Shown here one piece after another: positions 1 to 32,000 of a stretch of 32,000 nucleotides of DNA. The stretch spans positions 30,001-62,000 of the forward strand of contig JAIRQE010000018.1 of assembly GCA_031256725.1 (NCBI GenBank). Reading direction: 5' to 3'. Each line of letters starts with the position of its first letter. Within the stretch, counting starts at the first letter, position 1. This DNA comes from Propionibacteriaceae bacterium (GTDB lineage: Bacteria; Actinomycetota; Actinomycetes; Propionibacteriales; Propionibacteriaceae). The position numbers and the translations under genes were made by a program. The notes beneath the pieces are model-generated. The model was not told where the DNA came from. It made no database searches and saw only the letters and a list, made by a program, of their open reading frames with translations.

Positions 1-17
1 CCCAAGGAAGGAAGCCC

Positions 18-2600
18 ATGACAAACGTAGACACACTGACTGTTGGAGATAAGACCTACACCTATCACAATGTTGCTGAGATAGCAGCGCGGGTGCCTTT
101 GACTGTTGCAATTGTTGCGGAGAACCTCATCAGGAATGGGGCCGACCCAGCCCAAATTGAGGCACTGGCATCATGGTCTCCACACTCAGACCCCACCCAA
201 GAGGTGGAGTACTCTCCAGCGCGAGTGGTCATGCAGGATTTCACGGGTGTTCCCTGTGTGGTGGATCTTGCCACCATCCGCGAGGCGGTACAAGACCTTG
301 GAGGAGATCCCGAATTGGTGAACCCGAGGGTGCCAACAGAGCTTGTTATCGATCATTCTGTGATTGCAGATGAGTTCGGATCTTCGCTGGCTTTTGCAAA
401 GAATGTGGATTGGGAATTCCAGCGCAACCAGGAACGATATGAGTTCCTGAAGTGGGGACAGCAGGCTTTTAGGAATTTCCGCGTGGTACCACCGGGTACT
501 GGTATCGTCCATCAGGTCAATATCGAGCATCTGGCCCGTGTTGTCATGGTGGAGGGCGATCTGGCTTTTCCTGATACCTGTGTGGGTACAGACTCCCACA
601 CGACAATGGTCAATGGGCTTGGTGTCCTTGGATGGGGTGTTGGTGGGATTGAAGCCGAGGCAGCAATGCTGGGGCAACCCATTTCTATGACCTTGCCTTT
701 TGTTGTCGGCGTGGAGCTCACAGGTGATCTTCAACCAGGTGTTACCTCTACTGATCTTGTCTTGATGATTGCTGAGCGCTTGCGTCACCATGGGGTCGTT
801 GGGAAGTTTGTGGAATTCTATGGGGACTCCGTCGAAAGGCTCTCGGTTGAGACGCGGGCAACAATCTCCAACATGAGCCCCGAATATGGGTCTACGGCTT
901 GTTTATTTCCCATCGATTCTCGTACCATCGACTATCTTGGTCTGACTGGTCGCGATGCTCATCAACTGGAGTTGGTGGAGGCCTATGCGAAGGCCCAAGG
1001 GTTCTGGGGGGACCGTACTGTCGCTTATTCAGAAAATCTCACCATTGACCTGAGCCAAGCATGTCCTTCAATCGCAGGCCCCAAGCGTCCCCAGGATCGG
1101 ATCAACCTATCCGAATCTAAGACCTCCTTCAGAACCGCTCTCAAAGACGCTGGACATGAGACTGCCACTGTAGCGACCGATTCGGGGCAGCTCTCTAGTG
1201 GAATGGTTGCCATTGCTTCGATCACGAGTTGTACCAATACATCGAATCCTAGGGTCATGATCGCTGCTGGTCTTCTTGCCCAAAAAGCCGCCACTCGGGG
1301 CTTGAGTTCCAAGCCTTGGGTGAAGACAACCCTGGCACCAGGATCCCAGGTGGTGACCGACTACCTCAATAAAGCTGGGCTGACTCCCAGTCTGGAGGCC
1401 TTGGGTTTCTACCTCGTTGGGTACGGTTGTGTCACCTGTATCGGTAATGCAGGACCTGTCACAGGTGATGTGAAGACCGCTGTGGATCAAGGTGTCATAG
1501 CCACCGCAGTACTCTCAGGAAATCGTAACTTTGAAGGCCGAATCTCCCCAGATGTACGCATGAACTACCTGGCAAGCCCACCCTTGGTTGTTGCCTATGC
1601 TCTAGCTGGTACCATGGACATTGATTTCGACACTGAGGCTCTTGGTGTGGACACCCACGGCGTTGAGGTCTTCTTGAAAGACCTATGGCCTACAGAGGAT
1701 GAGATCACAGCCGCTGTGGATGCCGCTGTGGATGCCCAGATGTTTTCAAACAGGTATGCTGAAGTCTTCACTGGTGCGCAGCGTTGGCGTGACCTTGTCA
1801 GCCCCACAACCTCGCAGTACGACTGGTCAGAGTCCACCTATATTCGCAGGGCGCCCTATTTCGATTCAATGTCCGACCAGTTGACACCGGTCACCAATAT
1901 CGAGCAGGCCAGAATCCTGCTCATTCTGGGAGATTCGGTGACCACAGATCACATCTCCCCAGCCGGTTCCATCAAGCCAGATAGTCCCGCTGGACGTTAT
2001 CTAGCCTCACAGGGGGTGGCACCAGCCGACTTCAACTCCTATGGGTCACGCCGCGGAAACCACGAAGTCATGATGAGAGGTACCTTCGCGAATATCCGTT
2101 TGCGTAACCTGATGGTTCCAGGTACCGAAGGAGGATTCACTCAGGATTACACCCAGGATGATTCCTCGGTCGTCTCCGTTTTTGATGCTGCCCAATCCTA
2201 TGAGGCCGCCCACACTCCACTCGTGGTCTTCGCGGGCAAGGAGTATGGTTCCGGGTCGAGTCGTGACTGGGCTGCCAAGGGTGCTGCCTTGTTAGGGGTA
2301 CGAGCAGTCATCGCTCAAAGCTTTGAGAGAATCCACCGCTCGAATCTCGTGGGCATGGGAATCCTTCCTCTGCAATTCCTTGAAGGGGAGACTGCTGAAA
2401 CCTGGGGGCTTACAGGTGAGGAAAAGATCACCATTGAGGGCCTCACAGATTCGGACACTCTTCCAGATACTGTGACGGTTGTTGTTGATGGTCGTCACCA
2501 TAAGGCAGTACTAAGAGTCGACACACCCACCGAGGAGAGGTACATCCGTCATGGTGGGATACTCCAATACCAGGCAAGAGTTCTAGCTGGGTTGGCATGA
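18..2600 (+). CDS. acn: aconitate hydratase (aconitase)
   Basis: 860-aa ORF with aconitase signatures in the translation ([32 protein letters not shown] Fe-S ligand regions, C-terminal [11 protein letters not shown] swivel domain). AAGGAAGGA Shine-Dalgarno lies just upstream of ATG 18. Confidence 0.95.
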
Positions 2601-3082
2601 GCCTTCAGATAGACGAAGACCCCTGGGGGGCTGCGAGGTTTGCGTACTCCTACCTTGGAGCGCTGGTTGCTGGTCTGGCGGCCGGGGTCATTGTTGTGAT
2701 CGCCTGGCCGATTCTGGGGTCACTGCCCATCTGCCGATCTGATCAAGGGGGGTTCTGTACCCCCATCATTGCTGCGGTGGTTGGGGTGGTTGCTCTAATT
2801 GGATGCCTCGTGGCGGTAGGGTATATCTTCCGTCTCACCTGGGTGTGGGCAGCGTGGATGCTGGCCTTGTCCCTGATCATTACACAGGTACTGATCGACT
2901 ATTCCGAGCCGAATATCGCATGGGCGATAGTGGCCGTACCCCTATTTGCGGGTCTTCTAACCTTCTCTCGACCAGACAAACCCATGCCTCGGGTAGTGAC
3001 AATTCTCACAAGGGTCGCCCTGGTTATGACTGTGGCCCAGTTCATCTACTGGCTCATTCTTTTGATAATTCTGCCCGCATAG
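2597..3082 (+). CDS. hypothetical polytopic membrane protein
   Basis: 161-aa ORF with 4-5 hydrophobic helices. Its ATG overlaps the acn stop (ATGA at 2597-2600), suggesting translational coupling. No family recognised. Confidence 0.6.
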
Positions 3083-3172
3083 TGGTCATCAGCGCTCAGA
3101 ACTCAAAGAAAAGAGAAGTAGTCGAAGTTTTGAGGCTGAGATTGTGGACCGACATGGACCCACTACACTAGT

Positions 3173-5047
3173 GTGATGGCTGTGCTTTCGGATCTGAGTT
3201 GCCCTGGGGAACTGGCCTATCTTTCAGACTCTGAACTTGATGAATTAACTCAGGAGATTCGTCAGTTTCTCATTGAGAAGGTACAAACCACTGGCGGTCA
3301 TTTGGGACCCAACCTTGGGGTGGTTGAACTCACATTAGCCGTCCATCGAGTTTTTCAGTCTCCCAGGGATCCGATCCTGTTCGACACTGGACACATCTGC
3401 TACGTACACAAGATCCTCACTGGTCGCCAAAGCCAGTTCGATACCTTACGTCAAGCCGGAGGGCTTTCAGGGTACCCCAGCCGAAGTGAGTCTAGCCATG
3501 ATTGGTTGGAGAGCTCACATGCCTCCTCAGCGCTGTCCTGGGGTACAGGAATGGCGGAGGCCTTCCACCTCAGAGGTGACCCTCACACCGTTGTTGTCGT
3601 TGTTGGAGATGGCGCTCTGACTGGAGGTATGGCTTGGGAGGCCCTCAACAATATCGCTGTACGCAAGGACCTTCGCATGGTCATCGTCGTCAACGATAAT
3701 GGGCGCTCCTACACCCCAACTGTTGGTGGTCTGGCCAGGCAACTAGCAGGAATACGTACAGACCGCAGATATGACCCCACCATGGATGTGGTGAAGACCG
3801 TTGTCCAAAAGACCCCCCTCGTAGGAAAACCCGCCTATGAACTTCTTCATGGGCTCAAGGTTGGTTTGAAGGACATCCTGGCACCACAAGGACTCTTCTC
3901 CGACTTAGGTCTGAAATACATTGGGCCCATTGATGGTCATGATCGCCCAGCCATTGAACAGGCCCTTACCCAAGCAAAGCACTATGACGGCCCTGTGATG
4001 GTTCACTGCATCACGAAGAAGGGTCACGGTTTTGCTGACGCAGAACAAAACGATGAAGATCGACATCACGCTGTAGATGCGATGAGCCCTTCCGCATCCC
4101 GCAAGAAGGCCTCTTCAGCTAAAACATGGACCACCATTTTCGGTGAGGAAATGGTGCGCCTAGCCCGCAAGGATCCTTCACTAGTAGCCATCAGTGCTGC
4201 AATGGTGAACCCTGTTGGTTTGGGCCCTATGATGCAGGCTTATCGGACTCGTGTTTTCGATGTTGGGATCGCGGAGCAACATGCTATTGCGAGTGCTGCT
4301 GGAATGGCGATGGCTGGTCTGAAACCAGTTGTAGCCGTCTATGCAACCTTCCTCAACAGAGGATTTGATCAGATCCTTATGGATGTGGGACTCCACTCAA
4401 TGCCAGTCACCTTTGTTCTCGACAGGGCAGGGATCACAGGGCCAGATGGGGCCAGTCACCACGGAATCTGGGATCTGTCCATCCTTGGGGATATCCCAGG
4501 AATAAGAGTGGCTGCTCCACGAGATTCACAGACATTGACGAGGACTCTTACGCAAGCAGTGGGGGAAAGAACCCATCCAACAGCAATCCGTTTTCCAAAG
4601 GGGGAGGTACCTTCGCAGATCACCCCCGTGAGACAGGAATCAGGTCTGGATATCCTTGCAGACCATGAGACTCCCGAAGTGACCATCATCGGGTATGGGC
4701 CCATGACTCACCTCGCTTTGGGTGTTGCCCATGAATTGGAATCCCAGGAAATTGCAGTCCGGGTCATCGACCCTGTGTGGGTCTTACCCGTGAGTTCGGA
4801 TCTAGTTTCTTTGGCGGGGCAATCCACCATCGTTGTCACCCTTGAAGATGGTATTGATGATGGGGGAGTGGGTCAGAAACTAGAAATCTGCCTCGCTGAT
4901 GCTTCCAGCCCCGCAGTCGTGATGCGTTGGGCTGTTCCCACGTCATTCGTTCCTCAAGGGACACGGGAAGTGATCCTAGAGGATCTAGGATTCACTGTTC
5001 CACAGATTGTGGAACACGTTCTCCAGAAACTGGCATCTCTTCGCTGA
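3173..5047 (+). CDS. dxs: 1-deoxy-D-xylulose-5-phosphate synthase
   Basis: 624-aa ORF with DXS hallmarks (GGHLGPNLGVVELT, GDGALTGGMAWEALN thiamine-diphosphate motif, FDVGIAEQHA). Start is GTG 3173 or ATG 3176. Confidence 0.95.
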   Translation: MMAVLSDLSCPGELAYLSDSELDELTQEIRQFLIEKVQTTGGHLGPNLGVVELTLAVHRVFQSPRDPILFDTGHICYVHKILTGRQSQFDTLRQAGGLSGYPSRSESSHDWLESSHASSALSWGTGMAEAFHLRGDPHTVVVVVGDGALTGGMAWEALNNIAVRKDLRMVIVVNDNGRSYTPTVGGLARQLAGIRTDRRYDPTMDVVKTVVQKTPLVGKPAYELLHGLKVGLKDILAPQGLFSDLGLKYIGPIDGHDRPAIEQALTQAKHYDGPVMVHCITKKGHGFADAEQNDEDRHHAVDAMSPSASRKKASSAKTWTTIFGEEMVRLARKDPSLVAISAAMVNPVGLGPMMQAYRTRVFDVGIAEQHAIASAAGMAMAGLKPVVAVYATFLNRGFDQILMDVGLHSMPVTFVLDRAGITGPDGASHHGIWDLSILGDIPGIRVAAPRDSQTLTRTLTQAVGERTHPTAIRFPKGEVPSQITPVRQESGLDILADHETPEVTIIGYGPMTHLALGVAHELESQEIAVRVIDPVWVLPVSSDLVSLAGQSTIVVTLEDGIDDGGVGQKLEICLADASSPAVVMRWAVPTSFVPQGTREVILEDLGFTVPQIVEHVLQKLASLR

Positions 5048-6260
5048 GTGTTGCGAGGCATCCTGCGATCACAGGAGCCACCAATTCGCATTGCCAGGGG
5101 CGTACCTCTAGGGCAGAAAGCTGTGTTGAGATGGACTCAAGTTCACTGCCATCTATCTCCCAGAGCAGAGTTTTGAGGGGACTGGGCGCAATGAGATTCT
5201 CAATGGGGAGATTATGGTGGGTTGCCAATTCAACGATGGCTGGACGTACCACATCCCATCGTCTAGCCGCCTCGGGATTACGACGTGACCAAGTCCTAGG
5301 GTCAGGAAGACCCGAGCGGGAGCCCTTCAATGGAGGAAGATCTGCCTCATCCATATCTTTCACCACTGTGAGGGCATCCAGAAACTCTTGATGAAAATCC
5401 TGGATGACGATGCCTGCCCATTGCCGGGATGTGAATGAGGATAAACACGAGGTGATGTCTGTTGTTGTCGCGCGGGAGGCCAGTTTCGAGATCATCCTGT
5501 CGTGGAGTACTCGGTGTGGAGATAGATCCAATTCTTGGGCTATTCGCTCACGTACCTCCCAGAGTTGTTTGACAACTGCCATCCCTCGGCGAGTGGTCAC
5601 CCTGTGGATATCTTTTGTGGATCTCCATGGATTGGTCTTCGGTGCTGGCCCAGGGTATTTCAGAACATAGGCGAACTCCTGTTCAGCCCAGGTCTGTTTT
5701 CCTGACTCAACTAATTCATTCTGGAGAGTTTCAGCGATTTCGATGAGGAATTCCACATCCCCTGCCGCATAGGCGAGCCATTCCTGTGGTAGTGGGCGCT
5801 GCGACCAATCGGATCGACCATGATCCTTCGCCAGGGACACATCCATGATGTCTTCAACGAGGGTGCCAAGGCCGACTTTGTCGTACCCAAGCAGGCGAGC
5901 ACACAGCTCGGTGTCGAAGAGACTATCGGGATGAAGCCCAGACATTCTCAGGGCAGGAAGATCCTGGGAGGCTGAATGGATAATCCATTGCCTTCTCCGA
6001 AGAGCCGAATCAAGTTCTGCGAGTACCGTCTCACTCAGGTTAATAGGATCGATGAGGACGATGCCAACTTCTGCAGTTTTCAACTGAATGAGGTAAGCCT
6101 TTTGTAGGTACCGAAAACCTGAGGCTCTTTCTGTATCAGCAGCAACGGGGCCCTTGCCTGAAGATAACGCAGGAAGTACGGCGTGTAGATCCTCATCGCA
6201 GGCCACAAGATTACCTACGTCAGCAGTGTAGAAGGGTTTACCTTGGGTTTCCTCGCTCAT
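4992..6260 (-). CDS. rnd: ribonuclease D-like 3'-5' exonuclease with HRDC region
   Basis: ORF 4992..6326 carries DEDD-type exonuclease motifs (VAADTERASGF, HSASQDL, YAAGDVEFL) followed by an HRDC-like region. I place the start at ATG 6260 (MSEETQG...) because it forms an ATGA overlap with the stop of the upstream DUF3000 gene. The dxs/rnd/DUF3000 synteny is as in mycobacteria. Confidence 0.85.
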   Translation of the reverse strand: MSEETQGKPFYTADVGNLVACDEDLHAVLPALSSGKGPVAADTERASGFRYLQKAYLIQLKTAEVGIVLIDPINLSETVLAELDSALRRRQWIIHSASQDLPALRMSGLHPDSLFDTELCARLLGYDKVGLGTLVEDIMDVSLAKDHGRSDWSQRPLPQEWLAYAAGDVEFLIEIAETLQNELVESGKQTWAEQEFAYVLKYPGPAPKTNPWRSTKDIHRVTTRRGMAVVKQLWEVRERIAQELDLSPHRVLHDRMISKLASRATTTDITSCLSSFTSRQWAGIVIQDFHQEFLDALTVVKDMDEADLPPLKGSRSGLPDPRTWSRRNPEAARRWDVVRPAIVELATHHNLPIENLIAPSPLKTLLWEIDGSELESISTQLSALEVRPWQCELVAPVIAGCLATLSEEMPVSGERVPQSVEQ

Positions 6261-6844
6261 CGGCTTCCATTCCGGGCTACAAGGGGGATTGCAGCCTCGT
6301 TCAGGGGGATCCCGGCCACTTGGCACAGGAGAGCCTGCCAGGCCTTCAGATGGGGCGTGAAAGGGTCTGAGTTATCAAGGACTGGAGTCCAGGAGGCTCG
6401 GATCTCTATCTCGCAAAGCTGTTCCTCGGACTCCTTGGAACCAAAGGGGGTCGAATTTGTGGTAGTGATCGTACCTGACTCGGCGAGGAATTGTGCCCCA
6501 GAACTCTTCAAGGCGTCCATGAGCCAGGACCACCCCACATCAGCGAGAAAAGGATCATGGATCATCTCGACACTCACCTCAGATTGCGCGAAGGTGACAC
6601 AACGGAAATCACCTTGCCACAAGTCGTTTCCCTGAGGATCATGAAGGAGGATCAATCGTCCAGTCGCAAGATCCTCTCCCTGAGAGGTGATCTCTGCATC
6701 GATAGCGGCAGCATAGGGTGCAATCTGACAAGGAGGTTCTAATTCTGAAACCTCAATACGAGAATCCCAGTCGAAACAGTTGAGATCATGTACAGCCGAG
6801 GCAAAGGGGAGTGGAAGGGTTCCGATGCGCTGGGGTGTGGTCAC
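6257..6844 (-). CDS. DUF3000 domain-containing protein
   Basis: 195-aa ORF with a conserved actinobacterial DUF3000-like sequence (APYAAAIDAEI..GRLILLHDP..W.GDFRCVTFAQ). It sits in the typical position directly upstream of rnd and is translationally coupled to it. Confidence 0.8.
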   Translation of the reverse strand: MTTPQRIGTLPLPFASAVHDLNCFDWDSRIEVSELEPPCQIAPYAAAIDAEITSQGEDLATGRLILLHDPQGNDLWQGDFRCVTFAQSEVSVEMIHDPFLADVGWSWLMDALKSSGAQFLAESGTITTTNSTPFGSKESEEQLCEIEIRASWTPVLDNSDPFTPHLKAWQALLCQVAGIPLNEAAIPLVARNGSR

Positions 6845-6929
6845 CAGACAAGGCTATCCAGGCTTCGTCTTGCAGAGATGACACCACGCCGGACTCCCAG
6901 CATCATTTCGGTTGGGATGATGGCAGAAT

Positions 6930-7895
6930 GTGCTCATGGGCAAAAAGAAAAAAGACACTGGCTCAGTTTCAACGAAGAAGAGCCATGTGAAGAAAACTGA
7001 CCCAATGGCTGCTCCCGCCGCTGTGTCAGCACAGAACTATCCCACCACCGATTTACGAGCAGCACTGAGGGCTGATCCTGACCTTTACCTGGGTGGAATC
7101 CATCCTGATGACACCCCTGGATATCCAGGAAAAGGAAAGAAGGATGCCCCAGCACTCACAGCTGCTCTGGGAACAATCCTGTCGGCGTGGCAGGAGAGGC
7201 TCTATGCCGAATCCAAAGTCAAAGAATCCCCAGATCGCAATGTCCTAGTTATCCTTCAAGGGATGGATACCTCTGGAAAATCCGGGGTTGTTCGCCATGT
7301 TTTCGGTCTCGTTGACCCGCAAGGGATCAAGATCCATGCCTTCAAGCAACCCACCAAAGAGGAACTTGAACACGATTTCCTGTGGAGAATTCGTCGTCAG
7401 GTACCAGGGCCAGGAATGATTGGCATCTTTGATAGGAGCCAGTACGAAGATGTACTCGTTGTGCGTGTGGATGGTCTCGTGGAGCCTCACGTATGGGAGA
7501 ACCGATTCGAGGCGATCAATGAGTTTGAATTGGATCTAGCTAGATCTGGAACCAAGCTTATTAAGTGTTTCCTTCACATAACTCCACAAGAGCAGCAGGC
7601 TCGACTTTTGGATCGCCTCAGTGACTCGACAAAGCACTGGAAGTATTCACCAGGAGATGTGGCCGCACGCTCGCAATGGAATGAGTACATGGAAGCCTAT
7701 AATGACCTGCTCGTCAGATGTAGTACAGATGTGGCCCCATGGTATGTAATCCCAGCGAATAATAAGTGGTACAGGAACTGGGCCGTGGCTTCCCTTCTTC
7801 TCGAACATCTTCAAGAAATGGCACCACAATGGCCTGAGGCTGACTTCGATGTAGCCGAACAGATTGCTGCGGTCAGCAACTCTCTAGCTGCTTAG
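6930..7895 (+). CDS. ppk2: polyphosphate kinase 2 family protein (polyphosphate:nucleotide phosphotransferase)
   Basis: 321-aa ORF with a PPK2 Walker-A-like LQGMDTSGKSG, FDRSQYEDVLVVRV and the lid region WKYSPGD. The start is uncertain: ATG 6930 gives a Lys-rich N-terminal extension, and ATG 7005 is the alternative. Confidence 0.85.
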   Translation: MLMGKKKKDTGSVSTKKSHVKKTDPMAAPAAVSAQNYPTTDLRAALRADPDLYLGGIHPDDTPGYPGKGKKDAPALTAALGTILSAWQERLYAESKVKESPDRNVLVILQGMDTSGKSGVVRHVFGLVDPQGIKIHAFKQPTKEELEHDFLWRIRRQVPGPGMIGIFDRSQYEDVLVVRVDGLVEPHVWENRFEAINEFELDLARSGTKLIKCFLHITPQEQQARLLDRLSDSTKHWKYSPGDVAARSQWNEYMEAYNDLLVRCSTDVAPWYVIPANNKWYRNWAVASLLLEHLQEMAPQWPEADFDVAEQIAAVSNSLAA

Positions 7896-8678
7896 AGCAG
7901 TCATCGAGTCATCTGACTCGCTTGGTGACTCATCTCCGTCGCCGAGTAGATCCATCGCGGCGAAGGCATAACGCGCCAAGATGAGATCAAGGACGGTGTC
8001 GTCGACTCCAATGGGGGAACTGACTGCGATGGCCCCATGGCGGAGAGCCATTCGAGCCTGGGCCTCAAAATCTTGGTCAGGGGCTAGACAGAAGGAACCC
8101 ACCGCAATATGGCGTCGTCCTTGAGAATTAAGGCTCTCGATGGCAGCAGCAACATTGGGTGAGGAGCCATCACTCATAGCGAGTTGGCAAGGGAGTTTAT
8201 GATGGGTACCCCACTGACGGGCTCGCCTGGCCAGCATTCCTTGGCCGCGAATATCGCTGGGACCTTCAGCGGACAGTACAAGGCCATCAATCTCTGTGGC
8301 ATGGGCCGTACCGAGGGCGGAGCGTAGGCGCTCATCAAGGGGGCGCAGGAGGCATGCTTCTGGGCCGAGGGGGCGAGCAACTCCAAAACGGATACTGGGG
8401 TGAGCGGCTCGTACCCTTTCCACCACCACATCGACATCGCGATCATGATCGGTTACTGCGGATAATTGCAGGGGTACAAAAACGACTTCGTTTACTCCAC
8501 GACCAACAAGATGGCTGACAACTTGGGGGCCAGAGGGCGGGCAGTGGTCAATAAAGGCAGCATTCACTTCGAGACTGGGGCGAATGGTTTGGAGGCCATA
8601 GCGCAAATGGTGGCTCACTTCGGCCACGTTCGGATCGGTACTGCCGTGGGTTAGCATGACTAGTGCCGGCGCTGCCAT
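7884..8678 (-). CDS. sirohydrochlorin chelatase, CbiX/SirB family (two CbiX-like halves)
   Basis: ORF 7884..8714 has two halves starting VMLTHGSTDP and LVLSAEGPSD, typical of CbiX. Start is placed at ATG 8678, which has an AAAGGA SD 6 nt upstream. The 3' end overlaps the ppk2 3' end by 12 nt. Confidence 0.75.
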   Translation of the reverse strand: MAAPALVMLTHGSTDPNVAEVSHHLRYGLQTIRPSLEVNAAFIDHCPPSGPQVVSHLVGRGVNEVVFVPLQLSAVTDHDRDVDVVVERVRAAHPSIRFGVARPLGPEACLLRPLDERLRSALGTAHATEIDGLVLSAEGPSDIRGQGMLARRARQWGTHHKLPCQLAMSDGSSPNVAAAIESLNSQGRRHIAVGSFCLAPDQDFEAQARMALRHGAIAVSSPIGVDDTVLDLILARYAFAAMDLLGDGDESPSESDDSMTALSS

Positions 8679-8856
8679 TGTCGTCCTTTCTCTCGATGAC
8701 TTCAACGGCGCCATTGCCGGAGGGCCATGCCTCCTCCAATGGTGACCGACCCAGGTTCACTTTCCCCCACTAACCATGCTTGGCGCAAGTTGGACGTCCA
8801 CATAGTGAGATACGGCCCAGCATATGATAAAAGCGTCATCATCTCCAGATCGTGGT

Positions 8857-8886
8857 TTGGACCGAAAGGTCAACAGATGCTAGGGT
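8857..8886 (+). promoter_or_regulatory. candidate sigma-A promoter for tRNA-Tyr (TTGGAC-18 nt-TAGGGT)
   Basis: The hexamers are read directly from the sequence. The -10 ends 17 nt before the mature tRNA 5' end. Confidence 0.3.
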
Positions 8887-8903
8887 TATGCGCTGGACGC
8901 CAT

Positions 8904-8986
8904 GGCGGGTTGCCCGAGCGGCCAATGGGAGCAGACTGTAAATCTGTCGGCGAATGCCTACGGAGGTTCGAATCCTTCACCCGCCA
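8904..8986 (+). tRNA. tRNA-Tyr (GTA)
   Basis: 83-nt cloverleaf folded by hand: acceptor GGCGGGT/ACCCGCC, anticodon loop CT-GTA-AA, long variable arm, GGTTCGAATCC T-arm. It closely resembles E. coli tRNA-Tyr. Confidence 0.9.
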
Positions 8987-9011
8987 CCTGGTTGATGTTT
9001 TGAGCATCAGT

Positions 9012-9053
9012 ACTCCTGAATTCTTCCAGAAAGAGTTCAGGAGTTTTCCATTT
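9012..9053 (+). terminator. intrinsic terminator after tRNA-Tyr
   Basis: 14-bp stem (9012-9025 pairs with 9031-9044, one G-U), CCAGA loop, then TTTCCATTT. Confidence 0.7.
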
Positions 9054-9135
9054 CACTCCAGAATATGCGGTACACGCCGCGATATGGGGCTGAGCTTGAA
9101 GTCCAGGGTGGTTCTCATGTATTGTGGACGCGCTT

Positions 9136-9208
9136 GCCCCTATAGCTCAGTCGGTAGAGCGTTTCCATGGTAAGGAAAAGGTCTGCAGTTCGATTCTGCA
9201 TGGGGGCT
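9136..9208 (+). tRNA. tRNA-Thr (GGT)
   Basis: 73-nt cloverleaf: acceptor GCCCCTA/TGGGGGC, TAGCTCAGTCGGTAGAGC D-arm, anticodon loop AT-GGT-AA, GTTCGATTC T-loop. Confidence 0.9.
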
Positions 9209-9240
9209 CGTTGTCTGACTGCGGAGACGTAGTCAGAATT

Positions 9241-9314
9241 AGCGGGATAGCTCAGGTGGTCAGAGCGAACGACTCATAATCGTTAGGTCGCGGGTTCAAG
9301 TCCCGCTCTCGCTA
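9241..9314 (+). tRNA. tRNA-Met (CAT), elongator type
   Basis: 74-nt cloverleaf: acceptor AGCGGGA/TCTCGCT, anticodon loop CT-CAT-AA. It lacks the three G-C pairs of an initiator anticodon stem. tRNA-Ile2 (lysidine) cannot be excluded by eye. The Tyr/Thr/Met-rpmG order matches mycobacteria. Confidence 0.8.
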
Positions 9315-9341
9315 CGTCAATACGATCGTTTGGAGGATTTG

Positions 9342-9512
9342 ATGGCGAAGAAACAGGGCGATGTTCGACCCAAGATCACTATGGCGTGCACAGAATGCAA
9401 AGAACGCAACTACATCACCAAGAAGAACCGTCGTAACGATCCTGACCGCATGGACTTGAACAAGTTCTGCCCCAGATGCCGCAAGCATCAGGTTCATCGC
9501 GAGACACGATAG
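9342..9512 (+). CDS. rpmG: 50S ribosomal protein L33 (zinc-ribbon C+ form)
   Basis: 56 aa, [63 protein letters not shown] at 9333-9337. The ORF-track start at 9330 was trimmed to ATG 9342. Confidence 0.95.
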
Positions 9513-9534
9513 TACCTTCGCGCATCAGACTTTC

Positions 9535-9573
9535 CAGCGCTCACTCCTTCCATGGGTGGGCGCTGTTGTTTTT
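9535..9573 (+). terminator. intrinsic terminator after rpmG
   Basis: CAGCGCTCAC / GTGGGCGCTG stem of 10 bp (one G-U) followed by TTGTTTTT. Confidence 0.7.
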
Positions 9574-9643
9574 CGTGCACGCCTATGAGATCCGGATTAG
9601 TAGGCCAAAATGTGGTTAGAGGGCCACGATGTGCTCGACAATC

Positions 9644-10051
9644 TCAGACAAGATTACGTACAAGTACCCATCCAAGAGCAATAACAAAACCAATCCATAG
9701 GCCGTGTCGAGAGATGAAGTAGGGTACCCACCTTGCAGAGTTCTCTCGCCGAAGTACCAACCATTCAACACACCAGCCAATGAGTCTGATTCCTAGGAGG
9801 ATGATGAAGATGAGTAAGAGCCCATTGTGGTTCCAGGCTCCCACGATGTCGCCGTGGAGAAGATCCTGACCCATTCTTGTACCTCCACACAGAGGGCACA
9901 ACCATCCGGTGATCATTCTCAGCCCGCAGGGTACACCTATCCCCGTGAGGTGATAGAGCCCCGTCAATCCGACCCCAATCAACCCGAAAGTACCTCCAGC
10001 GATGACGAACTCGCATGGTGGTCTCGTAGGTGGAAGGGCCGAAGACTTCAT
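9644..10051 (-). CDS. DUF2752 domain-containing membrane protein
   Basis: 135-aa ORF with the characteristic CPLCGGTR motif and 3-4 TM helices. Confidence 0.8.
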   Translation of the reverse strand: MKSSALPPTRPPCEFVIAGGTFGLIGVGLTGLYHLTGIGVPCGLRMITGWLCPLCGGTRMGQDLLHGDIVGAWNHNGLLLIFIILLGIRLIGWCVEWLVLRRENSARWVPYFISRHGLWIGFVIALGWVLVRNLV

Positions 10052-10136
10052 TTCATAATGAGAACACGGTTCGATACAGAAGACAAATCTTCACTAGTAG
10101 CGTTAGCCTTGAGATACCGACTCGAAAGAAGGATTC

Positions 10137-10745
10137 ATGTCCAACGAAAACTTTAGTCCCGAAGTACCACCACAGGGCTATGTGCCAACGCCACCTCCTG
10201 CACCAGGCTATGGGCAGTCAGCCCCACCGCCGCAGGTGACTCCAAGCTATGGTCAGGTACCACCTCAGGGGTTCCCTCCAGCCGCTCCTGTGGCTCCCTA
10301 TGGTTTTGCTCCGGGTGCTCAGCCTGCGTATGCCAGTTTTGGTAAAAGAGCTCTGGGTGCTGTGGTTGACTGGATTCCCTTCCTCTTGCTGACAGGAATC
10401 ACAGGGGGTCTGACTTACACATCTGGTTCGACTTCCTTTCATATCAACGGTGTCTTTGGAACACTTTTATCGTTAGTAGGATTCGCCTATGCCGCCTACA
10501 ACATGTGGTACCTCGGAGGTACGACTGGTGTAACATTCGGTCGCAGGATTGCTGGAACGAAGCTCATCTCTGAGCAGACTCTTCAGCCAATCGGGATTGG
10601 GATGGCCGTTGTCAGGCACATTGCCCATTTTATCGATACCCTGATCTGCGGTTTCGGTGGCTTCCTTTTCCCACTTTTCACAGCAAGGAAGCAGACTATT
10701 GCTGACATGCTCGTGAAGACGATTGTAGTTGAAGAGAACAGGTAG
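10137..10745 (+). CDS. RDD family membrane protein with Pro-rich N-terminus
   Basis: 202-aa ORF. PPQGY/PAPGY low-complexity N-terminus, then an RDD-type domain (FGKRALGAVVDWIP..., RRIAGTKLI, ...TIADMLVKTIVV). It is divergent from the DUF2752 gene, a common pairing. Confidence 0.8.
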   Translation: MSNENFSPEVPPQGYVPTPPPAPGYGQSAPPPQVTPSYGQVPPQGFPPAAPVAPYGFAPGAQPAYASFGKRALGAVVDWIPFLLLTGITGGLTYTSGSTSFHINGVFGTLLSLVGFAYAAYNMWYLGGTTGVTFGRRIAGTKLISEQTLQPIGIGMAVVRHIAHFIDTLICGFGGFLFPLFTARKQTIADMLVKTIVVEENR

Positions 10746-10793
10746 TTCTTTTCAATACGTGGCGGGACCACGCTACTTGTGAAGATTTGGTGA

Positions 10794-11963
10794 CTACACC
10801 CCTGGAGCGGAAATGAATATCGTGGCCGAACCGCTTGCCGATACTTCCTCGCCAAAGGGGATGAGTACAGCCTCCCCAGCCTCAAGATCAAGCAGGGATT
10901 CTCCCTGACGAAGCTGGGCCTCTCCATCAACGACGAGGGCAATGCGACATGAGTCGGGACGGGGAATCTGGATCGGCTGACTCGACAGTTCGCCACGCCA
11001 GACAGCAAACTCTGGAGTAGGAGTGAGGTACCGCTGGAATCCCGAATCCTCTTCAGTTTCGACAGGAGCCAATTCTGAGGGAGTGAAGTCGACTACACGG
11101 ATCAATTCATCAACATTGATGTGTTTGGACGTTAGGCCTCCACGAAGTACATTGTCTGAGCAGGCCATGACCTCGATTCCGACCCCTCCCAGATAGGAGT
11201 GAAGGGTTCGTGTGGGTAGGAAGACGGCCTCGCCTGGATTGAGATGGATCCGGTTCATGAGCATCGCAGCCAGGATTGAAGGCTGCCTGGGGAAGTACCT
11301 GTTGAGTTCCAAAGCGGTACGGGCGAACAAACCCAAGTCAGAGTCGTCTTCTGCGTAGGCTGGTGCCAGGTGAAGGACCTCGTCTACATGCTCAGGATGG
11401 TCTTGACTCAAGATATCTAGAAAGACTTCAGCTAAGGCAGCAGAGCCACGTCTCATGGACAGAGGTCCAATCACTGTTGTGAAGTCCTGGCCTACGCCTA
11501 ACCGAGCAAAAAGATTCACTGTTTGCGCGGGATCACGGAAGCCACATAGGGCATCGAATTCAGTGAGGGCAACAAGGATTTCGGGCTTCGGCCAATTGTC
11601 GCGGTAGATACGTTGGGGGGCATCTAAAGGGATCTTCGCTTTGGATTCCTGGGCGAATCCTTCTTCCGCTTGCTCCCTAGTGGGATGGGCTTGAAGAGAA
11701 AGGGGATGGTCTGCTGCCAGAATCTTCATCAGAGTCGGAAAACGGTCACCGAAAGCACGGTAGGTGCGGTCACCAACCCACTCAGGATGATCATGGAGAA
11801 CCTTGTCGAGTCCAACACCATCAATTGTGGCTGGTGCTAATGGATGAGCCCCAAGCCAGTACTCTGCTTGAGGATCCCCTGTTGGGTCTGACCCTAAGAG
11901 TTCAGGAATAGCTGTTACAGACCCCCACGCATAATCGCGGATCTGTCCCTTCAGTTGGAGCAT
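10794..11963 (-). CDS. manA: mannose-6-phosphate isomerase, class I
   Basis: 389-aa ORF with PMI type I motifs (YAWGS, AEYWLGAHP, LSLQAHP, HSYLGGVGIEVMACSDNVLRGGLT). Confidence 0.9.
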   Translation of the reverse strand: MLQLKGQIRDYAWGSVTAIPELLGSDPTGDPQAEYWLGAHPLAPATIDGVGLDKVLHDHPEWVGDRTYRAFGDRFPTLMKILAADHPLSLQAHPTREQAEEGFAQESKAKIPLDAPQRIYRDNWPKPEILVALTEFDALCGFRDPAQTVNLFARLGVGQDFTTVIGPLSMRRGSAALAEVFLDILSQDHPEHVDEVLHLAPAYAEDDSDLGLFARTALELNRYFPRQPSILAAMLMNRIHLNPGEAVFLPTRTLHSYLGGVGIEVMACSDNVLRGGLTSKHINVDELIRVVDFTPSELAPVETEEDSGFQRYLTPTPEFAVWRGELSSQPIQIPRPDSCRIALVVDGEAQLRQGESLLDLEAGEAVLIPFGEEVSASGSATIFISAPGV

Positions 11964-12003
11964 GTCAACCTTTCAACGCTGGCCGGACGACCGTGCACGC
12001 ACT

Positions 12004-12020
12004 TGTGAACCATCTTCACA
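12004..12020. promoter_or_regulatory. TGTGAA-N5-TTCACA inverted repeat (CRP/FNR-like half-sites, atypical spacing)
   Basis: Perfect 6+6 inverted repeat in the divergent manA / DUF3263 intergenic region. Confidence 0.25.
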
Positions 12021-12111
12021 TGAGTCTACTCGACCACCCCACGCTAAGCGAGAAGTGGGCACGCCGACGAATGACACTATCGCGACTAGGTGGTGTTGCT
12101 ACTCTGGGTTT

Positions 12112-12390
12112 ATGGAACAAGAAGTAGGCCCAAGGACTCGGCTAACCGAGACAGAATTGGGTGTACTGGAGTTCGAGCGTGGATGGTGGGCTCTTCCCAT
12201 GGCCAAGGAACAGGCTATTAGAGAGACTTTCGGGATCTCAGGGCCGCAGTACTATCAAATACTGAATGCTTTGATTGACAGCCGTGAAGCCTTGGAAGCA
12301 GACCCTCTACTTGTTAAGAGATTGCGCCGCATGAGAGCGCAGAGGCGGGAGCAGAGGTACATCCAGAATCGTAGGGTTGACGCTCGCTGA
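12112..12390 (+). CDS. DUF3263 domain-containing protein
   Basis: ORF 11962..12390 trimmed to ATG 12112 (MEQEVGPRTRLTETELGVLEFERGWW...GPQYYQILNALID), which matches the length and sequence style of DUF3263. Confidence 0.75.
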   Translation: MEQEVGPRTRLTETELGVLEFERGWWALPMAKEQAIRETFGISGPQYYQILNALIDSREALEADPLLVKRLRRMRAQRREQRYIQNRRVDAR

Positions 12391-12438
12391 CAGTACTCTC
12401 TTTGGCTCAAAAGCTAAAAATAGGGTAAAATTATCTCC

Positions 12439-14517
12439 ATGCCAGAAAACCGTGTCCCTTGGTGGGCTGATTCTCCAGCAACGAATAGCGAGACAGGGCC
12501 GGGTAGCATTCCGCCCTATGACGAGGATATGAGACCTGAGTCTCGCCCCTTCGATCGAGCCCCTTACCCACCCCAGGAACGTGTTCCTTTTGGGGAAGAG
12601 CGCCGTCCCATGTTTGGGAGTTCCGCGCCGACACCACCACCAGCGCCTCCTACACCGCAGCAACCTGCGACCCCACTATTTCCTCGTAGTGAGGCTCTGG
12701 GCAGTCTGGGCCAATCTTCAGGATTCTTCTCTGACTTGGACTCACGAGACCAGGCAGGTAGTTCCCAGCCTTCCTATCCATCATCGAGTGGCTATGAGCC
12801 TTCAGTGCCATCTGCGCCGAGTTCCTATGGCTCTGGGTCCTATGATTCCAGTACATATGTGCCGCAGGTACCACGTTCTTCGACTCCGGCAAGTCAATTC
12901 CCGCCAGATCTGCAGGAACCCTCAAGTTTTTCCTCAAGGCCATTCAGTTCGCAGAGGCCTTCCAGCTATGAACCCCAGACTCCATCAGTACCATCATGGG
13001 ATAATCAAGATCCGATCGCCCCTGAGCCGCCACTAGAGGGAACTGCAGATCCTCTGGGCTTCGACAGGTCTACACAATCCTCTCTGCCTCCCCGGGTGAA
13101 TCCCATGATGGGGGCTGAGGATCCGTGGGCACAGGTACTCAGTGAACAGGATCCGACACCTGTACCATCTGTGGATGATTCCCAAGGCAATGAGACTCGC
13201 AGTTATCGCACGGAGGTTCTCCAGGATCTCCAAGATCACAGTGAATACGGTAGTGCTTTTGGTGAGGTTGGTTCTGATTCTCAGGTTTATGGTGATGAGG
13301 CTCGAGTAACCTCAGGTCGGCAGCGTAAAAAGGGCCGCAGGAGAGGCCTCAAGATCGTTCTTATTTCGGTACTAGCAGTTGTTCTTCTTAGCGGTGGAGC
13401 GCTCACCTATGCTTACATCGATCTCAACAGCAAGCTCAACCAGGAGGATGTCGGAAGGGTACTTGGTCGAAACCAACCTAAAGCCCCTGTAGCTACCTCC
13501 GCTGTGAAGTATCCAGGCGATCCTCATGCTGGTCGGGCCGTTAATATTCTTGTTTTGGGGACGGACTCTCGAAGCGGTGATTATAGCGATGGTGCTCGAT
13601 CTGACACAGCAATGGTTGTTCACGTTTCAGCAGATAGAACTCGAGTGGATGTGGTATCGATTCCGCGTGACACTCTGATTACCATTCCTGCGAATTGTCC
13701 GAAGGAGGGTGGCGGTACTATCGCTGCTGCGGGGTGGTCTAATCAGGGCTTTAACGCGGCCTTTGCGTGGGGTATCTATCATGGTAAGAGCCTTGCCACG
13801 GGTATTGCTTGCTCAACACTGGCGACTGAGGCATTGTCTGGTTTGACTATTGATAAGTACGTCGTTGTGAATTTCCTAGGATTCGTGGATGTTGTTGACG
13901 CAATTGGCGGTATCGATGTTGAACTACTTTGTCCCATTAAGGCGCCTAATATTGGGTTGGATCTTTCAGCAGGAGTTCATCACATTGAAGGCTGGACATC
14001 AGTGTCACTTGCTCGTGCCCGAAAGGGGAAGGGTCTTGGCGATCAATCTGACCTTCACCGGATCTACCGTCAACAAAAGATTTTTGATGCTGTCATCGAC
14101 AAAGTATATGCTATGAATTATTTCCGTGATTTCTCGAAGCTTTATAACCTTGCTGGAGCTGGGATTAGTTCTGTCAGCACGGATCTCGGCGATAATTTAG
14201 CAGAGATAGCAGGATTTGCTTATTCGCTCAAAAACCTCAATATGAACTCGCTGCACTTTGTTATGCTTCCTGTTGGATCAGCGGGTAACGGTACAAATGT
14301 TGCTGTCATTCAATCACAGGCCAAGCCCATCTGGGATGCGCTGCGCGACGATGTACCTATGCCCGGAACTGAGGTGCCTGTAGTTGCTGAGGACCCAGGA
14401 GCTAACCCTGCTCCAGAGGATCCTGGTGCTGGTCAAGCACAAGCCCCTGTGGTGGACGACGAACCCAAGTCCACAACGAATGGTCCAATCGTGATTCAGC
14501 GTCCAGAGGACTGCTAA
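12439..14517 (+). CDS. LCP (LytR-CpsA-Psr) family cell-wall glycopolymer ligase with long disordered N-terminus
   Basis: 692-aa ORF. About 300 aa of Pro/Ser-rich sequence, one TM helix (IVLISVLAVVLLSGGALTYAYI), then the LCP core (NILVLGTDSRSGD..RSDTAMVVHVS..VDVVSIPRDT). The start codon is uncertain. Confidence 0.85.
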   Translation: MPENRVPWWADSPATNSETGPGSIPPYDEDMRPESRPFDRAPYPPQERVPFGEERRPMFGSSAPTPPPAPPTPQQPATPLFPRSEALGSLGQSSGFFSDLDSRDQAGSSQPSYPSSSGYEPSVPSAPSSYGSGSYDSSTYVPQVPRSSTPASQFPPDLQEPSSFSSRPFSSQRPSSYEPQTPSVPSWDNQDPIAPEPPLEGTADPLGFDRSTQSSLPPRVNPMMGAEDPWAQVLSEQDPTPVPSVDDSQGNETRSYRTEVLQDLQDHSEYGSAFGEVGSDSQVYGDEARVTSGRQRKKGRRRGLKIVLISVLAVVLLSGGALTYAYIDLNSKLNQEDVGRVLGRNQPKAPVATSAVKYPGDPHAGRAVNILVLGTDSRSGDYSDGARSDTAMVVHVSADRTRVDVVSIPRDTLITIPANCPKEGGGTIAAAGWSNQGFNAAFAWGIYHGKSLATGIACSTLATEALSGLTIDKYVVVNFLGFVDVVDAIGGIDVELLCPIKAPNIGLDLSAGVHHIEGWTSVSLARARKGKGLGDQSDLHRIYRQQKIFDAVIDKVYAMNYFRDFSKLYNLAGAGISSVSTDLGDNLAEIAGFAYSLKNLNMNSLHFVMLPVGSAGNGTNVAVIQSQAKPIWDALRDDVPMPGTEVPVVAEDPGANPAPEDPGAGQAQAPVVDDEPKSTTNGPIVIQRPEDC

Positions 14518-14530
14518 GAATTGTGATTAC

Positions 14531-15541
14531 TCAGAGGTACCCGTCGGGATTTGTGGACTGCCAAAGCCAGGAATCCCGGCAGGCATCCTCAATTGTTCGA
14601 GAGGCTTTCCACTGTAGTTCTTGCGCTGCTTTTTCGGGAGAGCAATAGGTTGATGCGAGATCTCCTGGTCGGCGATCCACGATCTCGTAGGGAAGGGTAC
14701 GCCCACAGGCCTGTCCAAAAGCTTCGATGATCTCCAGTACTGAGCTACCTGTGCCTGTACCCAAGTTATAGGTGGCTACTCCAGGGACAAGGTGGTTGAG
14801 GGCAGAAACATGGCCCTCAGCAAGATCCATCACGTGAATATAGTCGCGGACTCCAGTTCCATCAACAGTGTCGTAATCTTGTCCGAAGACCCGAATGCAC
14901 TCCCGGCGACCAGCAGCAACCTGAGCCACAAAAGGCATGAGGTTATTAGGGATGCCGTTAGGATCCTCGCCAATTAGCCCAGACTCATGGGCACCAACAG
15001 GATTGAAATAACGCAGAAGACTGATCTGCCAACCATCCTCAGCTGCGGCTAGATCGCGTAGGATTTGCTCAATCATGAACTTGGTCCATCCGTAGGGATT
15101 GGAGATTCCTAGGCCCACACAAGCCTCTTCAGTCAATGGAAGATATTCGGGGTCACCGTACACCGTTGCTGAGGAACTGAAGATGAGCCTGCGTACCCCA
15201 TGGTCACTCATGACTTTCACTAAGGAGATGGTGGAATTGATGTTTGTGTCGTAGTACCTCAGTGGTTGAGCTACCGACTCTCCAACGGCTTTCAATCCAG
15301 CCAAATGGATGACTGCCTGCGGTTTCTCTGTTTCGAAGATGGCATTCAAACCAGTAGAATCGCGGATATCGAGTTCATGGAAGCTCACTGGTTTCCCGAG
15401 GATCTCTTCGACACGGGATACCGCTGATTTACAGGAATTGGAGAGATCATCAACGATGATGGGTTCGTGTCCATTGAGGGACAGGCTCACTGCAATATGG
15501 GTTCCGATGTACCCGGCCCCACCAGTTAAAAGAATCCGCAT
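14531..15541 (-). CDS. galE: UDP-glucose 4-epimerase
   Basis: 336-aa ORF with an N-terminal Rossmann motif (LLTGGAGYIGTH), the SDR catalytic YGWTK (YxxxK) and FNPVGAH. Confidence 0.93.
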   Translation of the reverse strand: MRILLTGGAGYIGTHIAVSLSLNGHEPIIVDDLSNSCKSAVSRVEEILGKPVSFHELDIRDSTGLNAIFETEKPQAVIHLAGLKAVGESVAQPLRYYDTNINSTISLVKVMSDHGVRRLIFSSSATVYGDPEYLPLTEEACVGLGISNPYGWTKFMIEQILRDLAAAEDGWQISLLRYFNPVGAHESGLIGEDPNGIPNNLMPFVAQVAAGRRECIRVFGQDYDTVDGTGVRDYIHVMDLAEGHVSALNHLVPGVATYNLGTGTGSSVLEIIEAFGQACGRTLPYEIVDRRPGDLASTYCSPEKAAQELQWKASRTIEDACRDSWLWQSTNPDGYL

Positions 15542-15656
15542 GCTGAGAAGTTTACAATAGGCGGTTATCCCAGTGGGAAATCCCTTGCACTATTCGGAGG
15601 GCTAGTCCACACTTGAGTTGCTGGGCACATAGTGCTGTTGCGTAGAAAGGACAATC

Positions 15657-16331
15657 ATGAGCGCAATCACCGAAATCCTAAGTCAGGTTCCCATCGATCA
15701 ACTTGCTGGCCAACTTGGGGCATCAAAGAAAGATACCAAGAGTGCATCGACGGAGGTTATTGCTTCACTTCTTGGTGGTATGACAGCCAATACCCAAGAT
15801 GCTGCAGGTGAGGAATCCCTTGCAACCGCACTTTTGAAGCACCGTTTAAATGGTGAGTCTTACGCTAGTGGGGGAGTCGATTTGGATGGGATTGATCTTT
15901 CTGAGGGAACAAAGATTGTCCAGCACGCCTTAGGTACCTCCCCGTCGAAGACTGCTGCTGCACTTTCAGCTAAGACTGGAACCGATAAGACTCTTCTGCA
16001 GAAGCTTCTTCCCATTCTGGCTCCTATTGTCATTGCATATATCGCTAATCAGGCTTTTTCGAATAAGGCTGCTGTTTCAGCCCCAGCGGCTGCCGATCCT
16101 TTGGGATCAATCGTGGGGGGCCTTCTTGGGGGTGGACAGTCTTCAGGTGGTGCAGACATGGTCAGTTCGATGCTAGGTGGATTGCTTGGCGGAGGTGGAA
16201 GAAACTCTTCCAGTGGTCTTGGCGGAATGCTGGGAGGCATGTTGGGTGGTGCTCTCGGCAACAACCAGGCATCCAAGGCTCAGCAAAGCTCTGGAGGGGT
16301 CCTGGGCGGACTCCTTGATGCGATCTTCTGA
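15657..16331 (+). CDS. DUF937 domain-containing protein with Gly-rich C-terminus
   Basis: 224-aa ORF. DUF937-like N-terminal half (ILSQVPIDQLAGQLGASKKDT...ASLLGGM) and repeated GGLLGGG / GGMLGG tracts at the C-terminus. Confidence 0.7.
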   Translation: MSAITEILSQVPIDQLAGQLGASKKDTKSASTEVIASLLGGMTANTQDAAGEESLATALLKHRLNGESYASGGVDLDGIDLSEGTKIVQHALGTSPSKTAAALSAKTGTDKTLLQKLLPILAPIVIAYIANQAFSNKAAVSAPAAADPLGSIVGGLLGGGQSSGGADMVSSMLGGLLGGGGRNSSSGLGGMLGGMLGGALGNNQASKAQQSSGGVLGGLLDAIF

Positions 16332-16374
16332 TCAAAAAAACACCTCGCACACCACGAAACACAGGTTCATACGA

Positions 16375-16402
16375 GTTTTAGTAAAACAAGTTTTACTAAA
16401 AC
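16375..16402. promoter_or_regulatory. twin palindromic operator-like boxes GTTTTAGTAAAAC-AA-GTTTTACTAAAAC
   Basis: The two 13-nt arms are perfect reverse complements. Each arm is itself a 6-1-6 palindrome (GTTTTA-N-TAAAAC). Centre-to-centre distance is 15 bp. Confidence 0.5.
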
Positions 16403-16407
16403 AATCA

Positions 16408-16444
16408 TGAAATGCTTGCATTTCAATACTGAAGGTGATAGCCT
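16408..16444 (+). promoter_or_regulatory. candidate promoter TTGCAT-17 nt-(TGa)TAGCCT overlapped by inverted repeat TGAAATGC-TT-GCATTTCA
   Basis: -35 at 16416-16421, 17-nt spacer, extended -10 TGATAGCCT at 16436-16444. The perfect 8+8 inverted repeat at 16408-16425 covers the -35. Confidence 0.4.
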
Positions 16445-16491
16445 AGTGATGCCGCTGTTCCTGAGAGGGATTGCGGGCCCATGACGTTACA

Positions 16492-16580
16492 GAGTTGGAA
16501 CTGTCCCCGTTGTTCCAACTCGTCCGACGAAAGTCGGACTTTCACCCAGATGGTGGCGGTTTCCCCAAGCCGCCACCATC
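16492..16580 (+). ncRNA. structured RNA element: three consecutive perfect hairpins, two with CCCC-centred 10-nt loops (6C-sRNA-like, or a 5' leader of the M20/purF/purM cluster)
   Basis: Hairpin 1: 16492-16501 pairs with 16512-16521 (10 bp, loop TGTCCCCGTT). Hairpin 2: 16522-16528 pairs with 16533-16539 (7 bp, GAAA tetraloop). Hairpin 3: 16549-16559 pairs with 16570-16580 (11 bp, loop TTTCCCCAAG). Confidence 0.45.
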
Positions 16581-16611
16581 AACCTTAATAGCTACGAGGT
16601 AGGGTAGTTCT

Positions 16612-17928
16612 ATGATTGAATCCCTGACTCGTGATCTTGAATCCATGGTGTCATGTGCCTCGGTTGGCGCTCTTGTGGACCATCAGCACGACCTTCGTTA
16701 CAGTGCCGATCTGATCGCCCAAATGCTTCGCGATGTGGGATGCCCGGATGTACAAGTACTTGAGGATCCTTATGCACCTGCGATCGTAGGCCGTTTTCCT
16801 CCTCCACCAGGAGCACCCACAATCTGTTTCTATGCCCATCATGATGTTCAACCCATCGGTGACCCCCACGAATGGGAATACCCGCCCTTTGAGTTGATGA
16901 AGGTTGGGGGTCGACTCTTCGGTCGTGGTACAGCAGATGATAAGGGTGCCATAGCCGTACATCTGGAGATGCTTCGAGCCTTCGACGGAAACCCTCCTGT
17001 AGGGGTCACCATATTTGTTGAAGGTGAGGAGGAAATCGGGTCACCCAACATTGCTTCCTTCCTTCATGACCATCAGGATCTCATTCGAGCAGATGCCTTT
17101 GTCATCCTGGATTCGGTGAACTGGGCTCAAGGGGAGCCTTCCTACACTGTGGCTCTTCGAGGAGTCTGCGATGCCATCATTGAGATTGAGACATTGGATC
17201 ATCCCGTTCACTCCGGCCAATTCGGGGGTGTACTTCCAGATGCTCTCACGACTTTGTGTAGGCTCTTGGCGAGTTTCCATACCGAGTCTGGTGAATGTGC
17301 CATTGAAGGGATCCAATCCCATCTCAGCTTTGATGTTGACTATGACCGGGACTCCTTCCGCAGTACATCTGGCCTTTTGGATGGGGTCCACGAATTGGGT
17401 GAAGGTACCCTTGCTGATCGACTGTGGGCACAACCAAGTGTGACGGTCATTGGTCTTGACACCACATCTGTGGAGCAATCCTCCAACACCCTTCTCCCCA
17501 CGGCTAGGGCACGAGTCTCCATGAGGGTACCTCCCGGCATGGAAGCAAACCAGGCTCTTGATCTCTTGGTAGCCCACTGTGAAAAGAATGTCCCCTGGGG
17601 TGCGCATCTGCGAGTGATCAGGGGAAACGCAGGTGACCCAGCTCAGGTTGACACTGATGGACCCTTGGTACAAGCGGGAATCCGAGCTCATAGTGAGGCT
17701 TTTGGTCGTCCACCTGTGATCATTGGCCAAGGCGGTGCCATCCCTCTTGTACATGAGTTGCGTGAACTCTTTCCTGAAGCAGAGTTCCTGATTACAGCCA
17801 TCTGTGATCCTGACTCACGGATGCATGGCCCCAATGAGTCAGTGAGCCTCCAGGACATGATCGCGACTGTTGAAGCTCAAGTTGGTTTCCTAAAATCTCT
17901 TGCGGAAAACGTGGATGAGGTTGGGTAG
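16612..17928 (+). CDS. M20 family dipeptidase / metallohydrolase
   Basis: 438-aa ORF with M20 motifs (YAHHDVQP, GRGTADDKG, VEGEEEIGS) and a central dimerisation domain. Confidence 0.85.
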   Translation: MIESLTRDLESMVSCASVGALVDHQHDLRYSADLIAQMLRDVGCPDVQVLEDPYAPAIVGRFPPPPGAPTICFYAHHDVQPIGDPHEWEYPPFELMKVGGRLFGRGTADDKGAIAVHLEMLRAFDGNPPVGVTIFVEGEEEIGSPNIASFLHDHQDLIRADAFVILDSVNWAQGEPSYTVALRGVCDAIIEIETLDHPVHSGQFGGVLPDALTTLCRLLASFHTESGECAIEGIQSHLSFDVDYDRDSFRSTSGLLDGVHELGEGTLADRLWAQPSVTVIGLDTTSVEQSSNTLLPTARARVSMRVPPGMEANQALDLLVAHCEKNVPWGAHLRVIRGNAGDPAQVDTDGPLVQAGIRAHSEAFGRPPVIIGQGGAIPLVHELRELFPEAEFLITAICDPDSRMHGPNESVSLQDMIATVEAQVGFLKSLAENVDEVG

Positions 17929-17956
17929 CCCAGTACAGGATCAGTAGAGTAGGACT

Positions 17957-19438
17957 GTGATAGACGCAGAATCGTGGGGGAGTGACGATACACCGAAAGA
18001 TGAATGTGGGGTCTTTGGTGTGTGGGCTCCTGGTGAGGAAGTCTCCAAGCTCATATATTTTGGGCTTTTTGCGCTTCAACACCGTGGACAGGAGTCTGCT
18101 GGGATGGCGGTTGGTGACGGTGATCGCATCGTTGTGTACAAAGATATGGGTCTGGTTTCTCAGGTGTTCACTGAGGCCACGTTATCATCTCTTATAGGCA
18201 ATCTTGCAATCGGGCATACGCGTTATTCAACGGCTGGTTCCTGTGAATGGGTGAATACCCAACCCACTTTTAGAGCCACCCCCTATGGTGATCTGGCTCT
18301 GGCCCACAATGGTAACCTCACGAATACCCATGCCCTCACTGAATGGCTGACCTGTCTTGATCCTGGTCAGCATCTTCCAGAGAAGAAAAGCATGGATTCC
18401 AGTTCGGACACGGTGATCCTCTCACATCTGTTAGCGAGTCAGCCTGGACCCTGCATTGATGCAGCGATGGCGGTTCTTCCGCGTTTGGTAGGTGCCTTCT
18501 CCCTGGTTTTTATGACGAAGGATCATCTCTATGCTGCCCGTGATCGCCATGGTATGAGGCCGCTCTGCCTTGGAACAGTGGGCGAGGGATGGGTGGTTGC
18601 ATCCGAGTCTGCAGCATTGGACATCATTGGTGCACAGTACGTTCGTGATGTTGAACCAGGTGAACTCATCTCCATTGGCCCCGAGGGTCTCACCTCTAGG
18701 TCTTTTGCTGAGCCTAAGCGCCACGAGTGCCTCTTTGAGTACGTGTACCTCTCTCGACCCGACACTGTCCTGAATAAACGCTTGATCCACAATATGCGAG
18801 TCAAGATTGGCAAGCTTCTCGCTGACGAATGTCCGGTTGAAGCGGATCTGGTTATCCCAACTCCCGACTCTGGTACACCTGCCGCCATCGGCTTTTCTGC
18901 TGGTTCTGGAATAGAGTACGGTCAGGGCCTTGTCAAGAATGCTTATGTTGGTCGTACCTTCATCCAACCCTCACAGACCTTGAGACAATTGGGGATACGC
19001 CTCAAGCTCAACCCACTCAGACATGTCGTTGCGGGCAAGAGGGTCGTCGTCGTGGACGATTCGATCGTTCGGGGAAATACCCAGCGTCAGGTTGTTGCAA
19101 TGCTTCGACAAGCCGGAGCTGCCGAGGTACATGTTCGTGTCTCATCCCCTCCAGTGATGTGGCCCTGCTTCTTTGGGATTGACTTTGCCGACCCCAATGA
19201 GCTGATTGCTCGTCACATGAGTGTCGAACAGATTTGTGAGCATTTAGGCGCCGATTCTTTGGGTTATGTGAGTCTTGAGTCGTTGATTGCTGCGACCCAT
19301 GTACCCAAGGATGATCTGTGTCGAGCCTGCTTCGATGGTATATATGACATTGCAGTACCTTCCAAAGACATTTTCAGGCTCAGTCTTCATGAGGATGGTA
19401 CAGGTCAGGCCCAATCTGCGAATCTTGAGAAACCCTAG
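17957..19438 (+). CDS. purF: amidophosphoribosyltransferase (Fe-S type)
   Basis: 493-aa ORF. Ntn nucleophile in CGVFGV after a 16-aa propeptide, PRPP loop VVVVDDSIVRGNT, and cluster cysteines in CFFGIDF and CRACFDG. GTG start. Confidence 0.95.
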   Translation: MIDAESWGSDDTPKDECGVFGVWAPGEEVSKLIYFGLFALQHRGQESAGMAVGDGDRIVVYKDMGLVSQVFTEATLSSLIGNLAIGHTRYSTAGSCEWVNTQPTFRATPYGDLALAHNGNLTNTHALTEWLTCLDPGQHLPEKKSMDSSSDTVILSHLLASQPGPCIDAAMAVLPRLVGAFSLVFMTKDHLYAARDRHGMRPLCLGTVGEGWVVASESAALDIIGAQYVRDVEPGELISIGPEGLTSRSFAEPKRHECLFEYVYLSRPDTVLNKRLIHNMRVKIGKLLADECPVEADLVIPTPDSGTPAAIGFSAGSGIEYGQGLVKNAYVGRTFIQPSQTLRQLGIRLKLNPLRHVVAGKRVVVVDDSIVRGNTQRQVVAMLRQAGAAEVHVRVSSPPVMWPCFFGIDFADPNELIARHMSVEQICEHLGADSLGYVSLESLIAATHVPKDDLCRACFDGIYDIAVPSKDIFRLSLHEDGTGQAQSANLEKP

Positions 19439-19447
19439 GAGGAGAAA

Positions 19448-20506
19448 GTGAATAGGAAATCTGCCTATGCCCGAGCGGGGGTCGATATTCTTGCAGGGGA
19501 GCGCGCTGTTGAGCTGATGAAGGATTCCGTGAATTCCGCATCCAGACCTGAGGTTATTGGATCAATCGGTGGTTTTGCGGGTCTCTTTGATGCTTCTGGC
19601 CTAGCGAAGTACCGTCATCCGATTTTGGCGACTTCAACTGACGGGGTGGGGACAAAGGTCTACATTGCCTCTGCCATGGATATCCACGACACCATTGGGT
19701 ACGACCTCGTCGGAATGCTTGTCGATGACCTCGTTGTGGTGGGAGCTGAGCCATTATTCCTCACCGATTACATCGCCTGTGGTTCTGTTGTACCCGAGAG
19801 GATCGCAGCCATCGTAAAAGGTATCGCGGCAGCCTGTATTGAAGCTGGTACAGCCCTGGTCGGTGGAGAGACTGCGGAGCATCCTGGGTTGCTTGATCCC
19901 GATGAGTACGATGTGGCGGGTGCAACCACAGGGGTGGTCGAGTTTGATGAGATCCTGGGGTCCCATTTGATTGAGGAGGGAGACCATGTCCTATGTCTAG
20001 CATCATCGGGTTTGCACTCCAACGGGTACTCCCTCGTACGCCAAGTGCTTCTGACGGAAGCCAAACTTAGTCTCACTTCCCATATCGATGACCTCGGTCG
20101 TACACTCGGCGAAGAATTACTGACCCCCACCAGGGTCTATGCCAAACACTGCCTGGACGTTATCAGAGCTACCGAGATTCATGCCATGAGTCATATCACT
20201 GGGGGAGGGTTGGCTAATAATGTGGCCCGAGTAATGCCCTCAGATTTGTGTGCCAGAATCGATCGATCCACCTGGACTCCTCAACCAATCTTCGGGCTTG
20301 TACAAACCCTAGGAAAAGTGAGCCAGCCCGATATTGAGGAAACCCTCAACATGGGTGTTGGAATGGTCATGATCTGCCCAGAATCCTCGCTTGATAAGGC
20401 TATTCAGATTCTGAAAGCTCAAGGGATCCATGCCTGGGATGGTGGTGAAGTTCTTGTGAGGGAAGACGATAAATCCCCAGTCGAGTTGTGTGGGAGACAC
20501 GACTAG
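19448..20506 (+). CDS. purM: phosphoribosylformylglycinamidine cyclo-ligase (AIR synthetase)
   Basis: 352-aa ORF with STDGVGTK, VGGETAEHPG and SSGLHSNGYSL. GTG start preceded by an AGGAGG that overlaps the purF stop. Confidence 0.95.
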   Translation: MNRKSAYARAGVDILAGERAVELMKDSVNSASRPEVIGSIGGFAGLFDASGLAKYRHPILATSTDGVGTKVYIASAMDIHDTIGYDLVGMLVDDLVVVGAEPLFLTDYIACGSVVPERIAAIVKGIAAACIEAGTALVGGETAEHPGLLDPDEYDVAGATTGVVEFDEILGSHLIEEGDHVLCLASSGLHSNGYSLVRQVLLTEAKLSLTSHIDDLGRTLGEELLTPTRVYAKHCLDVIRATEIHAMSHITGGGLANNVARVMPSDLCARIDRSTWTPQPIFGLVQTLGKVSQPDIEETLNMGVGMVMICPESSLDKAIQILKAQGIHAWDGGEVLVREDDKSPVELCGRHD

Positions 20507-20615
20507 AAATGTGTGTCGGCTTGGCCCAACGATCCAGACCGGGTACCCTTAGAGGTACGAATGGATTCCACACATAGACCACGCGGGATAGCCGCGAGTG
20601 AAGGATGCTGACCCT

Positions 20616-20855
20616 ATGGGGCGCGGCCGTCAAAAGGCAAAGCAGACAAAAGTCGCTCGCGAACTCAAATATCGACCGATATCGACCGATTTCGCTTCGC
20701 TTGAAGAAGAACTCAGGACGAGCTCGGGTGGAGAGATCCCACCCGCGTATGCCGATCTTGCGGATGAATATGCCCATGAAGATCACGGCTTCGATGATGA
20801 GATGGATGAATCTAACGAGTATGAGGCTTACCTTCCAGATGACGAAGACGAATAG
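20616..20855 (+). CDS. DUF3073 domain-containing protein
   Basis: ORF 20598..20855 trimmed to ATG 20616. The N-terminus MGRGRQKAKQTKVARELKY is the hallmark of DUF3073, with an acidic C-terminus. The position next to purM is conserved in Actinomycetota. Confidence 0.8.
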   Translation: MGRGRQKAKQTKVARELKYRPISTDFASLEEELRTSSGGEIPPAYADLADEYAHEDHGFDDEMDESNEYEAYLPDDEDE

Positions 20856-20907
20856 TTGTCTTCGTTGAGACCCATTCCATAGTGTGTGATCCTGGTTTTC
20901 AGGAGGA

Positions 20908-22041
20908 ATGATGGACAACGCACCTCGCTCAAGTCTCGCAACGATGATTTCCAAGTGGAGGTCTGTAGTTCCCTTTTCACGCATGGAATCATCGACTCAG
21001 TGCTGTGATTCATGTGTACAGCCTTCGGATTCGAGTTGGGATGATCACTGGGTTGAGGATCGCCTTCTTGAGGGATTCCAGACCTGTACTTATTCCATGC
21101 CTTCCAGTACACATCTGCCTGAGGAGGGATATGGGTACCTCATAGCGACCCTCATCCGACATCATCCCCCGAAACGCCGTAAGGCTGTTTTGCATATTCA
21201 TGGCTGGAATGAGTACTTCTTCCAAACCCATCTTGCTCAGTTCTATGAGGGCCTCGGGTACGACTTCTACGCTGTCGATCTGCATAGGTACGGTCGCAGC
21301 CTCCAAGTTGGTGAGTTGCCGGGATATATGGAATCAGTTGAGGATTATTTTGAAGAGTTGGATGCCTGTGTTGAAGTTATAAGCCAAGATCACGATTGTG
21401 TTCTTCTGTCTGGTCATTCGACGGGTGGCCTCACTGCAGCAATCTATGCCTCGGATCGGCCCAAGTCTTTTGCGGGGGTTATCCTCAATGCCCCGTGGAT
21501 CGATATGCAGGGGTCGGCCTTATTCCGGGCATTAACCCCGCTCATCGCCAGAGGTTTGTCTGTGACCTCGCCCATGATGGTACTTCCTGCTTCCGAGAAT
21601 CATTTCTATGTCCAATCCCTTCACGAGTCCTATTACGGTGAATGGGATTTTAATCTGGAGTTGAAGAAAGTCGATTCTCAACCTGTACGACCAGGGTGGA
21701 TTCGAGCCGTTGTGAATGGCCATGATCGGGTTGGCGATGGACTCCATATCGATTGCCCTGTACTGGTCGCCACCTCGGCCCAATCCTCGGATGTCACCCA
21801 CTGGTGTGAGGAAGCTGCATCCACGGATTTGGCTCTTGATGTCGAGCGCATCGCTGCAAGGGTACCGATGCTCGGCTGGCATACGACTCTGGTTCGTATC
21901 AAAGGAGCTCTCCATGATGTTGGTCTTTCCCGTGAAGAGGTACGCGAGAGGTACTTTGAGGAGATACGGCGCTGGGAATTGGCCTATGTACGCAGTCGCA
22001 GGGCTCAGGAACGCTACCTTAAAGAGTTGGAAGAAATATAG
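20908..22041 (+). CDS. alpha/beta hydrolase (lysophospholipase / monoacylglycerol-lipase-like)
   Basis: 377-aa ORF with an HIHGWNEY oxyanion region and the nucleophile elbow GHSTGG. AGGAGG SD at 20901-20906 (start ATG 20908 or 20911). Confidence 0.8.
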   Translation: MMDNAPRSSLATMISKWRSVVPFSRMESSTQCCDSCVQPSDSSWDDHWVEDRLLEGFQTCTYSMPSSTHLPEEGYGYLIATLIRHHPPKRRKAVLHIHGWNEYFFQTHLAQFYEGLGYDFYAVDLHRYGRSLQVGELPGYMESVEDYFEELDACVEVISQDHDCVLLSGHSTGGLTAAIYASDRPKSFAGVILNAPWIDMQGSALFRALTPLIARGLSVTSPMMVLPASENHFYVQSLHESYYGEWDFNLELKKVDSQPVRPGWIRAVVNGHDRVGDGLHIDCPVLVATSAQSSDVTHWCEEAASTDLALDVERIAARVPMLGWHTTLVRIKGALHDVGLSREEVRERYFEEIRRWELAYVRSRRAQERYLKELEEI

Positions 22042-22065
22042 TTTTGCAGCATGTGGGAATGGGTA

Positions 22066-22095
22066 TTGACGTGATGTTCTAGTCCTCTCTACACT
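22066..22095 (+). promoter_or_regulatory. candidate promoter TTGACG-18 nt-TACACT for the islet operon
   Basis: Hexamers read directly from the sequence. It lies 31 nt upstream of ATG 22127 in AT-rich DNA. Confidence 0.35.
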
Positions 22096-22159
22096 CAAAA
22101 ATATCTTGATAATTAAAAAGGGGATTATGAAGAGAAAGATAGCAGGGGTGCTTATGGCT

Positions 22160-22191
22160 GTCTTGCTGGTGACAAGTCTTGCTGGTGACAA
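22160..22191 (+). repeat. perfect tandem duplication 2 x GTCTTGCTGGTGACAA (16 nt)
   Basis: 22160-22175 and 22176-22191 are identical. 16 is not a multiple of 3. Confidence 0.95.
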
Positions 22192-22253
22192 CAGGGCTGA
22201 ATGTGAGGGTTCCAGGGATTGTTCCTGTGGCTGAGGCCGCTACCATGGTATGG

Positions 22254-22700
22254 AAATATACTGGTGGCTATTACTATTTCTATATTGACAATGTGATGCA
22301 AAAGGGTTGGGCGTCCAACGGTTATAATTGGTATTATTTAGATCCTTCGACGGGACGTTGTCAGTTTGGATGGAAGAAGATTTCCGGGGATTGGTATTAC
22401 CTCATTCCTGAGAATGACAGTGGTCGCGCTGCAATGGGGTGGCTGAAAATCGCTGGAGGATGGTACTACTTTGATCCGACTAATGGCTCGGGTCGAATGC
22501 AAATGGGTTGGAAGAAAATCAATGGAGCGTGGTTTTATCTCAACCCTGTGAATGAGTCGGGCGCGATGATGACTGGGTGGCAGTGGCTGTACGACAAGGG
22601 TGGAGAGCATTGGTTCTACTTCCGGCCTGGGGACGATGGAAGAATGGTCGGTGGAAATCAAGTTATCGACGGAATTGAGTACCGGTTCGGTACTTTGGGG
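22254..22700 (+). repeat. array of ~7 degenerate ~20-aa cell-wall-binding (choline/glucan-binding type) repeats, at protein level
   Basis: Recurrent pattern GW-x3-5-G-x-WYY[LF]-x-P-x3-G-x-M in the translation. Confidence 0.8.
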
Positions 22701-23149
22701 AGTGCAACCGAGGGACAGTTGTCGTTGATTCAAACCTGGGATTTGGTGGATGCTGGTAAACACTTAGACGTGGATGGAAACAGCAAATACATGTCCTATA
22801 TTTGGAAAGGGATGAATATATGGAACGGGTATAAGCCGGGAGTTATCCGACGTGACTCCTTGACTGTGGCTCAAGATCTTTATGTGACCGATATCGACCA
22901 GCAAAATATGGCATCTGGTGCGACATCTTCAGATGGAAAGCTTAAACTCAATGTTTACTATTTGAAAAATGAGACCGAGAATACAAAAACACATATTGCC
23001 ACCCATGAGTTGGGGCATGCTCTTGGACTGGCTCATACTCCCACATCAGGCAATATGATGTGGGGATGGATATCTGGTGTTATCCTTCTCTCCCAGGACG
23101 ACAAGACTGCGTATGACCGCGCATACAAGAATTACTAAAGGGGACGACA

Positions 23150-23803
23150 ATGAAAAAACGCGCTGCTGTTCTTATGGGCTGTGTTATTAGCACTCTCGTG
23201 ATAGCTGGAGTCTATTTTGTGGCTATTCATGGAGAGAGTCCCAAAGAAATTCTTTCCTCGGAGATGGAGGTGGATGTCTCTACTCTTCCTATTGATCGTA
23301 TTCGAGCATCCTATGTCATTGACGTTGGTAACAAGAATGAAGTTGCTGGTCTGGCAGATTATGTCTTTGCTGGTCGGGTGATCAGTAATAATAAGACGAT
23401 ATATGAAGATGTGATAGAGATGGAGACTGAGGAGGGTGGAACCAGACTCGTTGGTTCTCCTTATACTGAGTACACCATTGAGGTTGTAGATAATATCAAG
23501 GGAAAGTTGAAGAAGAACAAGCCGATCACCATGCTTAAAGATGGTGGTGTGAGCATGGACTTGGATGCGGTCTTCTTGTATGAAGCTGATGAACTTCCTG
23601 AGCCTGGTCGATACTATATTTTTATCGGTTTCGCTCAGTCTGATGGTGCTCTTCTTATTTCTGGCCCAGGGAGTAACCTTCTTCTTACTGCTAAAAACAA
23701 GCAGGAGATCGTGTCCTCGGATGAATATAAAGCGTATAAGAAGGCTGTTCAAAATGAGGTGAAGTTCGATCGCGAGCGATACAAAGCTACTGAACAAGAA
23801 TAG
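23150..23803 (+). CDS. membrane-anchored extracytoplasmic protein of unknown function (candidate protease partner or inhibitor)
   Basis: 217-aa ORF starting 11 nt after the protease stop, with an AGGGGA SD in the gap. N-terminal MKKR plus a hydrophobic anchor (AAVLMGCVISTLVIAGVYFVAI). No family recognised. Low GC like the protease gene. Confidence 0.7.
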   Translation: MKKRAAVLMGCVISTLVIAGVYFVAIHGESPKEILSSEMEVDVSTLPIDRIRASYVIDVGNKNEVAGLADYVFAGRVISNNKTIYEDVIEMETEEGGTRLVGSPYTEYTIEVVDNIKGKLKKNKPITMLKDGGVSMDLDAVFLYEADELPEPGRYYIFIGFAQSDGALLISGPGSNLLLTAKNKQEIVSSDEYKAYKKAVQNEVKFDRERYKATEQE

Positions 23804-23807
23804 ATTA

Positions 23808-24017
23808 ATGAATATCTGGAATGGCTATAAATCTGGTGTGGTCCGAAAAGACTCTGCTTCCGTGGTCTGATGAATCCATATGAAAGGAGGGTCGTATTGA
23901 AGCCGTATATTTTTGGTGAGAATCGCAGTACACACGAGCGCGCCTTTTTGTTCTTGCTGGATACCATCTATCGACCTTAGTCGTGAAGCTGCTCTTATGA
24001 GGGTCGCGCTCGGCTGA
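23808..24017 (+). pseudogene. decayed paralogous fragment of the metalloprotease catalytic domain
   Basis: 23808-23870 translates to MNIWNGYKSGVVRKDSASVV*, compared with MNIWNGYKPGVIRRDSLTVA in the intact gene at 22812 (40/60 nt identical). Further matches occur in shifted frames (..LKPYIFGEN..THE.., WIPSIDLSRE vs WISGVILLSQD). The HExxHxxGxxH segment is deleted. Confidence 0.65.
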
Positions 24018-24069
24018 GGCTGGGCTGTGGCCCTTCGTGTTTTTATATCGACTTTGGAGGGAGGAAAAG

Positions 24070-24531
24070 ATGTCAGAAGTCATTATCTTCAATGCTGGCG
24101 GGCAACAGGTGTTGGGTACAGTCACTGTTCGTCACGCGGCAGGAATGTTGTACCGTCGTGTAGCGCTGGTCCACGAACCCGAACCCGGTATGACCTTCGG
24201 GCCTTACCCCCTACCAAGGTCGGTGGTATTAGTGCGCTGGATCTACACGGCATGGGTGTACGAAACGAGGCGTCAACCTGTGTGTTCGCGTACTGCCATC
24301 CTTCGTAGAGACCACTACCGATGTGCCTACTGCTGGCAAACGGGTACGACCATGGACCACATTCTTCCCAAGTCAAGGGGAGGGAGTACCTCATGGATAA
24401 ACTGTGTTGCTGCTTGTCAAGAGTGTAATGGCCTCAAGGCTGACAAGACGCCTGCCGAAGCCGGAATGAGATTGGATATCCATCCTCAAGCTCCTCTGGC
24501 TTCCCAGTTAGTACCGAGACGGTATCGCTAG
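24070..24531 (+). CDS. HNH endonuclease family protein (conserved actinobacterial type)
   Basis: ORF 24037..24531 trimmed to ATG 24070 (GGAGGGAGG SD upstream). HNH/zinc motif HYRCAYC...TMDHILPKSRGG...NCVAACQECNGLKADK. Confidence 0.85.
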   Translation: MSEVIIFNAGGQQVLGTVTVRHAAGMLYRRVALVHEPEPGMTFGPYPLPRSVVLVRWIYTAWVYETRRQPVCSRTAILRRDHYRCAYCWQTGTTMDHILPKSRGGSTSWINCVAACQECNGLKADKTPAEAGMRLDIHPQAPLASQLVPRRYR

Positions 24532-24573
24532 AACGTAAACCCGGTGCTGTGTGTCAAGAGATAACCCAGTGGC

Positions 24574-25461
24574 CTAGCCTTCAGTCATCGACTTCAGTCC
24601 GCCGAGGAGAACCTCAGATGACATCGGCTGAGGATTCTCCGAGTCGGATTGAAGCGGGAAGTTTGCCTGAATACCATTGACCAGGAAGGCAGGGGTACCA
24701 GAGATACCCATTGCGCTCGATTCTGTCTCCATCTCCTGAACCAGAGCCAGGGTTGCCTTGGAGTCATAACAGGCTTGGAATGTCTTCAGATCATTGCCTG
24801 TGATACCTGCTGCTGCGGCAAAGTCATTGCGTAGCATCTCATCGGTATACCCAGGATCCTTACCCTGTTGATTCGCGAAGATCACATCGTTGTAGCTTAA
24901 GAATTGACCAATCTGGCCTGCACAGGTGGCTGCCACAGCAGCCCTTTGTGAAGATTCGCCACCCACAAAGCTACGCAACATATACCGTAGGTCAATTTCT
25001 TTGGAATCGCTGAGAGTCTTCAAGGCTTCGCCGTAGATCTGTTCTGCACGCCCACACCAACCGCAGTGGTAGTCCTGATGAATCTCGACGACAATCGCTC
25101 CAGTTGGGGGATTAGGGTTCACGCGAACAGCAAATTCGCCGAATAGGGGTGTTGTCTCAGTTGGGGTTGGGTCTGTAGGTACAGCAGTTCCACTACCTTC
25201 AGTGGTAGGCACTCCACGGACCACAAGGATCACGAGTGCGATAGCCAAACAGATGGTGACTGCACCCAATATGCCTAAGGCAATTTGGAGGGTACGAATG
25301 CTTTGGTCTTTAGGATCCCTGGGAGTTTCAGGTTCTTCTTCCACCAAAAACTCAGGTTTGGACTCAACCAACTCTTCCTCAACGCTATCCTTGGATTTCT
25401 GATCCTTTGTTTCCTCGGTTGAGGCTTCCTTGTTTGCCTCAGACTTCTTGACTTTTGCCAT
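24574..25461 (-). CDS. DsbA-family thiol:disulfide oxidoreductase, membrane anchored
   Basis: ORF 24574..25500. Start preferred at ATG 25461 (GGAGAGG SD about 6 nt upstream). Lys/Glu-rich N-terminus, one TM helix (ILGAVTICLAIALVILVV), and a thioredoxin fold with a CGWC active site. Confidence 0.8.
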   Translation of the reverse strand: MAKVKKSEANKEASTEETKDQKSKDSVEEELVESKPEFLVEEEPETPRDPKDQSIRTLQIALGILGAVTICLAIALVILVVRGVPTTEGSGTAVPTDPTPTETTPLFGEFAVRVNPNPPTGAIVVEIHQDYHCGWCGRAEQIYGEALKTLSDSKEIDLRYMLRSFVGGESSQRAAVAATCAGQIGQFLSYNDVIFANQQGKDPGYTDEMLRNDFAAAAGITGNDLKTFQACYDSKATLALVQEMETESSAMGISGTPAFLVNGIQANFPLQSDSENPQPMSSEVLLGGLKSMTEG

Positions 25462-25514
25462 TCTCATTCCTCTCCGCAGATCATCTATGGTACCACCCAA
25501 GGTGAAACCTATGT

Positions 25515-26687
25515 CTAGGCGATAACCCTTGCTGATAGTACCCCTGGGATGGAACGGATCTCATGAACCACAGACTCAGGGATCGTTCCCTCAACATCGA
25601 CGAGGGTGTACGCCAATTCGCCTTTTGAACGGTTCAAAAGGTCAGCGATATTGAGCCCAGCCTCAGCCAGGAGTGCTGAGATCTGCCCAACCATATTGGG
25701 TACATTAGAGTTTGCGATCCCCAAGCGCGAGGAACCTTCCCTACGTGGCAAATCAATCGTGGGGAAGTTCACCGAATTACGGATGATCCCATTCTCTAGA
25801 TAGTCACGTAGCTGGTCGACAGCCATACGCGCACAATTCTCCTCAGCCTCGAAGGTGGAGGCACCCAAGTGGGGCAGGGTCACGCACTTTGCCCGTTTGT
25901 TGAGGCTGGGGGAGGGGAAGTCACAGACATACCCACCAAGTTTGTCTGCGTCAAGAGCAGCCACAACAGCGTTCTCATCCACGATGGGTGCGCGGGAGAA
26001 GTTGATGATCACAGCACTGGGTTTCATTAAGGCAATCTGGTCAGCCCCGATCATCCCCTTGGTTTCGGGGATTAACGGCACATGGACTGTAACGATATCA
26101 GCCTGGGAAAACATTTGTTCCGGGCTGGTGACACGTTCCACATGAGCAGAGAGTTTCCAAGCATTGTCAACTGTGACAGCGGGGTCATATCCCATGACCT
26201 TCATCCCAAGAGCGCAGGCAGAGTTCGCAACCTCAACTCCGATAGCACCCAAGCCGATCACAGCAAGGGTACGCCCAGGCAGTTCAAAACCAACGAACTT
26301 CTTCTTGCCTTTCTCGACCTCTTCATTCATTGAAGCAGCATCACCATCAAGGCGGTGCGCGAAAGCTGCGCCATCAATGATGTTGCGGGCCGCGAGGAAG
26401 ATCCCAGCAAGGGTGAGTTCCTTCACCGCGTTCGCATTTGCTCCCGGGGTATTGAAGACAGGAACTCCTTTAGCGGAATAGTCAGGGATGGGGATGTTGT
26501 TTGTTCCAGCTCCAGCCCGCGCAACGGCAAGAACAGACTCAGGGATCTCCACATCGTGCAGGCTCGCCGAACGCAGTAACAACGCGCTTGGGTTAGATAG
26601 GTCTGTACCTATGTCGTAGGAGTCAGAAGGGAATCTCTCTAATCCCAACTCGCTGATAGCGTTGAGTGTTTTAATTCGAAAACTCAT
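25515..26687 (-). CDS. serA: D-3-phosphoglycerate dehydrogenase (short ~390-aa form with C-terminal ACT domain)
   Basis: 390-aa ORF. 2-hydroxyacid dehydrogenase NAD motif VIGLGAIGVEVA, catalytic LPHLGAST, and an ACT-like C-terminal tail. Confidence 0.9.
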   Translation of the reverse strand: MSFRIKTLNAISELGLERFPSDSYDIGTDLSNPSALLLRSASLHDVEIPESVLAVARAGAGTNNIPIPDYSAKGVPVFNTPGANANAVKELTLAGIFLAARNIIDGAAFAHRLDGDAASMNEEVEKGKKKFVGFELPGRTLAVIGLGAIGVEVANSACALGMKVMGYDPAVTVDNAWKLSAHVERVTSPEQMFSQADIVTVHVPLIPETKGMIGADQIALMKPSAVIINFSRAPIVDENAVVAALDADKLGGYVCDFPSPSLNKRAKCVTLPHLGASTFEAEENCARMAVDQLRDYLENGIIRNSVNFPTIDLPRREGSSRLGIANSNVPNMVGQISALLAEAGLNIADLLNRSKGELAYTLVDVEGTIPESVVHEIRSIPGVLSARVIA

Positions 26688-26698
26688 GGCGTACCCTC

Positions 26699-27778
26699 TC
26701 AGCCTCGGCGATTGGCAAAGTCAGCCATGAAGGAAATGAGGGCATCCACGCCGTCTTGAGTCATGGCGTTATAGATGGATGCGCGCATCCCACCCACGGA
26801 GCGGTGTCCAGCGAGGTTTGTGAGCCCCTGGGCTTCGGCCTCCTTGAGGAAGTCAGCATCCAAACTGGGGTCAGCCAGGGTGAAAGGAATATTCATCCAA
26901 CTGCGAGCATTCAGGGCGACCGGATTGGCGTAGAACTCAGAGTTATCGATGGTGGTGTACAAGGAGTCAGCCTTGGCCTTGTTGCGCTTACCCATAGCAG
27001 CCAGTCCACCAGTACGCTCAACCCAATCGAGTACCAGTCCAAGCAGATAGAGAGAGAAAGTCGGGGGAGTGTTCAGCATCGAATCGGAGGCTGCCATAGC
27101 GGCATAATCCCAGATATCGGGGGTTGTTGAGCGTGCCTTGCCAGTGAGATCCTCGCGTACGATCACAACAGCCAAACCACTTGGCCCGAGGTTTTTCTGG
27201 GCTCCTGCATAGATTAAACCGTACTTGGAGATGTCGACGGGACGGGAGAGAATCGTTGAAGAGTAATCAGAGACAAGTGGCACATCCGTTTCGGGTACAT
27301 AGTCGAATTCCACCCCACCAATGGTTTCGTTGGCCGTGTAATGAAGGTACGCAGCCGAAACAGGAACAGTATAGGAACCAGCTGCTGGCACTGTTGAGTA
27401 ATTGGAATCCTTCTCATCAGCAAGAACCTCGACTGCAAGGTCTTGTGTCTTGGCAGACTTGATCGCTTTCGCAGACCACTGCCCAGTGTTGAGGTAAGCC
27501 ACCGTATCCCCAGGGCCGGTCAGGTTCATCGGGATCGCCGCAAACTGCCCAGAAGCTCCACCTTGGAGGAAGAGTACCTTGTAGTTGTCGGGAATGGACA
27601 TCAGTGAACGCAGGGTTGCTTCCGCATGGGCTGCACAGGCAACAAAGGCCTTGCCGCGATGGGAGACCTCCATGACGGACATGCCTGAACCCTGCCAGTC
27701 AGTGAGTTCGGCTTGGGCGATTTCTAGTACCTCGGTCGGCAGCATAGCCGGACCTGCTGAAAAGTTATGGACACGCAT
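26699..27778 (-). CDS. serC: phosphoserine aminotransferase
   Basis: 359-aa ORF with NFSAGPAMLP, the PLP-lysine motif YAGAQKNLGPSG, and HRSVGGMRASIYNA. Confidence 0.93.
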   Translation of the reverse strand: MRVHNFSAGPAMLPTEVLEIAQAELTDWQGSGMSVMEVSHRGKAFVACAAHAEATLRSLMSIPDNYKVLFLQGGASGQFAAIPMNLTGPGDTVAYLNTGQWSAKAIKSAKTQDLAVEVLADEKDSNYSTVPAAGSYTVPVSAAYLHYTANETIGGVEFDYVPETDVPLVSDYSSTILSRPVDISKYGLIYAGAQKNLGPSGLAVVIVREDLTGKARSTTPDIWDYAAMAASDSMLNTPPTFSLYLLGLVLDWVERTGGLAAMGKRNKAKADSLYTTIDNSEFYANPVALNARSWMNIPFTLADPSLDADFLKEAEAQGLTNLAGHRSVGGMRASIYNAMTQDGVDALISFMADFANRRG

Positions 27779-27784
27779 CCGGCA

Positions 27785-27793
27785 ACTTTATCA
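27785..27793 (-). promoter_or_regulatory. extended -10 (TGATAAAGT) 6 nt upstream of the serC ATG, giving a possible leaderless transcript
   Basis: The reverse complement of 27785-27793 reads TGATAAAGT. There is no SD between it and ATG 27778. Confidence 0.25.
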
Positions 27794-27902
27794 CTGGTCA
27801 CTTTTCGTACCCCAGAAACCCCATTTTCCGGACATTGGAGGTTGAGATGTTGTTAGGTTTTCCGTGGCTTGAATCTTTTGGATGAGGAAAAATCCAATAC
27901 AT

Positions 27903-27931
27903 GTGACGAATCGTCGCAAATCCCCTACACT
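27903..27931 (+). promoter_or_regulatory. candidate promoter GTGACG-17 nt-TACACT for the tRNA Glu-Asp-Phe cluster
   Basis: Hexamers read directly from the sequence. The -10 ends 16 nt before the tRNA-Glu 5' end. Confidence 0.3.
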
Positions 27932-27947
27932 AGTATCCGCTGTTATA

Positions 27948-28020
27948 GGTCCCCATCGTCTAGTGGTCTAGGACGCCGCCCTTTCACGGCGGTAACACGG
28001 GTTCGAACCCCGTTGGGGAT
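27948..28020 (+). tRNA. tRNA-Glu (TTC)
   Basis: 73-nt cloverleaf very similar to E. coli tRNA-Glu (GTCCCC...CGCCCTTTCACGGCG...GGTTCGAACCCCGT). It has a G1-U72 wobble. Confidence 0.9.
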
Positions 28021-28111
28021 GCTAGGCGTCACAAACGTGATGTCGAAGCCAGTCGGATTGCCTCGAAGACTTCCGTTAGGATATAGTACTTGAGGCCGGT
28101 CCACCGGTACT

Positions 28112-28185
28112 GGCCCCGTGGCGCAGTTGGTTAGCGCGCTTGCCTGTCACGCAAGAGGTCGTGGGTTCAAGTCCCATCGGGGTCG
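28112..28185 (+). tRNA. tRNA-Asp (GTC)
   Basis: 74-nt cloverleaf: acceptor GGCCCCG/CGGGGTC, anticodon loop CT-GTC-AC, GGTTCAAGTCC T-arm. Confidence 0.9.
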
Positions 28186-28210
28186 CAAAGAGTCAGCACA
28201 TGGCTCAATT

Positions 28211-28284
28211 GGCCAGGTAGCTCAGTCGGTAGTAGCGCATCCCTGAAAAGGATGAGGTCGTCGGTTCGATCCCGACCTTGGCCA
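28211..28284 (+). tRNA. tRNA-Phe (GAA)
   Basis: 74-nt cloverleaf: acceptor GGCCAGG/CTTGGCC, anticodon loop CT-GAA-AA, GGTTCGATCC T-arm. The D-arm has one extra nucleotide (GCTCAGTCGGTAGTAGC). Confidence 0.85.
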
Positions 28285-28373
28285 CAGACTGACTTCCACA
28301 ATAAAACTCCTAGTGAACACTTATTTATATAGTTATCATTTCTAGGGGATCGTGACTTGCCTAAGATGGCACT

Positions 28374-28727
28374 ATGGCTGTTGAGATCTCAGATGCTGAC
28401 TTTGATGAGGTGGTATCGCAAGCGCTTGATCAGATTCCTGCCCACTTCATGGATGTACTCGATAATGTTGTTGTCCTTGTTGAGGATGAGCCTGATGGAC
28501 CTGAGAAGGACCTGCTTGGGTTGTACGAAGGGGTTCCTCTATCAGAAAGAGACTCACAGTACGGGGCTGTTCTTCCTGATCACATCTTTATCTATCGAGG
28601 CCCGCTGAAAAGAATGTGCTCGTCAACCGAAGAGCTCGTCGATGAGATCGGTATTACTGTCGTCCATGAGATCGCCCACTTCTTTGGGATAGAGGACGAC
28701 CATCTCCATGAGACGGGGTGGGGATAA
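28374..28727 (+). CDS. zincin-like metallopeptidase family protein (DUF1025 / Zincin_1 type)
   Basis: 117-aa ORF with an acidic N-terminal half and the HEIAHFFG (HExxH) motif near the C-terminus. The size and layout are typical of this family. Confidence 0.8.
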   Translation: MAVEISDADFDEVVSQALDQIPAHFMDVLDNVVVLVEDEPDGPEKDLLGLYEGVPLSERDSQYGAVLPDHIFIYRGPLKRMCSSTEELVDEIGITVVHEIAHFFGIEDDHLHETGWG

Positions 28728-28741
28728 GGCCCCGGAATCGG

Positions 28742-29446
28742 TTAAAGAATCCAGGTTTGGGTGGAATCTGAGACCCACAGTGAGCAGGAGCCGAAGACTT
28801 CAGGGGGAAGGAAACCTGCAACCAGATCGGTGTGGGAGACTACTTCGACTCCTAGTTTCTGGGCGAACCCTTCTGGATCATCACTGATAACGATCAAGGA
28901 TTTTAGGCGGTTGGAAACACAGTTAACACCCAGTGTGGTCACAACCTCGTCAGTGATCCTTCCCGCAACCACAACTATGGGCTTGGCCTCATCCTGGGCC
29001 TTCTCGATCATGGGTACCACATCAGCCATCTGTGTGACGGCTTCAGTAACAATCACGAGAGGCTGAGATAGTACAGCCCTTCCAGATTCAGGGTCGGTCA
29101 CGAAGTCGGGAGAGGCGTACCCGTTCATCAGGGGGCTGACTTCGGCAATCCGAGATGAAATCGACGCTGAGGATTTTAGGGATCCATCATCAGCATGGTG
29201 TACTGGTTGTCGTGCTTGTTCAGCCATCAGGTAGGTTACTTTGCCATGATCCTTCAAGAGGGGTTGGTCTGGAGCAGCCTCAAGGATCTGGGTTCGCCGC
29301 TTGAAAACATGGCGATCCATGCTGAAAGCGAGGAAGACCACTATGAGAGCAGCGACTCCACCACCTATGACAATCCACCAATCCATAGATACATCATCCC
29401 ACCTTGTTGACGCTCCAGATCCATAGGAATTGCCGAGGATCCTCAT
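28742..29446 (-). CDS. membrane-anchored protein with a GroEL (Cpn60) apical-domain-like C-terminal region
   Basis: 234-aa ORF (alternative start ATG 29386, which has an AAGGTGG SD). One TM helix (WWIVIGGGVAALIVVFLAF) followed by KRR. Residues ~109-234 align to the GroEL apical domain (GYASPDFVTDPE..AVL..P......P.IEK....KP.......E..TL.VN). No equatorial ATPase domain. Confidence 0.7.
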   Translation of the reverse strand: MRILGNSYGSGASTRWDDVSMDWWIVIGGGVAALIVVFLAFSMDRHVFKRRTQILEAAPDQPLLKDHGKVTYLMAEQARQPVHHADDGSLKSSASISSRIAEVSPLMNGYASPDFVTDPESGRAVLSQPLVIVTEAVTQMADVVPMIEKAQDEAKPIVVVAGRITDEVVTTLGVNCVSNRLKSLIVISDDPEGFAQKLGVEVVSHTDLVAGFLPPEVFGSCSLWVSDSTQTWIL

Positions 29447-29638
29447 AATGTTGGGGAAAACCCTTTATATGCCCTAAACTATTCGGTGGCTTATCAACGT
29501 GATGAGCTGACTCATCATCCAGATGAGGTCCTTAGAGTAAAGGTGGGCAGTTGCTCATGAGCCAGCGATGAGTTGTACACAATGAGCACTCTAACCATGT
29601 GACCTGCCCGGACGCGTCTGGGCACAATAAGGAGATTT

Positions 29639-32000
29639 GTGGCCAAGCCCCGCGTCCACGAGCTTGCGAAAGAGCTCGGACTCGATAGTAAGACCGTTCT
29701 TGCTGCCCTCACAGAGATGGGGGAGTATGTGCGTTCTGCGTCCTCGACGATAGAACCCCCTGTTGCGCGGCGTTTACGTGAACGTTATGCCAAGACACCA
29801 GACCCGGAACCTGTGACGCCCCCTGTTGCAGAAGTCAAAGCCCCACCGCCTCCTCCCGAGCCCACGCCGGTTGAGGAGCCTGCCCCGAAGGCAAAGAGGT
29901 CCTCTGCAAAGAAGGCTGTACCACCGGTTGATTCAATACCAGTTGAGGTGGAGGTACCAGCCCCAGAGCCCACAATCGTTGAGCCTCCAGTGGTGGAGAC
30001 TCCCGCTCCAGAGCCTCAATCTGATGAGGATAGGCCAGCGATCCCTAAGCCTTCCCAGATGATTCCGCGCCCGATTCCGCGCCCTCAGCCTGGTCCAGGA
30101 GCACGTCGTCCTGGTACCCCACGCCCTGGCAACAATCCCTACGCCTCTTCTCAAGGTATGGGAGTACGCCGTCCCCAGCGTGAAGAGGGTGGTCGTCCCG
30201 CGGGTACTGGTCCGCGTGCTCCACGCCCAGGTGCTGGTGGTGCAGGTGCACCAAGAACAGGTACCCCAGGTGGAGGTCCGCGCCAGTCAACTCCAGGAAT
30301 GGGTACAAACGCCCCAGGCCAAACAGGGCGCCCACCTCGTGGTCGTGGTTCGGCCCCGAGCTTCGGTGGTCCATCTCAAGGTCCAGGCGCACCCCAGGGT
30401 CGCGGTGGACGTGGTGGTCGCGCCGGATCGGGTACCCAAGGTGCTTTCGGACGCCAAGGTGGCCCGACCCGCAAATCAAAGAAGTCGAAGAAGCTACGTC
30501 GTCAAGAGTTCGACGAGATGGAAGCACCAACCATCTCGGGTGTACGCATTCGTCAAGGTGAGGGTCAAACCATCCGTCTGCCTCGTGGCTCTTCGTTGAC
30601 AGATCTGGCTGAGAAGATCTCGGTGGATCCCGCTCAACTTGTCCAGGTACTCTTCAATATGGGTGAGATGTTGACCGCAACCCAGTCGGTCTCCGATGAC
30701 ACACTGGAGATCCTCGGTTCGGAACTCAACTATGACATCCAGGTCGTCTCCCCTGAGGATGAGGACCGCGAATTGCTCATGGCCTTCGACCTCGACTTCG
30801 GTGAGAACCTCGCTGAGGATGAGGATCTGGTCGTACGTCCCCCCATCGTCACTGTCATGGGCCACGTTGACCACGGTAAAACGAAGCTCCTTGATGCCTT
30901 CCGACGTACCAATGTGGTCGCGGGTGAGGCCGGTGGAATCACCCAGGCTATCGGCGCCTATCAGGTACACACCAAGGTTTCTGATGAGGAACGAGTCGTC
31001 ACCTTCATTGATACCCCTGGTCACGAAGCTTTTACCGCTATGCGTGTCCGTGGTGCGCAGGTCACTGATATTGCGGTGCTCGTTGTGGCTGCTGATGATG
31101 GTGTGATGCCTCAGACCGTTGAGGCTCTCAACCACGCCAAGGCGGCTGATGTACCCATCGTTGTTGCAGTGAACAAGATTGATAAGGAAGGCGCAGATCC
31201 GACGAAGGTCCGCGGTCAGTTGAGCGAATATGGTCTCGTACCTGACACCTATGGCGGCGATACCATGTTCGTGGATGTGTCCGCTGTGACACGAGAGGGG
31301 CTTGAGGATCTTCTCACTGCCATCGTGCTTACTGCTGATGCTGAATTGGATCTTCGTGTCGACTCGGATATGCCTGCTCAAGGTGTGGCGATTGAAGCCC
31401 ATCTTGACCGTGGACGTGGTCCAGTTGCGACCGCAATTGTTCAACGAGGCACCCTCCAGATCGGTGACTCGATCGTGGCAGGAAACTCTTATGGTCGCGT
31501 ACGCGCCCTCGTCAACGATCATGGGGAGATGGTGGATCAAGCACCACCATCAACACCAGTACAGGTCCTCGGTTTGACTGCCGTCCCTGGCGCTGGTGAC
31601 AACTTCCTGATTGTGGACGACGAACGTACTGCTCGCCAGATTGCCGAAAAGAGAGAGGCCCGAATGAGGGCTGCTGCTCTGGCTAAGGGAACCAAGCGCC
31701 GTACCCTTGAAGATCTGTTCAAAGAGATGGAGAAGGGCGAAGAACTCAACCTCATCCTCAAGGGCGATTCTGCTGGTTCTGTGGAAGCCCTCGAAGATGC
31801 GCTCGTTTCCATTGATGTGGGTGAAGAGGTCAATCTCAGGATCATCGACCGCGGTGTGGGTGCGATCACCGAGACCAACGTCACCTTGGCTGCTGCCTCG
31901 AATGCCATCATCATTGGCTTCCATGTACGCGCTCAGGGTCATGCCACACAGTTGGCCAACCAAGAGGGTGTCGATATCCGGTACTACTCGATCATCTACC
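29639..32000 (+). CDS. infB: translation initiation factor IF-2 (3' end beyond the window)
   Basis: GTG 29639 has an AAGGAG SD at 29629-29634. N-terminus [31 protein letters not shown], a Pro/Gly/Arg-rich linker, then the G-domain [29 protein letters not shown]. It is open to the window end, which is presumably why the ORF track does not list it. Confidence 0.95.

What the first reader, a model, noticed from the sequence alone, without database searches (positions are those of the whole stretch)
22127..22234. Perfect 16-bp tandem duplication uncouples the signal peptide from a secreted metalloprotease (frameshift or possible on/off switch)
GTCTTGCTGGTGACAA occurs twice in direct tandem (22160-22175 and 22176-22191). 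Read from ATG 22127, the sequence gives MKRKIAGVLMAVLLVTSLAGDNRAECEGSRDCSCG and then stops at 22232-22234. The 319-codon protease ORF continues in the +1 frame from 22179. Deleting one repeat copy restores a single ORF with a textbook signal peptide, MKRKIAGVLMAVLLVTTGLNVRVPGIVPVAEA|ATMVWKY... As sequenced, the protease has lost its export signal. A perfect short tandem duplication is the kind of lesion that arises and reverts by replication slippage. It could therefore be a fresh inactivating mutation, a reversible switch, or an assembly or sequencing artefact.
Basis: seen in the sequence. Interest (0 to 1): 0.7.

Follow-up and report, generated by a model that had tools for sequence, protein, structure and literature searches.

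The report
Frameshifting 16-bp duplication in protease gene
A perfect 16-base tandem duplication really does cut the export signal off a cell-wall-binding metalloprotease gene in an uncultured Propionibacteriaceae genome, but it looks like an ordinary recent knock-out mutation and nothing shows that it is a switch.

Summary
GTCTTGCTGGTGACAA occurs twice in perfect tandem at 22160-22191. The ATG-22127 reading frame stops at 22232-22234, and the protease frame continues in +1 to 23138. Deleting one copy gives a 331-aa protein with three parts: a 32-aa Sec-type signal peptide, choline-binding repeats and an M10-like metzincin domain (HELGHALGLAH). That N-terminus aligns without gaps to the signal peptides of the nearest full-length homologues.

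The window comes from a Propionibacteriaceae MAG. A separate re-assembly of run SRR14710887 (Logan) carries the same two-copy allele, so an assembler artefact is unlikely.

No one-copy allele and no conspecific genome is on record, so copy-number variation cannot be tested here. The tract has only two copies and is absent from homologues, and the rest of the gene and its downstream partner gene are intact. The best reading is a recent frameshift that abolishes export of an accessory, probably horizontally acquired protease. It could in principle revert by slippage, as in pneumococcal cap3A, but nothing shows that it does.

Three public annotation pipelines call the gene intact, each with a different internal start.

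The side observation is more interesting. The conserved downstream partner is sometimes fused to the protease and has a predicted TIMP/NTR-like fold.

The parts
22066..22095 (+). Promoter-like site (TTGACG, 18-nt spacer, TACACT) upstream of the protease gene
   Evidence: This is a consensus match only (9 of 12), and the count in the region is close to the shuffle expectation. Its position in the 85-bp, 36% GC intergenic region fits a promoter for the cassette.
22118..22124 (+). Shine-Dalgarno-like AAGGGGA, 2 nt upstream of ATG 22127
   Evidence: It has the strongest predicted anti-SD duplex of all candidate starts (-8.4 kcal/mol) and is close to the partner gene's AAAGGGGA (-8.7). This marks ATG 22127 as the true start.
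22127..22234 (+). Truncated ORF as sequenced: signal-peptide n- and h-regions, then 19 out-of-frame codons (SLAGDNRAECEGSRDCSCG), then TGA
22160..22175 (+). Tandem duplication, copy 1 (GTCTTGCTGGTGACAA)
22176..22191 (+). Tandem duplication, copy 2, identical to copy 1. Removing either copy restores the ORF.
22179..23138 (+). Protease reading frame (+1 relative to ATG 22127), 319 codons from TTG 22179. The public annotations start at TTG 22179 (IMG), GTG 22227 (PGAP, 303 aa) and ATG 22245 (Logan, 297 aa).
22233..22247 (+). GAGG overlapping the TGA stop, then an 8-nt spacer and ATG 22245. This is a possible termination-reinitiation site that would give a leaderless, cytoplasmic protease (inferred, not shown).
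   Evidence: Sequence. Duplex energy -5.6 kcal/mol.
22239..22710 (+). Choline-binding / cell-wall-binding repeat domain of the mature protein. The end coordinate is approximate.
   Evidence: Pfam PF19127 scores 66 bits against a cutoff of 27, and PF01473 also matches. By sequence it matches CbpJ, CbpF, LytA and TcdA CROPs. The model matches CbpJ/CbpF with E 7e-15 and rmsd 1.6-2.4 over 161 columns.
22725..23138 (+). Minimal metzincin catalytic domain (M10/matrixin-like). The zinc motif HELGHALGLAH lies at 23004-23036 and is followed by a conserved Met.
   Evidence: Pfam PF00413 scores 30.9 bits against a cutoff of 24. MMP-1 catalytic domains match by sequence at E about 1e-3. Residues H254, E255 and H258 are invariant and M272 nearly invariant across 12 homologues.
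23150..23803 (+). Conserved partner gene (217 aa) with an N-terminal membrane or signal anchor, no family assignment and a predicted TIMP/NTR-like beta-barrel
   Evidence: no family. (40%-identical partner directly downstream of the homologous protease in Clostridiales strain 16). (fused to the protease in P0013/P0014). (model and fold matches).

Best explanation
A recent spontaneous 16-bp tandem duplication, a replication-slippage type of lesion, arose in codons 12-17 of the signal peptide of a secreted metzincin protease that carries cell-wall-binding repeats. Because 16 is not a multiple of 3, ribosomes starting at the true start (ATG 22127) read 19 wrong codons and stop at 22232-22234. The repeat domain and the catalytic domain are then no longer joined to an export signal. 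Any protein made from an internal start (TTG 22179, GTG 22227 or ATG 22245) would stay in the cytoplasm, away from its presumed place of action at the cell wall. In practice the gene is a young pseudogene (loss of export) within a two-gene accessory cassette, protease plus partner, that was probably acquired horizontally. Shown here: the duplication, the frameshift, the in-silico repair, the domain identities, the presence of signal peptides in homologues, and reproduction of the allele in a second assembly. Inferred: that the lesion is recent, that it abolishes function, and that it arose by slippage.
For: The duplication is perfect and exceeds chance. The one-copy reconstruction gives a 331-aa ORF with an n-region MKRK, a hydrophobic core with a maximum Kyte-Doolittle 10-residue mean of 2.94, and an AEA|A cleavage-type motif. 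None of the downstream starts has a positively charged n-region followed by a strongly hydrophobic core; their maxima are 1.50, 0.44 and 0.12. ATG 22127 has the best SD and a promoter-like site upstream. The reconstructed 32-aa leader aligns without gaps to the leaders of the two nearest full-length homologues: P0060 MKRRFILIVTAVALAMSGIGGMVATAAPAAQA|A and P0003 (true start of P0060 seen). The complete, non-truncated homologues start with signal-peptide-like leaders. The remaining 319 codons, the zinc motif and the conserved Met are intact, and so is the partner gene. The other roughly 28 genes in the window show no sign of truncation: every one with a Pfam match is covered end to end, so the assembly is not generally frameshift-prone. 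A separate Logan assembly of SRR14710887 carries the identical two-copy sequence and differs from the window at only 1 of 10,761 bases, elsewhere. With k=31 (my knowledge of Logan's settings, not from a tool) a 32-bp array is resolved unambiguously. The cassette is accessory: it has lower GC (0.43-0.49 against about 0.52) and is absent from the syntenic site in the closest relatives, which carry a SIR2 gene there.
Against: No reads were available, so I cannot say whether the two-copy allele is fixed or coexists with a one-copy allele in the sampled population. The assemblies give only two consensus sequences, possibly from the same sample. No conspecific genome exists for comparison: the nearest orthologue of the flanking hydrolase is 73% identical. 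The absence of any second lesion fits a very recent mutation, but it fits a lesion that is repeatedly reverted equally well. An SD-like GAGG and ATG 22245 lie 11 nt after the stop codon, so some leaderless protein could still be made. No signal-peptide predictor was available, so the leader was judged only by simple rules and by alignment.
Confidence: 0.8

Rival explanations
1. The duplication is one state of a reversible ON/OFF switch for protease export. It arises and is precisely excised by slipped-strand mispairing, as in the duplication-based phase variation of the pneumococcal capsule genes cap3A, cap8E and tts, and the population holds both states.
For: A perfect head-to-tail duplication is the substrate for precise excision, and excision restores the ORF exactly. 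The gene carries no second lesion. The target is a surface or secreted protein, the usual class for phase variation. There is precedent for reversible intragenic duplications (Waite et al. 2001 and 2003, as summarised in PMC11163986 and PMC4243769). One SNP between the two assemblies hints that the sampled population may not be strictly clonal.
Against: The tract has only two copies and there is no pre-existing repeat tract. Homologues have no repeat at this position. Both assemblies carry the same allele. No one-copy product appears among about 15 billion proteins. Any tandem duplication can in principle revert, so reversibility alone does not make it an evolved switch. From memory, reversion of short (11-20 bp) duplications is rare compared with simple-sequence-repeat contingency loci.
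Confidence: 0.07
2. The duplication is an assembly, library or sequencing artefact and the organism carries a single copy.
For: The source is a metagenome-assembled genome. No reads were inspected. The two assemblies may derive from the same read set.
Against: Two different assembly pipelines give the identical two-copy sequence. De Bruijn assemblers cannot create a junction k-mer that is absent from the reads, and a 32-bp array is resolved unambiguously at k=31 (k value from my own knowledge). The other genes in the window show no sign of truncation, which argues against error-prone data. From my own knowledge, perfect 16-bp duplications are not a typical error of any sequencing platform.
Confidence: 0.05
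3. The two-copy arrangement is functional as it stands. Either a programmed +1 ribosomal frameshift in 22173-22231 joins the signal peptide to the protease, or the protease is meant to be made without a leader from an internal start, as the public annotations imply.
For: The overlap between the two frames (22173-22234) would allow a +1 shift. The SD-like GGTGA before TTG 22179 (-7.2 kcal/mol) and the GAGG before ATG 22245 (-5.6) could support initiation. PGAP, IMG and Logan all call an intact gene.
Against: No homologue has a split ORF; each inspected has a single ORF with a leader. I saw no recognisable slippery or stop-stimulated shift motif in the overlap. The two-ORF layout is fully explained by one perfectly duplicated 16-mer. 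Choline-binding repeat domains act outside the cell. The three annotated starts disagree with one another, and none gives an export signal.
Confidence: 0.04

Closest known systems
Pseudogenes made by short tandem-duplication frameshifts (ordinary slipped-strand indel mutations)
   Same: A perfect short direct duplication whose length is not a multiple of 3 sits inside an ORF. It causes a premature stop and leaves an otherwise intact downstream reading frame.
   Different: Nothing essential differs. The only special point is the position inside the signal peptide, so the catalytic part keeps a long intact ORF that annotation pipelines call as a complete gene.
Duplication-mediated phase variation of the Streptococcus pneumoniae capsule genes cap3A, cap8E and tts (Waite et al. 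2001, 2003; cited through PMC11163986 and PMC4243769)
   Same: A spontaneous perfect tandem duplication within an ORF switches the gene off, and precise loss of one copy switches it on. No pre-existing repeat tract is needed.
   Different: In pneumococcus both states, recurrent independent duplications and measured reversion were demonstrated. Here only one state is seen, in one sample, and no reversion is shown.
Simple-sequence-repeat contingency loci (for example tetranucleotide repeats in Haemophilus and Neisseria surface genes; PMC4235727)
   Same: Frameshifting by change of repeat copy number near the 5' end of a surface or secreted protein gene.
   Different: Those loci carry many copies of 1-8 bp units that are conserved as tracts across strains. 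This is a single duplication of a 16-bp unique sequence, and homologues have no such tract.
Choline-binding modular surface enzymes of Firmicutes (LytA, CbpF, CbpJ, Pce) and bacterial MMP-like metzincins (Pfam M10 matrixin)
   Same: The architecture is signal peptide, then cell-wall-binding repeats, then a catalytic module. The repeat domain matches CbpJ/CbpF and the zinc motif is HEXXHXXGXXH followed by a conserved Met.
   Different: The repeats are N-terminal to a minimal catalytic domain of about 135 aa with no recognisable pro-domain. The host is an actinobacterium. The catalytic domain is only distantly related to MMPs (E about 1e-3 by sequence).

Membership tests
Sec-type (signal peptidase I) signal peptide | Positively charged n-region, hydrophobic h-region of about 10-15 residues, and small residues at -3 and -1 (AXA) before the mature protein | tested here: met
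   The one-copy reconstruction has MKRK, then IAGVLMAVLLVTTGL (maximum Kyte-Doolittle 10-residue mean 2.94), then PVAEA|A. It aligns without gaps to the leaders of P0060 and P0003. This rests on simple rules and alignment; no dedicated predictor was available.
Sec-type (signal peptidase I) signal peptide | The signal peptide is in frame with the passenger protein in the sequence as given | tested here: not met
   The frame shifts after codon 16 and stops at 22232-22234. The three downstream starts lack a charged n-region followed by a hydrophobic core.
Metzincin / Pfam M10 (matrixin-like) metalloprotease | HEXXHXXGXXH zinc-binding motif and a downstream conserved Met | tested here: met
   HELGHALGLAH lies at 23004-23036. 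M272 is nearly invariant and H254, E255 and H258 are invariant across 12 homologues. PF00413 scores 30.9 bits against a cutoff of 24.
Metzincin / Pfam M10 (matrixin-like) metalloprotease | Proteolytic activity | not testable with these tools
   This needs expression and zymography.
Choline-binding / cell-wall-binding repeat proteins | Tandem repeats of about 20 aa with the GW..YYF pattern that form a beta-hairpin solenoid | tested here: met
   PF19127 scores 66 bits against a cutoff of 27. The model matches CbpJ/CbpF with E 7e-15 and rmsd 1.6-2.4.
Simple-sequence-repeat contingency (phase-variable) locus | A tract of many short repeat units that is conserved as a tract in related genes or strains | tested here: not met
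   There are exactly 2.0 copies of a 16-bp unit, and homologous leaders have no repeat.
Simple-sequence-repeat contingency (phase-variable) locus | Copy number varies within or between populations | not testable with these tools
   No reads are available. The two assemblies agree. No conspecific genome and no one-copy product is on record.
cap3A-type reversible intragenic duplication switch | A perfect tandem duplication inside an ORF that inactivates the gene, with precise excision restoring it | tested here: met
   Met in silico only.
cap3A-type reversible intragenic duplication switch | Observed reversion, and recurrent independent duplications in the population | not testable with these tools
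   This needs reads, or culture and reporter assays.
Programmed +1 ribosomal frameshift gene | The two-frame arrangement and the shift site are conserved in homologues | tested here: not met
   The homologues inspected are single ORFs with leaders.
TIMP / NTR-module metalloprotease inhibitors (for the partner gene 23150-23803) | NTR/OB-type beta-barrel fold | tested here: inconclusive
   The model has pLDDT 85.8. The best PDB matches are mostly NTR-type modules (TIMP-1, TIMP-2, the C3/C4 C345C domain, PCOLCE NTR), with generic OB folds appearing lower in the list. E is only 4e-4 to 1e-2 and TM 0.25-0.52.
TIMP / NTR-module metalloprotease inhibitors (for the partner gene 23150-23803) | N-terminal Cys1 that chelates the zinc, conserved disulfides, and a Pfam TIMP or NTR match | tested here: not met
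   No Cys is among the invariant or nearly invariant columns of the 12-member alignment. No member hits a TIMP or NTR Pfam model even at E<=10.

The most novel reading that the evidence does not exclude
The 16-bp duplication is the OFF state of a duplication/excision switch of the cap3A type, operating in an uncultured gut or environmental actinobacterium. It would toggle export of a cell-wall-tethered MMP-like protease. In the OFF state, termination at TGA 22232 and reinitiation at ATG 22245 would keep a leaderless form translated and so keep the downstream TIMP-fold partner expressed. If so, the cassette (metzincin plus TIMP-like partner) would be a bacterial protease/inhibitor pair under stochastic control.
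Probability: 0.06. Interest if true: 0.55.

Novelty: new member of a known kind. Interest (0 to 1): 0.2.

Why it matters
The main consequence is for annotation. PGAP, IMG and Logan each call this gene intact, with three different internal starts (303, 319 and 297 aa), and none flags the frameshift. The deposited 'M57 family metalloprotease' therefore lacks its real N-terminus and should be marked as frameshifted. Biologically it is one more accessory secreted-enzyme gene knocked out by a slippage lesion. It would matter more only if read-level data showed both alleles coexisting. The neighbouring observation has more potential than the duplication itself: a conserved MMP-like protease with a TIMP-fold partner, a pairing found in separate genes and also as a fusion.

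Tried and rejected
I searched for a one-copy allele or an orthologue in four ways. A protein search with the repaired 331-aa sequence found only the frameshifted gene's three gene calls at 100% identity, and the next hit was 42% identical. Scans of genome contigs and metagenome contigs returned only distant relatives. An exact look-up of the PGAP product found no contig. A search with the flanking hydrolase showed no conspecific genome, the best being 73% identical.

A literature search for SRR14710887 found nothing, so the sample's origin is unknown. Waite et al. 2001 and McEllistrem et al. 2007 are not held, so I cite them through reviews.

I rejected a programmed frameshift because homologues are single ORFs and I saw no shift motif in the overlap. 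I rejected the view that the two-copy state is ancestral with a separate leader peptide, because the copies are identical and the repaired leader aligns collinearly with those of homologues.

I checked whether the 10-bp tandem repeat in the DUF3073 gene (20669-20694) is a second frameshift. It is not: the ORF is intact and aligns with orthologues.

The partner gene has no credible match: nothing in Pfam for this protein, only scattered chance-level hits among its homologues at E<=10, one chance-level NCBIfam hit (E 0.074), and only chance-level PDB sequence matches. Only the fold search gave a lead. Rfam found nothing near the site.

Full report
**Observation.** The 16-mer GTCTTGCTGGTGACAA occupies 22160-22175 and is repeated exactly at 22176-22191 (sequence; Tandem Repeats Finder: period 16, 2.0 copies, 100% matches; script). 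The repeat extends in neither direction. In 200 shuffles of the window, no perfect tandem duplication with a unit of 14-20 bp appeared. It is the longest perfect tandem duplication in the 32 kb. From ATG 22127 the frame reads MKRKIAGVLMAVLLVTSLAGDNRAECEGSRDCSCG and stops at TGA 22232-22234. The 319-codon ORF from TTG 22179 to 23138 lies in the +1 frame. Deleting one copy gives a single 331-codon ORF.

**What the gene is.** The repaired protein has three parts.
- A 32-residue leader: MKRK, a hydrophobic core, then PVAEA|A.
- Choline-binding / cell-wall-binding repeats. Pfam PF19127 scores 66 bits against a cutoff of 27. It matches CbpJ, CbpF, LytA and TcdA CROPs by sequence. The predicted structure matches CbpJ/CbpF with E 7e-15 and rmsd 1.6-2.4.
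- A C-terminal minimal metzincin domain of about 135 aa, with HELGHALGLAH at 23004-23036 and a conserved Met. Pfam M10 scores 30.9 bits against a cutoff of 24. The motif residues are invariant across 12 homologues.

ATG 22127 is the real start. It has the strongest SD pairing of all candidate starts (-8.4 kcal/mol, close to the partner gene's -8.7) and a promoter-like site at 22066-22095. None of the downstream starts (TTG 22179, GTG 22227, ATG 22245) gives a charged n-region followed by a hydrophobic core.

**Source and public annotation.** The window is from a Propionibacteriaceae MAG. Its product is deposited as MDR0488885.1, 'M57 family metalloprotease', 303 aa from GTG 22227. IMG aa from TTG 22179, and Logan aa from ATG 22245. 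None of the three flags a frameshift.

**Is the duplication real?** A separate Logan assembly of run SRR14710887 (contig of 18,849 bp, locus L001) carries exactly the same two-copy sequence. Over 10,761 shared bases the two assemblies differ at one position, window 20606. L001 is therefore not a verbatim copy of the MAG contig, yet it agrees at the duplication. A 32-bp array is resolved unambiguously by 31-mers (k value from my own knowledge of Logan). The other genes in the window show no sign of truncation; every one with a Pfam match, including aconitase, DXS, RNase D, PPK2, purF, purM, serA-like and serC-like, is covered end to end. The data are therefore not generally frameshift-prone. 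I rate an artefact at about 5%. I could not establish whether the MAG was built from the same run.

**Which state is ancestral?** The one-copy leader aligns without gaps to the leaders of the two nearest full-length homologues. These are P0060 from another Propionibacteriaceae MAG (MKRRFILIVTAVALAMSGIGGMVATAAPAAQA|AVSYSWAKTGGYWY; start confirmed in the DNA) and P0003. The complete homologues inspected, including the Clostridiales protease in L002, begin with signal-peptide-like leaders. The two copies are identical, and no other lesion is present in the gene or in its partner. One copy is therefore ancestral and the duplication is recent.

**Can the switch idea be tested here?** It cannot.
- The repaired 331-aa product is not on record. 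The only hits at 100% identity are the three gene calls of the frameshifted allele, and the next hit is 42% identical.
- Scans of representative genomes and of JGI metagenomes returned only distant relatives.
- The nearest orthologue of the flanking hydrolase is 73% identical, so no conspecific genome is available.
- The tract has just two units, and homologues have no repeat there.

The closest mechanistic precedent is the reversible intragenic duplication that switches the pneumococcal capsule genes cap3A, cap8E and tts off and on (Waite et al. 2001, 2003, as summarised in PMC11163986 and PMC4243769). That precedent shows such a lesion can revert. It does not show that this one does. I give the switch reading about 6-7%.

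**Other readings.** A programmed +1 frameshift, or an intended leaderless protease, is unlikely. Homologues are single ORFs with leaders, I saw no shift motif in the overlap at 22173-22234, and choline-binding repeat domains act outside the cell. One detail is worth noting. GAGG (22233-22236) overlaps the stop codon, and ATG 22245 follows after 8 nt, so termination-reinitiation could produce a cytoplasmic, leaderless protein of essentially mature sequence. This is inference only.

**Context.** The protease and the downstream 217-aa gene (23150-23803) form a cassette.
- The same pair, with the protease 49% identical and the partner 40% identical (E 7e-58), is adjacent in Clostridiales strain 16.
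- In P0013/P0014 the two are fused into one protein.
- The cassette has lower GC than its surroundings (0.43-0.49 against about 0.52).
- In the closest relatives the syntenic site (DUF3073, hydrolase, then DsbA on the opposite strand) holds a SIR2 gene instead.

The cassette therefore looks like an accessory, horizontally acquired island. Loss of function of such a gene is unremarkable.

**The partner gene.** It has no credible match: nothing in Pfam for this protein, only scattered chance-level hits among its homologues at E<=10, one chance-level NCBIfam hit (E 0.074), and only chance-level PDB sequence matches. Its predicted structure (pLDDT 85.8) gives best PDB matches that are mostly NTR/TIMP-type modules: TIMP-1, TIMP-2 (including complexes with MMPs), the complement C3 C345C domain and PCOLCE NTR. 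The scores are weak (E 4e-4 to 1e-2, TM 0.25-0.52). The family has no conserved cysteine. It therefore lacks the defining Cys1 and disulfides of TIMPs and should not be filed as one. A TIMP-like fold beside an MMP-like protease, conserved and sometimes fused, is still a lead worth following. A literature search did not find it described.

**Verdict.** The feature is real. It is best explained as a recent slippage-type 16-bp duplication that frameshifts the signal peptide and abolishes export of an accessory metalloprotease. My confidence in that is about 0.8. It is a new instance of a well-known kind of lesion, and I score its interest at 0.2. The decisive test is to count one-copy and two-copy junction k-mers in the reads of SRR14710887.

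Noticed in passing
window 23150-23803 (+); L002 6464-7153; P0013/P0014: The 217-aa gene just downstream of the protease is a conserved partner. It is 40% identical to the gene downstream of the homologous protease in Clostridiales strain 16, and it is fused to the protease in P0013/P0014. It matches no family model. Its AlphaFold model (pLDDT 85.8) best matches TIMP-1, TIMP-2 and other NTR modules in the PDB, but weakly (E 4e-4 to 1e-2, TM 0.25-0.52), and it has no conserved Cys. It may be a bacterial TIMP-fold inhibitor or partner of an MMP-like protease.
   Followed up: partly
window 22042-24036; L007 and L008: The protease and partner cassette has lower GC (0.43-0.49, with an upstream intergenic region at 0.365) than its flanks (about 0.52). 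It sits where the closest relatives (hydrolase 64-67% identical) have a SIR2 gene between the alpha/beta hydrolase and DsbA. The window also has an HNH endonuclease gene at 24037-24531 that was not called in those relatives. This looks like an accessory island, with the catalytic domain and partner of Firmicutes type.
   Followed up: partly
window 22179-23138: Three public pipelines annotate the frameshifted gene as intact, each with a different start: PGAP GTG 22227 (303 aa, 'M57 family metalloprotease', MDR0488885.1), IMG TTG 22179 (319 aa) and Logan ATG 22245 (297 aa). None marks a pseudogene.
   Followed up: yes
window 22127-23138; P0060/P0002 (L006 7978-9116); P0003: The protein looks like a mosaic. 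The leader, repeat domain and linker (to about residue 190) are most similar to proteins from other Propionibacteriaceae MAGs (43% and 36% identity), and those proteins end in a different metzincin type (HELGHALxLxD...SLMNH). The catalytic domain here belongs to a family found mostly as short, signal-peptide-bearing proteases in Firmicutes-like contigs (49-56% identity). This suggests a domain swap.
   Followed up: partly
window 20606; L001 3362: This is the only difference between the window and the Logan assembly over 10,761 bp: T in the window (GAAGGATGC) against G in Logan (GAAGGAGGC). It lies in the Shine-Dalgarno region 10 nt upstream of the DUF3073 gene start. It is either a polymorphism in the sampled population or a consensus difference.
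   Followed up: partly
window 20669-20694: A 10-bp tandem repeat (ATATCGACCG, 2.6 copies) lies inside the small DUF3073 gene (20616-20855). The ORF is intact and aligns with orthologues (KYRPISTDF against KYRSVSTDF), so it is not a second frameshift.
   Followed up: yes
window 1710-1736 and 30061-30084: Two further perfect 12-bp tandem duplications. One lies in the aconitase gene and one in an unassigned minus-strand ORF. Their length is a multiple of 3, so they are tolerated as 4-codon repeats.
   Followed up: no
window 8904-9315 and 27949-28285: Two tRNA clusters (Tyr-Thr-Met and Glu-Asp-Phe) fill two of the larger apparent gaps between genes. The mechanical ORF 8727-9173 overlaps tRNA-Tyr and tRNA-Thr and is probably spurious.
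   Followed up: yes
window 22165-22172 and 22181-22188: Each repeat unit contains GCTGGTGA, a 7-of-8 match to the E. coli Chi sequence GCTGGTGG (from my own knowledge). This is probably coincidental, because Chi sequences are lineage-specific.
   Followed up: no

Follow-up and report, generated by a model that had tools for sequence, protein, structure and literature searches.

A membrane-anchored, stand-alone GroEL apical domain conserved in Propionibacteriaceae

The window analysed here is a 32,000-nucleotide stretch of a Propionibacteriaceae genome, in which a short gene on the minus strand lies between a mini-zincin gene and infB. The original prediction had read this gene as a 234-aa ORF at 28742..29446 (-) and had named the convergent zincin-like gene on one side and the divergent infB on the other, both of which are borne out by Pfam. 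The stop codons of the Zincin_1 gene and of the apical-domain gene are 14 nt apart, and 252 bp separate the latter from infB; nusA was not found within the window. The features at the locus are listed below.

28374..28727 (+): Zincin_1/DUF1025 mini-zincin, 117 aa, convergent with the apical-domain gene (Pfam PF06262, E 3e-32)
28742..29386 (-): gene for the membrane-anchored apical-domain protein, 214 aa, stop codon included (ORF, homologues, NCBI annotation, family HMM 235 bits)
28745..29149 (-): GroEL apical-domain core, residues 80-214, equivalent to E. coli GroEL 189-333, without helices K and L (hhalign, AF2, Foldseek)
28916..28951 (-): helix I equivalent DEVVTTLGVNCV, with V154 matching GroEL V264 and N155 matching N265 (hhalign mapping)
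28991..29029 (-): helix H equivalent MADVVPMIEKAQD, with V124 and I127 matching GroEL L234 and L237 (hhalign mapping)
29213..29275 (-): linker residues 38-58, with a conserved motif (family consensus PP(D/E)RxIPG(L/F)...PxY(L/V))
29294..29317 (-): basic juxtamembrane segment DRHVFKRR (D24 in 87/90 and R25 in 75/90 family sequences)
29318..29380 (-): single transmembrane helix, residues 3-23, WWIVIGGGVAALIVVFLAFSM (Kyte-Doolittle 19-mer mean 2.57; about 4 residues precede it)
29387..29446 (-): 20 upstream codons of the 234-aa ORF, conserved in no homologue and broken by an in-frame stop in the orthologue at locus L001
29393..29398 (-): -10-like hexamer GATGAT, which lies 6 nt in front of the ATG, in a geometry that recurs across the family
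29399-29405 (-): SD-like AAGGTGG, upstream of the -10-like hexamer
29639..32000 (+): infB, GTG start, divergent from the apical-domain gene and running off the window (Pfam IF2_N, GTP_EFTU, IF-2)

The 234-aa ORF is present as described, but its first 20 residues are not protein and the true product has 214 aa. The N-termini of the homologues (MDWW, MEW and similar) all coincide with Met21 of the longer ORF (ATG 29386). In the orthologue at L001, which is 52% identical and lies in identical synteny, a stop codon stands 12 nt ahead of the equivalent ATG, and NCBI annotation in a Propionibacteriaceae MAG likewise gives a 214-aa product. The gene is therefore placed at 28742..29386 (-), and the stretch 29387..29446 (-) is most likely an untranslated promoter region. 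Residue numbers below are those of the 214-aa protein; adding 20 gives the numbering of the 234-aa ORF. In nearly all of 60 family loci, a -10-like hexamer (CACACT, CAGGCT and TAGGCT across the family, GATGAT or GAGGAT in the clade of the window) precedes the start codon by 6-7 nt. This geometry, as in leaderless actinobacterial mRNAs, further supports the corrected start, and suggests a leaderless mRNA that would begin at ATG 29386. A scan for sigma-70 consensus promoters and terminators around the gene returned nothing. Neither CIRCE (<=5 mismatches) nor HAIR (<=3 mismatches) was found within 300 nt upstream of the gene in 62 loci, nor anywhere in the window, and the operators that mark the HrcA/HspR heat-shock regulon are thus missing from these regions.

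At its N-terminus, the protein carries the transmembrane helix and the DRHVFKRR segment that had been claimed for it, as both hydropathy and sequence indicate. The helix is a property of the whole family, with a median Kyte-Doolittle value of 2.54 across 90 family sequences, and the AF2 model has a helix spanning residues 3-36. The flank that precedes the transmembrane helix is short and acidic in these 90 sequences (median 4 residues, mean K+R 0.06), and the 15 residues after it have a mean K+R of 4.6, an asymmetry that recurs in 90/90 sequences. An extreme N-terminal helix of about 20 residues with positive charge on its C-terminal side is, by sequence rule, the pattern of a reverse signal anchor. 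The predicted topology is N-out/C-in, set by the DRHVFKRR segment. As the positive charge lies C-terminal of the helix, the positive-inside rule places the linker and the apical domain in the cytoplasm, so the charge distribution agrees in all 90 sequences with the cytoplasmic protein body proposed originally. A linker, put at about 55 aa in the original prediction, does connect helix and domain, but it is not the passive spacer that this might imply: its motif (P39 in 80/90, P42 in 81/90, P50 in 86/90 and Y52 in 87/90 sequences) is conserved as highly as the apical domain itself (mean conservation 0.51 vs 0.49 for the domain). The window protein has V at linker position P50.

The remainder of the protein is homologous to the apical domain of GroEL. 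In the 234-aa ORF, residues ~100-187 correspond to GroEL 189-276; NCBIfam GroEL models match at E 4e-13 to 1e-12, over residues 105-187 and GroEL 193-276. A phmmer search of PDB chains gave a best match at 7e-11 and M. tuberculosis GroEL2 at 1.5e-10, and also recovered the isolated apical domains 1srv, 3m6c and 1kid. When a profile of 90 family sequences was compared with a GroEL profile in hhalign, residues 80-214 aligned to GroEL 189-333 with a probability of 99.7% (E 6.2e-27), and an hmmsearch of the PDB with the family profile found chaperonins only (best E 2e-25). By both of these tests, the sequence homology to chaperonin apical domains is significant. Over the 135 aligned positions, identity to E. 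coli GroEL is 24% for the window protein and 34% for the family consensus. The GroELs that score best against the apical domain are a mixed set, the sequences compared including no Propionibacteriaceae GroEL.

Structure prediction points the same way. From an alignment of 90 family sequences that was free of GroEL, AF2 gave a model with pLDDT 92.4 and pTM 0.76, in which residues 80-214 reach 95-98; this run replaced one on a 3-sequence alignment that was unusable (pLDDT 47). The modelled fold is that of an apical domain, with helices H and I over a beta core. In Foldseek, the best match was 1dk7 (E 1.3e-13, TMt 0.80, rmsd 2.6 Å over 142 columns), the leading matches were isolated apical domains (1dk7, 1la1, 1srv, 3m6c and 1jon, TMt ~0.8), and the best 50 of 116 matches (E<=0.001) were all group I chaperonins. 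The check by structure prediction and fold search that had been proposed thus returned GroEL apical domains as the best matches (TM 0.80).

The extent of the homology is well delimited. Since the profile alignments stop at GroEL 333, and GroEL 281-288 and helices K/L (339-375) have no equivalent, the domain is an apical core. Its end coincides with the ends of GroEL fragments that have been crystallised and fold stably (191-336, 192-336 and 191-345), and residues 80-214, as the equivalent of GroEL 189-333, fall at the boundaries of the self-folding apical core (~191-336/345). Three tested features that define the chaperonin family are missing. All profile and structure matches cover GroEL ~175/189-333 only, and none reaches the equatorial ATP-binding domain (~130+~140 residues). 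The last residue of the protein is the counterpart of GroEL I333, nothing in it matches 377-409, and the intermediate domain is thus missing. The score of 47.8 bits lies below the TIGR02348 whole-protein cut-off of 582. Residues 1-79, which comprise the transmembrane helix and the linker, have no chaperonin match. At most a weak trace of GroEL 175-190 precedes the apical core.

Most of what the first reading of the sequence had proposed for this domain survives these comparisons. Its by-eye alignment to actinobacterial GroEL2 is close to the HMMER alignment, the looser similarity that it described onward to the C-terminus is real, with family-profile homology reaching the last residue, and the absence of equatorial ATPase and intermediate domains is upheld by profiles and structure matches. 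The alignment is not strictly gapless as claimed: GroEL carries an additional residue at 223, and its residues 281-288 are missing from the family. The suggested PF00118 comparison was not significant for the single sequence, which the NCBIfam GroEL models did match (E 4e-13); across the family, PF00118 reaches E<0.01 in 2/90 members, and Pfam searches of the 90 members gave no recurring family. As to the core reading, a stand-alone, membrane-tethered, cytoplasm-facing GroEL apical domain, the profiles, profile-profile alignment, AlphaFold model and fold search agree, and the protein is almost certainly a membrane-anchored cytoplasmic stand-alone GroEL apical core.

This protein is one member of a sizeable family. 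When 1.84 billion cluster representatives were searched exhaustively with HMMER, 134 matched at E<=1e-10, of which ~125 are full-length (205-250 aa) and share the same architecture; true GroELs rank only below the family. The organisms of these clusters are Micropruina, Granulicoccus, Propionicimonas and several MAGs, and their database labels read 'hypothetical protein' or occasionally 'chaperonin GroEL' (IMG). The word-indexed protein searches gave 2, 7 and 26 matches, the first consisting of the window protein and one relative. Contigs from one GTDB genome per species were searched with a hand-built degenerate DNA pattern (DLx[AS]G[YWF]xP-9aa-W[VI]-5aa-[ST]W), which yielded 77 loci, 73 of them confirmed by the family HMM. 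Pattern loci in Nocardioides, Gemmataceae and Sulfitobacter proved on the HMM check to be three clear false matches. Among the confirmed genera are Micropruina, Propionicimonas, Propioniciclava, Propionicicella, Tessaracoccus, Enemella, Granulicoccus, Arachnia/Pseudopropionibacterium, Desertihabitans, Auraticoccus, Nigerium and Avipropionibacterium, and every named carrier belongs to Propionibacteriaceae. As the pattern covers ~37% of the family sequences, the true distribution is wider than 73 genomes, and a lack of pattern loci in Cutibacterium, Propionibacterium sensu stricto and the like cannot be read as absence of the gene. The plasmid and phage collections yielded only full-length groEL genes and nothing from the family; the gene is therefore not one carried by mobile elements.

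To measure selection, closer species pairs (dS 0.05-1.0) were used, as synonymous sites are saturated between the window gene and its closest orthologue. Among these pairs, dN/dS is 0.13-0.38. infB and Zincin_1 have lower values (0.05-0.06). The apical-domain gene is under purifying selection, which is looser than that on infB or Zincin_1. The suggested survey of homologues thus uncovered a conserved, selected family rather than an orphan, and the scenario named in advance as fatal, a decaying lineage-specific groEL remnant, is excluded by the ~125 representatives, the 73 genomes and the dN/dS values. Neither Pfam nor NCBIfam has a family that covers this protein. The original prediction knew of no natural protein made of a membrane anchor and an apical domain only, and our literature search, which found no description of a natural stand-alone or apical-only GroEL homologue, turned up none either.

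Unbiased clustering of neighbouring genes revealed conservation on the downstream side only. The conserved order there is a convergent Zincin_1 gene, which adjoins the apical-domain gene in 46 family loci, followed by a gene for a secreted wall-binding protein with three SH3 domains, which comes next downstream in 53 loci. In ~14 loci, genes for DUF202 membrane proteins lie between and overlap the stop codon of the apical-domain gene. Upstream, many loci have a divergent tRNA-Lys(UUU) gene 30-200 bp away, and the block is closed by tRNA-Glu-Asp-Phe; where the tRNA upstream is absent, the hexamer described above remains with the gene. The window has kept Zincin_1 and the Glu-Asp-Phe tRNAs and has lost the SH3 gene, infB takes the place of tRNA-Lys upstream, and a Rfam scan of the window found tRNAs only. 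Adjacency to infB occurs in the window, L001 and L069 only. It is a trait of the subclade to which the window belongs, and Zincin_1 adjacency is family-wide. Zincin_1 is a signature gene found across actinobacteria (SCO3031/ML0761; PMC4255298), so its adjacency may be inherited gene order, and as it is convergent, it is not co-transcribed with the apical-domain gene. The structure of this mini-zincin has been characterised, and no activity has been demonstrated for it (PMC3890501). No linkage to groES was seen in ~70 neighbourhoods.

Next to the overall fold, the ligand-binding groove of GroEL is partly preserved. In GroEL, L234, L237 and V264 contact the IVL tripeptide of GroES, and the substitution N265A blocks the binding of GroES and not that of substrate (PMC3514286). 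The positions equivalent to L234, L237 and V264 are hydrophobic in 84/90, 90/90 and 90/90 family sequences, and N155, the equivalent of N265 (codon at 28922-28924 (-)), is the sole invariant column of the family (90/90). The equivalent of GroEL F204 is F in 85/90 sequences, that of Y199 is hydrophobic, mostly aromatic, in 84/90, and that of L259 is hydrophobic in 73/90 and R in some sequences. GroEL Y203 is not conserved (D/R/G/E, hydrophobic in 11/90), nor is V263 (A/E/R/V, hydrophobic in 46/90). The proposed check on the hydrophobic residues of helices H and I, widened here to the 199-204 loop, therefore had a divided outcome: L234, L237 and V264 are kept, but Y203 and V263 are lost. Taken together, the groove positions do not stand out from the other positions of the domain in conservation (0.50 vs 0.48).

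Beyond the groove, the family retains the GroEL residues G198, F204, P218, P235, T261, L262, N265 and G318, and its consensus RELLPxLE parallels REMLPVLE of GroEL. The window protein, with ADVVP in place of RELLP and V at P50, is a member of a divergent subclade. Several of the residues that the family conserves best have no GroEL counterpart, namely D187, L188, G191, Y192 and P194 (DLxAGYLP), W204 and W212, which lie in the last third of the domain, and the P/Y motif of the linker; these could point to a new surface. W204, W212, DLxAGYLP and the linker could stand in for the missing helices K/L or make up a new surface for interaction; alternatively, the linker could occupy the groove. The retained groove hydrophobics and N265 could likewise be structural residues.

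Several known systems help to place the family. Its domain is homologous to the apical domain (191-376) of group I GroEL/Cpn60 and has the same fold, with recognisable helices H/I. Unlike GroEL/Cpn60, the family has no equatorial or intermediate domain and thus no ATPase, ring, cage or allostery; within the apical domain, helices K/L (339-375) and 281-288 are missing and Y203 and V263 have drifted, and an N-terminal transmembrane helix, a conserved linker, DLxAGYLP, W204 and W212 have been added. Chaperonin ring contacts sit mainly in the equatorial domain. The closest likeness is to the engineered minichaperones (191-345, 191-336 and 192-336; 1jon, 1dk7, 1srv and 1kid), apical fragments of GroEL for which chaperone activity has been shown. 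Their boundaries nearly coincide with 189-333, they rank first among the structural matches in the PDB, and they and the natural domain are both monomer-sized, ATP-independent apical modules. However, the minichaperones are soluble laboratory truncations, whereas the family is natural and membrane-tethered, with its own evolutionary history and a partly remodelled binding surface. An 'apical domain-like' region is also described in the literature on PIKFYVE, and the CCT/TCP-1-like domain of PIKfyve/Fab1, a protein-interaction module, is similarly an apical-type module that lies outside a ring in a membrane-associated protein. PIKfyve/Fab1 is, however, eukaryotic, of group II type and not transmembrane, a very large multidomain enzyme with no evolutionary link to the family. 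The ATP-independent holdase SecB, which acts near the membrane, would share by analogy the proposed mode of nucleotide-free binding of unfolded segments in that location; it is soluble and has an unrelated fold, so that the likeness is functional only.

From these comparisons, the following picture can be proposed. The gene most likely arose when part of a group I chaperonin gene was copied, and its product is a single-pass inner-membrane protein specific to Propionibacteriaceae, with ~4 residues predicted outside and the rest in the cytoplasm. As it has no equatorial or intermediate domain, it is incapable of ATP hydrolysis, of forming a tetradecameric cage and of encapsulating clients. We infer that the groove between helices H and I is the retained working surface, and our suggestions on its ligand and cellular role are of the same kind. 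The protein would then be an ATP-independent peptide-binding module anchored at the membrane's inner face, whose groove would accept an extended, hydrophobic, loop- or hairpin-like segment, belonging either to a non-native client, as in a holdase, or to a defined partner motif. We favour this reading, peptide binding without ATP in the H/I groove next to the membrane, and give it about an even chance. Against it bear the drift at Y203 and V263, the groove set being no better conserved than the rest, the conserved residues that have no GroEL counterpart, and the lack of CIRCE/HAIR in 62 loci. It is possible, and slightly less probable, that the protein is a natural membrane-bound minichaperone which captures hydrophobic or mobile-loop-like segments in the ancestral H/I groove without ATP, to hold non-native membrane or secretory proteins or to dock GroES there. 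A 'minichaperone' function, which the original prediction had itself put as a question, would be assigned by analogy; the groove is conserved only in part, and the upstream regions lack heat-shock operators.

The main rival to groove-mediated peptide binding is a neofunctionalised scaffold, in which the apical fold would serve as a framework and the family-specific surface (DLxAGYLP, W204, W212 and the PP..P.Y motif of the linker) would do the work, making the protein an adaptor or regulator at the membrane for a specific partner that does not bind peptides as a chaperone does. It would account for the near-invariant family-specific residues outside the groove, for a linker motif as conserved as the domain, for the loss of Y203 and V263 and for the missing heat-shock operators. 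It sits less easily with N265 as the sole invariant residue and with three GroES-contact positions that are still hydrophobic, and W204, W212 and the linker may merely replace the missing helices K/L. The adjoining Zincin_1 gene in 46 loci and the DUF202 gene that overlaps the stop codon in ~14 loci would also suit a scaffold, but Zincin_1 is convergent and not co-transcribed, and as an actinobacteria-wide gene it may adjoin by inherited order (PMC4255298). Overall, we regard the scaffold as somewhat unlikely. Partners of such a scaffold could be, for example, the mini-zincin next door or the DUF202 membrane proteins encoded in the same operon. A more specific variant of the groove peptide-binding model is a dedicated receptor for GroES (Cpn10), which would bind its mobile loop and recruit or sequester GroES at the membrane, or compete with GroEL. 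The best-kept positions are indeed the IVL contacts L234, L237 and V264 together with N265 (PMC3514286), and the positions that have drifted, Y203 and V263, are ones implicated in the binding of substrate alone. However, a single apical domain binds a single loop weakly, the avidity of GroEL coming from seven sites, and none of the ~70 neighbourhoods is linked to groES, so that we consider a GroES-loop receptor improbable. The weak ligand binding of a monomeric apical domain also counts against the groove model in general.

The other readings fare worse. A surface-exposed, Hsp60-like adhesin or wall-associated factor that works with the SH3 wall-binding neighbour would make sense of the SH3x3 gene just downstream in 53 loci, and full-length Hsp60s are reported to moonlight on cell surfaces. 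The charge bias places the domain in the cytoplasm in 90/90 sequences, though, and the N-terminus has no positive n-region and is not of signal-peptidase type, with its acidic flank of median 4 residues; we think this reading very unlikely. That the ORF is a decaying groEL duplicate or spurious, with no function, could be argued from the two word-indexed matches, the silence of Pfam and the departures of the window protein from the consensus (RELLP to ADVVP, P50 to V). It is contradicted by ~125 full-length representatives and 73 species genomes with conserved length, start and stop, by dN/dS of 0.13-0.38, a pLDDT of 92 and a conserved promoter-like geometry, and by the 52%-identical orthologue in identical synteny, which leaves it a negligible probability. 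For practical purposes, the gene is neither a remnant nor an artefact, and its domain is not extracellular.

For decades, the GroEL apical domain on its own was a construct of the laboratory, used in the debate on how far simple binding explains chaperonin action and how far the ATP-driven cage is needed. A natural, conserved and selected protein that consists of little more than this domain shows that the domain has acquired a use of its own in evolution, and the family offers a genetic system in which to learn what an apical domain can do alone. Its cultured hosts include Granulicoccus phenolivorans, Micropruina glycogenica, Propioniciclava tarda, Tessaracoccus caeni and Enemella species. 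Our analysis also defines a previously unannotated protein family that could serve as a marker of Propionibacteriaceae. If the protein is a natural minichaperone, it would be the first bacterial chaperonin substrate-binding domain that operates outside a chaperonin ring, and should it bind GroES or nascent membrane proteins, proteostasis at the actinobacterial membrane would prove to have a layer not recognised before.

The ancestral locus of the family gene, which encodes the membrane-anchored GroEL apical-domain protein, is flanked on both sides by tRNA genes. In related loci from other genomes (L003, L005, L007, L021, L025, L051 and others), tRNA-Lys(UUU) is divergent from the family gene and lies 30–200 bp upstream, and tRNA-Glu-Asp-Phe is positioned after the downstream SH3 gene, which encodes a secreted wall protein. 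Of these bracketing tRNAs, the window has kept Glu-Asp-Phe alone, and there the cluster is inverted with respect to the family gene. The elements that surround the family gene in the window are as follows.

27949–28285, inverted relative to the family gene: tRNA-Glu-Asp-Phe cluster
28374–28727, plus strand: Zincin_1 mini-zincin (DUF1025; provisional MEROPS M94)
29387–29405, minus strand: upstream region with a -10-like hexamer, spaced to the start codon
29639–32000, plus strand: infB, with a GTG start preceded by GGAG

Zincin_1 is conserved beside the apical-domain gene in 46 related loci, with 14–230 nt between the stop codons. Zincin_1/DUF1025 is an actinobacterial signature protein (PMC4255298), and the structure of the mini-zincin has been solved, without demonstration of its activity or substrate (PMC3890501). 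On the other side, neither nusA nor rimP was found 5' of infB anywhere within the 32-kb window, and in L001, the locus of a 52%-identical orthologue with the same synteny, the downstream gene order is infB-rbfA-truB-ribF-rpsO-pnp. The customary nusA-infB operon is apparently split in the window lineage.

Elsewhere in the window, a 319-aa ORF (22179–23138, plus strand) joins choline-binding repeats (PF19127, PF01473) to a C-terminal matrixin-like HExxH metallopeptidase segment, an uncommon pairing for an actinobacterium. A 692-aa LytR-CpsA-Psr protein (12439–14517, plus strand) has its LCP domain confined to residues 387–556, behind a long N-terminal extension; its gene is flanked by genes for a phosphomannose isomerase and an NAD-dependent epimerase/dehydratase-family (GDP-mannose 4,6-dehydratase-like) protein (10794–11963 and 14531–15541, both minus strand).

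Some members of the family contain long Pro/Ala/Glu-rich low-complexity insertions (P0033, 381 aa; P0047, 273 aa; P0026, 267 aa), located in the variable linker part or within the domain, which indicates that tether length is unconstrained. In three 'MFD' MAGs the family gene is broken across two to four reading frames (L019, 2322–3159; L044, 3691–4478; L067, 3218–4503), which could reflect assembly indel errors or true pseudogenes. The family gene was also found on short contigs of MAGs labelled Bifidobacterium sp. (L041) and Acidimicrobiales (L020). In their aligned protein region, L041 and the Propionibacteriaceae MAG L039 are essentially identical (n = 224, pN 0.002), so the L041 and L020 cases appear to be binning errors and not products of horizontal transfer.

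Inspection of the 20 nt upstream of the start codon in L002–L083 and the window showed that nearly all family loci carry a -10-like hexamer at a fixed distance, 6–7 nt 5' of this codon. Its variants are CACACT, CAGGCT, TAGGCT and CAGTCT, frequently embedded in GCACACTGG; in the window clade it is GATGAT or GAGGAT. This pattern suggests that the family gene has a conserved leaderless promoter of atypical sequence. The junction at the family gene stop codon is occupied in some genera either by one or two genes for DUF202 (YidH-like) membrane proteins or by an EamA-DUF202 fusion gene (L005, 8678–9415; L002, 8681–9967; also L010, L022, L042, L062, L065, L071 and L072). As the DUF202 genes begin at or overlap this stop codon, the arrangement implies that they are translationally coupled to the family gene in this subset of genera.
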